Shown here piece after piece: positions 1-64,000 of a DNA stretch of 64,000 nucleotides. The stretch is from NCBI GenBank assembly GCA_042408215.1, contig JAYFMW010000017.1, positions 192,001 to 256,000 on the forward strand, in the 5' to 3' direction. The translations under genes were made by a program, and so were the position numbers. Numbering within the stretch: the stretch's first letter is position 1; every line of letters begins with the position of its first letter. Source of the stretch: Microcoleus sp. GTDB taxonomy: Bacteria > Cyanobacteriota > Cyanobacteriia > Cyanobacteriales > Microcoleaceae. The notes under the pieces were generated by a model. It made no database searches. It was given only the letters and a program-made list of their open reading frames with translations, and was not told the DNA's origin.

Positions 1-731
1 GTCCATTTAATGAAATGTCAGACTACCAAGTACGACAGCTTGACCAACTCGGTATTAAAGGTGAATATACTGCACATTTTCTTTCTGTGAAAGGGGGTCA
101 AGTTATTCCTAATAGTAGTCTCAGCCATCCTGATGTAAAATCAAAGATTGAACCAGGAGAAGTTCAAGTAAAATCAATGGAGTTGATAGACCAAGTTGAG
201 GCGTGGATGGGAGAAATTAGTCCGGGTACGCGCCTCAAAATTGACGCCAAATCAGATGTCGATTTGATGATTTTTCAATATTCCTATGGAGATAGCAATC
301 CTTACCGTGCAACTAATGTGGGATTTGGAATTAGCTACACTTTACCGATTATTGTAGCGGCACTTGCATCAACACCTGGTACAATAATTTTAATTGAAAA
401 TCCTGAAGCGCATCTCCATCCCAAAGGACAAGTTAAAATGGGTGAATTGTTAGCTTTGGCGGCTAGCGGTGGTGTTCAAGTTGTGATAGAAACTCATAGC
501 GATCATGTTTTAAATGGGATTCGCCTTGCGGTTCACGGGGGGAAACTTGACCCGAAAGATGTTCAGTTGCATTACTTCCAGCGTCAAAATAAAGAAGGAC
601 AAGCCGTGACTGAAGTAATATCGCCAAAAATCGATCGCAACGGACGAATCGATCGCTGGCCCGATGGTTTTTTTGATGAGTGGGATAACAGCTTGGAGAT
701 TTTGTTGGAACCTGCGGTGGAAGGAGAATAA
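1..731 (+). CDS. DUF3696-containing ABC/AAA ATPase, 5' truncated by window edge (Menshen NsnB-like)
   Basis: Signature NVGFGISYTLP, Walker B IILIENPEAHLHP, H-loop IETHSDH, C-terminal WPDGFFDEW (DUF3696); frame is open to the window start. Confidence 0.85.
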   Translation, partial: PFNEMSDYQVRQLDQLGIKGEYTAHFLSVKGGQVIPNSSLSHPDVKSKIEPGEVQVKSMELIDQVEAWMGEISPGTRLKIDAKSDVDLMIFQYSYGDSNPYRATNVGFGISYTLPIIVAALASTPGTIILIENPEAHLHPKGQVKMGELLALAASGGVQVVIETHSDHVLNGIRLAVHGGKLDPKDVQLHYFQRQNKEGQAVTEVISPKIDRNGRIDRWPDGFFDEWDNSLEILLEPAVEGE

Positions 732-734
732 GCG

Positions 735-1676
735 ATGGATTTGGAGATGGTGTTTAATGAAATGTCCGCGCGAAATCTTGCTCCTGATATTTCTACAGCA
801 CAACAATGGATGTCAGAATTGATTATGACGATGCGTGAAGCTAAAAGCTCTGGGCTGAAGGGCATTCGCATTCAAAAAGATTTTCATGCTATGATACTTG
901 CAGAAAACTATCCTCTTTCTCGTTGGCGTAATGATAATGATGTTAATAGAGATGAGCGGAGATTTCTGCTAGCGCTGGCAACTAAGACTCCTTTATCCGT
1001 TGACATTTCTGATGTAAAAATTCACATAAAAGTTGAAAATCCAGATTGTGAATTGAGCTTACAGGGTAGCCAAGCACAAGGCTTTAAGGTTGCTTATTAC
1101 CTTGAAACATTGGCAATTAGTCTGCATTCAGAATCTCTGTGGAATAGCAGTTGCATCAAATTAGAACTGATACAAATTGATGAGAATGGGGAGCTGATAG
1201 AAGAAAGTGTAGAGGTTCTTCATGCTAGTCAGAAAAACCATGTTCTCGAACACGCTAATTGGATTCAGAAACGTCAGCAAACAGGGGTGGCTGACGGTTT
1301 AGAGCTTTGGAACCGTCGAGGTGAGTTATTTTCCAGCCTGGAATTTTGCGATCGCGTTAGCGAACAAATACAAAGCCTTATCGATCCCAAAATGTTACGA
1401 CAAGTTGTCAGAAAGTTATTTGAGCTAGATGAATTATCCAAAAATTGGACAGATGGATCGCTGAATTTAGATAATCTTCCTAGTAAGGTCTCTCCAGAGA
1501 GTGAGTCAAGACTTAAGCAGTTTAGAGAGCAACTAAATACTCAGTGTCTGGACGGAAAAAAACGTATTTTTAGTTTGCACATCCGCATGACACCGGGAGC
1601 TTGGCGACTCCATTTCTGCACGGAATTAGGGCCGGGAAAGATAATCATTGGGTATATCGGCCCCAAAATAGAATAA
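735..1676 (+). CDS. Conserved partner of the DUF3696 ATPase, putative effector with a RelE-like C-terminus (NsnC-like)
   Basis: 313 aa, 3 nt after the ATPase stop; C-terminal HIRMTPGAWRLHF...IIIGYIGPK. Confidence 0.6.
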   Translation: MDLEMVFNEMSARNLAPDISTAQQWMSELIMTMREAKSSGLKGIRIQKDFHAMILAENYPLSRWRNDNDVNRDERRFLLALATKTPLSVDISDVKIHIKVENPDCELSLQGSQAQGFKVAYYLETLAISLHSESLWNSSCIKLELIQIDENGELIEESVEVLHASQKNHVLEHANWIQKRQQTGVADGLELWNRRGELFSSLEFCDRVSEQIQSLIDPKMLRQVVRKLFELDELSKNWTDGSLNLDNLPSKVSPESESRLKQFREQLNTQCLDGKKRIFSLHIRMTPGAWRLHFCTELGPGKIIIGYIGPKIE

Positions 1677-1859
1677 TTTACAGAAAATTTCCCATCGCAA
1701 ATCCCACTAAACAGACATCTCATAAAAATCAACTCACCCTGCATTTCATCTGCGTCAATCTGCGTCGATCAGAATTTATCTGCGGTGAAAAATCCAAATT
1801 ATGCTAAACTATTAACAACCCTAGAATACAAGATCTAAATATTTCAAACTGGTGCGAGT

Positions 1860-3137
1860 ATGATAAATTACTGGATAGTCGGCGCTTTGGCAATAGCTTC
1901 TGTCTTCTGGGCAGAAATAATCCGAGACTTTTATCACGTCGCCTCCCATTATTGGCCACCGCTGTACAAGCTACACTCTTGGCACCACCGCGTTTTCCGC
2001 CCGAATTTGACCCCCGTTAGCGAGACAATTTACAAGCAAGCACACTGGCGTAACGACGTGCCCGAAGCTGTGGTAATGATGGTTTTTGGCTTGTTGCTGT
2101 GGGTTGTAGCCTATTTCTGGATGCCGGAATATCACTGGGGTGCAGCAGCGGGTTGTGTTTATACTTTAGGCTTTTTGTTAAGTGCGATCGCCCGTGGTTG
2201 CGGCATCAAAGGTGCAGACGAACTAACCGACATCACCCACCAGCCGGGAGACTTCCTCACTCCGCCTTCCCAATGGTTTGTGAATAAACCTTACCACTGG
2301 CGGCATCACTTCGACAATCAAAATGCTTACTATTGCGGTACTTTCACCTTAATAGACAAACTCATGGGCACTGCACTTTCTCTTAAAGGCAAAACTGTAG
2401 CCGTCACCGGTGCATCGGGAACTTTAGGACATTTGCTGTTAAAACACCTCCACCAAGCGGGTGCAAAAGCGATCGCCCTCACCTCGGGAAATCAAACAAT
2501 TACTTTGAATCTTGACGGGGAAATTTTGCCGATAAAAACCATAAATTGGCAAATAAGTCAAGAGGCAGACTTAGCAGAATTGTTAGAAAAAGTCGATATT
2601 CTCGTCATTAATCACGGGATTAATGTGCAGGGTTCAAGAACCGGAGAGGCGATCGCCAACTCCTACGAAATCAACACTTTTTCCGCGTTGCGGCTGATGG
2701 AACTCTTTTTCCTAACCGTCCGTACTAACGAAAACATAGCCAACAAAGAAGTTTGGGTCAACACCTCAGAAGCCGAAGTAATTCCCGCTCTCAGTCCCCT
2801 CTACGAACTTAGCAAACGCGCCTTGGGAGACTTAGTAACCCTGCGGCGACTGGATGCACCTTGCATAGTCCGCAAACTAATTTTAGGGCCGTTTAAAAGC
2901 AACTTAAATCCGATCGGCATCATGTCTCCAGATTGGGTAGCCCAGCAAATTGTCAAACAAGCTAAAGCCGATGCCCGCAATATCATCGTGACAATCAATC
3001 CTTTGACATTTATACTGTTTCCTGTCAAAGAATTTTTTGTTTCTCTCTATTTTCAAATTTTCAGCCGCCAAGCTGCTTCAGAAATCAAGAAAGCTGCGAC
3101 ATCTGAAAAATCCAGTGTTGGTGCAAAGATTAATTGA
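1860..3137 (+). CDS. Bifunctional sterol desaturase / short-chain dehydrogenase
   Basis: His boxes YHVASH, HSWHH, HWRHH, then Rossmann VAVTGASGTLG and YELSK. Confidence 0.9.
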   Translation: MINYWIVGALAIASVFWAEIIRDFYHVASHYWPPLYKLHSWHHRVFRPNLTPVSETIYKQAHWRNDVPEAVVMMVFGLLLWVVAYFWMPEYHWGAAAGCVYTLGFLLSAIARGCGIKGADELTDITHQPGDFLTPPSQWFVNKPYHWRHHFDNQNAYYCGTFTLIDKLMGTALSLKGKTVAVTGASGTLGHLLLKHLHQAGAKAIALTSGNQTITLNLDGEILPIKTINWQISQEADLAELLEKVDILVINHGINVQGSRTGEAIANSYEINTFSALRLMELFFLTVRTNENIANKEVWVNTSEAEVIPALSPLYELSKRALGDLVTLRRLDAPCIVRKLILGPFKSNLNPIGIMSPDWVAQQIVKQAKADARNIIVTINPLTFILFPVKEFFVSLYFQIFSRQAASEIKKAATSEKSSVGAKIN

Positions 3138-3142
3138 CAAAC

Positions 3143-3177
3143 AAGAAACCCGGTTTCTGGAAAAAACCGGGTTTCTT
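3143..3177. terminator. Inverted repeat between convergent genes (AGAAACCCGGTTTCT repeat family)
   Basis: aagaaacccggttt...aaaccgggtttctt; related copy at about 31755-31820. Confidence 0.55.
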
Positions 3178-3190
3178 AAAGTGAATTAAA

Positions 3191-3790
3191 CTAATTACTT
3201 ACTTCAGACATTTCAATGACGCGACCATCATAATCCTTGATCAAAAAATTCAGCGGTTTTTCCCGACGAATTTTATATTTAATGCCGCGAGTTTGTACGC
3301 GCATCAATAGCTGATCCAAACAATCGCGATCGAAACAAACGTGACGCTGGCGATTTTTTTCCCCCGAAAGAGCCCCGCTAATTACGTGCAGTTGGGTATT
3401 TTTCATTAACTGATACCACAAACCCTCCGAAGTGCCCATAGTTTGAGAGCTAGTCGCCCTCCCGACATTCGGCGACAAATATAGCGGATCAATGCCAGTT
3501 GTCCCCAAGGTTTGCTCGTAGTTGTAGTAGTAGTGCAGCGGCACCTCTGCTACTGGTAAGTCTAACATCCCCTCGTAGAACTGCCGAGCTTGCCCCAGAT
3601 CCGATACCATAATTGTGTGTACCTTCGGAGCACTGGTCAGGAACATCCACATCGCCCCCGCATAGGCGGCCAGCAGCATCACCATAATGCCTTGAGTCGA
3701 AAACAAGCTGTCCAGCGGCAGCCCGGGCAAAAAAGAACTTAAGTGCAAAGGTACAAGTGCAAAAGCATTAACACTAACTTCTAGGGTCAT
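3191..3790 (-). CDS. Glyoxalase/VOC-like protein with N-terminal TM helix
   Basis: VHTIMVSDLGQARQFYEG, RHVCFD, FLIKDYDGRVIE. Confidence 0.8.
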   Translation of the reverse strand: MTLEVSVNAFALVPLHLSSFLPGLPLDSLFSTQGIMVMLLAAYAGAMWMFLTSAPKVHTIMVSDLGQARQFYEGMLDLPVAEVPLHYYYNYEQTLGTTGIDPLYLSPNVGRATSSQTMGTSEGLWYQLMKNTQLHVISGALSGEKNRQRHVCFDRDCLDQLLMRVQTRGIKYKIRREKPLNFLIKDYDGRVIEMSEVSN

Positions 3791-4012
3791 GAATTATAAG
3801 AAAGGGTAAACAACGAAATTTATGAAGATTGTAGTCGCAGTCGCGATCGAGACTTAAACTATTAGACTAGCCATATATAGCAACCTTCTGGGTAATTAGG
3901 AGGTTTTCATTACTGAAACCATTGATTTTATTGCATTTTCCTTCTTCCGACTTCCATCGGACTTCTTCCTTCTGGTATATGTTAGCAAAAACTAGCCCTT
4001 AGACCCCGCCCC

Positions 4013-4414
4013 ATGAAAGTCTTTGTCTACGGCACCCTCAAACCCGGTGAGTGCAACTACCTGCGCTATTGCGAAGGAAAGGTTGTGGATGCTTGCCCTG
4101 CGATCGCCCGTGGTCAGCTTTTTGCCTTGCCCGCAGGCTATCCTGCTATGATTTCTGGGGAAGGAAGAGTCTACGGTTTTCTCCTGTGTTTTGCCGACTC
4201 GGCTATTTTGGATGATTTAGACCGACTTGAAGATTATCATCCTGGGCGATCGCCCGCACAAAACGAATATCAGCGACAGGAAATCGAAATCTTCGATCTC
4301 AACTTCCAACCTTTAGGCACGGCTTGGGCTTACTTCATGTTACCCGATCGCGTTCGTTCTCTGGGAGGCATCTCCCTGCCCTACGGGACGTGGGTAAATT
4401 TATTTTTTACCTGA
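4013..4414 (+). CDS. Gamma-glutamylcyclotransferase (AIG2-like)
   Basis: VFVYGTLKPG and LDRLEDY motifs. Confidence 0.9.
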   Translation: MKVFVYGTLKPGECNYLRYCEGKVVDACPAIARGQLFALPAGYPAMISGEGRVYGFLLCFADSAILDDLDRLEDYHPGRSPAQNEYQRQEIEIFDLNFQPLGTAWAYFMLPDRVRSLGGISLPYGTWVNLFFT

Positions 4415-5009
4415 TTTGGCATTTCGAGGCTATGGGGGCGCTGACAGCGAATCAACGGGAATGAGGACAAATCTCTTTAACCCGTCGGGGGTTAAAACCC
4501 CCGTCTAACAGCGAAAGTCGGTTTTAACCGACTGAAAAGTTGAGATCAAAAGGTTTTGAGTGGTACATTTACGCGATAGATATCAGACATTGGGGACAAT
4601 CCCGACATCTAAAAACACCTCGATAGCATCATCTGTGAGGATGAAGGGCGTACCCTTCATGAGCTTTCAACATTATGTTAAAAGCGCTGAAAGTTTGATA
4701 GCTACAGATATCGTTTTAAGAGTTTATTGGCTCAACCCAACTATGCTTCGATATTTGCTTTACGGGAGTTTTTCCAGGGGTCTTCAGTTTACCGAGCCTC
4801 GCCTGATACCTGGTATATAGGTAACGGTAGCCATCCATACTTCTACTAAACCCGCGCTGTACTGATTCTACCTGAACATCCTAATTAATTGTCAAGTTTC
4901 CCTACCGTCGGTTTGTCTTAAATGTCTCAATTGTCTCCAAAAGTTAACTAAACCCTGTACTAGCAAAATGTCCTCCTAGGGAGGAGTAATTCTCATTGAT
5001 ATTTTGCAA

Positions 5010-5585
5010 TTACTTGCGAGGAATTTCTACACCAGACTTGGGAATCTCCACCACCGATGCATTCACCCCAAGCATCAAATCATTAGGATTAATAATCTCA
5101 ACGACAGGTTCGTTCAACGCCACCATCAAATCATCAGAACCAGATTGAGCAAACTGGGGAGCAAACAATTGGCGGCCACCAGCGACACCTGACACAACCG
5201 CAACCAACAAAGCTGCGATCGCACATCCACCCCAAACCATCACCCGTTTCGGCTTACGTTCAACCCGCTGCAAAACCTTCGCCACCAACTCCTGCGCTGA
5301 TTGTTCGCTCTTCGGCACCGGCATAGACTGAAAACTCTGCTGCATACTTAGAAGTCGCGAGTACAAACGCTTCGTCACAGGGTCATTGGCCAGCCATTCA
5401 TCCACTTGTCGGCGTTCGGCCGCCGTCACTTCACCGTCGAGATAGGCACTAAGCAGTTCAAAACGATCGCGCATCATAGTAGTTACGTTCCCCTGGGGAC
5501 GATTGTTGTTAGCTAAATTTTCAGCGAGTGCATCCCCGATACCTTGCTGATTCTGATTTTTATCTGATTCAAAGTTAAAATTCAT
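5010..5585 (-). CDS. Anti-sigma factor (zf-HC2-like, single TM), partner of SigG
   Basis: FELLSAYLDGEVTAAERRQVDEWL plus TM helix; downstream of an ECF sigma. Confidence 0.85.
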   Translation of the reverse strand: MNFNFESDKNQNQQGIGDALAENLANNNRPQGNVTTMMRDRFELLSAYLDGEVTAAERRQVDEWLANDPVTKRLYSRLLSMQQSFQSMPVPKSEQSAQELVAKVLQRVERKPKRVMVWGGCAIAALLVAVVSGVAGGRQLFAPQFAQSGSDDLMVALNEPVVEIINPNDLMLGVNASVVEIPKSGVEIPRK

Positions 5586-5676
5586 ATTTCACACCATCTG
5601 CTCAAATTACCGAAAGCACGCGATCGCCAGCAGCCTGATTTACTGCCGATCTATATTTTAAAATAGAAGTTTTGAT

Positions 5677-7037
5677 TTGACACTCCTCGGCTATCAGGCA
5701 CTCTTGATTCTTGGTTCAATCAGTCGGCTTGCCCGCTGATGCTACCACCAACGAGTAGAGGTCGTTCTGTCCCCAAGCGTTAATTCCGGTGTGCCCCACC
5801 GTATTTAAACTTAAATTAATTCCTGATTGCTTCAATCCTTTTGCCAGAATATTCAGAGCTGCATTGTGGTCACGGTCTAGAACAGTGCCACAACTGCAAA
5901 CATGAGTCCTGGTTGACAGCGTTTTTTTGACAGTATTGCCACAGGCTGAACAATCCTGGGAAGTGTACTGAGGAGCAACAGCAACTACTGTTTTACCGTA
6001 CACTTTTCCAAAATATTGCAACCATTGAGCAAACTGTGACCAAGCTGCATCGCTAATTGATTTAGCAAGCTTATGATTTTTTACCATATTCCGCACATGA
6101 AGGTCTTCGTAGGCTACGAAATCACTAGATTTCACTACGCACAACGCCGTCTTGATGGCGAAGTCTTTACGCTGCCGACTGACTTTTAGGTGTTTCTTTC
6201 CTAACTTGTTAATTGCCTTCTTACGATTACTAGAACCTTTCTTTTTCCGAGAAACTCGTTTCTGTGTTCGTTTTAAAGCTTTTTCGTTTTTACGGAGATG
6301 TCGAGGGTTGGGAACCGTGTTACCGTCACTATCGGTGTAGAAATGGTTTAAGCCCACGTCCAGTCCTACGGCTTTGCCAGTAGAAACAAATTCCTCTGTC
6401 CGTTCCACGTTGATACAAAATTGGGCGAAATAACCATCGGCACGACGAACTATCCTGATTCGCTTAATCTTGTCAGGTGCATAAAAGTGCAAATCTCGAC
6501 TACCGATTAACTTGAACTTTCCAGCAGCGAAGCCGTCTTTAAACGTCAAGCATCTTTTGTCGTTAGAAAGCGACCAACCGGACTGTTTGTACTCTACGGA
6601 ACGGGTGTGTTTCTTAAACTGCGGGTATCCTTTTTTTCCTGGTTTTTGGGCTTGGCAATTTGAGAAAAAACGTTGGATAGCAAAAATGGTACGTTCCGCC
6701 GAAGCTTGACGTGCCGTTGAGTTAAGCTTACCCGCCCATTCAAACTCTTTCGCCATGATGGCGCATTGTTTGTATAGATCGACTAACTTAACTACTTGAT
6801 TATCGATCCAGTGTCTAAGAGTTTTGTTTCGGACAAATTGCGCTGTGCGGATCATTTCGTCGATAATCCGATATTGCTGCGATTTGCCTTTTAATTTCAA
6901 CTCTAGTACAATCATGCTATTATTCTCTCGTTTTTGCAGAGCATTGTATTCACAAAGTGCATATATTTAAGAATTGTTTACACTTTGTAGAAATTAAAGC
7001 CGTCCTAGAAGAACGGGGCTTTAGACCCATGTTTTTG
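5677..7037 (-). mobile_element. IS200/IS605-family (IS1341-like, tnpB-only) element
   Basis: Minus strand: TTAC|caaaaacatggg...gccccgttcttctaggacggc left-end hairpin; right end gaatc...gaggagtgTCAA. Confidence 0.85.
5716..6915 (-). CDS. tnpB: RNA-guided endonuclease TnpB
   Basis: RuvC GLDVG / YEDL / DRDHNAA, Zn ribbon CSACG..CSCG, GYPQFKK. Confidence 0.95.
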   Translation of the reverse strand: MIVLELKLKGKSQQYRIIDEMIRTAQFVRNKTLRHWIDNQVVKLVDLYKQCAIMAKEFEWAGKLNSTARQASAERTIFAIQRFFSNCQAQKPGKKGYPQFKKHTRSVEYKQSGWSLSNDKRCLTFKDGFAAGKFKLIGSRDLHFYAPDKIKRIRIVRRADGYFAQFCINVERTEEFVSTGKAVGLDVGLNHFYTDSDGNTVPNPRHLRKNEKALKRTQKRVSRKKKGSSNRKKAINKLGKKHLKVSRQRKDFAIKTALCVVKSSDFVAYEDLHVRNMVKNHKLAKSISDAAWSQFAQWLQYFGKVYGKTVVAVAPQYTSQDCSACGNTVKKTLSTRTHVCSCGTVLDRDHNAALNILAKGLKQSGINLSLNTVGHTGINAWGQNDLYSLVVASAGKPTD

Positions 7038-7089
7038 GTAAAAGCAAACTTCACCAAATCCTCTGTCCCGACGCCTCAAATAAAGGAGA

Positions 7090-7749
7090 CTAATTACCGT
7101 CCAGATAATTTTGCAATTGCAACTGCAATCTTTGGCGAGCTCTAGCAATTCTCGATTTGACCGTTCCCAGAGAAACTCCCGTGATTTCTGCTATTTCCTC
7201 ATAGGCTAAACCTTCAATTTCTCTCAACACGATTGTCGTGCGGAAGACTTCCGGCAAATCCGCGATCGCCACCCGCAACTGGTCGTAAAATTCTCTAGTC
7301 GTCAAATCTTCATCAGGCCCCGGACTATCTGCCGGAATTTCCCAATCCACCTCCCCATCTTCCAGACAACGGGGTACATCCAGCGACAACGGAGTTCGCA
7401 CCCGCTTGCGCTTCCGCAACTCATCATAAAATAAATTTGTGGCAATGCGACTCAGCCAGCCCCTAAATTTAACAGGCTCTTGCAAGCGATTCACATTGCG
7501 ATAAACTCGAATCCAGACTTCCTGAGCCAAATCCGCCCTGTCTTGCCAATCTGGAGCCAAGTGATAGAGAACCCGATCGACATGGGACTGATACCGCTTC
7601 AACAGTTCAGAAAAAGCGCTGCTTTCAGGTCGATTGCCTTCCTGACACCGCAACACCAAGTCATAATTAGAGAGTTTTTCCGCTGGCAATTGCACTCTTT
7701 GAACGGTCGCCACAACCGCAGACCAGGATACTAAAATAAAGTCGCTCAT
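7090..7749 (-). CDS. sigG: ECF RNA polymerase sigma factor, SigG-like
   Basis: DLAQEVWIRVY, GWLSRIATN, YEEIAEITGVSLGTVKSRIARAR; ATG 7749 preferred over the track start 7773. Confidence 0.85.
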   Translation of the reverse strand: MSDFILVSWSAVVATVQRVQLPAEKLSNYDLVLRCQEGNRPESSAFSELLKRYQSHVDRVLYHLAPDWQDRADLAQEVWIRVYRNVNRLQEPVKFRGWLSRIATNLFYDELRKRKRVRTPLSLDVPRCLEDGEVDWEIPADSPGPDEDLTTREFYDQLRVAIADLPEVFRTTIVLREIEGLAYEEIAEITGVSLGTVKSRIARARQRLQLQLQNYLDGN

Positions 7750-7899
7750 GGGTGGAATTGGCTCATCGAACATTCCACCATTGTTGACGCTGCGCGATCG
7801 TTAAAAGTTCCCAAACAGGTTAAAAGAAGCGAAGAGTGCCAGAGTCGGGCATCGGCCTCATAGGGCATCAGCCTCATAGGGCATTGGAAGCAACCAATA

Positions 7900-7953
7900 A
7901 CTAATGACTACTGACTACTGACTAATGACTACTGACTACTGACTAATGACTAA
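7900..7953. repeat. Heptamer tandem repeat (ACTAATG/ACTACTG)
   Basis: About 7 units visible. Confidence 0.9.
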
Positions 7954-8401
7954 TTACTTCGCACGCTCCAATACTCACCCAACTGCTAGAACCGTCAGCC
8001 CAATGTTCTTTTTTCCAAATCGGTGCATTGTGTTTCAGTGTGTCTATCCCGTACTGACAAGCTGCAAACGCCTCTCCCCGGTGGGGACAGCCAACAGCCA
8101 CCAATACGCTGATTTCCCCCACCTGCAAGCGTCCGACGCGGTGGTGAATGACAACCCGATTGACATCTGGCCACTGGCGGCGGATTTCAGTGGCGATTTC
8201 CTGGAATACTCGCACCGCCATCGGTTCGTAGGCTTGGTACTCTAGAGAAACTACAGCTTGACCATCTGTTTGGTTGCGGACTGTACCGCTCATTAATACC
8301 ACGGCTCCGTTAGCCGCGTCATCTGCCAAAGTGTAGATTTCCTCTACACATAAAGGAGCTATAGTAATTGCCAAACTGTCTTCACCCAGGCGTTGAGGCA
8401 T
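7943..8401 (-). CDS. moaE: Molybdopterin synthase catalytic subunit
   Basis: LEYQAYEPMA, HRVGRLQVGE, PHRGEAF, LKHNAPIWKKE; start uncertain (8401 or 8455). Confidence 0.93.
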   Translation of the reverse strand: MPQRLGEDSLAITIAPLCVEEIYTLADDAANGAVVLMSGTVRNQTDGQAVVSLEYQAYEPMAVRVFQEIATEIRRQWPDVNRVVIHHRVGRLQVGEISVLVAVGCPHRGEAFAACQYGIDTLKHNAPIWKKEHWADGSSSWVSIGACEVISH

Positions 8402-9219
8402 CCTGTCGTTAGCGAAGCCCTCGTAGAGGAGCGAAATTGCAGCGCCAGAGTTCATGATCTCGAAATAGTGCTGGGGAACTAAGTTGATATTGACACAAAG
8501 CCAGTCGAATTCGATTTAGGATGGTTGCTCGATCGCCTGATTGCCGATCTAACTGTAACACATCAATCAGTAACTGGACACAAACAATTAAGATCATTCC
8601 GAGGGACCGCCAGCAATAACACACCCCAAGCGATTGATTTATTTCCTTTGTGATGACACAGTTACCTTTAATAGTGGCTTCCGATTTATCCGCCTCGCCC
8701 AAGACTTTGAGCCGTAAATGTAAACTTTCTTGGTTTTTTTAGTCCGAAAAGCTGATTCAATGACATGATGTATCAGTGCAGGATTCAGAAAAACTGGCGA
8801 ATCTTCGCCACAAGCAAGACCCTAACGTTGTCTTCTGCTTTCTGGGGTACATCAAGTTAATGGTTTTGGCTGTTGACCTATAGTAAACGAATTTTTGTAA
8901 ATTCCGATCGCTTCGACTTCGCGATCGTGACCAGCGGTAGAAATTGGTATGTCATAGGACGGGCTACCGTTTAAAATGACCGCGTTGAAGCATCGGACTT
9001 TTAAGAAAGTTTCTTCGTCAAGCGCAACGGCTCAGCCTCCAACACTTCGACACTTCGACTTCGCTCTGTTACCGTTTTTATATAGCGCTTTCAATATTTT
9101 GTTGAAAGCTTTGAGAGATACCTTCCTATCCGTCAGGCTAAAAGATTGATAGATCTGCCATACACAGTAGATTTAGGCGCAATCCTCGATTTACCGGGTT
9201 AAATGTATCTGTTAATTAT

Positions 9220-9537
9220 CCAGAATAGCCTGAAAACCCGATCGACTTTAGTCAAGGGATGACAGGTAGTTGCAGGATTTATCCAGCCTTGATTTACCGA
9301 TCGTGCCGAATCATGTTAACACAGTGTTTTGGCGTAGTAAAATAGCACTTGTCAGTACAAGACATTAAAACCTACCCCCGGACAGGGGGAAAGTTACGAC
9401 CGAGGAGCTAGTTGCAAGACTAGGATAGCAGACCGCCATTTTTGGCAACAGGATTGCGCCCGGAAACCCTAGCAATAGGGATATTAAGACCGCAAAGTCT
9501 TAAGAATCCCCGCCTATGACAGACCGGGGAGTGTCAA
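9220..9537 (+). mobile_element. ORF-less IS200/IS605 derivative with omega-RNA-like 3' part (M1)
   Basis: Preceded by TTAT; ends gaatccccg...cggggagtgTCAA; closely similar copy at 12343-12661. Confidence 0.8.
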
Positions 9538-9593
9538 TCAGGTTTTGCTCTGACTCTGCACAGAAAAAAGTTAACCACAATAACGAGGAAACT

Positions 9594-9989
9594 ATGGAAT
9601 CACTAGCATTGACCCACTCTTTTGTTGCTTATGAATCTCCAGAGCCTGAACTCAAGCTCAAGTCGTTAGACGAACTGGGCTTGAAAATTCCTAATGCTGC
9701 ATGGGTAGGCGTTGTAGGTATGGCAGTAGCCCTATCTGTTGTGAGCGTCCCAGGCGAAGCTCAGGCCCGAGGTTGCTACCGTAGCTGCGGTGGTCATCAC
9801 AGACATCACAGCTACGGCCAAGTTGCCACCAACGGTAGCCGGCTGAATATCCGCCACCATGCGAGTCGGTGTTCTCATGTCATCGGCAAGTTATATAACG
9901 GAGACCATGTGCCATTGACAGGTCGTTACAGACACGGCTGGGCTCAACTCAAAGGCGGCGGCTGGGTATCCACTGCATGGCTCAACTAA
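9594..9989 (+). CDS. SH3b-domain protein with N-terminal TM/signal
   Basis: GAGGA RBS then MESLAL; VATNGSRLNIR...GWAQLKGGGWVS. Confidence 0.85.
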   Translation: MESLALTHSFVAYESPEPELKLKSLDELGLKIPNAAWVGVVGMAVALSVVSVPGEAQARGCYRSCGGHHRHHSYGQVATNGSRLNIRHHASRCSHVIGKLYNGDHVPLTGRYRHGWAQLKGGGWVSTAWLN

Positions 9990-10027
9990 ATCTTAACTAG
10001 AACACTGTAACTTTCTAGCAAGATTGT

Positions 10028-10060
10028 TAATCGTTACCAAGCCCTGCCTGGTAACGATTA
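10028..10060. terminator. Hairpin between convergent SH3 gene and pyrB
   Basis: 12-bp stem taatcgttacca / tggtaacgatta. Confidence 0.7.
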
Positions 10061-10081
10061 TTTTGAATCTTGCCATGAGCT

Positions 10082-11062
10082 CTAAAGTTTACCACCACCG
10101 ATCAGGTAAAGTAAGGCCATCCGCACCGCCACCCCGCTCGTAACCTGTTGAGAAATTAAACTAAACTGGGGATCGTCCATCAAATCGGAACTAATTTCCA
10201 CCCCACGGTTGACCGGGCCTGGGTGCAAAACCTTGACATCGGGTTTGCAGAGTTTGAGCCGATCGCGCGTAATCCCGTACAAAGAATGATACTCTCGTAA
10301 ACTCGGCAGCAAATGCTGACTCATCCGTTCCTTTTGCAGCCGCAAAGTCATCACAAAATCAGCATCTTGCAAAGCAGGTGCAAGCTGCCAGTGCAAAAAT
10401 AACTTGCCTTCTCTACCGTTGCCGCACTCAGCAAACAACAGTGGCAGCAAAGTCGGCGGCCCGGCCAGGTGAACTTGGGCCCCGGAAGCCGTTAAACTCC
10501 AGATATTAGACCTCGCCACCCGCGAATGCAAAATATCCCCAACAACAGCAATTTTTTTGCCCGCTAAAAGTTTCAGTCGCGGAAGATCGGCATCTAACAA
10601 GGAACAGATGGTAAATAAGTCTAGCAAACCTTGCGACGGGTGTTCGTGCTGACCATCTCCAGCATTGAGAACGCTGACTCTCGAACCCAAGCGATCCATT
10701 TCCGACGCAATCGTGCTAGGAACTCCAGCCTGTTCGTGCCGGATTACCATCAAATCCGTTCCCATCGCCAGATAAGTCTTAGCCGTATCCAGAATAGTTT
10801 CTCCCTTCGTCAGAGAAGAACTGCCGGGGGTAAAATTCAGCGTATCCGCCGACAGCCGCTTCGCCGCCAACTCAAAACTATTCCGAGTCCGGGTAGAAGG
10901 TTCAAAAAACAAATTCGCCACCACTTGACCCTGCAAAGCTGGCACTTTCTTCGTGCGGCGACCGAGCACATCCCGAAAACTAGCCGCAGTTTGCAGCACT
11001 GTATCGTATTCGTCGGAGGTAAAATCAGCCAGAGTGAGAATGTGGCGCCTTGTCCAAGTCAT
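10082..11062 (-). CDS. pyrB: Aspartate carbamoyltransferase catalytic subunit
   Basis: [36 protein letters not shown]. Confidence 0.97.
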
Positions 11063-12141
11063 AGAGTTACTTCTTGAGTTGCAAGTTGGAATTTATTGAC
11101 TCCTGAATGCGGATTTGCGTGCAGCCGCCCAGAATGTTCGATCGAGATTTAGTGGCGATCGTCAACAGTATCCAACAAATTTTGACCAAAAAACGATCGC
11201 GCCCACTTGCGGGGCTACGGGCATCAGGATAAGTCGGCAGGGACTTTCAAATTCCGTGAAAGATTGTGCAAAATTTCTTCGCCTCTGTGATACAATAGAA
11301 TTTGTAGGTGCGATTCGTTTAACCCAATAAAGTTAAACCCATTGCAGAGTCTCACCATGTCGCCCTTAGTCTCGCCCATTGTGGAGCCAATAACAGCAGC
11401 AAGCCAACAGCCTTCGCTTCTGCCTGCTGCTCAAGGGATCCAGATATCAGACACAGCAAATACCCCAGTCCTGAGCTAGATGATTCTGAATACACAATAA
11501 ATATTGGTACTTGTTGCCTGAATTTACCGGGTTAAAATCATAAAAATCCCACGGGAGAGCAGTTACTAGGACGACTATTTCCACGACTTTCCCGTAATAA
11601 GCCCAACAATGTAAGTAATTGTGTTGAACAAATACTTTCCCAAAAAATCGCGCTGCTCTGATAAACTTAGATAAGTCAGAAACCAATGGTTCGGCTTAAA
11701 GGACCTAAGCAACTTGGGACTACGAAAGTCACTAACCGCGAAAGCTTGTTCAGCTACCAGCAAATACAGGCGTACCTATTTATAGGCGTAGTCCTGAATG
11801 TTTGCAGGTGTCTTTGACATTAAAAAGCGCTATTGTCTCACGGCAATAGCTTTGTGGGATACCACCAATCCTTGCAATAGAAAGGCGATCTTTGGATGGT
11901 CTCAGATTGTCGGAGATTGTCCCAATTAAAAGTATCAGGAATATCGACAAGGGCTGTTTTATTAGCCGTCAGAAATGCTACAATGTACATAGACACATCG
12001 ATCTTTAAAGTTGGGTGAAACTCTCGCTCTTTGGGACGCTGTGGTTAAAAGACGTTTAACCGAAATGGTTAGATTGGTATCATCAGACAGCATATAGCGG
12101 GGGATTTGAAAGATGATTAATTCTTTGCAGTCAGTCTTGAC

Positions 12142-12325
12142 CAAAAAACTGGGATACAAGCCCCGTCCTTCTAGGACGGCTTTTTGCTAGAATACAGATA
12201 GTCGCCGAGCGGGCATTGGGAGACTCTAAACGGACGTGGAGCGACGGTAAGACTACCGCTGGCGGAGCGCGTTGCTATGAAGCGTCAAGGAATCCTCGGA
12301 CTTGATAGACGGGGAGGTATGTCAA
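12142..12325 (+). mobile_element. 184-nt minimal IS200/IS605 derivative (M2): left end, promoter, omega-RNA-like scaffold
   Basis: TTGAC|caaaaaactggg...gccccgtccttctaggacggc, matching the tnpB element left end; TGcTAGAAT at 12185-12193; ends gaatcctcg...cggggaggtatgTCAA. Confidence 0.8.
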
Positions 12326-12342
12326 TCTTCAGTCTTGCTTAT

Positions 12343-12661
12343 CAAGAATAGCCTGAAAACCCGATCGACTTTAGTCCAGGGATAAAAGGTAGTTGCAGGA
12401 TAATCCAGCCTTGATTTACTGAGCGTGCCGAATCATTTTAATACAGTGTTTTAGTGTAGTAAAATAGCACTTGTCAGTACAAGACATTAAAACCTACCCC
12501 CGGACTGGGGGAAAGTTACGACCGAGGAGCTAGTTGCAAGACGCTTGATAGCAGACCGCCATTTTGGTAACAGGATTGCGCCCGGAAACCCACGCTGGCG
12601 CGGGATATTAAGGCCACAAAGTCTTAAGAATCCCCGCGTGTGCCAGACCGGGGAGCGTCAA
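12343..12661 (+). mobile_element. ORF-less IS200/IS605 derivative (M3), paralog of M1
   Basis: TTAT flank; colinear with 9220-9537; ends cggggagcgTCAA. Confidence 0.8.
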
Positions 12662-13288
12662 AGCCCCTTGTCAAAACCAACGGTGTTAAGATATAAGTTG
12701 AAGATGTAGCTTCCCGAAAAAAATCTACAGGTATCTTGGGTAGCACCAATTTTGAGTAAATCGGAGCTAGACTAAATAGCCAAATACTTGTCTAAAGTTG
12801 CTCATAGTTCTTCACGGTGATGATATTGACAGCGTTGTAATTTTCTGCTAATTTGACGCTCATGCCGAAACGATGAGGCAAAATATCTGGTTTGTAAACC
12901 ACAGTCGATTCAAAACTGACCAGCCTGTAAAAAGGTCGAACGGGAGACCACGATTCGTTAAATAGGTTGAAAATACAGGTTGAACAATGGCTAAAAGCTT
13001 CAACAGTTATACAACGTGATGCATAGGGTGGGCTACACCCGAATTTACGCCTGTGGACAAGTAGGAGCCGACTCCCTTGGCAGAAGCAGGAAGCAGACCC
13101 TCTAGAAACCACTTCTAGTTGAATGGTGAAGCTTGAATAAGTTTAGCCAAGTTTTGTATAGCAGCTCTGTAAGTTCGCTGTTAAACATCCGATAGTAATA
13201 TGGCGAGACTGTTCTTGGCGAAACTGCGACAAAAAGTGAGAGCCGGGAAGTTGTAATTACACAAGATTTAAACAATTCAAGAGGTATT

Positions 13289-13507
13289 ATGAGCCAACAG
13301 GTTATACAGCCGATGGTTAAGTTCCAGCGTCAGGTGCATTCTCTCGTCACGTCTAATATCATCCAGCCATCAGACAGCATTTGGAAGATTGCTCTGCTGT
13401 ACGGTGACGAATGGTCGTACTGGAAACAGCAACTCCTAGAGTTTGACTTTTCCTTGCAAGACCCCGTGAGCGAGTTACTAGCTGTGGAAGCTTGGGACGA
13501 GGAATAG
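13289..13507 (+). CDS. DUF4327 family protein
   Basis: GAGG RBS; MVKFQRQVHSLV...SIWKIALLYGDEW...LLAVEAWDEE. Confidence 0.85.
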   Translation: MSQQVIQPMVKFQRQVHSLVTSNIIQPSDSIWKIALLYGDEWSYWKQQLLEFDFSLQDPVSELLAVEAWDEE

Positions 13508-13546
13508 GGGAATAGTTTCTCGTAATGAGTTTTGATCTGAGGAATT

Positions 13547-13625
13547 GGGCATGGGGCATGGGGCATGGGGCATGGGGCATGGGGCATGGGGCATGGGGCA
13601 TGGGGCATTGGGCATTGGGCATTGG
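13547..13625. repeat. Heptamer tandem repeat (GGGCATG/GGGCATT)
   Basis: About 11 units. Confidence 0.95.
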
Positions 13626-13646
13626 AGGCAGAGCCTGGAAGGTTAT

Positions 13647-13945
13647 AAAGAATACCCTGAAAACCCTGTGACTTTAGTCCAGGGATGAAAGGGCGTTGCA
13701 GGATTTATCCAGCCAGCCCTCTTTATGCAAGACACAAACCACATTCTGTTACCAGAAAAATGTGGGATGGATACACAGACGCAGGTCTATACCAGCAAAT
13801 GCCTACCACAAGTAGCCATAGACTCAGCAATGGGCGAGTGGGTAGTGGGTTATTGACAAACCCTTTAAGAATCAAGATTTGGGTGGATTCATCCCCCAAA
13901 GTTTGTCCTTAAGAATCCCCGTGTCTTTAGACCGGGGAGTGTCAA
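13647..13945 (+). mobile_element. ORF-less IS200/IS605 derivative (M4)
   Basis: TTAT flank; left end shared with M1/M3 (gactttagtccagggatgaaag..gttgcaggatttatccagcc); different core; ends gaatccccg...cggggagtgTCAA. Confidence 0.8.
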
Positions 13946-13951
13946 TGGTAA

Positions 13952-14053
13952 CAACTAACAAATAACCAATAACCAATAACTAATAACCAATAACCAATAA
14001 CCAATAACAACGGTCAACGGTCAATGGTCAACGGTCAACGGTCAACGGTCAAC
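13952..14053. repeat. Heptamer tandem repeats (AATAACC)n then (GGTCAAC)n
   Basis: Directly visible. Confidence 0.9.
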
Positions 14054-14062
14054 TGACGTCCC

Positions 14063-15310
14063 TTAAAGGCAAGCTGCTAAAGCTTGAGCTAATTGTTGAG
14101 CTGTTTGAAAGCGCTCCCCAGGGTTAGCTGCTGTGGTTCGCAAAATGGTTTCTCGCAATTTCGGGGCGATGGTGGGAATATTGTCGAGCTTAAACCCATA
14201 ACCACGAGCTAGTTTGCCGTAAAACTTTTGAGGGCCCTCGCCCGTCAGCAAAAATATTAAAGTAGGCCCGATCGCATATAAATCCGACTGAGGGAGGGGC
14301 TGTCCCCGGTCTTGTTCCGGCGCTGTGTAGCCCTCAACGCCGATGCGAGTCCCTGGAGGAGTTCCGATTTCTTTAACTGCGCCAAAATCGATCACCGAAA
14401 TGCCATTGTCCCGGTGCCGTACCAGCAAATTAGCAGGTTTAATATCCCGGTGGACGAGGGGGGGTTGTTGAGAGTGAATGTAGCCCAAAACCTCACAGGT
14501 TTGAATCATCCACTCTAGGGCCTGTTGGGGAGGAACTGGGCCGCATTTATAGATGCGTTTTTCTAAATCCTCGCCGTGGAGCATTTCCATCACTAAGTAT
14601 TTTTTGCCCCCTTCGACAAAAAAGTCGAAAAACTGAGGAATTCCCGGATGGTTGAGCGCTTTGAGTGTCTTAGCTTCTCGTTCAAACAGTTCTTGAGCTT
14701 TGACTATTTGAGCCATGTCAGCATTCATTTCCTTGAGGACTACCAAAGAAGCTGCGGGCGAACTTCCGGGTTTTTGAGCTTTAGCCTTCTCTCGATCCCA
14801 GGCTAAAGTCGTTGTCCCCATACCGCCTTGACCCAAAGTTCGCAGCACTTGGTAGTGGCGGACTGTGCGATCGACTTTAATCGGTTCGCCACAGTGGATA
14901 CAGAATAAATTACTCTGGGGGTTGCCCGCGTGGGTACACCGCGCAGTGGCGAGATTGACGGCTGGGTGAGTCTGAATTTTGCTGCCGAGTTCAATCGTAG
15001 TAACTTGGAAATGCAGAAGTGGGCCGCCCCGCGCCAATTGGATCAGGGCACCGTCGGAGATCCACCCCTGCTCGATCGGCATACCGTTAACAAAAGTGCC
15101 ATTGGTCCCGGAATTGACTAAATACCACTGACTAGAGGTGCCGCTCTTAACTTTTTGCAATTCCAGGTGCTGCCGCGACACTAAAGGATTGGGGAGCACA
15201 ACGTGATTTTCAGGAGAGCGGCCGATGCGAACAATGGATTCGCTCTCAAAACTCCACTGTTGCAGGGGGATCTGTTGTTCTGGATCTAAAAGGGTCAGCA
15301 GCATTTTCAA
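14063..15310 (-). CDS. FHA-domain Ser/Thr protein kinase
   Basis: FHA IGRSP..VSRQH..GTNGTFVNG; kinase LGQGGMG, HRDIKPAN, DFG, APE; start approximate. Confidence 0.92.
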   Translation of the reverse strand: MKMLLTLLDPEQQIPLQQWSFESESIVRIGRSPENHVVLPNPLVSRQHLELQKVKSGTSSQWYLVNSGTNGTFVNGMPIEQGWISDGALIQLARGGPLLHFQVTTIELGSKIQTHPAVNLATARCTHAGNPQSNLFCIHCGEPIKVDRTVRHYQVLRTLGQGGMGTTTLAWDREKAKAQKPGSSPAASLVVLKEMNADMAQIVKAQELFEREAKTLKALNHPGIPQFFDFFVEGGKKYLVMEMLHGEDLEKRIYKCGPVPPQQALEWMIQTCEVLGYIHSQQPPLVHRDIKPANLLVRHRDNGISVIDFGAVKEIGTPPGTRIGVEGYTAPEQDRGQPLPQSDLYAIGPTLIFLLTGEGPQKFYGKLARGYGFKLDNIPTIAPKLRETILRTTAANPGERFQTAQQLAQALAACL

Positions 15311-15368
15311 GGGATGTGGTTGAGTTCCGTTATTTGGCCGTGGCGGGCGATCGATAATTTACAGGTTT

Positions 15369-15403
15369 GAAGAAGGAAGAAGGAAGAAGGAAGAAGGAAG
15401 AAG
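15369..15403. repeat. Heptamer tandem repeat (GAAGAAG)
   Basis: About 5 units. Confidence 0.85.
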
Positions 15404-15416
15404 CAAGAGAACTTAT

Positions 15417-15875
15417 CAGAAAGTTGGGTTTAAAACCCCGTCCTTTTAGGACGGCTTTAATTTCTTAAATCCATCTTAAAGATTCCGGTAATTGTTTTGC
15501 GAACGATCTATACTAGGGTAGTCCAGGTTAAACTCCTTTGCCATCGTGAAACAGTTGAGACACACTTTTAGGCATGAATTGTTGGACACAGAGCCGCGAA
15601 AACTCTTAAAACAGCGAGAGAATCAACGCATTCTCAGTACCAGAAAATAAATAATTTGGTTTAAATCAATTAAGTAGGGTGGGACACACCCAAACTCTAG
15701 GCTTGTATCAAGCGTACGCTTTTGGAGATAGACCCAAAGAAGGTGACAATGAGTTAGGCTCGGTGCTTAGTTCAATCGAACGGGTATTTGGTTTAAGTAA
15801 TGCCGCAAGGACATGGCACTTAAAGGTCAGTCGCTGAATTAAGAATCCCCACGCCTTCTTGTGGGGGAGTGTCAA
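15417..15875 (+). mobile_element. ORF-less IS200/IS605 derivative (M5)
   Basis: TTAT|cagaaagttggg...accccgtccttttaggacggc left end; gtgggacacacc resembles the tnpB 3' end; ends gaatcccc...gggggagtgTCAA. Confidence 0.8.
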
Positions 15876-15914
15876 TTAGTTTCATCAAAAAACTCGGTAA
15901 AAGTTTGCACAACT

Positions 15915-18134
15915 CTAAAATCGAGATGCCCCTACCTGGGCCCGAATCACAATGGCTGTGATATTGTCGTGACCGTTGTGTTTGTTGCCTAGCTCTATTA
16001 ACTTAGCAACTCCTTGCTCCAAATCAGCTTGTGGTTGCAAGAGGGGTTCGAGACAGGTCTGCCAGTACGTTTCCAACAAATCATGATCTGTCAGACCGTC
16101 AGAAGCCAAAATCAACAAAGTATCTTCGCACAAGTCAAAAAACTGCAAGTCGGGCTTGAGAAAATTACTGTCTCGCGGGCCGAGGGCTTGAGTCAGTTGA
16201 TAGGCGTCGGGACGGGAATAGGCAGTTTCCGGGTCAACCCCGCGCTGAATCTCCCGTTGTCCTACTTCGTGGTCTGTGGTGATTTGTTCCAGGGTTTGTC
16301 CCTTTCTGAGTCGGTAGAGACGGCTGTCGCCGACGTGGGCTACGGCGAATTTTGTGTCTTGAACTAAGACTGCGACGAGAGTTGTACCCATGCGGCCGCT
16401 GCCGGAACGGCAGTCTTTTTGGTTGATTTCAAAGATGGCTTTGTTGGCTAATAAGACTCCCTGGCGGATGGTTTCTGCGGTCGGTAGTTGATTTTCCCAA
16501 CTGGTGAGAAAGAATTCTCTGAGGGTTTCAGCGGCTAATTGACTGGCTATTTCGCCACCATCGTGTCCGCCCATACCGTCGCAGAGAATGTATAGCCCTT
16601 TGCTGTGGCAGATGGGACCGAAGGATGTTTCGAGCTTGTTGATTTGAGTCCAGATGCTGAAAAAGTCCTCGTTGTGGTCGCGCTGGAGTCCGACATCGGT
16701 GTGGCCTGCGTCTTCCAAGCGGTACATCTGCACCGGCATGGGCTGGGTTAAGACTTCGCCAGAGTCGGGGGTCAGCTCGTCGGGGCTGCCAAATTGGAAG
16801 CGTGTCGGGGTGGATGTTGCTACTGGTGAGGGTTGGAGTTTGAGGGGGATGGTCTCTAGGCGCGATCGCAATTCTTGTATTGTGTGGATCTCGCCTCTGT
16901 ACAATTCTTGCAGCAGTTCGAGCAATGGGCCAAACTGAGTGCGATCGGACTGGTTAAATATCACCCGCCACAATTGCCCCAAATCTACCAGTTGCAGGTT
17001 TGAGTCGGCGGGTTCTGGATACAGACGTTGCAGCCGCAAAGATGCCAAAGATAAGGAAGAGTCGGGGTTGACCCGCAAATTTGTCAGTTCCAGCAAACTT
17101 TGGCGACAGCGCCAGGGTTCTAGGGCTGCCCACAGTTCTGTCATTTCGTGCAGCCAGTATAAAATTTGCTGGGTGGAAGTTTCGGGTTGACTCCAGCGTT
17201 CTATGAGCAGTGGCCAGTGGGAGCAGTCTTCCAGCAGCAGCACTGCTTGTTCGTTTTCTAACCAGCTATCGTGAATGACTGGCAGGTTTTGGGAGAATTC
17301 CCAGCGGAGAGCTAGATAAGGTTCGGCTTTGCCTTGGCCAAGCTTTTCTAGGGCGGAATCGGTCAAGTTTTCTCCTGGTTCTATGGCCGCTCTGTAGGGG
17401 GAGGCTCCTTTGGCGAAGCTGGCTGAATTTGCTGCTAGGAGGGCTTTGAGGGGTGACATTTGCAGCGGCTGACAGTCCAATACTGCTACGGCTACTGTGT
17501 CTGAAGGTTTTCTCGGTGGCAGGGTTTCTAGCAGTTGGTAGCGCTGCTGGCTGTCTAGATAGGTTCCGGCTGGCTGGGAAGGGATTAAATCTTCGGAGTT
17601 GGGGATGGGGAATTCTTTCTGCTTTGCTTGAGGCTCTGTGGCGGTTGTGAAATTGCTTTGGGATAGGGTTATTTGGCTGTCTGGTGCTGTAGTATTGCTT
17701 TTTTGGTCTGTTTGAAAGGATGCGGGGTCGATCGCGCTGACGGCTGCCACAGCGTCGATTTCTGGGCTGAATGCGTCGTCGATTGGTGGTTGAGCTGGTG
17801 GTGGGACTGCTGTTGGGGGTTCGGCTGGGGTGGTTATTTCTGTTTGAATTGCGTCTGTTATGGCTTGGGCGGAGTTGGCTATGGGGGCGCTTTCTGGAAC
17901 AATGTCTGGTTTTTGTGGAAATTCGTCGGCCCCGACTGTTGGCAAATTCGATCCGCAAATAATTGCTTGCCACACTTGACCTGTTGCGGTGCCACAATTC
18001 TGACATAATGCGGCGCTAACGGCGACTTGGGTGCCGCATTGGTGACAAGATTTGTAAGTTAGGGAGTTTCCGCATTGTTGACAAAACTTGTGTTGATTGG
18101 GATTTTCAAATTGGCAGCGGGGACAGAGGAGCAT
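15915..18134 (-). CDS. PP2C-type Ser/Thr phosphatase with N-terminal double zinc ribbon
   Basis: Four CxxC; RDHNED, LCDGMGGH, HVGDSR, SDGL, GHDNIT. Confidence 0.92.
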   Translation of the reverse strand: MLLCPRCQFENPNQHKFCQQCGNSLTYKSCHQCGTQVAVSAALCQNCGTATGQVWQAIICGSNLPTVGADEFPQKPDIVPESAPIANSAQAITDAIQTEITTPAEPPTAVPPPAQPPIDDAFSPEIDAVAAVSAIDPASFQTDQKSNTTAPDSQITLSQSNFTTATEPQAKQKEFPIPNSEDLIPSQPAGTYLDSQQRYQLLETLPPRKPSDTVAVAVLDCQPLQMSPLKALLAANSASFAKGASPYRAAIEPGENLTDSALEKLGQGKAEPYLALRWEFSQNLPVIHDSWLENEQAVLLLEDCSHWPLLIERWSQPETSTQQILYWLHEMTELWAALEPWRCRQSLLELTNLRVNPDSSLSLASLRLQRLYPEPADSNLQLVDLGQLWRVIFNQSDRTQFGPLLELLQELYRGEIHTIQELRSRLETIPLKLQPSPVATSTPTRFQFGSPDELTPDSGEVLTQPMPVQMYRLEDAGHTDVGLQRDHNEDFFSIWTQINKLETSFGPICHSKGLYILCDGMGGHDGGEIASQLAAETLREFFLTSWENQLPTAETIRQGVLLANKAIFEINQKDCRSGSGRMGTTLVAVLVQDTKFAVAHVGDSRLYRLRKGQTLEQITTDHEVGQREIQRGVDPETAYSRPDAYQLTQALGPRDSNFLKPDLQFFDLCEDTLLILASDGLTDHDLLETYWQTCLEPLLQPQADLEQGVAKLIELGNKHNGHDNITAIVIRAQVGASRF

Positions 18135-18392
18135 AGGGGTTAAGGAATTGGATATTGGCGATCGAATTTGAGAGTGGAGGAGTTTTGGGTTCTGAGTTTT
18201 GAGTTTTGGGCAAGACTTGCAACGGATGACTCCCGTCCTATGACTATTTTATCGGGATGAATTCAGAACGCAGATATTTTTTGGAACAGAGATGTTGGAC
18301 TTTTGTTCTGGGCTGGCGCACCCCACAAGAAAGTTGATGTGTTGTGGAACGGGCATATTGCCTGTTAAGGGAGGATATTGCAACCTATGAGT

Positions 18393-18497
18393 TATATCAA
18401 TTCCGGTTGTATTGGAATGATTAAACCACAGAGGACGCAGAGAGCACAGAGTTGGAGAAGAGAGAGATGAATAATTCCGATGCCAATAGATTTGATC
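18393..18497. repeat. Dispersed ~100-bp intergenic repeat (aaccacagaggacgcagagagcacagag family)
   Basis: Inverted copies at about 31470-31577, 38632-38720 and 56541-56630. Confidence 0.75.
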
Positions 18498-21065
18498 TTA
18501 AAAGGGAGTTGCTGTAGAATCTTCTGGGACAAAAGTCTCTCTGGCGATGGATTGAATGGTGGACAGGGGTACTTGACAGAAATATTTGCGCCGGAATTGT
18601 TCTTCTGAGACTGCTGCTAGGAATTTTGCTGCGGAGTGGGCGAGTTGCGGGGAATTTGAAGTTAAAAATTGGGTGGACTGGTTGTCTAATAAGGGTTTGG
18701 AGATTTTCTTTCCGCTGTTTTGGGTTTCGGGTTGTCTGGTGATGTGGAAAGCTCGATCGCGATAATTGACTTTGAAACCAAGATGGGTTAAGGTTTTTAA
18801 TCCCAGTTGTAGGGATGTGTCGCTGATTCCGAGTTTTTGGCCCAGTTGCTGTCTGGTGACGGGTTTGCTGGTGCGGCTGAGGTATTTGGCGATGCCGATT
18901 AGCTGTTCCCAAATTTGCAGTGGGGGTACGGGTGGGGGTAATGTGTAGGCGATCGCCAGTTGTTGTTGATTTTGCTGTGCTTGTCTAAACCAGATCCGCA
19001 GTTCATCCCAGCTTGTGGGGCATTCTTGGAGGACGAGGGAGTTTTCGCGATCGCATATTTCTGAATTGTCAATTAGATTTTCAACTGGCATTTGAGATAC
19101 TAAGTTTTTGCTGGCTGCTAATAACTCTTCATCGTTATTTCTATTGCGCCAGTCTACAATCCAATCTATTTGATGGGTCTGGTTGATTGGGTTTTCGACC
19201 TTGCGGGAACGCACTGCTATCAGCCGCACTTCATATTTTTTTTCGTAAGTATTGAAATCGAGTTCCACTACAGCGTCACACGGACCTTGAGGAACCTCAT
19301 CTTGATAATGTCCCCACCAAATCCCGCGAAATCCCCGATCGCTAGATTCATCCCAAATTGTAAATTGTGTTTTGATATATTCTATTTTTTGTCCTTTCAA
19401 ATCTTTGATTTTTTGATTCCAAACATTCTCAAACCAGCAGTTTTCAATTAGTAATTTTGGTGCGGGATTGCCCATACCGCAGGGTTCGAGTAATTTTAAT
19501 TCTTGAAATAACTCTTTTCCTAATTCAGAGACTCTAATTGTGAGGTCTGCTTGAACGGGGGGGGCTGTTAAAGTGTCAGTGCTGTATTTCTGTCGCAGTT
19601 GCTGATTTACGGCATCGGTAAATAGGGGGATATTTTCAATTGGGAGACTCAAGCCGGCTGCGAAGGGATGACCGCCGAATCTGTCTAATAAATGTGCTTG
19701 GTCTTTGACTAATTGGTAAAGGTCGATTTGATTGGCTGAACGGGCAGAACCACGGGCGATTTTAGATTTTGGATTTTGGATTTTCGATTGGGTATCTGTT
19801 GGTAATTCTGGGTTTAAGGAGGATAAAAATTGCGTTTCCGGGGGATTTTCGTTAATTTCTGCTGTTCCTTCTGTGCTGAATAAAATTACGGGGCGGCCGT
19901 ATTCTTGGGCGATTTGTCCTGCTACTAATCCTAATACTCCTACGGCCCATTGGGGGTCAGCTAGGACGATCGCACTGGTGGTGGATAGGTCGAGTTTGGC
20001 TAATTTTTCGGCGGCATCTTTGGCAACATCTTTTTGTAAAGATTTGCGACGAGTGTTGGCAATTTCGGTTAAAAGTGCTAGTTCTTCGCAGCGTTTTTTG
20101 TCGCGGCTGGTGAGGAGTTCTACGCAGAAGCTGGCGTCGCCTTGAATACGGCTGACGGCGTTGATTCTGGGGCCGAGTCCGAAGGAAATGTCCGTGGGGC
20201 GATCGCCATTTTTATTGCACAGTTCGAGCAATTTTGCAACTCCCGGACGAGTGGGATTTTTTATTTGTTTTTGTAGTTGTTCTATTCCCAGTTGTGCTAG
20301 GTAGCGACAGTCTCCTGTGAGTTGGACTAAATCGGCGATTAATCCGATCGCCACTAATTCCAATAAGTCTTGTAAAGGACGCTGGGGAATATCTGGCAAA
20401 GTCTGATATAATGCTTCGATTAATTTGTAGGCTACGGCGACACCGGATAGGTGAAAGAGTTGATGATTTGAGGGAAAGTATCGGGGATTGATGATGGCTG
20501 TTGCCGGAGGGCGATCGTCCGGCAGGGTATGATGGTCAGTGATAATTATATCTATGTTTAAACTGGTAGCATATTTGATTTCGGCGATGTTTGTACTGCC
20601 GGTATCGCAGGTGATAATTAGGCTAATTCCAGATTTTGCTAACTTATCTATTCCTGGGATATTGAGTCCATGAGATTCAGTTAAACGGTTGGGAATATAA
20701 TAAGTTAGTCGGTCATTTTGAGGAAAAAACTCTCCCAATCCATCCCACAAAACTGAGGTTGAGGTGATACCGTCAGCATCGAAGTCTCCCCAAATTACGA
20801 CTTGTTCGCTATTGTTTCGTGCTTGCTGAATTCGGTCTATTGCCCAGTTCATTTCTTGCCCAAATTCCCAGGGAGTTGCTGGTTGGTAAAGTTTGGGATT
20901 TAAGAATCCGGGTATTTGTTCTGGGTTTTGAATTCCTCTATCCCAAAGGAGTGCGGCGGCATAATTTCCAGGGAGTTCTGGTGCGTGTTTGTTGACAGCT
21001 TGGATTAGCCAAGCTGGAGGTTGGGGTAAGGGTTGAGTTTGCCAGTTTTGAGATTGTTCTGTCAT
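18498..21065 (-). CDS. recJ: ssDNA-specific exonuclease RecJ
   Basis: GDFDADG, ITCDTG, TDHH, GPRINAVSR, RGSARS, FGGHPFAAG. Confidence 0.95.
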   Translation of the reverse strand: MTEQSQNWQTQPLPQPPAWLIQAVNKHAPELPGNYAAALLWDRGIQNPEQIPGFLNPKLYQPATPWEFGQEMNWAIDRIQQARNNSEQVVIWGDFDADGITSTSVLWDGLGEFFPQNDRLTYYIPNRLTESHGLNIPGIDKLAKSGISLIITCDTGSTNIAEIKYATSLNIDIIITDHHTLPDDRPPATAIINPRYFPSNHQLFHLSGVAVAYKLIEALYQTLPDIPQRPLQDLLELVAIGLIADLVQLTGDCRYLAQLGIEQLQKQIKNPTRPGVAKLLELCNKNGDRPTDISFGLGPRINAVSRIQGDASFCVELLTSRDKKRCEELALLTEIANTRRKSLQKDVAKDAAEKLAKLDLSTTSAIVLADPQWAVGVLGLVAGQIAQEYGRPVILFSTEGTAEINENPPETQFLSSLNPELPTDTQSKIQNPKSKIARGSARSANQIDLYQLVKDQAHLLDRFGGHPFAAGLSLPIENIPLFTDAVNQQLRQKYSTDTLTAPPVQADLTIRVSELGKELFQELKLLEPCGMGNPAPKLLIENCWFENVWNQKIKDLKGQKIEYIKTQFTIWDESSDRGFRGIWWGHYQDEVPQGPCDAVVELDFNTYEKKYEVRLIAVRSRKVENPINQTHQIDWIVDWRNRNNDEELLAASKNLVSQMPVENLIDNSEICDRENSLVLQECPTSWDELRIWFRQAQQNQQQLAIAYTLPPPVPPLQIWEQLIGIAKYLSRTSKPVTRQQLGQKLGISDTSLQLGLKTLTHLGFKVNYRDRAFHITRQPETQNSGKKISKPLLDNQSTQFLTSNSPQLAHSAAKFLAAVSEEQFRRKYFCQVPLSTIQSIARETFVPEDSTATPF

Positions 21066-21095
21066 CGTACCAGTCTGCTGTCTAACGATTAAGGA

Positions 21096-21250
21096 TCGAT
21101 CCCCCCTTAGCTTGCCCCCTACTCCCCCTTAATAAGGGGGGGACAAGATTCCGATCAAAGTCCCCCTTCTTAAGGGGGATTTAGGGGGATCTAGACTATG
21201 GTAAAAGCGATATTTGTCAAGGGTTTTAGGCTTAAGTTGTCACCAATGGG
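21096..21250. repeat. Palindromic cccccctt..aaggggg repeat; inverted copy at 23748-23911, partial copy near 52992-53074
   Basis: Shared aagtcccccttcttaagggggatttagggggatctagact and aggcttaagttg-caccaatggg. Confidence 0.75.
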
Positions 21251-21292
21251 CAGAGCCTAGTAACGAGTAAAATTTGGGGACTTATTTATATG

Positions 21293-22108
21293 TTAAATAA
21301 ATATTTCATCAATTATAGCAATATTTGGCAGCCAATCTGTGGGATTTTCTACAGCAATATTTGCTGAGGAAGCTTTGGTATCTTGGGTGCGGTTGCAACG
21401 AGTGGCGAATTGACAGGTGTCGCAAAGATTGGAACTAATGTCTACTTGGGGTAATAATTCGCCTTTGTCGCCGTAGCCCTGTCGCCAGTCGGTTAGCTGG
21501 TGCAAGAGGTTGGTTAAATCTTGTTTTGTGCGATCGTGCTCTATTTGATTATAAGTAAATGTGAGGCTTTGTGGCGGTTCTTCTCCTTGCAATTGGACAA
21601 ACCAATATGTCATAGAAACTTGTTCCGGCGAATAGTCGCTGGTTTCTACTAACACATATAAATAGAGGCGTGTTTGCCAACTTTGGGCGATAGGTTTTGA
21701 TTTTTGAGGGCGGGGATAGGTTTTCCAGTCGAGAATTTGAGCTTGGTTGGGTTCTGCTATTAGCAAATCGTAGATGACGGTGAATAGGTAGTCTTGAAAA
21801 GTTAGGGTGCGGGGATGTTCCGCTTGGCGGAAGGTTTTGTCGTCCTTTTCTGACGGGGCAAAAAGTTCGGGGGCGCTGTTGACAAATGCGACGAGACAGC
21901 GTTGGATTTCGGTGTCGGGTTCGGTGATGAATGCGATCGGCAATCCGAGTTCTCGCTGCTGCATTAATAGGTGAAATCGGCTACCCCATTCGAGTTTTTC
22001 TTTGTGTTCTGGAGAGGTGTGGGAGGCGAGGAGTTCTAGGTAGCTGTACTGGAATTTGCGGGGGCATTCTTCGAGGATTTTGAGTTGGGTTTGGGAGAGT
22101 CGGAACAT
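21293..22108 (-). CDS. PD-(D/E)XK nuclease family protein (RecB/AddB-like, 4 Cys)
   Basis: ECPRKF, YDLL, ILDWKT, WQTRLYLY, CDTCQFATRC. Confidence 0.85.
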   Translation of the reverse strand: MFRLSQTQLKILEECPRKFQYSYLELLASHTSPEHKEKLEWGSRFHLLMQQRELGLPIAFITEPDTEIQRCLVAFVNSAPELFAPSEKDDKTFRQAEHPRTLTFQDYLFTVIYDLLIAEPNQAQILDWKTYPRPQKSKPIAQSWQTRLYLYVLVETSDYSPEQVSMTYWFVQLQGEEPPQSLTFTYNQIEHDRTKQDLTNLLHQLTDWRQGYGDKGELLPQVDISSNLCDTCQFATRCNRTQDTKASSANIAVENPTDWLPNIAIIDEIFI

Positions 22109-22219
22109 TGTTTTTGTGTTAGGTTGTTGATGTTTTGGTAAGGTTTTGTTATACCAAATATGAAAAATTTATAATAGTTTCTGTCTCCAAACTATCTCTT
22201 GTTCTGAGATGGATTGAAT

Positions 22220-22528
22220 TCAATTATCAACATCGGTGAACAGGGCTGACAAATCTCGATAACCACTGACAACTCGAAATATTTCTACATCCTGTCCGAT
22301 CGGCATATAGAGTATAAGATAGTTATCCATCGGGAGACTGCGTAGACATGGCAAAATCTCGTCTCGTTGTCGTCCAAGGTTGGGAAACTGAGCAATTTTA
22401 GCCAATTTTGCTTCGAGCTTGCTTAAAAAGCGATCGGCTTTATCGAGTCCAGATTGACTAGCGATGTAATCTGCAATTTGCTCAATGTCTTGAATTGCGG
22501 GTTCAGTGAGGCGAAATTGTGGAGTCAT
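22220..22528 (-). CDS. parE: RelE/ParE family toxin
   Basis: AIQDIEQIADYIA, FPNLGRQR, YLILY, RVVSGYRD. Confidence 0.9.
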   Translation of the reverse strand: MTPQFRLTEPAIQDIEQIADYIASQSGLDKADRFLSKLEAKLAKIAQFPNLGRQRDEILPCLRSLPMDNYLILYMPIGQDVEIFRVVSGYRDLSALFTDVDN

Positions 22529-22794
22529 GGTTCTAATGAAGTGTAGCGCGATCGCAGGTTGGCTCGAATTTCTGCCATTGCAGTTACACCGTCTACGACT
22601 TCGCCGCGTTGGGATGCTTGCTCACCAATTAGTGCATCTCGTTGGAGTTCTTGCAGTCGTCCTTGATAAATGTCTTCCTGTTGTTCGAGTAGTTGAATGG
22701 CTGCGAGGATGACTTCGATCGCACTTTTGTATTTGCCAGTCGTGAGTTGACGCTGCACGAGGGCTTCGACTTCAGGTGACAAAACAATTTGCAT
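22525..22794 (-). CDS. parD: ParD-like antitoxin
   Basis: QLTTGKYKSAIEVI, GEVVDG; 4-nt overlap with the toxin. Confidence 0.88.
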   Translation of the reverse strand: MQIVLSPEVEALVQRQLTTGKYKSAIEVILAAIQLLEQQEDIYQGRLQELQRDALIGEQASQRGEVVDGVTAMAEIRANLRSRYTSLEP

Positions 22795-23032
22795 GGCGTT
22801 TGAGAGGAAAAGTGTTAATTCTATTGTAGGCGATTCACGCTCGGCATAGCTCCGCTCGCGCGTACTTCAGTTAGATTTTTTGGATGAACGAATCGCACCC
22901 CTACACTGACTATTATATAATTATCAATACCATTAACGGCGAAGCCAATGCGTTTTGATACCTACATCCAGTCAATTCAGAACAATCTCCAGCGGGGAAG
23001 CGAGCGCACCGATCTATTCAAATCAACGCTAA

Positions 23033-23338
23033 TTAATCTTCCCCTAACTCTGAAAACAATAACTCCAAGTCTCGATCGCCCCGCAGCACGCGAGCAATAT
23101 CAATCCCGTCCGATCTGGGGTAGTAAAAAATTAAATAATCCCTAACAATAAATCCGCGCAAGTTGGGGGATAACCTCTCATAGCGTTTGCCCATATTGGG
23201 AAATTCGGCGACAAGTTTACATTTTTGACGAATTGCATCAAAAAGCTCGCTGGCCGCCCTGGAACTATTGCCAGCAATGTACTCGCAAATATCATTCAAA
23301 TCTCGGACAGCTTGATCTGAAAATGTATAACTGTTCAT
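23033..23338 (-). CDS. parE: RelE/ParE family toxin
   Basis: AVRDLNDICEYIA, FPNMGK, YLIFY, RVLRGDRD. Confidence 0.9.
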   Translation of the reverse strand: MNSYTFSDQAVRDLNDICEYIAGNSSRAASELFDAIRQKCKLVAEFPNMGKRYERLSPNLRGFIVRDYLIFYYPRSDGIDIARVLRGDRDLELLFSELGED

Positions 23339-23589
23339 GCCCCTGACTTTTCTATGCGATCGATCTTTTCTTGAATTTTGGCAAACACAAGTTCTCCATC
23401 TGTCACTTGTCCCTGAGCAATTTGTGCAGTTCCAACGGCTATTTTCTGGCGGAGTTCTTCGATGCGTTGTTTCCGTTCTCTTAAAAGTGCGATCGCTTCT
23501 CCAATTATTTCTTCAGCGCTGCCATATTTTCCGCTTTGAATTTGCGATCGAATAAACTCTTCGTATTCCGGCTTTAAGACAATATTCAT
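23335..23589 (-). CDS. parD: ParD-like antitoxin
   Basis: QIQSGKYGSAEEII, GQVTDG; 4-nt overlap with the toxin; AGGAG RBS. Confidence 0.88.
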   Translation of the reverse strand: MNIVLKPEYEEFIRSQIQSGKYGSAEEIIGEAIALLRERKQRIEELRQKIAVGTAQIAQGQVTDGELVFAKIQEKIDRIEKSGA

Positions 23590-24212
23590 TGACTTGCTCC
23601 TTTAAATCACAGAAACGTTACTGCACGATCGTGACATCTTTTTTAAATTAGCTTAGACCTTGTAGGGTGCCACGGGTCGTAGGCGTAAGCCGGGGCGAAG
23701 CCATCGCCCCAAAGGCTAAGGTAAACCCTGTGGGCCGTGGCACCCTACCCATTGGTGTCAACTTAAGCCTGAAACCCTTGGTATCTCTCGCTTTTACCTA
23801 AGTCTAGATCCCCCTAAATCCCCCTTAAGAAGGGGGACTTTGATCGAACTCTTATCCCCCCCGAATGTAGGGGCGGTGCCCCCGTGCCCGCCCTCGGTTA
23901 GGGGGGATCGAATTCTATGCAGCTTCATAAAAAATTGGTATAACAATAAATTGGATTTTAGGTTATTTCCCAACCTATGCTAAGCTGTTCGGCATTTAAA
24001 CTCCTCCGCGTAGGGTGCGTCAGTATTATGAGGTTTTCCGTTTCAACTTTGCTAATTGTTACAACCCGCAAATAGCGGGGCAGATACTACAAAAAACTAC
24101 GAAGAACGAGCCGGAAACCGATGATAGCGAGTGCCAGGTATCGGAAACGTAGAACAGGCATGGCTTCGTGATTTTATTGCCTGTAATAAATCTTTATGAA
24201 ATCCTGAAACGC

Positions 24213-25574
24213 TTAGATGTTACACTTTACAAGTCTCGACGCGAGAGAAGAAGAAACACCAAACCCCTTCCCCATCATCAATAGACACATCTCCAACCCA
24301 AACTGATAATAAAAAACCCCACACGGGAGGTGAGCTTCTGGTGCTTTCTCTGAAAAAGTGATCTCTTTGTAGTACAGCCCTGAGTTATTTTTTCTCCAAC
24401 CTACCTTGTCGCTAAACGCTTCCCATACTTTTTCATCATATTCCCTAGTTCCCCCCAAACTTTGATAGATGCGCTTCTGCACGCTAAAGCCGAAGCGCCC
24501 ATTGCTGTATTGTACCCAAAGTTGGTCAATGGTACGCAAGTCCTCGCAGGGAAAATTATCAATACTTTCTAATTCTGAATTCAGCCATCCTTCTTCTTCC
24601 CTACCCGCCACCTTCAACATCACTCTCGCCGTTTCCTCATCGGCTTCTTTCCATTTTTTAGCCGCCAATAAATTCCGCAAGTTTGTATAATCCATTCCCA
24701 CGGCTGAAATCAATTGTATCTCAGGAGGCGCTGGTTTTGGCTCAGGGGACGGTGCTAATGCTGTCAATACTTGTTCTGCTGTCCATCTTTTTGATCGCTC
24801 TTTTTCCAAGCATCCTCTGACTATCGCCGTGAAGGGTTCTGGTATTTTTGACCAGTCTATTTCTGGCTGTTCTTCCATAATCTTTTTCATTAATTCTTGG
24901 TCTGTGTTTCCTGTGAATGGTAGAGTTCCTGTCAGGATTTCTGCTGTCATGATTCCCAGTGACCACATATCCCATCCTGTTCCTACTACTCCCTGATAGG
25001 ATTCTGGGGGAACATAGGATGGTGTACCTTTTATATCTTGGGTTCTCAGCGAGTTGGTGCCGATTTCTCGCAGCAGTCCCAAGTCGGATACTTTCCATTT
25101 ATCCGCTGCGTATAGCAGGTTGGCTGGTTTGATGTCTCTGTGGACTTTTCGCGGATCTGAATTGTGTAGGTAATTTAATACTGCTGCTGTGTCTCGGACT
25201 ATTTTTTGTACTTCTGTTATGGAGAGTTTTCCGGTTTTTAGTTTTTTTTCTAGGGTGATTGTGGCGATTTCCATGACTATGAATAAATATTCGTCTTCTT
25301 TGACTTCGCAGCAGCCTACTGTGTAGCTACGGATGATGTTTTCGTGTAACAGGTTGGCTGCTGCTCTTATTTCGTTTAGTTGTTTTTTGGCTTTGGTTTC
25401 ATCTTCTTCTAAGGCGATTAGTTTGATTGCTACTTCCCTGATGAAATCGTCTTTGATTACTTCATCTGCTTTGTATACGGCTCCATATCCTCCACATCCT
25501 AGGTATTCTTCCAGGTAGTATTGTTTGTTGACTGTTTCGCCTTGTAGTCTTCTCCAGTGTCTTTCTGGGTACAT
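24213..25574 (-). CDS. Ser/Thr kinase fused to a C-terminal GUN4-like domain
   Basis: LGCGGYG, VAIK, HRDIKPAN; GUN4 LLAAKKWKEADEET, TIDQLW..SNGRFGFSVQ, VGWR, HLP. Confidence 0.92.
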   Translation of the reverse strand: MYPERHWRRLQGETVNKQYYLEEYLGCGGYGAVYKADEVIKDDFIREVAIKLIALEEDETKAKKQLNEIRAAANLLHENIIRSYTVGCCEVKEDEYLFIVMEIATITLEKKLKTGKLSITEVQKIVRDTAAVLNYLHNSDPRKVHRDIKPANLLYAADKWKVSDLGLLREIGTNSLRTQDIKGTPSYVPPESYQGVVGTGWDMWSLGIMTAEILTGTLPFTGNTDQELMKKIMEEQPEIDWSKIPEPFTAIVRGCLEKERSKRWTAEQVLTALAPSPEPKPAPPEIQLISAVGMDYTNLRNLLAAKKWKEADEETARVMLKVAGREEEGWLNSELESIDNFPCEDLRTIDQLWVQYSNGRFGFSVQKRIYQSLGGTREYDEKVWEAFSDKVGWRKNNSGLYYKEITFSEKAPEAHLPCGVFYYQFGLEMCLLMMGKGFGVSSSLASRLVKCNI

Positions 25575-25701
25575 GATTTTTAGTTGGTGGTTGGTGGTTG
25601 GTGATTATTGTATTATACGCCAGATTGATTGTAGGGATAGGGCAGTTTCCGTTGGTGTTTAGACTAAGCTTTTAGTCCGCCGTTCCGCGAGGGAATGAAT
25701 T

Positions 25702-25832
25702 ATATAGCAATCCTAAATCATTTGTGTAATTTTTGTAGGGGCAATCCCCTCGTGAAGAGCCCCGCTTATGCTGGGGTAGGCACGGGGGCACTACCCCTAC
25801 AAATCCTCATGAATGATTTAGGATTGCTATAT
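25702..25832. mobile_element. MITE-like element with perfect 21-bp terminal inverted repeats enclosing a GTAGGGGC..CCCCTAC REP-like palindrome
   Basis: atatagcaatcctaaatcatt (25702-25722) / aatgatttaggattgctatat (25812-25832). Confidence 0.8.
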
Positions 25833-25854
25833 GTCTAAATCAAGTATCATTAAC

Positions 25855-26439
25855 TCACTCTTTTGTCAAGACAAAAACACTCCCTTCATTCCCGCGTCCA
25901 ATCCGCAAATCGCTATCCAAATAAGTAATATCCAGCCATCCCTGCTGTTCCCGCGCATCCAGCCCGAAATCGACAGCAGTGAACTTTTTCCCTGACTCAA
26001 TCTCATTAATAAACTTAACCGGAGATTCATAGCCAATCAAACTGCGTAAACCTAAAATTGACCGCTCAAATTTTACCTGCACTCGACGTTCTGAAGTTGC
26101 TTCAAATTTTGCCGCTACGCTAACTATTCCTTCCAAATAAGGCAAGCCATAAAGCTCGGCAATGTTATAAATTTTAGATTCTTCAACTCGGATACATTGA
26201 TAAATTTGACCCAGTTTTAACAGTGGAAAACCGTCTAGATTCAGTAGTGCGCGGCTGGTGGTGTATAATAACCGCCAATCACCATTTAAAAGCTCTGGGG
26301 CTTCGACAGGGCGAGGCGTGGGGTTGTAATCTTCCAATTGGGCGATCGCACTTAAAATCGCTTGTTTGTCGCTAGCCGTCGCCAGCAAACCGCGATTTTT
26401 ACCGGCAATTATCTCTAAGAGTCCAGATTTTCCAATCAT
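25855..26439 (-). CDS. PAP/fibrillin family protein
   Basis: NRGLLA, LEDYNPTP, LNGDWRLLYT, ITYLDSDLRIGRG. Confidence 0.93.
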   Translation of the reverse strand: MIGKSGLLEIIAGKNRGLLATASDKQAILSAIAQLEDYNPTPRPVEAPELLNGDWRLLYTTSRALLNLDGFPLLKLGQIYQCIRVEESKIYNIAELYGLPYLEGIVSVAAKFEATSERRVQVKFERSILGLRSLIGYESPVKFINEIESGKKFTAVDFGLDAREQQGWLDITYLDSDLRIGRGNEGSVFVLTKE

Positions 26440-26473
26440 AGTTTTGTTGACTGTTGACTGCGTACAATACTAT

Positions 26474-26534
26474 GACTAATGACTAATGACTAATGACTAA
26501 TGACTAATGACTAATGACTAATGACTAATGACTA
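26474..26534. repeat. Heptamer tandem repeat (GACTAAT)
   Basis: About 8 units. Confidence 0.95.
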
Positions 26535-28208
26535 AGAACTAATAACTAAGATATCAAACTTCACCAAATAGAGCAGAGTTCGATACAGGTATGCTAATTC
26601 TCGATCGTTTTTGGCATAGAGTCTGATAACTTCCCCGACGCTGACAGCACCTTCTTGCTTAATTGTATCCAATATCTCCATCTGAATGCTAACAGACATT
26701 CTCCTGTCTTGACCAAAATTGGTAAACCAAATGGTTTGTAACTGCTTCAAAAGTTCCGGTGTGGCTATTACCCCCAGACTCAACATCATATCATTGCTTA
26801 AAGTTCTAGTCGAATAATGGCTTAATACCCGAAACGGATCGTCACCCAGGGGATAAGGTGGCATTCCCGCTTTCACAGGTGCTGATTCCGGTGCAGCAAG
26901 GCGAATTTCTGCTAATTCCCGCCACAACTTTTCGTAAGCCGCAATTACCACTTTCCAATCATAAATCTCTCTCACTCTTAGTCTGGCATTTTCGCCCATC
27001 CGCTTTCTCAATTCACTGTCTGTAATTAATTGGCACAAAGCGCGAGTGCAAGCATCAATATCAACTGCTGTGGCTAGGGAAGTGTGGCCCATGTAAGTCG
27101 GCCAATTCAAACTACCGTCGAGATAATTTATGGCTAAATCTAAACAAGATTCCGGCGGCGGGATGAGTGTGGGAATTCTGAAACCATCTATTTCGTGGCG
27201 GACTGATTCTTTGTATCCATTCCAATCGGAGACAATGGCCGGCAATCCATTCGCCATCGCTTCAATTGGCGTGAGTCCAAAGGTTTCTTGAATGTTGTCT
27301 GAAAGCGAAATGAAAATATCGGCAGCAGACCAAATATTTACTCTAATTTCTGGCTTTCTCCCGTCTAAAAAAATAGTATTTACTGAGGGACAAAATACTT
27401 TGGCGCTGTTTTTAAAGTCTGGTTCTTCTCTCGGATCTTCGATCCAACCGGCTTGGATTAAGTGAATTTTAGTCTTGGTTTGTTGGGCTGCGCGTTCCAG
27501 GGCGATGTACATTGGTAGGGGATGAGCTTTGGCGGAAAAAGTCAATCTCCCGACAAATAACACGACTATATCGTCGGGAGAAATGTCGAGTTCTTGCCGC
27601 TGTTGGCGGCGACTATTAAGTGCATCCAAACCCTGCGGAAACGCGCTGCAATCCACTCCTAGCGGAATAATTGGCAATTTGACCAAAATTTCAGATTGAC
27701 CGCCTGTACGCTCAGCTAGATACTCAGACCACGCAGTCATAACTCGTTCTACTGTTGTTTTCACGGCGGCAGATGTGCAAATCAGGGCGTCCCAAGGCTG
27801 CACCGGTGCGGTTACTAAGTTACCGATCGATTCCATGACATACTTGGTAGCGATCGTGTGGGTAACGCCACAAATGCTGTAGGCCCGCTGATTGACAAAT
27901 CTACGCCCCCAAACCAGATCTGCAAGGGCGGGATCGGGTCGATAAATTGTACCAGGTTGAGATAGCAAATCGGGTCGATCTTTCTTAATCCACCGGACTT
28001 TCCGAGGTTGAGAAAGCCAGGGTTGGATGCGGGAACAAAACTCTTGAAATGTTGCTTCGCTGTCGGCGCAACAGTAGAGGTAGTCAGCACTTCCGTGTTG
28101 GACTAAGCTTTTGAGAAATCCTTCTCCGGCTGAATGACGCCCCAGAAGCCTTTGGCCGCCAGTGTCGTAGCCGTCTTTGCTGTATAAAACCGCCGCTGTT
28201 GTGTCCAT
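26532..28208 (-). CDS. Glycosyltransferase family 4
   Basis: IPLGVD, LFVGRL, ETFGLTPIEAMANG; ATG 28208 preferred. Confidence 0.9.
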   Translation of the reverse strand: MDTTAAVLYSKDGYDTGGQRLLGRHSAGEGFLKSLVQHGSADYLYCCADSEATFQEFCSRIQPWLSQPRKVRWIKKDRPDLLSQPGTIYRPDPALADLVWGRRFVNQRAYSICGVTHTIATKYVMESIGNLVTAPVQPWDALICTSAAVKTTVERVMTAWSEYLAERTGGQSEILVKLPIIPLGVDCSAFPQGLDALNSRRQQRQELDISPDDIVVLFVGRLTFSAKAHPLPMYIALERAAQQTKTKIHLIQAGWIEDPREEPDFKNSAKVFCPSVNTIFLDGRKPEIRVNIWSAADIFISLSDNIQETFGLTPIEAMANGLPAIVSDWNGYKESVRHEIDGFRIPTLIPPPESCLDLAINYLDGSLNWPTYMGHTSLATAVDIDACTRALCQLITDSELRKRMGENARLRVREIYDWKVVIAAYEKLWRELAEIRLAAPESAPVKAGMPPYPLGDDPFRVLSHYSTRTLSNDMMLSLGVIATPELLKQLQTIWFTNFGQDRRMSVSIQMEILDTIKQEGAVSVGEVIRLYAKNDRELAYLYRTLLYLVKFDILVISS

Positions 28209-28649
28209 CGTGAGATTTCTTGTCCTTGATGCAAGTTGCAGAGATTTTAACTGGGAAATTTTTGATGTTCCAGAACCGAGCAAAGCTCTACTCTCAAAGA
28301 GTTTGAGCTTTTGAGACTGGATGTGTAGAGTAGGTTGGCTTGACGAAGATGGTCGATCGCCATGTATCCGAGTGTATCCGATGATCTTTTCACAACTCTT
28401 GTTTCAAATTAAAATATTACTGCAAAAAGAGAATGACTAAGAGCGGATTTTGTGCTAGTCTAGCGCCCAAGGAAGCGTTCGATCGCCTTAACCATAAGCC
28501 ATCGTACCTCGATCCGGAACCAAAGGCAGCCTGTGGTATAATGCCTTAGCCCTGCTAAATACCGGATTTTGCGAGGCTAAATCGAAGGAGTAGTCAGCTA
28601 ATAAAGTAGCTCAAGTCGATCGCATCTTTGTACTCACAAACCGAGAATT

Positions 28650-28892
28650 ATGTACAATCCCTCTCTGCGCCAAATACCTCGCCACTTACCTGCGGACGTA
28701 ATTCCATTAAAGCAGCAATCTTCTCTTTTAGACTGGTTGGAATCTAACAATCGCCTATTAGCAAGAGATGTTCAAGAACCAGACTATCTGCACGAAGAAG
28801 AAATCTCCGAACTGATGGCCGTTGACGACAATCCTTACGATGACCTTGAAGATGAAGACTCTGGAGATGATGTCGCAGCAGGCGACGAATAG
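28650..28892 (+). CDS. DUF3134 family protein
   Basis: NPSLRQIPR...VIPLKQQSSLLDWLESNNRL, acidic tail; upstream of mraY. Confidence 0.8.
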   Translation: MYNPSLRQIPRHLPADVIPLKQQSSLLDWLESNNRLLARDVQEPDYLHEEEISELMAVDDNPYDDLEDEDSGDDVAAGDE

Positions 28893-29028
28893 CTAATAGA
28901 AGGGTGCAGGGATTAACCAGAACAACAGCAGAAAAAAAACTAACAACTTTCTCAAAAGTCTGTGCCGCGCCCTGATACCCTAATTGTCAATTGCTGATTT
29001 TCCAATGGTGTGTGTGGTGAGGAGTTTT

Positions 29029-30144
29029 ATGGATAACTTTTTGGATGAGAAAGTTTCTTTGAGTAGGCCCTTTAAACTTACAGGCAGGAATTTATTCCTA
29101 CTGCTGGGTTTGGGGCTGGGGATTGCAGCTATCGGTTTAGATTTGGCATCTGGTAGATTTTGGAATTCACCTGCATCGCTATTGATGCCGCTAGTTGTTT
29201 GTGCTGTAGTTGCATCCGGTTTGGGCTATGTAGTGGTGCCTTTACTTCAAAAACTCAAAGCAGGACAAATAATTCGCGAAGACGGCCCCCAAGCCCACTT
29301 TAAAAAAGCGGGAACACCGACAATGGGAGGCATATTTTTTGTACCGGCCGGGGTTGTAGTAGCTATACTTTGGTCTAGGTTTAACTCGGATGTTGTGGCA
29401 GTTTCAGCTTTAACTTTAGCTTACGGTTTTATCGGCTGGCTGGATGACTGGCAAATTCTGCGCCGCAAGTCGAACAAAGGTATTTCTCCTCGGATGAAAT
29501 TGGCTTTGCAAATAGGTTTTGGATCTCTATTTTGTCTGTGGCTAATGTTTCATCAACCAACGGTTTCTACGAATATTGCTTTGCCTTTTGGCATTGTATT
29601 GCCTTTAGGTTTGCTGTTTTGGCCACTGGCTGGTTTTGTGCTGGTTGCCGAAAGCAATGCTACTAATCTTACCGATGGTGTTGACGGGTTGATGGGAGGT
29701 TTAGGGGCGATCGCACTTTTGGGATTAGGTGCATCTGTAGCTTCAACTTCACCAGAATTAATGATATTTTGCGTCTGCATGAGCGGCAGTTGTTTGGGTT
29801 TCTTGACTCACAACCGCAATCCAGCCCGCGTGTTTATGGGAGATACAGGTGCCTTAGCCTTGGGAGGTGCCTTGGGTGCGGTAGCTTTATTAACTAATAG
29901 CCTTTGGGTATTATTAATCATCAGCGGGATTTTCTTGGTAGAAACGCTGTCAGTAATTGCTCAAGTAGGTTATTACAAAGCTACAAAAGGCCCGGATGGC
30001 ATCGGGAAGCGCCTGTTAAAAATGGCTCCGTTGCATCATCATTTAGAACTGTCTGGCTGGTTAGAAACTCAGGTTGTGGGCACCTTTTATTTGACTAATG
30101 GGTTTTTGGTTTTAATGATTCTTGTGTTGACGGGAAACAGTTGA
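29029..30144 (+). CDS. mraY: Phospho-N-acetylmuramoyl-pentapeptide transferase
   Basis: KAGTPTMGG, LDD, NATNLTDGVDG, FMGDTG, MAPLHHHLE; GAGGAG RBS. Confidence 0.96.
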   Translation: MDNFLDEKVSLSRPFKLTGRNLFLLLGLGLGIAAIGLDLASGRFWNSPASLLMPLVVCAVVASGLGYVVVPLLQKLKAGQIIREDGPQAHFKKAGTPTMGGIFFVPAGVVVAILWSRFNSDVVAVSALTLAYGFIGWLDDWQILRRKSNKGISPRMKLALQIGFGSLFCLWLMFHQPTVSTNIALPFGIVLPLGLLFWPLAGFVLVAESNATNLTDGVDGLMGGLGAIALLGLGASVASTSPELMIFCVCMSGSCLGFLTHNRNPARVFMGDTGALALGGALGAVALLTNSLWVLLIISGIFLVETLSVIAQVGYYKATKGPDGIGKRLLKMAPLHHHLELSGWLETQVVGTFYLTNGFLVLMILVLTGNS

Positions 30145-30401
30145 AATCGGATTAGGTAATGGATTGTGCAGGGGATGTAAGAGATATTTTATACTGTCAA
30201 TAACAGGCAAGATGCCTGTTCCACAAGAATTCAAAGGTAGTTGTGGAATGGGCATCTTGCCGGTTTAATGCTCCGAAGTTATAATTTTGAGAATTGATAT
30301 CCCCAGTTAATACAATGGAAATTAATAACGCTTTTAAATTATTTGAACGAACCGCGAAGACGCGAAGAGCGCGAAGGAAGAGTTGTTTTTGAAGGATTAA
30401 A

Positions 30402-31355
30402 ATGTTTTTACCGGAAGTTTCGGTGGTAGTGCCAATTTACAACGGAGAGGCGGATTTGCCGGATTTAATCGAGTGTTTACGATCGCAAAGTTATGCACCA
30501 AACAAAGTAGAATATCTCTTAGTAGACAACAACAGTCACGATCGCACTTCAGCAATCCTCGAAACAGCAGCTAAGTTCGATCGCATAACCATTCGCCACC
30601 TCACCGAAAACCAGATTCAAAGTTCCTACGCAGCTAGAAATAAAGGAATTCACGGCTCAAAAGGTGAAATAATTGCATTTACCGATGCAGACTGCCGCCC
30701 GCAATCTGACTGGTTGGAAAATTTAGTTAAACCATTTGTTGACTTAGAAGTAGGAATTAGCGCTGGGGAAATAGTCGCATTACCTGGTAAAACTATTTTA
30801 GAAAAACACAGCGCCCGCCAAAATACTTTATCTCAAAAACATACTCTCGCTCACCCTTTTTGTGCTTACGGTCAAACCGCCAATTTAGCTGTACGCAAGC
30901 AAGTGTTAGAAACAGTAGGTTTATTTCGCCCCTACCTCACCAGCGGCGGCGACGCTGACTTATGCTGGCGGATTTTGCGGCAAACATCCTATAAATTGGA
31001 TTTTGTGGAAAGTGCGATCGTCCGACACCGCCACCGTTGTACCATAAAACAGTTACAAAGTCAATGGTATCGGTACGGCGAATCTAATAAATATTTGCAC
31101 GAACTCCACGGTGTCGATTTGATGCGAGAATTGACAACAGGAGAATATTGTTATCGGCTGGCTAGGTGGCTATTTAAGGAATTGCCGATCGCTCTGGTCA
31201 AAAGCGCGTTAGCGAAGCCCTCGAAGAGGATCGCCCAAGCCGATCTGGTAGACTTGTTGAATACGCCGATCGGTCTAGTGAATGTTCGGGCAAGGGCGAT
31301 CGGACAGCGCCAAGGCAAACTTCCCGAATCAGCTTGGGAAATCGAGCGGTTTTAA
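30402..31355 (+). CDS. Glycosyltransferase family 2
   Basis: VSVVVPIYN, VDNNS, ARNKG, FTDAD. Confidence 0.92.
   Translation: MFLPEVSVVVPIYNGEADLPDLIECLRSQSYAPNKVEYLLVDNNSHDRTSAILETAAKFDRITIRHLTENQIQSSYAARNKGIHGSKGEIIAFTDADCRPQSDWLENLVKPFVDLEVGISAGEIVALPGKTILEKHSARQNTLSQKHTLAHPFCAYGQTANLAVRKQVLETVGLFRPYLTSGGDADLCWRILRQTSYKLDFVESAIVRHRHRCTIKQLQSQWYRYGESNKYLHELHGVDLMRELTTGEYCYRLARWLFKELPIALVKSALAKPSKRIAQADLVDLLNTPIGLVNVRARAIGQRQGKLPESAWEIERF
31209..31229. mobile_element. 21-nt SDR5-like insert splitting a HIP1 site
   Basis: GCG|ttagcgaagccctcgaagagg|ATCGC; near-identical copy at 8409-8429. Confidence 0.75.
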
Positions 31356-31577
31356 TATTTTAGAGCAATCATGGATTCGATCGAAAGTGCGATCGACCGT
31401 TCTCGCTTTGTATACAACCTTGTTTATAAATAAGTAAAAACACTGATACTTCGAGTCCGCTGGCGATCTCATATCAAATCCGTTGGTATCGTCCTGTATT
31501 CATCTCTCCCTTCTCCTCCTCTGTGCCCTCTGCGCTCTCTGTGGTTAAATCATTCCGATGCAACCGTAAACGATATT

Positions 31578-31592
31578 ATAAGTAGAGTTTAT
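31578..31592. promoter_or_regulatory. Candidate LysR-type (NdhR/CmpR) site upstream of ndhF3
   Basis: ATAA-N7-TTAT dyad (T-N11-A); the context fits but the motif is short. Confidence 0.3.
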
Positions 31593-31928
31593 CGGTACAG
31601 ATAAATATGCTGAATCAGAAATATGAAAATTTAACGCAATACTTAATATAAAATTAATAAGTCTATGCTGAAGCACCGGAGCCAACGGCAGCAAGGAACT
31701 CCCAGGCACAAGCAGAAATTCTCTCTAATTCAGTCCGGGACCCACAAATCACAAAGAAACCGGGTTTTTATGCGTTTCTGGGTGCTGTGACGAAGTTTTA
31801 TCGTAAAAACCCGGTTTCTGACTACCCGTGCGTAAGTCCGATAATTCTGCCTTCTGGCTTTCCACTGCTGTAGTCAGCGCGATCGAGATTATTCTCAGAT
31901 TCTTAAATTTTTGTAACCTTCACAGGTA

Positions 31929-33794
31929 ATGCCAATGGCTCAAATCTTACTCCAGACAGTTTGGTTGATACCTTGCTATCCGCTCATCGGCGGAGTTCTG
32001 TCGATGCTGTGGTTTCCGGCTCTTACCCGCCGCACGGGCCCAAGACCATCCGGTTACGTGAACGCCATCTTAACACTCATCGCTTTCCTACACGGCGCGA
32101 TCGCCCTCACAGCTATTTGGAACCAGCCAGCTCAGCAGCAGTTCATTCCCTGGCTAAATGTCGCAGGTTTAGACTTAACCATTCCCGTCGAAATCTCTGC
32201 TGTCACCGTCGGGGCGACAGTTTTGATTACCGGACTGAACTTGCTGGCCCAGATTTATGCTTTCGGTTACATGGAAATGGACTGGGGCTGGGCTAGGCTC
32301 TTTTCCCTGATGGGGCTGTTTGAAGGCGGGATGTGCGGCTTAGTGCTGTGTAATTCCCTGTTCTTCAGTTACATGATTTTGGAAGTTCTCACTTTGGGCA
32401 CTTACCTGCTAGTCGGGCTGTGGTTCAATCAGTCTTTGGTGGTGACAGGAGCCCGCGATGCTTTCTTAACCAAGCGGGTGGGAGATTTATTCCTGCTGAT
32501 GGGGGTAGTCGCCATTCTGCCGCTGGCTGGAACTTGGAATTTTGACGAGTTGGCTGTTTGGGCCCAGACTGCGAACCTAGACCCCACTGTAGCGACGTTG
32601 TTAGCCTTAGCTTTGATTGCGGGCCCGATGGGAAAATGCGCTCAGTTTCCCTTGCACCTGTGGCTGGATGAGGCAATGGAGGGCCCTCTGCCGGCGACGA
32701 TTTTGCGGAATACCGTAGTTGTGGAAACCGGTGCTTGGATTTTGATTAAGTTGCAGCCGGTGATTGCTTTGTCGCCGATCGGACTGAAGACAACTATTAT
32801 TGTAGGTGCTGCGACGGCGGTTGGTGCTTCATTAATTGCGATCGCCCAAATCGACATCAAGCGGACGCTTTCCTATATAGTCAGCTCTTACATGGGCTTA
32901 GTATTCATCGCCGTCGGCACCGGACAAACCGAGACAGCCCTGACATTGATATTTGCCTACACCTTAGCAATGGGTTTGCTGGTGATGAGCATCGGTTCGG
33001 TAGTCTGGAACAGCGTCACTCAGGATGTCCGAGCTCTCGGCGGTTTGTGGGGAAAGCGGCCAATATCGGCGATATCGTTTATTGTCGGTAGCGCTGGATT
33101 GGTTGGATTGCCGCCTTTAGGCTGTTTTTGGGCTTTAGAAGAATTAGCATCTGGGCTTTCGGAAACTCACCCTTTGCTGTTAGGAATAGTTTTGTTTGTC
33201 AACGGTGTCACTGCTTTTGGCTTAGTGCGCGTGTTCGGTTTAGTTTTTGGCGGCAAACCGAAGCAAATGACCGAACGTTCGCCGGAAGTTCACTGGCCTT
33301 TCATCTTACCAATGACTATTTTAATGGGCTTTACTTTGCACGTTCCGCATTTGCTGGCAGCGTGGCAGTTATTGCCTGTGGCAAGTTTGAATTATACCGC
33401 AACAGGACTGGTAGTTTTGTCAAGTGCGATCGGCATCGGTGCAGGAGCATTTATCTACCTGAACGAGAAATGGGAAAAACCAGTGCAAATTGGTTCTCAA
33501 GCCCTGCAAGACTTTTTTGCCTACGACTTTTACACCGCCCAACTTTACCGAGTGACAGTGATATTTGCAGTAGGTCTAGTTGCTCAAGTTATCTCTTGGG
33601 TCGATCGCAATATTGTGGATGGATTCGTGAACTTAATCGGTTTGGCAACAGTTTTCGGCGGGCAAAGTCTCAAATACAACGTTAACGGTCAAACTCAGTT
33701 TTACGCCTTGACAATTCTGTTCGGAGTTGCACTTTTGGGACTGATAGTAAGCTGGCCGCTGCTAGCTCGCCTGTCGCTGATTGTCGGCGGGTAA
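31929..33794 (+). CDS. ndhF3: NDH-1 CO2-uptake subunit F3
   Basis: RRTGPRP, YMEMDWGWAR, ARDAFLTKRVGD, WLDEAMEGP; clustered with cupA. Confidence 0.92.
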   Translation: MPMAQILLQTVWLIPCYPLIGGVLSMLWFPALTRRTGPRPSGYVNAILTLIAFLHGAIALTAIWNQPAQQQFIPWLNVAGLDLTIPVEISAVTVGATVLITGLNLLAQIYAFGYMEMDWGWARLFSLMGLFEGGMCGLVLCNSLFFSYMILEVLTLGTYLLVGLWFNQSLVVTGARDAFLTKRVGDLFLLMGVVAILPLAGTWNFDELAVWAQTANLDPTVATLLALALIAGPMGKCAQFPLHLWLDEAMEGPLPATILRNTVVVETGAWILIKLQPVIALSPIGLKTTIIVGAATAVGASLIAIAQIDIKRTLSYIVSSYMGLVFIAVGTGQTETALTLIFAYTLAMGLLVMSIGSVVWNSVTQDVRALGGLWGKRPISAISFIVGSAGLVGLPPLGCFWALEELASGLSETHPLLLGIVLFVNGVTAFGLVRVFGLVFGGKPKQMTERSPEVHWPFILPMTILMGFTLHVPHLLAAWQLLPVASLNYTATGLVVLSSAIGIGAGAFIYLNEKWEKPVQIGSQALQDFFAYDFYTAQLYRVTVIFAVGLVAQVISWVDRNIVDGFVNLIGLATVFGGQSLKYNVNGQTQFYALTILFGVALLGLIVSWPLLARLSLIVGG

Positions 33795-33898
33795 ATAGAT
33801 CTAATATTTAAGATTTTAGGTGACACTTTTAATCTAAAATCTTAAAAAGATGAAGTCTTTAACCAAGATTTCCAACTCGAACCAACAAGGCAGAATCA

Positions 33899-34618
33899 AT
33901 GAACTCAAATAACAGACAATTCAATCTTTCCCGGCGCAATTCGTTCAAATTTGTCGCAGGTGCGATCGGTACAGGGATACTCGCAGCACGAGCAGGCGCT
34001 GATTTAGCTGCACCGGAACCAGCAATTGCCCAAAATGACATGACTCCCGATGCAGCTCTGAAACAGTTAATGGACGGGAACAAGCGGTTTGTTGACAGAA
34101 AACGCCAAAATCCCAACCAAGATTTAGTTCGCCTCGCCGAAGTTGCCAAATCTCAAAAACCCTTTGCTGCGATTCTCGGCTGTGCAGATTCCCGCTTTCC
34201 TTCCGAGATGATCTTCGATCGGGGATTCGGAGATTTATTTGTCTGTCGCGTAGCCGGAAATGTTGCTACCCCAGAAGAAATTGGCAGCCTGGAATTTGGC
34301 ACCCTGGTATTAGGAGCAAAAGTCCTAGTGGTAATTGGGCATGAAAGGTGCGGTGCGGTAGACGCAACCATCAAAGGATCTCAAGTTCCCGGTCAAATTG
34401 GCAGTTTGCTCGACGCCATTAAGCCTGCTGTAGAAAGCTCGAAAGACCAAGGGGGCGATCGTCTAGAAAATGCCTGCAAAGCCAATGTGATGCTGCAAGC
34501 TAACAGGTTGAAAGCATCTCCAGTCATCTCTAAGTTAATTGAGGAGAAAAAACTGAAAGTTGTTGGCGGATACTACGATTTAGACACGGGTGCCGTCAAT
34601 ATTCTTGTTGATTCGTGA
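33899..34618 (+). CDS. Beta-carbonic anhydrase with Tat-like signal (EcaB-like)
   Basis: SRRNSFK; CADSR, RVAGN, GHERCG. Confidence 0.92.
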   Translation: MNSNNRQFNLSRRNSFKFVAGAIGTGILAARAGADLAAPEPAIAQNDMTPDAALKQLMDGNKRFVDRKRQNPNQDLVRLAEVAKSQKPFAAILGCADSRFPSEMIFDRGFGDLFVCRVAGNVATPEEIGSLEFGTLVLGAKVLVVIGHERCGAVDATIKGSQVPGQIGSLLDAIKPAVESSKDQGGDRLENACKANVMLQANRLKASPVISKLIEEKKLKVVGGYYDLDTGAVNILVDS

Positions 34619-34867
34619 TGCAATTTGGGATTGATAATTGGGGGAAAATCAACATAGACTGACGCAACGGGCACACTCGCATAGACTTGTAGGGTGCGTC
34701 AGACGAAGCTATAGGGCGACGATCGAGAGTTACGGAGCTGACGCACCTTACTAATTGTGACACCAGCCTCCAGGACTGTAACATCTCAACTCTCAAATTA
34801 TCAAAGACAATAGCGTGCAAAATTGTTTCTTTACTCTTGACTCTTCACTCTTCACTCTTCATACATT

Positions 34868-36421
34868 ATGCTTAGTGCCTTGCTCTGGTTGCCCGCGTTG
34901 GGCGCTGCGGTAGTCGGGTTCTTGCCCGGAAACATCAATGGGATGCGCCTGCGTTCAATAGCCTCGGCTTTTGCTGCTGCTGTTTTCCTGTTGAATATCT
35001 GGCTGCTGACTCAATTCGATCCAGCCAATTCGGGACTGCAATTTCAAGAATATTTGCCTTGGATTCCACAATTAGGTTTGAGCTACAACTTGGGTATTGA
35101 CGGCTTGTCTTTGCCACTGCTGGTTTTAAGTGCTTTACTGACGCTATTAGTAATTTATGGCACTGGCGAAAAGATGGAGCGCCCCCAGCTTTACTACGCT
35201 TTGATTTTGCTAATCAATGCTGGTATTGCCGGAGCTTTGATGTCTCAAAATTTGCTGCTGTTTGTACTGTTTTACGAAATAGAATTAATTCCTTTTTATC
35301 TGTTGATTGCGATTTGGGGCGGCAAGCAGCGAGAATACGCTGCCATGAAGTTTCTGATCTACACCGCAGTTTCGGGACTTTTGGTGCTGGCAGCATTTTT
35401 GGCTATTGCTTGGTTGAGCGGCTCTTTAAACTTCGATTACAGTGCGATTAACACTCAAGCATTTCCTCTAAAAGTGCAGTTGATCCTGTTAACAATTCTG
35501 CTAATTGGGTTGGGAATTAAAATTCCCTTAGTGCCCCTGCACACTTGGCTACCGGATGCTTACGTCGAAGCTTCGCCAGCAACAGCAATTCTGTTGGGAG
35601 GGATTCTGGCGAAGTTGGGAACTTACGGTTTAGTGCGCTTCGGGTTGCAGATGTTTCCCGAAACTTGGCCGATAATCGCTCCTGGTTTAGCGATAATCGG
35701 GACTGTGAGCGTGATGTACGGGGCTTTGAGCGCGATCGCCCAAAAAGACATCAAACGCATGGTAGCCTATAGTTCGATCGGACATATGGGATACATCCTG
35801 GTAGCCTGCGCCGCCGGCACGAAACTCGCATTAATCGGTGCTGTCGGACAAATGGTAAGCCACGGCTTAATTTTAGCTTTGCTGTTTTATTTAGTAGGCA
35901 TCATCGAAGCCAAAGTCGGCACACGAGATTTGGACGTGCTCAACGGCTTGATGAACCCGATGCGGGGTTTACCCACGGCTAGTTCCCTGTTAGTTTTGGG
36001 CGGGATGGCCAGCGCCGGAATTCCCGGTTTGGTAGGTTTTATTGCCGAATTTTTAGTATTTCAAGGCAGTTTCTCGATCTTTCCAATTCCCACTTTACTC
36101 TGCATTTTAGCCTCTGGTTTAACCGCAGTTTACTTTGTGATTCTGCTCAACCGCACCTGTTTTGGGAAGTTGGACAACGCCACGGCTTACTACCCTCCAG
36201 TTACGTTTGCCGAAAATATGCCGGCGCTGGTTTTGGCGGGAATCATTTTCGTTTTGGGAGTGCAACCTGCTTGGCTGCTGAAGTGGAGCGAATCTACTAC
36301 AAATGCGATCGTTGCGACTCTTCCGGCTGACAGAAATGCCCAAGTAGCTATCAGTTATCCCCTGGAACACTCGGCGATTCAAATCGCGTCTACACAAACG
36401 AAGTCCGCCTCCGCAGACTAA
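34868..36421 (+). CDS. ndhD3: NDH-1 subunit D3 (NuoM family)
   Basis: GIDGLSLP, PLHTWLPDAY, KRMVAYSSIGHMG, NRTCFGKL. Confidence 0.9.
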   Translation: MLSALLWLPALGAAVVGFLPGNINGMRLRSIASAFAAAVFLLNIWLLTQFDPANSGLQFQEYLPWIPQLGLSYNLGIDGLSLPLLVLSALLTLLVIYGTGEKMERPQLYYALILLINAGIAGALMSQNLLLFVLFYEIELIPFYLLIAIWGGKQREYAAMKFLIYTAVSGLLVLAAFLAIAWLSGSLNFDYSAINTQAFPLKVQLILLTILLIGLGIKIPLVPLHTWLPDAYVEASPATAILLGGILAKLGTYGLVRFGLQMFPETWPIIAPGLAIIGTVSVMYGALSAIAQKDIKRMVAYSSIGHMGYILVACAAGTKLALIGAVGQMVSHGLILALLFYLVGIIEAKVGTRDLDVLNGLMNPMRGLPTASSLLVLGGMASAGIPGLVGFIAEFLVFQGSFSIFPIPTLLCILASGLTAVYFVILLNRTCFGKLDNATAYYPPVTFAENMPALVLAGIIFVLGVQPAWLLKWSESTTNAIVATLPADRNAQVAISYPLEHSAIQIASTQTKSASAD

Positions 36422-36572
36422 GATAGCTCGGCGATTCAAATAGGCTCTGCACTTGCCTTGCGTCCGCCTGTGCAGACTAAGAAATATCTACTCGTTACTA
36501 GGCTCTGCATCCAATTTTCATGAAAGCTGTTGGACGCAGAGCCTCCCGATAAATACCAGGATATGATAGCTC

Positions 36573-36959
36573 ATGAAGCCGAAAAAAGTTTTCAGTTTAT
36601 CCGCAGTTACAACCCTTCTTTTAGTAGCAGCAACTTCTGCTTTTGCACAAGCTATAACTCGAATTCGTGATTTGCCAGCATTGAAAACACCAACCACCAT
36701 CTCTGGCCGAGTAGTCGGTTTTGGAGAAGCTGATGAAAATGAGTGGATTATCGACGACGGCAGCGGTCAAATTAGAATCGATGCCGGCCCCCGCTCCTGG
36801 CGCAATATTAATGTATCAAAAGGTGAAACAATCAGAGTTGTTGGCGAGATAGACGACGGTGAATTTGATGCTTTTTCTATTACTCGCTCGAACGGCTCAG
36901 TAATTAACATCCGCTCTCCCAAAAGCCGGGAGCCTTGGGATGACAAAGAGGACGATTAA
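36573..36959 (+). CDS. Secreted OB-fold (YgiW/BOF-like) protein
   Basis: Signal peptide AFA-Q; ISGRVV, IIDDGSGQIRIDAGP, VVGEID. Confidence 0.75.
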   Translation: MKPKKVFSLSAVTTLLLVAATSAFAQAITRIRDLPALKTPTTISGRVVGFGEADENEWIIDDGSGQIRIDAGPRSWRNINVSKGETIRVVGEIDDGEFDAFSITRSNGSVINIRSPKSREPWDDKEDD

Positions 36960-37191
36960 CTGCAAAATTTTGCGCTATCTGTCTGCTGAGCCTGGGATTG
37001 CGAACAAGAAGATTGCCGCCGACATTCCTGGAGGCATAAAAACATTCAAATCTTAGTTTTTTACCCTTCCTCGTGACTTTAACGAAGAATATTCGTAAAG
37101 AAACCAAATTTCTGACTTCCAGTGCCTAAATCCTAGGCATAATTCCGAATATTTCTAAATAGTGAAATTCATTCAAACCAAGTAACAAACA

Positions 37192-38515
37192 ATGGTACAA
37201 ACACCTACTAAACCAGCAACTAAACTGCCTCCTTCCAAGCACGAATTTGCCGAGGTAATTCACAGACTAGAAGCGGGCGGCGCGATGATTCCAGATACGC
37301 CGGAAAATCTGATGCAAATCATCGCTATCTGGAAAGCCTATGCGGTGCCGATGGACTTCTATTGGCGGGATTTGCTTTATATCGCCGAAGGAGTATTTTT
37401 ACAACCGCTTCCTTTCTTTAAATACTTCTTACCCCAGGAGTATTTAGACTTGCAAAATCACTATGCAGGTGATGGTGCAGATTTGCGAATCTGGCGGGGG
37501 ACGGGAAGCGCTCACCCGGAACTTTTGGAGTTCATGGAGAAGGGAGAAACTGGTAAAATCCCACGACTGTTTCACCATTTGTGGCACGATCGCATTAACA
37601 TGGAATTTGCCGAAGAGTGCATGAGGTCAATGCTTTGGCACCGGGGCTTGTACGTGCCGACAAATCAATTCGATCCTTATTTGGACAGTGACGAATATAA
37701 GGCTAATGCCGATCGGGCAATTAAAGCTTACTTCAAAAAAGACCCGTTCATGCTAGGATTGCACAAAGCATTTCCCGAACTGTTTTTAGAACAGTGCCGC
37801 CAAATGTCTTATTACAGCAATCTCGGCTTATTCTGGGAAGTAATGGCACCAGTATTTTTTGAAGTGTCGGACTTGTACGACGAAGGGAAAATTACCACAG
37901 TCCCGCAAGCGATGGATTTCCTGGTAAATGGCATATTTGCGATCGCCGGAAGGCCCATTTACCACCATGTCCAAATCGACGGCGAAACCTACGAAATCAT
38001 CCCCAAATCTAAAGGTTTCACATGGCTTTATGAAGCAGCATTACCTTACGTGGAAGCTGTATTTTATCGCACTTCGCCGTTCCGAGGAACCAAATCTTAT
38101 AATGCTCAAGCTAGGGAAGTTCCCGACGATCAAAAAGACTTCCACTACGGAATTTTGTATGCAGACAAATTCCCCGTAGGTACGGCCGGCATTCCACCGA
38201 CTTTGCTAGCCCAAGATATGCTGCACTTCCTGCCGCCTTACTTGCTGGATTTCTACAAACAGCGCTGTCGGGGCGAAGATGATATCCTGAATCAAATTGG
38301 GGTAACATTTCAGCGATCGATGTATTGCGTAACTTCCGCAGTATTTCAAGCATTGCGGACTGCGCTATTATATCCTTTGGACGACCCGAATCCGAAGCAT
38401 TTGAAGGCAAATCGAGCGTTCTTTCGAGTCACAGCTCGATCGCTTTTGTCGCCCCGAATACGGCATGAAATACGCTGCGAAGTTGAAGAATATTCAGACT
38501 TCAGATTATAGGTAA
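37192..38515 (+). CDS. cupA: CO2 hydration protein CupA/ChpY with an apparent +1 frameshift near the 3' end
   Basis: RLEAGGA, WHDRINMEFAE, FRGTKSYNAQA, GIPPTLL; the canonical-looking tail ESQLDRF continues in the shifted frame to 38515. Confidence 0.9.
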
Positions 38516-38733
38516 AGGATGTTTGTCCGCCAAGTCCGCCAGGGGTTTAAACCCCTGGCTCAAAGCTCAAGTCGGTTTCAACCGACTGGGGAAAAATGAC
38601 AGCTTTTTAATCTGTTTCAAAAGTGGTATAATACCAGATAAATTGGCATCAGAATTATTCATCTCTCTCTCTTCTCTTCCTCTGCGTTCTCTGCGCTCTC
38701 TGCGGTTAAATAATTCCGATCTAAAAAATAACT

Positions 38734-38940
38734 ATGAACAGCAAAGACGTAGCCAAATATATCGAAGCAACCGATGGAATTTCCAAACCTTGGCTGTTGG
38801 TACAACTGCGACTCAAAAAACTGCAAGAAAGGCGATCGGACATTTCTGCTGAAGAGTATATTACAGAACTCGCCGACCTTCAGCAAGATTTAATGAATTT
38901 GGGGGAATGGTGGCTGGGAATCGAGGATGAGGTGTTTTAA
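38734..38940 (+). CDS. Small conserved cyanobacterial hypothetical protein
   Basis: 68 aa, SKPWLLVQLRLKKLQE...LGEWWLGIEDEVF. Confidence 0.7.
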   Translation: MNSKDVAKYIEATDGISKPWLLVQLRLKKLQERRSDISAEEYITELADLQQDLMNLGEWWLGIEDEVF

Positions 38941-38962
38941 AATTTGATTAGTCGATCGCACT

Positions 38963-39433
38963 TTAAAATTTCTCCATCAAATCTTTTTCTGCGGCATAAA
39001 CATCCCGTAGCTGTTGTAGCGCGGCCCCAGAAATGACCGATTTAACAGTACCCACCAACAGTCCCCACTCCAGTAAGCTATCAACCGAAACAGCGTCTCT
39101 AAACTGGCGCGTGTAGAATTTAGTCCAAAATGCCGGTGCTAGCTTGCTTTTCCAGCGTTTGTACCATCTCCCAAAATCTTGAAGTGCGGGTTCATTTACT
39201 CCCACAATCGGCGGAAAATCGGCGTAGCTGACAAATCGACTGAGGTGTTTGGCGTGCACGTAAACCATGTGGCGACAGCATTCGATGCGATAAATGTCGT
39301 CAACTGAGATATTGAATAGCAGTGCGACTGTTTCTTCTGTGACAAATCTCGCCAGGGGATGCAGGATGGGAGATTTGTGAATTATCTTGGATTCTGCGAT
39401 CGTCCGTGATTTTGCCGGAGTTTCTGATATCAT
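38963..39433 (-). CDS. Hypothetical protein, paralog A1
   Basis: 156 aa; highly similar to 40456-40926; consensus promoter upstream. Confidence 0.85.
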   Translation of the reverse strand: MISETPAKSRTIAESKIIHKSPILHPLARFVTEETVALLFNISVDDIYRIECCRHMVYVHAKHLSRFVSYADFPPIVGVNEPALQDFGRWYKRWKSKLAPAFWTKFYTRQFRDAVSVDSLLEWGLLVGTVKSVISGAALQQLRDVYAAEKDLMEKF

Positions 39434-39566
39434 AGTAAGTGCCTATTCTGATTGTAGATAAATCTATTGATGGTAGGTCAGACAGCTAGTAACTGTCTAT
39501 TTAAGTTTTACAGACGATCGCCCTTTAGTTTTCGAGGCCGGAGGGCGATCGCTCTTTACATCTACA

Positions 39567-39596
39567 ATTATACGACGCAACTGCATCAACTGTCAA
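39567..39596 (-). promoter_or_regulatory. Sigma70 promoter TTGACA-N18-TATAAT with an operator-like dyad in the spacer
   Basis: Exact consensus hexamers; related copies at 40158-40187, 41060-41089 and 41390-41419. Confidence 0.8.
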
Positions 39597-39598
39597 GC

Positions 39599-39811
39599 AT
39601 GGGTTTAGTCAGGCTAAAAATTCGGGAACTAGCGGCGGAGAAGGGCTGGACGCTTAAGGAAGTATCCGATCGCTCTGGGGTCATTTATAGCACCGTTAGA
39701 AGCTATGCTCGTCGTCCTGAAATGGCAATGGTTGACTTTACTTGCCTGCGGAGGTTAGCTCGAACCTTTGATGTGATGATTGAGGATTTGGTTGAGGTTT
39801 TGGAAGAATAG
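39599..39811 (+). CDS. XRE/Cro-C1 HTH regulator 1
   Basis: MGLVRLKIRELAAEKGWTLKEVSDRSGV...LARTFDVMIEDL; start set by paralog alignment. Confidence 0.9.
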   Translation: MGLVRLKIRELAAEKGWTLKEVSDRSGVIYSTVRSYARRPEMAMVDFTCLRRLARTFDVMIEDLVEVLEE

Positions 39812-39889
39812 GCCGATCGCCCTTAAGTATTCTTGGTCAAAATAATTTATCTTTACAAAAACACTACGCAATTGCATGAATTGTCAAGC

Positions 39890-40102
39890 ATGGGTCTAGT
39901 AAGAATTAAAGTCAGAGAACTAGCCGCCGAGAAAGGCTGGACATTTAAGGAAGTTTCAGAACGTTCTGGGGTTGTCTACAACACAGTCAAGCATTATGCT
40001 CGTTGTCCAGGACTGACAACGGTTGACTTTACTTTGTTGCGGAAATTAGCTCGCACTTTTGACGTGATGATTGAGGATTTGGTTGAGGTTTTGGAGGAGT
40101 AG
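39890..40102 (+). CDS. XRE HTH regulator 2
   Basis: Paralog of 39599-39811. Confidence 0.9.
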   Translation: MGLVRIKVRELAAEKGWTFKEVSERSGVVYNTVKHYARCPGLTTVDFTLLRKLARTFDVMIEDLVEVLEE

Positions 40103-40193
40103 CCGATCGCCCTTAAGTTGTCAAGACGTGAGGCGATCGCTTTTTCAGATATCCAATATTAAACGACAGCATATTGTCATTTGTCAAGTAAGT

Positions 40194-40412
40194 ATGAGCA
40201 AAGGCTTAGTGAGGTTGCGGATTCGGGAGTTTGCAGACCAGAATGGCTGGACACTTAAGGAAGTTTCCGATCGATCGGGCATTGGTTACAGCACCATCAG
40301 AAACTATGCCCAATGTCAAGGCATGACAACCGTTAATTTCGCCTACTTACAAAGGTTGGCCCGCATTTTTGACATCAGGATTGAGGATTTGGTTGAGGTT
40401 TTGGAGGAATAG
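40194..40412 (+). CDS. XRE HTH regulator 3
   Basis: MSKGLVRLRIREFADQNGWTLKEVSDRSG; paralog. Confidence 0.9.
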   Translation: MSKGLVRLRIREFADQNGWTLKEVSDRSGIGYSTIRNYAQCQGMTTVNFAYLQRLARIFDIRIEDLVEVLEE

Positions 40413-40455
40413 GGCGATCGACCTTTCGGATTGTGATAGAGTGACGCTCGCATAT

Positions 40456-40926
40456 TCAAAAATTTTCCCGCCAATATTTTTCATATACATAAGCATCTCG
40501 CAGTTGTTGCAATGCTGTTTCTGAGAACAGGGATTTCACTACAGCTACCAAGAGGCCCCATGCAAGCTGTTTATCCGCAGTAGTAGCGTTTTTGAATTGA
40601 TGGGTATAAAACTGTGTCCAAAAATCAGGTGCTTTTTTGCCTTTCCAGCGTTTGTACCATCTGCCAAAATCTTGAAGCTTTGGTGATTCTACTCCTAAAA
40701 TTGGGGGAAAATCGGCATAGCTGACAAACCGACTGATTCCTTTGGCGTGCACGTAAACCATGTGGCGACAGCATTCGATCCGGTAAATTTGGTCTGTTGA
40801 GATATTGAACAGCAGTGCAACTGTTTCTTCTGTGACAAATCTTGCCAGCGGATGAAGGATTGGGGACTTGTGGAGAATTTTTGAGCTGGCGAGGGTGCTT
40901 GATTTTAGCTGGAATGATGCTATCAT
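40456..40926 (-). CDS. Hypothetical protein, paralog A2
   Basis: SPILHPLARFVTEETVALLFNIS, RFVSYADFPP shared with A1. Confidence 0.85.
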   Translation of the reverse strand: MIASFQLKSSTLASSKILHKSPILHPLARFVTEETVALLFNISTDQIYRIECCRHMVYVHAKGISRFVSYADFPPILGVESPKLQDFGRWYKRWKGKKAPDFWTQFYTHQFKNATTADKQLAWGLLVAVVKSLFSETALQQLRDAYVYEKYWRENF

Positions 40927-40996
40927 GGTAAGTCAGACAGCTAGTAACTGTCTATTTAAGATGGTAAGTCAGACAGCTAGTAACTGTCTATTTAAG
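40925..40996. repeat. Perfect 36-bp tandem duplication containing an AGACAG-N7-CTGTCT hairpin
   Basis: atggtaagtcagacagctagtaactgtctatttaag twice; third copy with 1 mismatch at 39470-39505. Confidence 0.95.
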
Positions 40997-41161
40997 TTTT
41001 GAAGGCATCGCCCTTAAGTTGTCTAGACCGAGGGCGGTGGCTTTTTTGTGAACTCCTACATAATATCATGATGAACTGTAGTTAGTCAAAACTTTTTGTA
41101 CTTAATCTGACTGATGATGCTAACATCAAGGAAAGTTGTTATTAATAGTTGATTATTCTTC

Positions 41162-41356
41162 GTGGCAAAAACTAATACGGCGATCGCGGTCAGTTCCGCG
41201 ATTAAGGAAGTCATTCAAAAACAAGCCCTAGCGACCAGACTCACCCAGAAGGAAGTCGTGTATTTGGGAATGCTGGCAATTGATGCGCTCGACAAGGAAA
41301 GTCGCCAAGAGTTGGCCGATAAGGTGCATCTGATGCAGGTTAATGGTGACATTTGA
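41162..41356 (+). CDS. Small putative ribbon-helix-helix protein 1
   Basis: Beta-strand TAIAVS then two helices; paralog at 41508; GTG start. Confidence 0.7.
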   Translation: MAKTNTAIAVSSAIKEVIQKQALATRLTQKEVVYLGMLAIDALDKESRQELADKVHLMQVNGDI

Positions 41357-41507
41357 GGGGTTGAGGTCGATCGCCCTTTCCACATTTCCACTATAAACCG
41401 TTTTGTTTCGTCTTGTCAAGACGCGCTTAAGCATTTTGCATCGCAGCTAAAAACTCAGCTTAAAGGTGCTAAGATTTAGTCGAAGTTGTTAATCTCCCGT
41501 TATTTTT

Positions 41508-41702
41508 GTGACTAGAGCTAGTACCGCGATCGGAGTCAGCCCAATTATCAAAGATCTCGTGCAGAAAAAGGCGCTAGCAACCCGACTAACGCTGAAGGAA
41601 ATCATCTATGTCGGAATGCTGGCGATCGAGGAATTGGACGAAAAGCGCCTGCAAGAATTGGCTGACAAGGTGCATCAGATGCAAGTAAATGGCGAGATTT
41701 GA
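41508..41702 (+). CDS. Small putative ribbon-helix-helix protein 2
   Basis: Paralog of 41162-41356. Confidence 0.7.
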   Translation: MTRASTAIGVSPIIKDLVQKKALATRLTLKEIIYVGMLAIEELDEKRLQELADKVHQMQVNGEI

Positions 41703-41749
41703 GGGGTTGAGGGCGATCGCACTTCTCAAAACTTCAAGAACTGGCGAGC

Positions 41750-42286
41750 TTAGCTTCTTGATTGCTTGTATGCTCTTAGCCAATTTAAACCGCGCTTAGC
41801 ACCTAGTTTTTTCTGCATATCTTCCAGAGAACTGTAAACACGATTATTGCGGATCAGCTTTGCGTATCCATCTTTAACTCCAGGGATTGAGGTAAGGTCA
41901 GATTTTGGATTGTTAATAAAATCCAAAAAATCTGTAACGTCTTGAGGCTCAACAACCCTTTCATTCAGCTTTGACTGCAAAACAGCTTGTTCAATAGCCT
42001 TTTCTGCTTCTGGTTGTTTAGCTGCAATGACAAACACCCACATCCTGACTAGATTGGCTGCTTTACCTGCTTCATAGATTGGTAAACCTGTTAACAAATG
42101 GTATTTATCTTCTTGATCGGTGAGACAAACAATAGGCAGAGACAGGTTAAATTTCCAATCTATTAGAGATTGGGAAACTTTTGTGAGGATTGAGCTTGAC
42201 GTGCCTGACTTTTCTTGAGCAACTTCTATCTGATTTAAGACTACAAGAGAAGGTTGGCTCTCAATTTTTTTGTAAAAGTTGACCAT
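41750..42286 (-). CDS. ParB-like N-domain plus helix-hairpin-helix protein
   Basis: LPIVC...YHLLTG (degenerate ParB box); DLTSIPGVKDGYAKLI..R.YSSLED (ComEA-like HhH). Confidence 0.6.
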   Translation of the reverse strand: MVNFYKKIESQPSLVVLNQIEVAQEKSGTSSSILTKVSQSLIDWKFNLSLPIVCLTDQEDKYHLLTGLPIYEAGKAANLVRMWVFVIAAKQPEAEKAIEQAVLQSKLNERVVEPQDVTDFLDFINNPKSDLTSIPGVKDGYAKLIRNNRVYSSLEDMQKKLGAKRGLNWLRAYKQSRS

Positions 42287-42287
42287 A

Positions 42288-43646
42288 TTACTTACTGCTA
42301 TTCCTTTCTAAGTGATCTATTTGGTTGACGATTTGTTTGGTCAAAGTTGAAAATTGTTTTGCTACACTACTCGCTGTTTTATTCTGCTCAGCAAATAAAG
42401 AAAGAGGTTGGCGAGCATGAGAAGCTTGACCAACAACGGTAGTTCGCTTTATCTCTGGAAGAAGAGGAATATCTTTAAATACCTTAGAAACTAAAGATTT
42501 TATAGTAGTGTGTAGATTGACATTTTCAACCATCATAGGAATTATTCCTAAGATATTTCCTCTCCTACCGTTGGTATCATCGTGAATCTCTTCTGCATTT
42601 TTTATGGGTCTCCTAATTGCATATACTGAGAAATACTCCATTTGCGAAGGTATAATAATATACTGAGCAGCAAGGAGACCGTTCTGACTAACAGCAGTCA
42701 AGCTAGGTGGCGTATCAATAATTACATAGTCATATTCTTTTGACAAACCCGTTTTTCTCAGGGCATTGTCGAGCTTTTTATTGCAATATAAACCCAAACT
42801 TAAGATACTACTATCGGTTGTTTGGTAGCTGCTTGGGAGAACATCTATTTTACCATTAGCCTGATTAGGGAGACTTAATATTTTGTTCAAAGCTGAAGGT
42901 TTAATATATTCATTAGGTTTAAATCCAGGTTGATCGTATTCTCTGAGAAAATTTATCAATTCTTTTCGTTCCTTCAAAGAATCTAATATTTGCACGAACT
43001 CTTTCAAATTTGTAGCATTATCTAACTCATCAGCTTTATTAACTCCCAAAGATAGACTAGCATTAGCTTGCTCATCCAAATCAACAACTAAAACTCTATT
43101 ACCTATTTTGGCTAATTCATAAGCGATATTAACGACTAACGTGGTTTTGCCAACTCCACCCTTAGCTGTGTAAATTGCAATTGTACGCATTTTAACTGTA
43201 TCCAAAAAATTTCTAACGAAATTTGCTACTGGTTGAACTTGCTCTGGGTTTTCTATATTGTGCTTACACTTTAGAGTCGCGGCTCCTTGTGTATATTCGT
43301 AAATCTCCACCGAAAATGGGTCAATCAGTATCCCAAATCTTGTATTAGAGTATTTCAGATACGTTTCTAACTGAATGCGAGCTTCCGCATCAAGTCTAGT
43401 TTTAGCTGTCTTAATTTCAACCAGAAAGTTAATATAGCGACTCAAGTCTTCTATTAAGAAATCAACTTCTTTTTGAGTCCAAACTATCCGATCGTTGGCA
43501 GTCAGCCTAGGTACTTTAACCTTAAACTCTGGAATCCAGTGAGAATAACTACTCTTGCGAGGCAAACCCGCCATCTCCAGCATTGTCTGAACCAGATGCA
43601 GAGACACATAAGCCTCATTATTCCAGTCAGAAGACAGTTGAACCAT
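42288..43646 (-). CDS. PD-(D/E)XK (HsdR_N-like) nuclease fused to a ParA/Soj ATPase
   Basis: VDFL...VEIKT, QLETY; KGGVGKTT, DLDEQAN, IIDTPP. Confidence 0.85.
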   Translation of the reverse strand: MVQLSSDWNNEAYVSLHLVQTMLEMAGLPRKSSYSHWIPEFKVKVPRLTANDRIVWTQKEVDFLIEDLSRYINFLVEIKTAKTRLDAEARIQLETYLKYSNTRFGILIDPFSVEIYEYTQGAATLKCKHNIENPEQVQPVANFVRNFLDTVKMRTIAIYTAKGGVGKTTLVVNIAYELAKIGNRVLVVDLDEQANASLSLGVNKADELDNATNLKEFVQILDSLKERKELINFLREYDQPGFKPNEYIKPSALNKILSLPNQANGKIDVLPSSYQTTDSSILSLGLYCNKKLDNALRKTGLSKEYDYVIIDTPPSLTAVSQNGLLAAQYIIIPSQMEYFSVYAIRRPIKNAEEIHDDTNGRRGNILGIIPMMVENVNLHTTIKSLVSKVFKDIPLLPEIKRTTVVGQASHARQPLSLFAEQNKTASSVAKQFSTLTKQIVNQIDHLERNSSK

Positions 43647-43862
43647 GTTGAAAACTCAGGCTTTTCTCTATTATTACGCAAAAAGAGGTTTAAAGGATCG
43701 ATCGCACATTTATTCCTGCTTGACAGACTCAGCCAACCGTTTCGCATTCTCCCGCCGATGAACATTAATCGGACTGCATTTTCCTGATTCCTGATTCCTT
43801 ACATCCATTACATCCGTTACATCCGTTACAAAATCCGTTGCCGAACTTCCTTCTTCTATACG

Positions 43863-43893
43863 AAAAAATCCCCCGCCAGAAGGCAGGGGATTT
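43863..43893 (-). terminator. Intrinsic terminator of psaAB
   Basis: GC-rich stem followed by a U-tract on the minus strand. Confidence 0.8.
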
Positions 43894-43924
43894 CAATTAA
43901 TTACCTAGAAACCAGAGTTCAGAA

Positions 43925-46150
43925 TTACCCGAATTTCCCGGCCGTCGAAGCAATTACAAAGGCCGCGTAAGTGAGGACGTTGCCCACAGTAAAGTGAACT
44001 AAGCCAACCAAACGACCTTGGACGATAGAAAGAGCAACAGGCTTGTCCTTCCAGCGAACCAAGTTAGCCAAAGGAGTGCGCTCGTGAGCCCAAACCAAAG
44101 TCTCGATCAACTCTTGCCAGTAACCTCTCCAAGAGATCAGGAACATGAAACCAGTTGCCCAAACGAGGTGTCCGAATAAGAACATCCAGGCCCAGACAGA
44201 CAAGTTGTTAGTACCATACGGGTTGTAACCGTTGATCAACTGAGAAGAATACAGCCAGAGGTAATCGCGGAACCAGCCCATCAGGTAGGTAGAAGACTCA
44301 TTGAACTGAGCCACATTACCTTGCCAGATGCCTAGGTGCTTCCAGTGCCAGTAGAACGTTACCCAAGCTAGGGTGTTCAACATCCAGAATACAGACAGGT
44401 ACATCGCATCCCAAGCAGAGACGTCGCAAGTACCGCCACGGCCGGGGCCGTCGCAAGGGAAAGCATAACCGAAGTCTTTTTTGTCCGGCATCAGCTTAGA
44501 ACCGCGTGCATCCAGAGCGCCCTTGACCAAAATCAAGGTGGTGGTGTGCAAGCCTAGTGCGATCGCATGGTGAACCAAGAAATCGCCAGGTCCGATCGCC
44601 AAGAACAGAGAATTTGTACTACTGTTGATTCCTTCCAACCAGCCTGGGAGCCATGCGTTGCCGTAGTTTGGCCAAGCAGTCGCCGCAATGCTGTCAGGGT
44701 TAGAAAGTAGCACGTCCATGCCGTACAGAGCCTTCCCGTGAGCAGCTTGGATGAACTGTGCGAACACTGGTTCAATCAAGATTTGCTTTTCAGGAGTTCC
44801 GAAAGCGACTACGACGTCGTTATGAACGTACAGGCCCAGAGTGTGGAAGCCCAAGAACAGCGACACCCAGCTCAAGTGAGAGATAATCGCTTCTTTGTGC
44901 TGTAGCACGCGATCGAGCACGTTACCTTTGTTAGCTTCAGGATCGTAGTCCCGCACCAAGAAGATAGCTCCGTGGGCGAAAGCGCCGACCATGATGAATC
45001 CAGCAATGTACTGGTGGTGCGTGTACAACGCAGCCATCGTTGTGTGATCCTGCGCCATGAAAGCGTAGGGAGGCATCGAGTACATATGCTGTGCAACCAA
45101 GGATGTGATGACACCCAAAGCAGCCAAGTGCCAGCCCAATTGGAAGTGCAGCGAGTTGTTGTAGGTCTCGTAAATGCCTTGGTGAGGCATATTGAAGGGG
45201 CCTTCAACTTTCTTACCAAAGAAGTCTTTGGAATCGCACATTTCTTTGATGCTGTGACCGATACCGAAGTTAGTCCGGTACATATGACCGGCAACGATAA
45301 ACAGCACTGCGATCGCCAAGTGGTGATGAGCAATGTCAGTCAACCACAGGGATTCTGTTTGGGGGTGGAAGCCGCCCAAGAAAGTCAGAATTGCTGTTCC
45401 AGCGCCTTGGGAGGTCCCGAATACGTGGCTAGCAGCATCTGGGTTTTCGGCGTATACGCCCCAGTTACCAGTGAAGAACGGAGCCAAACCAGCCGGGTGA
45501 GGAGGGGTAGACAGGAAGTTGTCCCAACCTACGTGCTGTCCGCGAGATTCGGGGATAGCAACGTGAACCATGTGACCAGTCCAAGCCAAAGAGCTGACAC
45601 CGAACAAACCAGCCAAGTGGTGGTTGAGGCGAGATTCAGCATTTTTGAACCAAGACAAGCTGGGGCGGTACTTAGGCTGGAGGTGCAACCAACCAGCGAA
45701 CAGGAAGACAGAAGCCAGCAGTAAAAGGAAGATAGCTCCCTGATACAGGTCAGCGTTCGTCCGAATTCCTTGAGTAAACCACCAGTGGTAAACACCGGAA
45801 TAGGAGATGTCCACCGGATTGGAAGCGCCAGCTTGAGTGAAAGCCTCTACTGCTGGAGCGCCGAATTGCGGGTCCCAAATCGCGTGAGCGATCGGGCGGA
45901 CATTTAGAGGGTCTTTAATCCACTGTTCAAAGTTACCTTGCCATGCTACGTGGAACAGGCTGCCCGAAGTCCACAAGAAAATGATTGCTAGGTGGCCGAA
46001 GTGAGAAGCAAAAATCTTTTGGTAAAGATTTTCTTCGGTCATGCCATCGTGGCTTTCAAAGTCGTGTGCTGTGGCAATCCCGTACCAGATCCGCCGTGTG
46101 GTCGGGTCTTGGGCAAGGTCTTGGCTAAATTTTGGAAATTTCGTTGCCAT
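43925..46150 (-). CDS. psaB: Photosystem I core protein PsaB
   Basis: [34 protein letters not shown]. Confidence 0.99.
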
Positions 46151-46260
46151 AAGCCTTGATTAATCCTGAATCCTGAACAAAGTTGAAGGGATTCGGTTCG
46201 GAGTTTGGATTCGGGATTTGAGATTCCTCCCAAGTCCTGAATCCAAAACCTAGGGGTAGT

Positions 46261-48555
46261 TTACCCTACCGAAATGATTCGCGCTAGGAAGAATGCCCAC
46301 GTAGTGACAATTCCGCCCAACAGGTAGTGAGCTACACCCACAGCCCGACCCTGAATAATACTCAGAGCGCGAGGCTGAATCGAGGGAGCTACCTTGAGCT
46401 TATTGTGAGCCCAAACAATGGACTCAATCAGTTCTTGCCAGTAGCCACGGCCGCTGAACAGGAACATCAAGCTGAAGGCGAAGACGAAATGTCCAGCTAG
46501 GAACATCAGACCGTAGGCCGACAGTGCCGAACCGTAGGATTGAATTACCTGAGAAGCTTGCGCCCACAGGAAGTCCCGCAGCCAGCCGTTGATCGTGATC
46601 GCACTTTGTGCGAAATTACCACCGGTGATGTGAGAAATTGTGCCATCTGAATCGACGCTTCCCCACACGTCCGACTGCATTTTCCAGCTAAAGTGGAAAA
46701 TCACGATCGAGATGCAGTTGTACATCCAGAACAAGCCCAAGAAGACGTGATCCCAACCGGAAACTTGGCAGGTGCCGCCACGGCCAGGGCCGTCGCAAGG
46801 GAACCGGAAGCCCAAGTTGCCTTTGTCAGGAACCAAGCGAGAACTGCGTGCGAACAACACGCCCTTCAAGAGAATCAGGACTGTAACGTGAATTGTGAAA
46901 GCGTGGATGTGGTGGATCATAAAGTCCGCCGTACCCAACTCGATCGGCATCATTGCTACTTTGCCGCCCACTACTACAGCACCGCCGCCAAAAGCGTGAC
47001 TGACGATTTCCATAGCATTGGGAGCTGTGTTACCCGGAGCCAATGCGTGAATATTTTGCACCCATTGGGCAAATACTGGCCGCAATTGAATCCCGGTATC
47101 CGAGAACAAATCTTGGGGACGACCGAAAGCGCGCATCGTGTCGTTGTGAACGTACAAACCGAAGCTGTGGAAGCCCAAGAATATACAAACCCAGTTAAGG
47201 TGAGAGATGATTGCATCTCTGTGGCGGAGTACGCGGTCGAGCAAGTTATTAACGTGCTGGGCCGGATCGTAATCCCGCACCATGAAGATTGCTGCGTGAG
47301 CGGCTGCTCCAACAATCAGGAATCCGCCAATCCACATGTGGTGGGTGAACAGGGATAGCTGAGTCGGGTAGTCGGTCGCGATGTACGGATACGGAGGCAT
47401 CGCGTACATATGGTGAGCCACGATGATGCTGATCGAGCCCATCCAGGCCAAGTTCCACGACAGTTGAGCGTGCCAAGACTGCGTGAAGATTTCGTACATC
47501 CCCTTGTGGCCTTCGCCAGTGAAGGGACCTTTGTGAGCTTCCAGAACTTCTTTAAAGCTGTGGCCGATGCCCCAGTTAGTACGGTAGAAGTGACCGGCGA
47601 CGATGAACAGCACTGCCAACGCTAAGTGGTGGTGCGCTGTATCGCTCAGCCACAGACCGCCTGTGGTGGGGTTCAGACCGCCTTTGAAGGTCAGGAAGTC
47701 GGTGTAGGCGCCCCAGTTGAGGGTGAAGAAGGGCGTTAGACCTTGAGCGAAGCTAGGGTAGATGTCAGCCATCAAGCCCGGGTTCAAAAGCCACTCATGT
47801 GGCAGCGGGATATCGGCAACTGTTCTAATCAGCTTGCCACCTACTGTCAACGGTGAGCCTGCATCGATCGCGTCCATGCAAGCGTTGATCGGGAGAGCAA
47901 CGTGAATTTGTTGTCCTGCGAAACCCAAGCAGCCACAGCCAAGCAAACCTGCCAAGTGGTGGTTCATCATCGATTCCACGTTCTGGAACCATTCCAGTTT
48001 CGGAGCGCGGACGTGATAGTGGAACCAACCGGCAAACAGCATCAAAGCTGCCATTACCAATGCGCCGATCGCAGTGCAATATAGCTGGTATGAGTTAGTG
48101 ATGCCGTTGGCGCGCCACAGTTGGAACAGACCAGAAGTGATCTGAATACCGTGGAACCCGCCGCCTACATCTGCATTTAAAATTTCTTGACCAAAAATCG
48201 GCCAGACCACTTGAGCACTAGGCTTGATGGCTGTAGGATTTGTCAGCCAAGCTTCGTAATTGGAAAACTTAGCGCCGTGGAAATATGCGCCGCTTAACCA
48301 GACGAAGATTACCGCCAAATGGCCGAAGTGAGCGCTAAAGATTTTGCGCGAAACGTCTTCTAAGTCACTGGTATGACTGTCGAAGTCGTGAGCGTTAGCG
48401 TGGAGGTTCCAAATCCAAGTGGTTGTTTTTGGCCCCTTAGCTAGAGAGCGATCGAAATGTCCTGGTTTTGACCACTTCTCGAAGGAGGTTGGAACCGGAT
48501 CTTTATCGACTACTACTCTAACTTTTACCTCTCGCTCTGGAGGACTAATGGTCAT
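46261..48555 (-). CDS. psaA: Photosystem I core protein PsaA
   Basis: MTISPPERE start after [21 protein letters not shown]. Confidence 0.99.
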
Positions 48556-49178
48556 GAAGACTCTCCTCTCGATAAGACAAGGAACGAGAACTGATAATGT
48601 TCGTGACACTCCCCGGGCTTTTGGTACGGGGATTCTCGGTTCACCGACACAGCTTGCATTTAACTCTTTGCAGAATCAGACACAGTTGCTGTATCTCCCC
48701 AAGCGTTTTGCTTCTTGTCAGAAGCCAGTTTCCCAGTGTCGCTGGGTACTGTCCACGGCTCTCGCCATTTGCGAGCTGTCGATCGCATCCTTTTTTTGGG
48801 GAGCTTTCGCTACTCTTGGAGAGGCAGTTTTATGGATTATAAACTTGCTAGGGCAGTATAAATCACTTGTTAACAATACTTAAAAAAGCGGAACTTCCTG
48901 ATGTATGAATGACTTGGTGTCTCATAGTCCATCGCAAAAGTCAAGGGGTATTGCCATTAAATTTACAAAACTCAAAGATCAGGTATGGAGGAATGGTGAT
49001 TTATATAGAGATGTTTCCCATAGACCAAGGAGGGAGTTATGCATAGGATCGAATTGGTGGTCGGCGATTCAGCACTCCGGGGGTCTGACCCTCCCAAATT
49101 CTCCATCGGCAATTCCTAATTAATAATTCAGTTTTGGGCTATAGTGCCCTAGGAGAAAGCTTGTAGGAGTATAGTTGC

Positions 49179-50894
49179 GTGATTGGCATCAATTGGCTCA
49201 GGACGGCTGCGCGACGGCTGCTGACAGTGTTCGCAGCGGCAGTATTGGTTTTAGGTTTAGCAGGTTGTGGCTCAGGTAATCCTGAATTCTCCAAATCTAG
49301 CAACAAGAGCGCGGAGGCTCCCACCCAGGTAAAAAGAATCTCAGAGGTTTCTCCCCCAGAAGCCATTCAACAACTGCGTCAGACTCTGGAAATCTACCAG
49401 CCTCAAGTTAGTATTTTGGAGCCAAAACCTGACGAAGTGCTTCAGGATACAGATATATCAGTACGGCTCCAAGTTAAAGACTTGCCGATTTTCAAAGATA
49501 CCAACTTGGATTTAGGCCCGCACCTTCAGGTCTTTTTAGACAACCAACCTCACAAAGCAGTTTACGACACCAGCGAGCCTTTAGAGCTCTCTGACTTAGA
49601 ACCCGGAACCCACACCCTGCGAGTTTTTGCTTCGCGCCCTTGGGAAGAAAGCTTTAAAAACGATGGTGCTTACGCCCAAACCACCTTTCACATTTTTACC
49701 AAAACTCAAGACAACAATCCCGATCGAACTTTACCCCAGCTCACCTACAATCAGCCCCAAGACACCTACGGGGCCGAACCCATCATGCTGGACTTTTACT
49801 TGACAAATGCTCCCCTGCATCTAGCCGCTCAAGAAAACTCCCAAGATGAAATACTCGATTGGAAAATTCGAGCCACAGTCAACGGCCAAAGTTTTGCGAT
49901 CGACCAATGGCAACCTATATATCTTAAAGGATTCAAACCAGGGAAAAACTGGGTACAGCTAGAATTGATCGACGAACGGGGAAATTTAGTCAAAAACGCC
50001 TTTAATAATACAGTCAGACTGATAAATTACCAACCCCTTGGCGAAGATACCCTTTCTAAATTAGTGCGGGGCGAACTAACAGCAGCAGAATCTCGCGGTA
50101 TAGTCGATCGCACCTACGAAGCACCCAAGCCAAAACCAACACCAACCCCCGAACCAAAACCGACACCAGCACTAGAAACACCAAAAGTCAAACCCTCTCC
50201 TGCGGTTCCAGAAACTCCAGTTACTAAACCCAGTCAAGAGCGAAAAGTTGCTCCTGAAGTCAAGACGATTAAAGTAACCGAACCCAAACCAACAGCCAGC
50301 CCAGAACAAGAAACCCCGAAAATTGTTGAGGAAATTCAAGTAACCGAACCCAAACCAACAGCCACCCCAGAACAAGAAACACCAAAAATTGTTGAGGAAA
50401 TTCAAGTAACCGAACCCAAACCAACAGCCACCCCAGAACAAGAAACACCAAAAATTGTTGAGGAAATTCAAGTAACCGAACCCAAACCAACAGCCACCCC
50501 AGAACAAGAAACACCAAAAATTGTTGAGGAAATTCAAGTAACCGAACCCAAACCAACAGAAACACCAGAACCAGAAACCCCGAAAGTTGTTGAGGAAATT
50601 CAAGTAACCGAACCCAAACCAACAGCAACACCAGCCACCCCGAAAGTTGTTGAACAGATTAAAATAAGCGAACCAAAACCACCAGCAATTTTACAAACAG
50701 TCAAACAAAAAACAGGCGAACTTCTGAATCGATTCCGTAGCTCGATCGATCGACTTAAAGAACCGAAAACGCCCTCTCCCAAATTGCAGCCAACACCAGC
50801 AGAAACAACAGACAAAAACCCAGTAAAATCTGAAACTCCCAGCAAACAAACCACAGAATTAACCGTCCCAGAAACTACCATTTCCGCACCATAA
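49179..50894 (+). CDS. Putative lipoprotein with Pro/Thr/Glu-rich repeat tail
   Basis: Lipobox LAGC; GPHLQVFLDN, PGTHTLRVFASRPWEESFKN. Confidence 0.8.
   Translation: MIGINWLRTAARRLLTVFAAAVLVLGLAGCGSGNPEFSKSSNKSAEAPTQVKRISEVSPPEAIQQLRQTLEIYQPQVSILEPKPDEVLQDTDISVRLQVKDLPIFKDTNLDLGPHLQVFLDNQPHKAVYDTSEPLELSDLEPGTHTLRVFASRPWEESFKNDGAYAQTTFHIFTKTQDNNPDRTLPQLTYNQPQDTYGAEPIMLDFYLTNAPLHLAAQENSQDEILDWKIRATVNGQSFAIDQWQPIYLKGFKPGKNWVQLELIDERGNLVKNAFNNTVRLINYQPLGEDTLSKLVRGELTAAESRGIVDRTYEAPKPKPTPTPEPKPTPALETPKVKPSPAVPETPVTKPSQERKVAPEVKTIKVTEPKPTASPEQETPKIVEEIQVTEPKPTATPEQETPKIVEEIQVTEPKPTATPEQETPKIVEEIQVTEPKPTATPEQETPKIVEEIQVTEPKPTETPEPETPKVVEEIQVTEPKPTATPATPKVVEQIKISEPKPPAILQTVKQKTGELLNRFRSSIDRLKEPKTPSPKLQPTPAETTDKNPVKSETPSKQTTELTVPETTISAP
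50272..50626 (+). repeat. 66-bp coding tandem repeat (22 aa, 5 full units plus a partial)
   Basis: Units start at 50272, 50338, 50404, 50470, 50536 and 50602. Confidence 0.95.
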
Positions 50895-51022
50895 AATCAG
50901 CCAAAATCCGAACATAAAGTCGAAATTACCACCTAACAAAAACTTTCTCCATTGATTCGTGGCATGGGCGTCCCGCCCGTGTTACATCTCCGGTAAAAAA
51001 ACAAAAATCAGGACTCTCAAAA

Positions 51023-51991
51023 ATGACCTACCTCGAAACAGCAGCCAAATTCTACAGCGAATTAGCAGAAAGTCCCCAAATCGGACTTTGCTGCGTCCAA
51101 AGCAGTCCCCTGCAAATGCCAGGATTAAACATTCCCCAGCAGATGCAAGAGATGAATTACGGCTGCGGTACAACCGTCCACGCCGCCGAACTCGTAGGCA
51201 ATCCAGTAGTGCTGTATGTAGGCGTTGGTGGCGGTTTGGAAGCACTGCAATTTGCCTATTTCTCCCGCAAAAAAGGAGCAGTTATTGCCGTCGATCCAGT
51301 TTCAGCAATGCGAGACGCAGCGGCACGAAATTTGCAAATTGCCGCCCAAGAAAATGATTGGTTTGATGCTAATTTTGTGGAAATTAGAGAAGGCGATGCT
51401 TTTGCGTTGCCGGTGCCTGACGCTTCTGTCGATGTGGTAGCCCAAAACTGTTTATTTAACATCTTTGAACCTGCGGATTTAACTAAGGCATTAACAGAAA
51501 CCTATCGAGTGTTAAAACCAGGTGGTAGATTATTAATGAGCGATCCGATCGCAACTCGGACAATTCCCCAACATTTGAAGCAAGACGAACGCTTGCGCGC
51601 GTTGTGTTTGTCCGGTGCTCTGACATACGCAGAATACGTTCAGCACCTTGTAGACGTAGGTTTTGGCCAAGTGGAAGTTCGGGCGAGAAGGCCCTATCGG
51701 CTGCTGGACAAACACAATTATCAATTGGAGGCGGATTTGCTGCTAGAAAGCCTTGATTCGGTGTCTTTCAAAGTGGATGTCCCCGATGATGGAGCTTGCA
51801 TTTTCACTGGCAAGACGGCGATTTATACGGGGTCTGAGGAGCTATTTGATGACGGGGCTGGTCACGTTTTGCAGCGGGGCGTGCCGGCGGCGGTCTGCGA
51901 TAAAACTGCTGAGAAGTTGGGGGGATTAATGCCGGATCAGGTGTTGATTACTGATTCGACTTGGCATTATCACGGCGGCGGTTGTTGTTAG
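51023..51991 (+). CDS. arsM: Arsenite methyltransferase (cyanobacterial arsenosugar-type ArsM)
   Basis: GLCC, NYGCG, YVGVGGG, QNCLFN, C-terminal GGGCC. Confidence 0.85.
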   Translation: MTYLETAAKFYSELAESPQIGLCCVQSSPLQMPGLNIPQQMQEMNYGCGTTVHAAELVGNPVVLYVGVGGGLEALQFAYFSRKKGAVIAVDPVSAMRDAAARNLQIAAQENDWFDANFVEIREGDAFALPVPDASVDVVAQNCLFNIFEPADLTKALTETYRVLKPGGRLLMSDPIATRTIPQHLKQDERLRALCLSGALTYAEYVQHLVDVGFGQVEVRARRPYRLLDKHNYQLEADLLLESLDSVSFKVDVPDDGACIFTGKTAIYTGSEELFDDGAGHVLQRGVPAAVCDKTAEKLGGLMPDQVLITDSTWHYHGGGCC

Positions 51992-52273
51992 ATTTATTTC
52001 GGAATAATGTGGCTGTAATCTTTTGGGAATAGAGCGTTTCTCAAAGAAGTGAGGTGTGGGCGCTTCCTATGCCCTCTTTGCACCTCATGTTAGTGAGTCA
52101 TGGTATAGAGGTCTCTAATTTTAGACTTCGCCTCAAATTTTCATCAAATTTTTATTTGGGCCTGACATTCTAGCTGGAGAAGATTCACAACTCTGAAGTA
52201 AAGAATAGATGACCATTCAGAGGAGTGGCTATTTTCATCACACCCGTTTGCTAAATGTGAGGAGGAAATTTTT

Positions 52274-52897
52274 ATGCTATCGAAATCTTTAAATTCAAGT
52301 TCATTATCGATCGTCCGTTACGGGTCTAGTTTTGTTTTGGGATTACTGTTGTGCACGGCTTCGGCTCCGGTGCTGGCGCACGTTGGGCATAACAGCGAGT
52401 TTGCAGGTGGGGATGCTGCCAAGATTATGCAGCCGATCGAAGTTGATGCCAGTAAAGCAACCGCATTGGGAATTAAGACAGAGGCAGTTGCTCCCATTCC
52501 CGATGGAGGTATTCTCAAAGTTAAGAGCACCAGCTTGGTTGATGCCAATGGGCAAAAGCTCGTCTACATCCAGGAAGGAACAACCTACAAACCAATCTCA
52601 GTTCAGATTGGTAGCGACTCTGGAGATGTGGTGGAAATTAAAGAGGGCAATCTAGCTTCGGGAAATCAAATTGTGACGCAGGGCGCAACACTGTTGTACT
52701 CCGAGGCATTGCGAGGTAAACCGCAAGCAGCAGCGCCAGCATCGCCCGCTACATCGGCAGCGCCAGCATCGCCCGCTACATCGCAAGCAGAAGCGCAGCC
52801 TGCTCAAGGATCGTCACCTTTGATGTGGGTAGCAGGCGCAGGAGTTTTACTGGTGGGTGGATTCGCCGTCTTTGGGTTAAAAGGCAAGGACCAGTAG
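52274..52897 (+). CDS. Short CzcB-like periplasmic adaptor / metal efflux accessory protein
   Basis: Signal then AHVGH; LVDANGQKLVY, VVEIKEG, IVTQGATLLY; C-terminal TM. Confidence 0.7.
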   Translation: MLSKSLNSSSLSIVRYGSSFVLGLLLCTASAPVLAHVGHNSEFAGGDAAKIMQPIEVDASKATALGIKTEAVAPIPDGGILKVKSTSLVDANGQKLVYIQEGTTYKPISVQIGSDSGDVVEIKEGNLASGNQIVTQGATLLYSEALRGKPQAAAPASPATSAAPASPATSQAEAQPAQGSSPLMWVAGAGVLLVGGFAVFGLKGKDQ

Positions 52898-53349
52898 ACA
52901 TTCAAAAACCAAGATTTTTGGTAACTGTCGATCGCGACTGAATAGACCTTAATACCCAATACGCTTGGGTTAACACTGTTAATTTCCCGGAGATCCCCCT
53001 CGCATCCCCCTGATAGTCGGGGGACGAAAAAGCAACTTCTTGTCCCCCCCTTGGGAAGGGGGGCTAGGGGGGATCTGTCTTATCTGAACCGTATTACCTT
53101 CATACTCATACCATTTTTCTAAAATCGTGCAACACTCGAAGACCCTCCCTAGGCTGTATTGCGGGGGGACAAGAATACTGTTATTTCGTTTCAAATTGGT
53201 ATCACATCTTGCACCATTGTCAGCAACAGGCTGTCCGGCCTGTTCCACAAAGAGTGGATTTCTTGTGGAACAGGCAGGATGCCTGTTCTTGAAAGTCTTT
53301 TTAGAACCAACTTCCAAACCTTGCCTGACGCTATCCCAATTGCATTTTT

Positions 53350-56300
53350 ATGTTGAATGTCATCCCCAAATGGTCTATTGCTCAACGATGGTTAGTGGTG
53401 TTCGGGGCGATCGCCCTCACCATCTGGAGCCTGCATACTGTAAGTAGAATGCCCCTCGACGTATTGCCCAACTTTGCGCCCCCTCAAGTAGAAGTACAAA
53501 CCGAAGCCCCCGGTCTTGCGCCGGAAGCGGTGGAATCCTTGGTAACATTACCCCTAGAAAGTGCGGTCAACGGCACACCAGGAGTTGAAGTCGTCCGTAC
53601 CTCCTCCGCCGTAGGAATTTCGGTATTGCGGGTAGTGTTTAAGTGGGGAACCGACCCCTATCAAGCCCGTCAACTCGTGGCAGAGCGCTTGCAGGACGCG
53701 CAAGATAGACTTCCAGAAGGCATAGGTACACCGCAGATATCGCCCTTAGCTCCCCCCATCGGGACAGTGATTCAATATGCCTTCACGTCAGACACTACAT
53801 CCATCATGGAAGTGCGACGTTTGGTCGATGGCAAAATCAACAATCGCTTGTTGGCAGTTCCAGGCGTATCGCAAGTGCTGGTTTACGGCGGAGATTTGCA
53901 GCAGTTTCAGGTGATTGCGAATCCTGAAAAACTCCAAGCGTTGAAGGTTTCCCTTCAGGAAGTGGTCAAGGCGGCAAACGAGGCAAATGCCAAAACCGCC
54001 GGTGGATTGTTGATTGACCCCGATCGCGAATTGGTGATTCGGGGACAGGGACAAATCGAGACGATCGCAGATTTGCAAAAAGCAGTCGTCAAGGTGCAGG
54101 AGGGAAAAACCATTCTACTGCGGGATGTGGCAGAGGTGAAGATTGGGGCGGCACGACCGCGAGGCGATGCCAGTTGGAATACAAAACGGGCTGTAGTGCT
54201 GATGGTGAACAAACAACCGTTGGTAGATAGTCCCACCGTCACCTCTGCCATCATCGAGGCGATGGAGGAAATTAAACCAGGTTTACCCCAAGATGTGAAG
54301 GCGAGTGTCACTTTCCGGCAAGATGCCTACATTGATGCCTCAGTTGGTAATGTGCGATCGGCATTGATCGAAGGCAGCATTATCGTCGCAGCCATCCTGA
54401 TTCCGTTCCTGATGAACTGGCGCACCCTCTCCGTCTGTTTGTTCGATTTCTTTCTGACGCTACTTTTCTCACTTTTGGTATGTTCCTGGATCGGGCTGGA
54501 ACTCAACACCATGACCCTCGGTGGATTGGTAGTGGCGATCGGGACCGCAGTGGATGATGCGATCGTCTACTGCGAAAATACCTACCGCCGCTTGCGGGAA
54601 AATCGCCTCTCACCCAATCCCAAACCAGCAATGGAGGTGATTTTTGAGGGTTCTCAGGAAGTGCGCGAGTCGCTGATTGGGGCGACGTTAATTGGGATTA
54701 TTGTCTTTTCGCCGATTTTCACACTTTCTGGTGTGGAAGGGCGCATCTTCACCCCAATGGGCATTGCCTATCTGGTAGTGGTAGTCATCTCCAGCCTGGA
54801 ATCCCTAGTGATTTCCCCTGCACTGTGTGCCATTCTGTTGCCCCACAGCCGGATGCAGACGACAGAACCTTTCCTAGCACTGTTTTCCAAGCGAGTTTAC
54901 CATCCGTTGCTACAGTTGGCGATGCGTCGCTCTAGCTTGATTTTGGGATTGGCTACAGCGTCAATGGTGGCGGCGATGCTGATTGTGCCGACATTAGGAC
55001 GGGATTTTCTGCCAACGTTCCAGGAACGATCGCTGATGAATGCGATCGCCCTTTATCCGGGTTCCTCACTCGAAGCAACCAATCGCGTTGGCTTAGCGAT
55101 TCAAAATGCCCTTAAGGATGACCCCCGATTTGAATCAGTACAACTGCGATCGGGCCGTGCTCCGGGCGACCCAGATGCGGCATCGGTGAACTTGGCACAC
55201 TTGGACGTGGAACTGAGTGAAGCAGCGATGAAAAACCGTCCTGCGACGATTCAAGCTTTGCGCGAAGTATTGGGTCAGTTTCCGGGAGTTGCCGGCAATG
55301 TCGGTGGATTTATCAGTCACAGGATGGATGAAGTGTTGTCGGGTGTCAGAAGTGCGATCGCCATTAAAGTATTTGGTAACGACTTACAAGAACTACGCCG
55401 CATTGGAGAACAAATTGAAACGACAATGAAAGACGTGAAGGGATTAGTAGACCTTCAGCTTGAGCCCCAAATTCCGATCCGTCAAGTACAAATTCAATTT
55501 AACCGAGATGCAGCAGCCCGCTACGGATTGACGATCGCCCAATTATCAGATTTCACCGAAACAGCCCTAAATGGTCGCGTGGTTGGTCAAGTAGCGGATG
55601 GTCAACAGTTAGTGGATGTACTGGTTTGGGTCAATGAATCTGCCCGCCGCAATCTCAACACGATTCGCAACCTCCAAGTTAATACCCCAACAGGTCAAAT
55701 AATCCCGCTTTCGGAAGTGGCAAAGGTTGACTTTGGCAATGGCCCGAACACGATTAACCGGGAAAATGTCTCACGTTTAATTGTGGTATCAGCCAACGTA
55801 CAGGGACGCGATGTTGCTTCGGTTGTCGGTGACATTCGCGCCAAGGTCAAGCAATCGGTGCAACTGCCCCAGGGCTACTATATTCAGTACGGCGGACAGT
55901 ATGAGTCGGAACAACGGGCGGCTCAAAACTTCCTAATTTTCGGAATATTAGCAGTGCTGGCGATCGGAGTATTGATGTACTTCACCGTAAAATCCGTTCC
56001 TGCGATGCTGATGGTGATGGTCAATTTACCATTAGCACTGGTTGGGGGTGTAATCTCAGTGCTGTTAACGGGCGGCGTTCTCTCTGTTCCGTCAATGGTC
56101 GGCTTTGTCACGCTGTTTGGTGTGGCGACGCGCAATGGATTGTTACTCGTAGACAACTACAACACCAAACTTGCAGAAGGAATGCCACTTTCGGAAGTAA
56201 TTGTGGAAGGTTCAATGGAACGGTTGCTGGCGATTTTGATGACTGCACTTACCTCGGCCTTGGGGATGATTCCTTTGGTGTTAAGCGGTGGGGCTGGTAA

Positions 56301-56487
56301 GGAATTGTTGCAGCCTTTAGCGATCGTTGTCCTCGGCGGACTCTTTACCTCAACTGCTCTCACTCTGCTAGTTCTACCTGCATTGTACGCTCGATTTGGC
56401 AAGTTTCTGATGCCGAAACGGATGATGGAAACAACCGAGTTGAGAAACTATAGTATTGAGCAGACACCAACCAAAGAAGTAGGCTAA
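53350..56487 (+). CDS. CusA/CzcA heavy-metal RND permease
   Basis: LDVLPNF, PGLAPEAVE, VDDAIV, ILMTAL, QPLAIVVLGGL. Confidence 0.93.
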   Translation: MLNVIPKWSIAQRWLVVFGAIALTIWSLHTVSRMPLDVLPNFAPPQVEVQTEAPGLAPEAVESLVTLPLESAVNGTPGVEVVRTSSAVGISVLRVVFKWGTDPYQARQLVAERLQDAQDRLPEGIGTPQISPLAPPIGTVIQYAFTSDTTSIMEVRRLVDGKINNRLLAVPGVSQVLVYGGDLQQFQVIANPEKLQALKVSLQEVVKAANEANAKTAGGLLIDPDRELVIRGQGQIETIADLQKAVVKVQEGKTILLRDVAEVKIGAARPRGDASWNTKRAVVLMVNKQPLVDSPTVTSAIIEAMEEIKPGLPQDVKASVTFRQDAYIDASVGNVRSALIEGSIIVAAILIPFLMNWRTLSVCLFDFFLTLLFSLLVCSWIGLELNTMTLGGLVVAIGTAVDDAIVYCENTYRRLRENRLSPNPKPAMEVIFEGSQEVRESLIGATLIGIIVFSPIFTLSGVEGRIFTPMGIAYLVVVVISSLESLVISPALCAILLPHSRMQTTEPFLALFSKRVYHPLLQLAMRRSSLILGLATASMVAAMLIVPTLGRDFLPTFQERSLMNAIALYPGSSLEATNRVGLAIQNALKDDPRFESVQLRSGRAPGDPDAASVNLAHLDVELSEAAMKNRPATIQALREVLGQFPGVAGNVGGFISHRMDEVLSGVRSAIAIKVFGNDLQELRRIGEQIETTMKDVKGLVDLQLEPQIPIRQVQIQFNRDAAARYGLTIAQLSDFTETALNGRVVGQVADGQQLVDVLVWVNESARRNLNTIRNLQVNTPTGQIIPLSEVAKVDFGNGPNTINRENVSRLIVVSANVQGRDVASVVGDIRAKVKQSVQLPQGYYIQYGGQYESEQRAAQNFLIFGILAVLAIGVLMYFTVKSVPAMLMVMVNLPLALVGGVISVLLTGGVLSVPSMVGFVTLFGVATRNGLLLVDNYNTKLAEGMPLSEVIVEGSMERLLAILMTALTSALGMIPLVLSGGAGKELLQPLAIVVLGGLFTSTALTLLVLPALYARFGKFLMPKRMMETTELRNYSIEQTPTKEVG

Positions 56488-56667
56488 TAACAGTTAACAG
56501 TTAACTGTTTAAACAATACCGATGCAGCCGGAAAAGATATGATATCAAATCCGGTAACATCGTCCTGTATTGTATCCCTCTATTCTCTCTCTGTGTCCTC
56601 TGCGCCCTCTGTGGTTAAATCATTCCGAATTATTTAGTAAAAAAGTATCGGACGAGATAGCAATAAA

Positions 56668-57381
56668 ATGAGAATTCTGCTGGCGGAAGATGAACCCGAT
56701 TTGGGTGCGATCGTCCAACGCACCTTGAGCCGCGAAAAGTACCTGGTGGATTGGGTACAGGATGGCACAACTGCTTGGAATTATCTGGAAGATCGATGGA
56801 CAGAGTATACGATCGCCATTTTTGACTGGTTGTTACCGGGAACCTCTGGTGTCGAATTGTGCCAACGTTTGCGCCGGCAGAATAATCCTTTACCCGTTTT
56901 GATGCTGACAGCAAAAGATCGCACGGAGGATATGGTGGCTGGGCTGGATGCTGGGGCTGATGACTATCTGATGAAACCGTTCGTTAAAGCTGAGTTGTTA
57001 GCCCGGTTGCGGGCACTTCAGCGACGGGGACGGAGTTTGTCTCCAGAACAGTCGCCCTATTTCAATCCTGCCCAACTAGAGGTGGGGCGATTGCTGCTTG
57101 ACTATACTAAATCTATCATCTGCACTACGGATGACGAAGGACAGCTAACGGTGATTCCTCTGACGGCTAATGAGTTTCGGTTACTGGAATATTTCATGCA
57201 GCATCCGAACCAAATCCTAACGCGCGATCGACTTTTGACTCGTTTGTGGGATGTGGATGCTGACCCGATGAGCAATGTAGTTGCTGCTAGAATTCGTCTG
57301 TTGCGCCGCAAGCTGGCTGATTATGGCTGTGACGGGATGATTGAAACGGTTCATGGATTCGGGTATCGCTTGAGCAAGTAA
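56668..57381 (+). CDS. rppA: OmpR-family response regulator (RppA/NrsR-like)
   Basis: ILLAEDE, FDWLLP, GADDYLMKPF, SNVVAARIRLLRRKL, IETVHGFGY. Confidence 0.85.
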   Translation: MRILLAEDEPDLGAIVQRTLSREKYLVDWVQDGTTAWNYLEDRWTEYTIAIFDWLLPGTSGVELCQRLRRQNNPLPVLMLTAKDRTEDMVAGLDAGADDYLMKPFVKAELLARLRALQRRGRSLSPEQSPYFNPAQLEVGRLLLDYTKSIICTTDDEGQLTVIPLTANEFRLLEYFMQHPNQILTRDRLLTRLWDVDADPMSNVVAARIRLLRRKLADYGCDGMIETVHGFGYRLSK

Positions 57382-57382
57382 T

Positions 57383-58714
57383 ATGCACTCCAACAAGCTA
57401 TTTAACCGCACGCGCTGGCAACTTGCGGGTTGGTATGCGATCGTCCTGGGGTTGTTGTTAGGTATATGCGGTGTTGCAGTCTATCAGGTTGTGTTTCACA
57501 CGCAGCGGTACATCCTCCAGGAAAAACTACAGTCCTTAGCCGGAACGCTGCATGACACTATCGAACCACAATTACAACAACCGGGACAGCTTTCATCCAG
57601 CTTGAAAACTATTTTGCCCGGTTTATGTCTGTGGAATGAAAACTGTTACTCTTCAGGCCATGAGGGGGCGCGACATACTGCTAGGGTGTTTCAGCAGGAG
57701 GGATATTATCTCCGCTTTTTAGACCAATCTGGGGAAATATTAGGGAAGGTTGGAGAGCAGCCGGATGTATTAGAAAACTTTGCACCAAATGAGTTTTGGC
57801 AAATTCTGCATCTTTCTAATGGCGATCGCTTCTATCAAATTTCTGTATTGCTGCGAACAAACGACGGTTTGTTTTGGGGTTATTTGCAAATTGGGCGATC
57901 GCTCAAAGAATGGGATGCTTATCTGAACACTTTGCGATTGTTTCTGTTTTTAGGCTTACCCTTTGCAATGCTGTTAGTAGGAGGAAGTAGTTGGTGGTTA
58001 GCGGGAGTAGCAATGCGACCAATTTATCAGTCCTATCGCCAGATGCAACAATTCACTTCGGATGCTGCTCATGAATTGCGAACGCCTCTGGCTGTCATTC
58101 AGACTACTGTTGAGGATACTCGTCTGGCTGAAGATTTACCGGAGGTTAGTCAAAACCTGGATATTATCGAACGACAAAACATCCGCCTCTCCAGGCTAGT
58201 CAAAGATTTATTGTTTATTTGTCGAATTGAGCAACAACAGATTCAGACTCAATTGCAGCATTGCTGTTTCAACTATCTGATCTGCGATTTGGTTGAAGAA
58301 CTTGCAGGTTTAGCAATGATAGCTGAGGTGGAATTGAAGTTAGAAATTCGTGCTTCGCAAGCCGTTGTAATTCTTGGGGATGAAGCCCAACTTTACCGGA
58401 TGGTGACGAATTTAATTACCAATGCGATTAACTACACTCCCGCAGGAGGGATAATCCTTGCCATCCTCGATTGCACCGACAAGGAAGCGGTGATTCAAGT
58501 TCAGGATACGGGTGTTGGTATCGCCCCAGCCGAACAAACGCGAATTTTCGATCGTTTCTACCGAGTGCAGAGCGATCGCTCTAGAGCCACAGGAGGTGCT
58601 GGATTAGGGCTATCGATTGCAAGTGCGATCGCAGTGGCTCATCAAGGCAGCATTCAAGTCCAGAGTGAGTTAGGAAAAGGCAGTACATTTACAATCCGTC
58701 TACCACTCAAATGA
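57383..58714 (+). CDS. rppB: Sensor histidine kinase (RppB/NrsS-like)
   Basis: LFNRTRWQLAGWY, QQFTSDAAHELRTPL, NLITNAINY, GGAGLGL. Confidence 0.85.
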   Translation: MHSNKLFNRTRWQLAGWYAIVLGLLLGICGVAVYQVVFHTQRYILQEKLQSLAGTLHDTIEPQLQQPGQLSSSLKTILPGLCLWNENCYSSGHEGARHTARVFQQEGYYLRFLDQSGEILGKVGEQPDVLENFAPNEFWQILHLSNGDRFYQISVLLRTNDGLFWGYLQIGRSLKEWDAYLNTLRLFLFLGLPFAMLLVGGSSWWLAGVAMRPIYQSYRQMQQFTSDAAHELRTPLAVIQTTVEDTRLAEDLPEVSQNLDIIERQNIRLSRLVKDLLFICRIEQQQIQTQLQHCCFNYLICDLVEELAGLAMIAEVELKLEIRASQAVVILGDEAQLYRMVTNLITNAINYTPAGGIILAILDCTDKEAVIQVQDTGVGIAPAEQTRIFDRFYRVQSDRSRATGGAGLGLSIASAIAVAHQGSIQVQSELGKGSTFTIRLPLK

Positions 58715-59022
58715 GAACAATATTACTGCGATCGCGTCCTATTACCATTGCAAGGGGAACCGCAGAATATCAATCTGTGGGTTAATGCGATCGTAAGTGC
58801 GATCGACCAGAATCAAATTAACGGAGCATTGGTTATGCTGGAAAATAACAGCCAGGAAAAGCAAGGATAAAATTGGGGACAAGCAAGAGCAACGAATGGC
58901 TGAAGCTGTTAATTCTCTGGTTCGTCAGAGAAAATTTACAAGGGTAGCGACATCAGCCCGTTCTTTGATTCGAGATACTGGTATACTACGATCGCCAGTT
59001 AATTATCTAAGAATTTGTAGTC

Positions 59023-60456
59023 ATGGTAAATATGTCAAGCATCTCCAACATGACCTCTGAAGTGGAAAGTGACGCTCTGGGAGAGATCGATCACCTTGAC
59101 AAGCAATTACACGATCGCTTTCAAGACAAGTTTGTAGTCCAGCCCTCGCTTACCCGACTTTTGGTCAGTTTTCAGGCTAACAAAACTAGACCCATTTATC
59201 GGTGGTACAAATACAAGGAAGCTTTCTCCGCTTCTCTGGTCTAGTTTTTATTCCAAAAATATCAAGTCATTCAAGGCAAGATTTTAGATCCTTTTACAGG
59301 TAGTGGAACTGCTTTATTTGCTGCTAGTGACTTGGGAATTGATGTTGATGGTATTGAATTGTTACCTATTGGTCAACATATAATTAATACCAAAATCCTT
59401 TTAGACACTGCATTCACTCTAGATGATTTTGAGCGGCTAAAGACATGGTTTAATTTGCAAATATGGAAACAATTTCAAAACCCAGTCACTCTGCCAGAAT
59501 TGAGAATTACTAAAGGGGCTTACTCCGAAGAAACTAAAATAGAAATCGATCAATATCTTGGAGCTTATTATCAAGAAAATACCAAGGTTCAATCAGTTTT
59601 AATCTTTACTTTACTGTGTGTTTTAGAATCCGTAAGCTATACACGCAAAGATGGACAGTATCTGCGTTGGGATTACCGTTATGGTCATGGGCTGTCAAAA
59701 AAGTCCTTCAATAAAGGTGAGGTTCTTGAGTTCAGTAAAGCTATTACCCAAAAATTTAATGAACTTGTTAACGACTTAGAACCTCCTACACAACAACTTG
59801 AGCTTTTTCAAACTCAGAATAATCAAGGCAAAATTAATTTGCATCAAGGTTCTTGTCTGAAGATAATGCCCGATTTGCCGGACTCTACCTACGATGCAAT
59901 CATCACATCTCCACCCTACTGTAATCGATATGACTATACTCGCACCTATGCACTAGAGCTAGCTTTACTAGGAATTTCTGAAAAGGAATTAATTAATCTG
60001 CGTCAGGAAATGCTAAGTTGTACGGTTGAGAATCAACCCAAAAATTTGTTGGCTATCAATCAGGCTTGGGAAGTAGCTTTAAGTATTGCTAATTCTCAAA
60101 CTCTATTGCAGGCTATCTTAAGATATTTGGACAGCCAAAAGTCACAGGGTGTATTGAACAACAATGGTATACCAAGAATGGTAAGAGGATACTTCTATGA
60201 AATGGCTTGCGTAATACAAGAAAGCTTTAGTATCCTTAAACCAGGGGCATTTTTGTTTATGGTTAATGACAATGTGCGCTACGCAGGTATAAGCATTTCA
60301 GTGGACATGATTCTTTCTGATTTTGCTGAAAAACTAGGCTTTGTTACTGAAAATATTCTCGTCTTACCAGGTGATAAGGGGAATAGTAGTCAACAGATGG
60401 GAAATTATGGACGCGCTCCTTTGAGGAAGTGCGTTTATATATGGAAGAAGCAATAA
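59023..60456 (+). pseudogene. N4-cytosine DNA methyltransferase (AvaI/BsoBI-type) interrupted by an in-frame TAG at 59242-59244
   Basis: The two track ORFs share one frame; DPFTGSGT (59287-59310) lies between them; TSPPY downstream. Confidence 0.85.
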
Positions 60457-60466
60457 CTCGAAACCT

Positions 60467-61435
60467 ATGTGCGCTTATCGTAACCATCTTAAATCCAGTG
60501 ATGATATTGTAACAACCTATGAAGCCACTCGTGCGGGTTTTGTTGCACTTGCGATTGAAAAAAATCGACGTGCTACACCTTACGTCGCCGAAGCAAGGGC
60601 ACTTCAAGAAGCTGCTCGTCAAGCCGAGATTCCTACTGATTTGTTAAACGTTAAAGGTATTGAAATGGGATTGTTGACTGCGGCAGGATTGTCAGACAAA
60701 TCTCTTGCTCATTTGATGCCAAAGGATAAGATTGAAGCGATAAATGGTCTAATCAGGAATTTTCTTGAGCCAGCAGGGACAAATTTTGTGGAGGAATTGG
60801 TCTTTAGATTTCTACTGACTCGTGGTGATAGGCTTGGTGCTTCAATGCGTAATGTGGGCGGAGCATTAGCACAAAGAAAACTAACTCGTGCAATCCTCTC
60901 GACTCTCACAATTGCTGGTAAGAGATATTACTGGCAACACTCAAAGACGAAAAAGTGGATAGCCATGACAAATGATGACACAGAAATTGAGTTGTCTTTA
61001 CGTGGAATAAGTTGGGAGAGCGAGCTTGGTAATCGCACACTGATTTACAACCTAACTGTTCCGCTAGTCAAAAGTAATGTGGATTTGTGTTTATTTAATC
61101 TTGCTCCGACGGAGTTGGTAACTAATAAATCCAGCGCAATTGACCCATCTATCGTGGCACCCTATGTTATTGCATTGGGTGAACTTAAAGGTGGAATCGA
61201 TCCCGCAGGTGCAGATGAGCATTGGAAAACGGCACAAGCGGCACTAAATCGCATACGCGAAGCATTTTCCAGAGTTGGACATTCACCTCTGACTTTCTTT
61301 GTGGGTTCAGCAGTTGCAAGCAGGATGGCGGGTGAAATCTGGCATCAACTGGAAAACGGGACTCTCAGTAATGCTGCAAATCTGAATAAGGAGAATCAAG
61401 TTGCATCTATTTGTCGTTGGCTATGCAATCTATAA
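60467..61435 (+). CDS. AvaI/BsoBI-family type II restriction endonuclease
   Basis: [50 protein letters not shown]. Confidence 0.88.
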
Positions 61436-61614
61436 AAGCAACAACCGTTTTGACTCCGTGTCGGTTTTGCCATCCTTCCTCGCCCCCCTCTAGTGCCACA
61501 GCCATCTTCCCTGTGCCCAAAAGCCCTGATTTAACCAGCTTTTCCCCATCCAGCCAAACTTCTCGCTAAATTAAAGAAGTGTAAAAATTACTCAGGCCCT
61601 ACCAAGGAGATACC

Positions 61615-63255
61615 ATGTCCCGCGTCAGAGCACCAGAATTCCCAGCCAACTACCCCTGGTTAAACACCGACAAACCCCTATCCATCGCATCCCTCAAAGG
61701 CCGCGTTGTTCTCCTTGACTTTTGGACATACTGCTGCATCAACTGCTTGCACGTCCTCCCAGATTTAAAATACCTAGAACAAAAATACCCAGATTCCCTC
61801 ACGGTTATCGGCGTTCACTCGGCAAAATTTGATAACGAAAAAGAAGTTGAAAACATCCGCCAAGCTATCCTTCGCTACGATATCGAGCATCCGGTAATCG
61901 TAGACAGTGACATGACAATTTGGCAAAGTTATGCTGTTCGCGCTTGGCCGACTTTAATGGTGATTGATCCAGAAAGTTATGTCATCGGTTACGTTTCCGG
62001 CGAAGGCAATAGAGATGCACTTGATGAGTTAGTTGGCAAGTTAATTGCTGAACACAAAGAACAAGGTGCTGTGAAGTTTGAATCACTCAGTTTTAGCTTA
62101 GAAAAAGAGCGGAAACCTCTATCAACACCGCTAGCTTTTCCTGGTAAAGTGCTGGCATTTGCGATTACTGCAACTGAGGCGAAACATCTTCACCAACAGG
62201 TCGCTCTTTTGGGTGAAATGACGGAAAATACCGAATCTGTAGACGAAATTGTATTGCCAGGGCCTGCTAATTCGGTGCAACAAAACTTAGTCGGTTCTTG
62301 CTTGTTTATTGCCGATTCAGGACACAACCGCATAGTTGTTAGCTCTACTGAAGGAGAAGTTCTGCACGTTATTGGTACGGGGAAACCGGGTTTAACTGAC
62401 GGTGATTTTGCAGAGGCTGAGTTTTTTGCACCTCAAGGCATGAGTTTTGATGTAGACAGTCAAATTCTCTATGTTGCTGATACTGAAAATCATGCTCTGA
62501 GAAAGATTGACTTTGTAACTCAAAGGGTAGAAACTATTGCTGGTAATGGTGAACAAAGTCACGAAATTGTCCATGACAGCGGCAAGGGTTTAGAAACGAA
62601 ATTAAATTCGCCTTGGGATTTAGAAAGAGTTGGAGATAGACTTTTTATCGCAATGGCGGGCTCGCACCAAATTTGGGAAATGCATTTAGATACTGGAATT
62701 ATTGGGGTTTATGCGGGTAATGGCCGAGAATCCTGTGTTGATGGGAATCTGGCAGAATCTGCTTTTTCTCAACCCAGTGGCCTCGCTACGGATCGATCGG
62801 AGTTGTTTGTTGCTGATAGCGAGATTAGTTCGATTCGGGCGATCGGCATTGATGAAAACCCACAAGTGCGAACTGTCTGCGGTAGCGGCGAATTGTTTGG
62901 TTTTGGCGATCGAGATGGTCGCGCTGAGGAGGTAAGGTTGCAGCACTGTTTGGGTGTAGAATATGCTCAAAATTACCTTTGGGTTGCTGATACTTATAAT
63001 CACAAAATTAAGCGGATCGACCACCGGGGCGGTATGTCGAGAACTATGATTGGAGATGGCACTGCGGGTCATCTTGATGGTAAAGGTATCAATGCTCGCT
63101 TTTTTGAACCTTCAGGATTGAGTGCGATCGGATCTCATTTGTTTATTGCTGATACGAACAATCATGTAATTCGGCGAGTTGAGTTAGATACGCTGACAGT
63201 CACAACTTTGGATTTCCCCGGTTTGTGTGCTCCTGATGTTTGTATTCCTGATTGA
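61615..63255 (+). CDS. Thioredoxin-like plus NHL-repeat protein (NHLRC2-like)
   Basis: DFWTYCCINC, HSAKF, repeated ADxxNH NHL units. Confidence 0.92.
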   Translation: MSRVRAPEFPANYPWLNTDKPLSIASLKGRVVLLDFWTYCCINCLHVLPDLKYLEQKYPDSLTVIGVHSAKFDNEKEVENIRQAILRYDIEHPVIVDSDMTIWQSYAVRAWPTLMVIDPESYVIGYVSGEGNRDALDELVGKLIAEHKEQGAVKFESLSFSLEKERKPLSTPLAFPGKVLAFAITATEAKHLHQQVALLGEMTENTESVDEIVLPGPANSVQQNLVGSCLFIADSGHNRIVVSSTEGEVLHVIGTGKPGLTDGDFAEAEFFAPQGMSFDVDSQILYVADTENHALRKIDFVTQRVETIAGNGEQSHEIVHDSGKGLETKLNSPWDLERVGDRLFIAMAGSHQIWEMHLDTGIIGVYAGNGRESCVDGNLAESAFSQPSGLATDRSELFVADSEISSIRAIGIDENPQVRTVCGSGELFGFGDRDGRAEEVRLQHCLGVEYAQNYLWVADTYNHKIKRIDHRGGMSRTMIGDGTAGHLDGKGINARFFEPSGLSAIGSHLFIADTNNHVIRRVELDTLTVTTLDFPGLCAPDVCIPD

Positions 63256-63307
63256 GGCGATCGACTTTTTTGCTATTTGTCCTGTTCTTCACGATCGTGG
63301 CGAAAAC

Positions 63308-64000
63308 TTAAAATTCCGAAGAACTCAGCAGCAGCCTAATTTTTTCAGCATCGTTTAATTCGCCTACAATTCGCCGCACTGGTTTCGGCCAAACTTTAAT
63401 CAACGTAGGAGTTGCAGAAATTTGATCTGACTCCGCTTGTTCGGGATGTTTGAAAACATCTATCACTTTTAAAGTGTAGGGATGATTGAGGGATTGCTCT
63501 AATAACTGATGTACAGTCACGAGAGTGTGTTCAGTGTTGGGGTTGCTGCCGGAAACAAACAGCCGTAAAACGTACCCTTGAGTCTCAAGTGCGCCTACAC
63601 CGGATGCACTTGAGTGCAAGCTCTTGGTTGGCGGCGGCGACGACGGGAAGCGCGACGGGGGTGGAGTTGTCTCAGGAAACTGTTGAGTCGATCGAGATTG
63701 GGCGATCGGAAACTGTACAACTAAGTCGTGATTTTCCCAAAGTTGGGGGAATTGCTCGTAATAGGTAGCGATCGCCATCGGCTCGCACATTTCTTCACGG
63801 AGGAGGTGCCACACCAAGTCGCCCTTGTCAAAAACCGCATTCAGCAGCGTTTGATGGCGCAGCACGGGGGGGTAGGCTTCTGCTGAAACTCGCAACTGAC
63901 GATCGCGCGGATCGAGCCAGCAGTCAACGGTTGCCGTATAGCAAGGTATCAAAAAATGCGGCGGTTCCGACAAGCCCAGTATTTCCTGTAGGGCTACGCA
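63308..64000 (-). CDS. KaiB-domain protein, 5' truncated by window edge
   Basis: YVLRLFVSG, LKVIDVFKHPEQAE, ATPTLIK..PKPVRRIVG; frame is open to the window end. Confidence 0.85.
   Translation of the reverse strand, partial: CVALQEILGLSEPPHFLIPCYTATVDCWLDPRDRQLRVSAEAYPPVLRHQTLLNAVFDKGDLVWHLLREEMCEPMAIATYYEQFPQLWENHDLVVQFPIAQSRSTQQFPETTPPPSRFPSSPPPTKSLHSSASGVGALETQGYVLRLFVSGSNPNTEHTLVTVHQLLEQSLNHPYTLKVIDVFKHPEQAESDQISATPTLIKVWPKPVRRIVGELNDAEKIRLLLSSSEF

Follow-up and report, generated by a model that had tools for sequence, protein, structure and literature searches.

The kinase-GUN4 fusion gene of a Microcoleus genome ends in a hypervariable coding segment, and the observation of such gene ends has been confirmed; they are real, widespread and selected. 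On balance, with a little better than even probability, the segments arise through a domesticated RAYT-like HUH nuclease, which would nick the DNA at the 3′ boundary of the segment, after which the gene-side end would be trimmed, refilled mostly without a template and resealed. The window analyzed here is a stretch of 64,000 nucleotides (contig JAYFMW010000017.1), and coordinates given without a contig refer to it.

The Target Gene and Its Variable End

The gene end and its surroundings contain the following features:

24213..25574, minus strand: kinase and GUN4-like fusion gene of 453 amino acids, the target gene (Pfam Pkinase and GUN4)
24762..25514, minus strand: protein kinase domain, amino acids 21-271 (Pfam PF00069, E 9.7e-47)
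24321..24704, minus strand: GUN4-like core, amino acids 291-418, up to the HLP motif
24332-24324, minus strand: HLP codons, the equivalent of SynGUN4 His206-Pro208 (numbering as in PMC1084334)
24252..24323, minus strand: hypervariable G/T-rich insert, i.e., the 69 nt of the preliminary description plus the 3 nt preceding the fixed block
24247..24251, minus strand: TCTTC, the first fixed bases, with the sharp 3′ boundary taken from the position profile and junction counts
24213..24246, minus strand: three-frame tail, made up of a palindrome (24246-24234) and three staggered stops
24229, 24222, and 24215, minus strand: TAA stops of the three-frame tail, 7 nt apart
24204..24225, minus strand: imperfect second hairpin after GTAA/GTAG, the pairing of which is only partly kept across loci (36-86%)
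24131..24142, minus strand: conserved 12-nt motif of the GATACCTGGCAC type, also found behind cyanobactin precursors
24042..24152, plus strand: 3′ remnant, about 36 codons, of a convergent RAYT-like HUH nuclease gene, identified by DNA comparison

A recount of positions 24255-24323 agreed exactly with the composition given in the preliminary description, the 69 nt being 30 T, 27 G, 10 A, and 2 C. The abrupt switch relative to the gene body that it reported also stands, since G and T make up 57 of the 69 insert bases against 41.8% in the body (binomial p 4e-12), where the best 69-nt window reaches only 42 G+T. The low-complexity peptide, the palindrome and the three TAA codons 7 nt apart that it listed are all present in the window. 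The stop-n4-stop-n4-stop motif occurs 6513 times in this genome; such spacing is thus common by chance, and only its conservation across loci counts. The TCTTC block is a proposed nick site, read as part of a ladder of CT steps, while the 12-nt motif, which occurs twice in this genome, is a candidate binding site of the nuclease.

A repeat of the GTAGGGTGCGTCA type occupies 24009-24024, immediately in front of the truncation point of the nuclease gene, and repeats resembling it are found after the tail at several further loci. Two ParD/ParE-type toxin-antitoxin pairs are located downstream (22220-23589, with Pfam confirming 23033-23589). Small toxin-antitoxin-like genes are often found after the tail where the nuclease is gone.

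The assembly of this genome (G000) is 99.98% complete and consists of 30 contigs. It contains six GUN4 matches: a canonical one, another whose tail is ordinary, and four that are variable-ended. Both flanks of a paralog on contig C6 are 96-97% identical to the window gene, while its insert is unrelated, longer and in another frame. Two copies on contig C30 read the third frame, so all three frames are used in this genome. The paralog at C30:488264 has a G/T-rich insert and a degenerate tail, and a long array of heptamer repeats follows its stop codon. The anchor is present at only 2-3 gene ends in this genome, all of them belonging to GUN4 genes, and no extra anchor copy was found in the assembly.

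Inserts in Other Cyanobacteria

The 36-nt tail was matched in 46 of the 61 genomes of the genus. A 19-nt pattern was found in at least 122 stretches, with Nostoc, Anabaena, Microcystis, Microcoleus, Leptolyngbya, and others among the matches listed. The anchor gave 152 matches, of which 137 could be parsed and 15 could not, and merging of near-identical inserts left 132 distinct loci; these insert samples are selected by the anchor pattern, and related loci are not independent. The inserts are 36-159 nt long, the fixed 7 nt included, and are read in the three frames at 59, 37, and 36 loci. The preliminary description had stated that GUN4-domain proteins end in three different tails, and this is indeed the case (55, 36, and 34 loci, with 7 others). 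All three frames are closed within 15 codons in 116 of the 132 loci, which is the conservation that counts for the stop triplet. The alignment of GUN4 3′ ends that it proposed revealed C-poor, non-alignable inserts of variable length in three frames. An alignable segment of constant length in a single frame, which it had named as evidence to the contrary, is the opposite of what paralogs and homologs display in front of the conserved tail. In a control set of canonical GUN4 genes the tail was constant in 30 of 30 loci.

The inserts of the 132 loci contain 3348 G, 2631 T, 1407 A, and 931 C (G40/T32/A17/C11 in per cent). This bias is equal at every codon position, and the four-fold sites have G43 T31 A17 C10 in the inserts compared with A29 C27 T25 G20 in the gene body. 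Since the bias is the same at all codon positions and at four-fold sites, it arises from how the DNA is made, and a protein-level cause was rejected on these grounds. The number of stop-free inserts is 128 out of 132, while 53 would be expected, indicating that read-through is under selection.

Nineteen pairs of loci share at least 145 of 150 upstream bases, and in 14 of these the insert similarity is below 0.7 (two of the 14 involve the L266 duplication). Genome G326 contains neighboring units in which the GUN4 end, the tail and the nuclease are near-identical and the inserts unrelated. Such replacement bears on the proposal that the nuclease only spreads or duplicates a cassette of GUN4 plus tail, the loop being a tolerant, G-rich segment that changes fast by ordinary slippage, recombination and single-strand damage while diversifying selection acts on it. 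That many loci lack the nuclease fits this proposal, as do the allele families L102/L261-L263 and L253/L255, which evolve by substitutions and small indels, and the loci L270 and L220, whose inserts are partly alignable (z 4.4) between identical flanks. However, complete insert replacement between nearly identical flanks is difficult to reconcile with it, as are a boundary that is sharp to one or two bases, a bias that is the same at four-fold sites, the lack of a deamination-type template nearby and a tail kept usable in three frames. Cassette spread as the whole explanation is therefore considered unlikely.

Clusters of GUN4 genes with differing N-termini and inserts are found at G326:C1:494000-513000 (L354) and at the plasmid locus L306, where the ends are near-identical and followed by a variant tail without the palindrome. 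The tail is also found behind non-GUN4 sequence at L069, L070, L050:893, L083, L161, and L170. At L070 the DNA upstream of the tail reads like the end of what we take to be a C-type-lectin (FGE-sulfatase) domain.

In each of four lake metagenomes, the boundary showed differing loose ends rich in G and T, and read depth dipped over the insert. Several different inserts were found per lake sample in the assembled contigs, and these may be strains or paralogs. Viral contigs contained no anchor matches; they had four distant RAYT loci, from which GUN4 was absent.

Boundaries and Traces of Recopying

The profile of the 3′ boundary is at background at position -8, reaches 78 and 70% at -7 and -6, and is 92-98% fixed from -5. 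Both composition steps leave a T after a CT unit. When it comes to the two fixed anchors postulated in the preliminary description, the 3′ one is sharp at the DNA level, while the 5′ one could not be upheld; it is eroded in L200 and L208 and is not sharp in the DNA, and selection on the HLP motif is probably what maintains it. The palindrome is present here but is not required, as both the G326 units and L197/L199 have a broken version of it. Its seeming invariance is partly due to search patterns that selected for it. The same broken copies, together with the lack of covariation, weaken the palindrome as a candidate recognition site.

Copies of upstream DNA of at least 11 nt are found inside 6 of the 132 inserts (0.7 expected), always on the same strand and never on the opposite one. 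Internal repeats of at least 12 nt occur in four inserts (0.44 expected), and pieces of the anchor are repeated within the inserts of L197 and L201. In L266 a parent allele is found together with a degenerate copy of the whole anchor, some 19 new bases rich in G and T, and an anchor that is intact. Exact anchor duplications do not point to one particular cut position, and anchor-like hexamers inside the inserts are at chance level (4 vs. 3.0). Shared prefixes and shared suffixes are equally frequent when all insert pairs are compared (11 and 11), and a prefix is retained only in close pairs (L136/L220 and the L266 family).

These junctions might also be created if the nuclease cuts and the insert is pasted together from single-stranded fragments, such as oligonucleotides, foreign DNA or sister chromosomes, by repeated strand transfer. 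It has been reported that TnpA-REP joins any 3′-OH to T (PMC8266576) and recombines substrates in vitro (PMC3333891). Pasting would not need a polymerase, and none of the specialized ones searched for was found; the anchor duplications would fit joins between two cut sites. On the other hand, inserts from many genomes match this genome, the only host searched as a whole, as often as shuffled sequences do (3 vs. 2.7 matches of at least 18 nt), the window insert has no second match longer than 15 nt in this genome, and a strand-fixed G40/T32 composition is hard to obtain from natural DNA. Pasting thus appears improbable as the main source of the inserts.

A Convergent Nuclease Gene

The preliminary description concluded that any machinery would act in trans. 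It is likely to act in cis instead and not to be an RT, being encoded by a convergent HUH nuclease gene. When all ORFs within 6 kb of 80 anchors were clustered, only one neighbor recurred besides the target and its antisense frame, an oppositely oriented gene of about 255 codons. It is found whole or in pieces at 22 of the 80 loci, without exception in the opposite orientation, and in most cases 76-131 nt separate its 3′ end from the anchor. In the set of 132 loci, the gene is complete at 14, partial at 38 and without trace at 52, while 28 are too short to score. In the reverse search 18 of 21 RAYT loci face a GUN4 gene, the other three being fragments, and the nuclease gene was found in none of the 30 canonical GUN4 loci. 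Copies are few per genome, at most five matches when fragments are included, and nearly always face a target. Alleles are shared in 0 of 16 cases beside a whole nuclease and in 17 of 113 otherwise (p 0.13, not significant), and damaged anchors are shared more (8/31 vs. 13/131, p 0.03, the loci being non-independent).

The partner protein is recognized by Pfam as Y1_Tnp (E 4.7e-19) and contains the HUH, W, and Y-x3-NP motifs, but scores below the cut-off of the NCBIfam RAYT model NF047646 (70.6 vs. 80). Its AF2 model has a pLDDT of 84, with TnpA-REP (4er8) as the top Foldseek match, and by its motifs it belongs with subclass 2.1 as tabulated in PMC6006769. According to that paper, REPs were not found for RAYTs of subclass 2.1. 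An IS200/IS605 insertion sequence was rejected as the identity of the gene, as the copies are few and face a target, and NF033573 gave 23.9 bits against a cut-off of 55. Relatives with 45-55% identity (P0003, P0006, P0007, P0012, and P0017) have cluster members that are labelled Actinomycetes and Gammaproteobacteria MAGs.

In the window, the region 24042-24251 has 84% DNA identity over 212 nt to the whole-gene locus L356, while protein comparison of the remnant with the more distant copy at L081 gave no alignment. The remnant ends 60 nt beyond the stop of the GUN4 gene. Since the nuclease is reduced to a remnant and a search of this genome gave no intact copy from the clade, the allele in the window has probably been frozen. 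Another scrap of the nuclease gene, at G000:C26:44038-44124, lacks an adjoining GUN4 gene. The other RAYT of this genome (C17:685459, 27% identity) belongs to a distant clade in a quick tree.

The preliminary description also proposed a search for machinery. A template, an RT, a polymerase or a primase did not emerge from it; the recurring HUH nuclease neighbor did. Neither a Y-family polymerase nor an AEP primase was found in any of five RAYT-bearing genomes, and no RT class is common to the five. The flanks of the 132 loci contained no general template according to three models (deamination, A-to-N, and sloppy-copy). With local-template models 7-13 of the 132 loci scored above z 3 for each model, and the strongest same-strand cases were the known upstream duplications.

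Could the nuclease itself be the writer? In that case the HUH protein would add nucleotides or short oligomers by means of its clade-specific C-terminal extension. There is neither a recurring accessory gene nor a specialized polymerase common to the genomes, and the Thg1 3′-5′ polymerases are the next Foldseek matches after the Y1 transposases. However, the Thg1 match is weak (TM ~0.39, rmsd 12 Å, E 1e-3 or worse) and is to be expected from the shared palm-like fold, and the same-strand duplications point to a polymerase that reads a template. Writing by the HUH protein is thus highly unlikely.

The statement that this is not a classical DGR holds, as no template, Avd or DGR-type RT was found and both length and frame vary. 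A DGR-like RT acting in trans might still copy an adenine-run template with errors and slippage. The G/T-rich, C-poor output resembles misincorporation opposite adenine, which counts in favor of such an enzyme. Avd is found in two of the five genomes, though far from their known RAYT loci. Moreover, cyanobacterial DGRs diversify similar kinase fusions (PMC7517822). Against this, no template repeat was found in this genome by ungapped A-to-N, short BLAST and anchor scans, a pattern of an A-run plus anchor matched only 2 of 301 genomes (L071 and L072), Avd was not found in this genome, G326 or G433, and no RT motif lies near any of the 80 anchor loci. The four RTs of this genome look like group II intron proteins, and the only RT match in G433 reads as an RT-Cas1 fusion. 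A DGR-like RT is thus very improbable. At L343 (G208:C1:1658546) a multicopy RT of the group II intron type is located about 2.5 kb from a GUN4-nuclease unit.

The Variable Loop in the Protein

The homologous core up to GHLP is common to this protein and to canonical GUN4/Ycf53 (PDB 1Y6I; PMC1084334). Relative to SynGUN4, the insert follows the position of Pro208 and stands in place of the last part of the alpha6/alpha7 loop. In SynGUN4, Leu210, Arg214, and Arg217 line the porphyrin pocket, and Arg214 is needed for porphyrin binding (PMC1084334). While the stretch after GHLP that contains Arg214 is constant in the canonical protein, it is replaced by the variable loop here, and porphyrin binding should therefore not be assumed. 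In the AF2 model the core is confident and residues 133-155, corresponding to the insert, have low confidence (pLDDT <50), while the fixed tail in the window frame is predicted as the last helix (model residues 157-164). Judging by homology, the variable loop may bind a ligand, in which case the protein would be a variable receptor. GUN4 fusions have been counted among the effectors of conflict systems (PMC7159879; PMC8195603).

Other Targets of the Nuclease Clade

A quick tree of 60 proteins contained a 33-row clade with an SH-aLRT support of 96. Its members face GUN4 (27), cyanobactin (4), a double-Gly-like peptide (1), and a trypsin-domain gene (1). Within the genus, 15 retrieved loci with at least 43% identity face four GUN4 genes (one truncated), eight cyanobactin precursors, two double-Gly-like peptides without a family hit, and one trypsin-domain gene. 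The identity of the cyanobactin precursors was confirmed by TIGR04446 and TIGR03678 at one locus each. Tandem precursors keep the leader and a FAGDDAE-type end and differ in their cores, and the 12-nt motif is found about 115 nt after most of them. The bias of the cores is mild (T105 G94 A77 C69 in 10 cores, some leader included). A transposase beside a cyanobactin precursor (PMC6162287) and transposases near cyanobactin clusters (PMC4603692) have been described, and the accessible text of these papers gives them no role in diversification.

At L278-L285 most of the tandem cyanobactin precursors, which differ in their cores, have a fragment from the 3′ part of the nuclease gene behind them, along with the 12-nt motif, and the array ends at a whole or broken nuclease copy. 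The short peptide genes at L277 and L290 face the nuclease; their leader is double-Gly-like, while their 3′ part is rich in G and contains an internal duplication, and they gave no family hit. At L272 a trypsin-domain gene faces an intact nuclease and the GUN4 part is missing. Beyond the stop codon of this gene lie a stretch rich in G and T and the tail's downstream half.

It is conceivable, with a probability somewhat short of even, that this one clade of HUH nucleases is a general diversifier that needs neither RT nor template and creates random sequence of free length, in a manner resembling junctional N-addition. It would then be the common source of GUN4 loops and of cyanobactin and prochlorosin cores.

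Proposed Mechanism

Sequence comparison shows that the two genes are convergent, that the variable segment has a sharp boundary on its 3′ side and a fuzzy one on its 5′ side, and that unrelated inserts lie between near-identical flanks. It further shows that the bias does not depend on codon position, that stops are selected against, and that the tail can be used in three frames. Related enzymes are reported to cut between C and T, to stay bound to the T and to join any attacking 3′-OH to it (PMC8266576), and the freed 3′-OH can also prime synthesis (PMC8266576; PMC3333891). The boundary pattern, as judged from the DNA alone, is compatible with such cleavage and strand transfer.

In the favored model, the nuclease would bind an element in the DNA close to the 3′ end of its own gene and nick the coding strand of the target between C and T in TCTCTTC, staying on the 5′ T of the tail. 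The gene-side 3′-OH would be trimmed back to a variable extent and then lengthened, for the most part in the absence of a template (G>T>A>C), by default by a housekeeping polymerase, and the extension would sometimes slip back onto nearby DNA. The nuclease would then join the new 3′-OH to the tail, and replication would fix the allele. Selection would retain the stop-free alleles, while the three-frame tail would provide the last helix at any length. The product would be a library of binding-pocket loops on kinases and other signaling or conflict proteins. A mirror-image version, with a nick and a C/A-rich extension on the other strand, may apply instead. Several findings speak against the model: a trace of the nuclease is absent in 52 of the 104 scored loci, no writing enzyme is common to the five RAYT-bearing genomes, the duplications do not fix the cut site, prefixes and suffixes are shared equally often, the link between allele sharing and nuclease loss is not significant, the cyanobactin cores are only mildly biased, and the different inserts of the lake samples may be strains or paralogs.

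Comparison with Known Systems

The HUH-Y1 fold, the motifs and the low copy number of the nuclease are shared with REPtrons (PDB 4ER8; PMC3333891; PMC8266576; PMC6006769). The boundary fits their C-T cleavage chemistry, and in REPtrons variable linkers adjoin the cut (PMC3333891; PMC8266576; PMC6006769). However, as far as these sources describe them, REPtron repeats spread genome-wide, while the variable DNA described here codes for protein, is present in a single copy and consists of new sequence. GTAG-tagged REPs multiplied over this genome were not found, GTAA/GTAG and the hairpin being only partly paired.

Like the DGRs of cyanobacteria (PMC7517822), the present genes have a hypervariable C-terminal binding region, encode multidomain proteins of kinase type and occur as dispersed paralogs. 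They differ from the DGRs as these are described in the accessible text in having no RT, Avd or template repeat, in varying in length, frame and every position, and in the fold, which is GUN4 here and C-type lectin there (PMC7517822). The known bacterial diversifiers of a single region are few, and all of them need a template or donor cassettes.

The closest parallel is found in marine picocyanobacteria, where procA faces tnpA-REP and diversification has been proposed; the authors called this link unique to picocyanobacteria and noted in an addition that their evidence does not speak strongly either way on causality (Laurenceau et al., bioRxiv 10.1101/2020.03.09.984088). Both systems have a RAYT of subclass 2.1/group 1 as judged by motifs, facing genes whose spacing is conserved, numerous C-terminal fragments, intergenic DNA that is conserved as well, and an indel-rich variable 3′ region. 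The target there is a lanthipeptide core, while here it is GUN4-like, cyanobactin, trypsin-domain, or a peptide of no family, and the nuclease clade spans many cyanobacterial families. A nick boundary, a base bias, a three-frame tail and a protein-domain target are absent from the accessible main text on procA-tnpA-REP. In the full text searched, most subscription literature lying outside it, neither hypervariable GUN4 tails nor a template-free diversifier linked to an HUH protein were found as the subject of a paper.

The data point to new sequence of free length in a binding pocket, at a gene end that survives frameshifts. The reading of cyanobacterial "GUN4-domain" fusions would thereby shift from pigment sensors to variable receptors. 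The origin of hypervariable RiPP cores becomes testable with one small enzyme, one junction and one catalytic mutant, and a general diversifier, if true, would form the basis for a two-part library generator in vivo. The arrangement itself is common with the unproven procA-tnpA-REP pairs, but if the template-free writing is true, the system would be categorically new.
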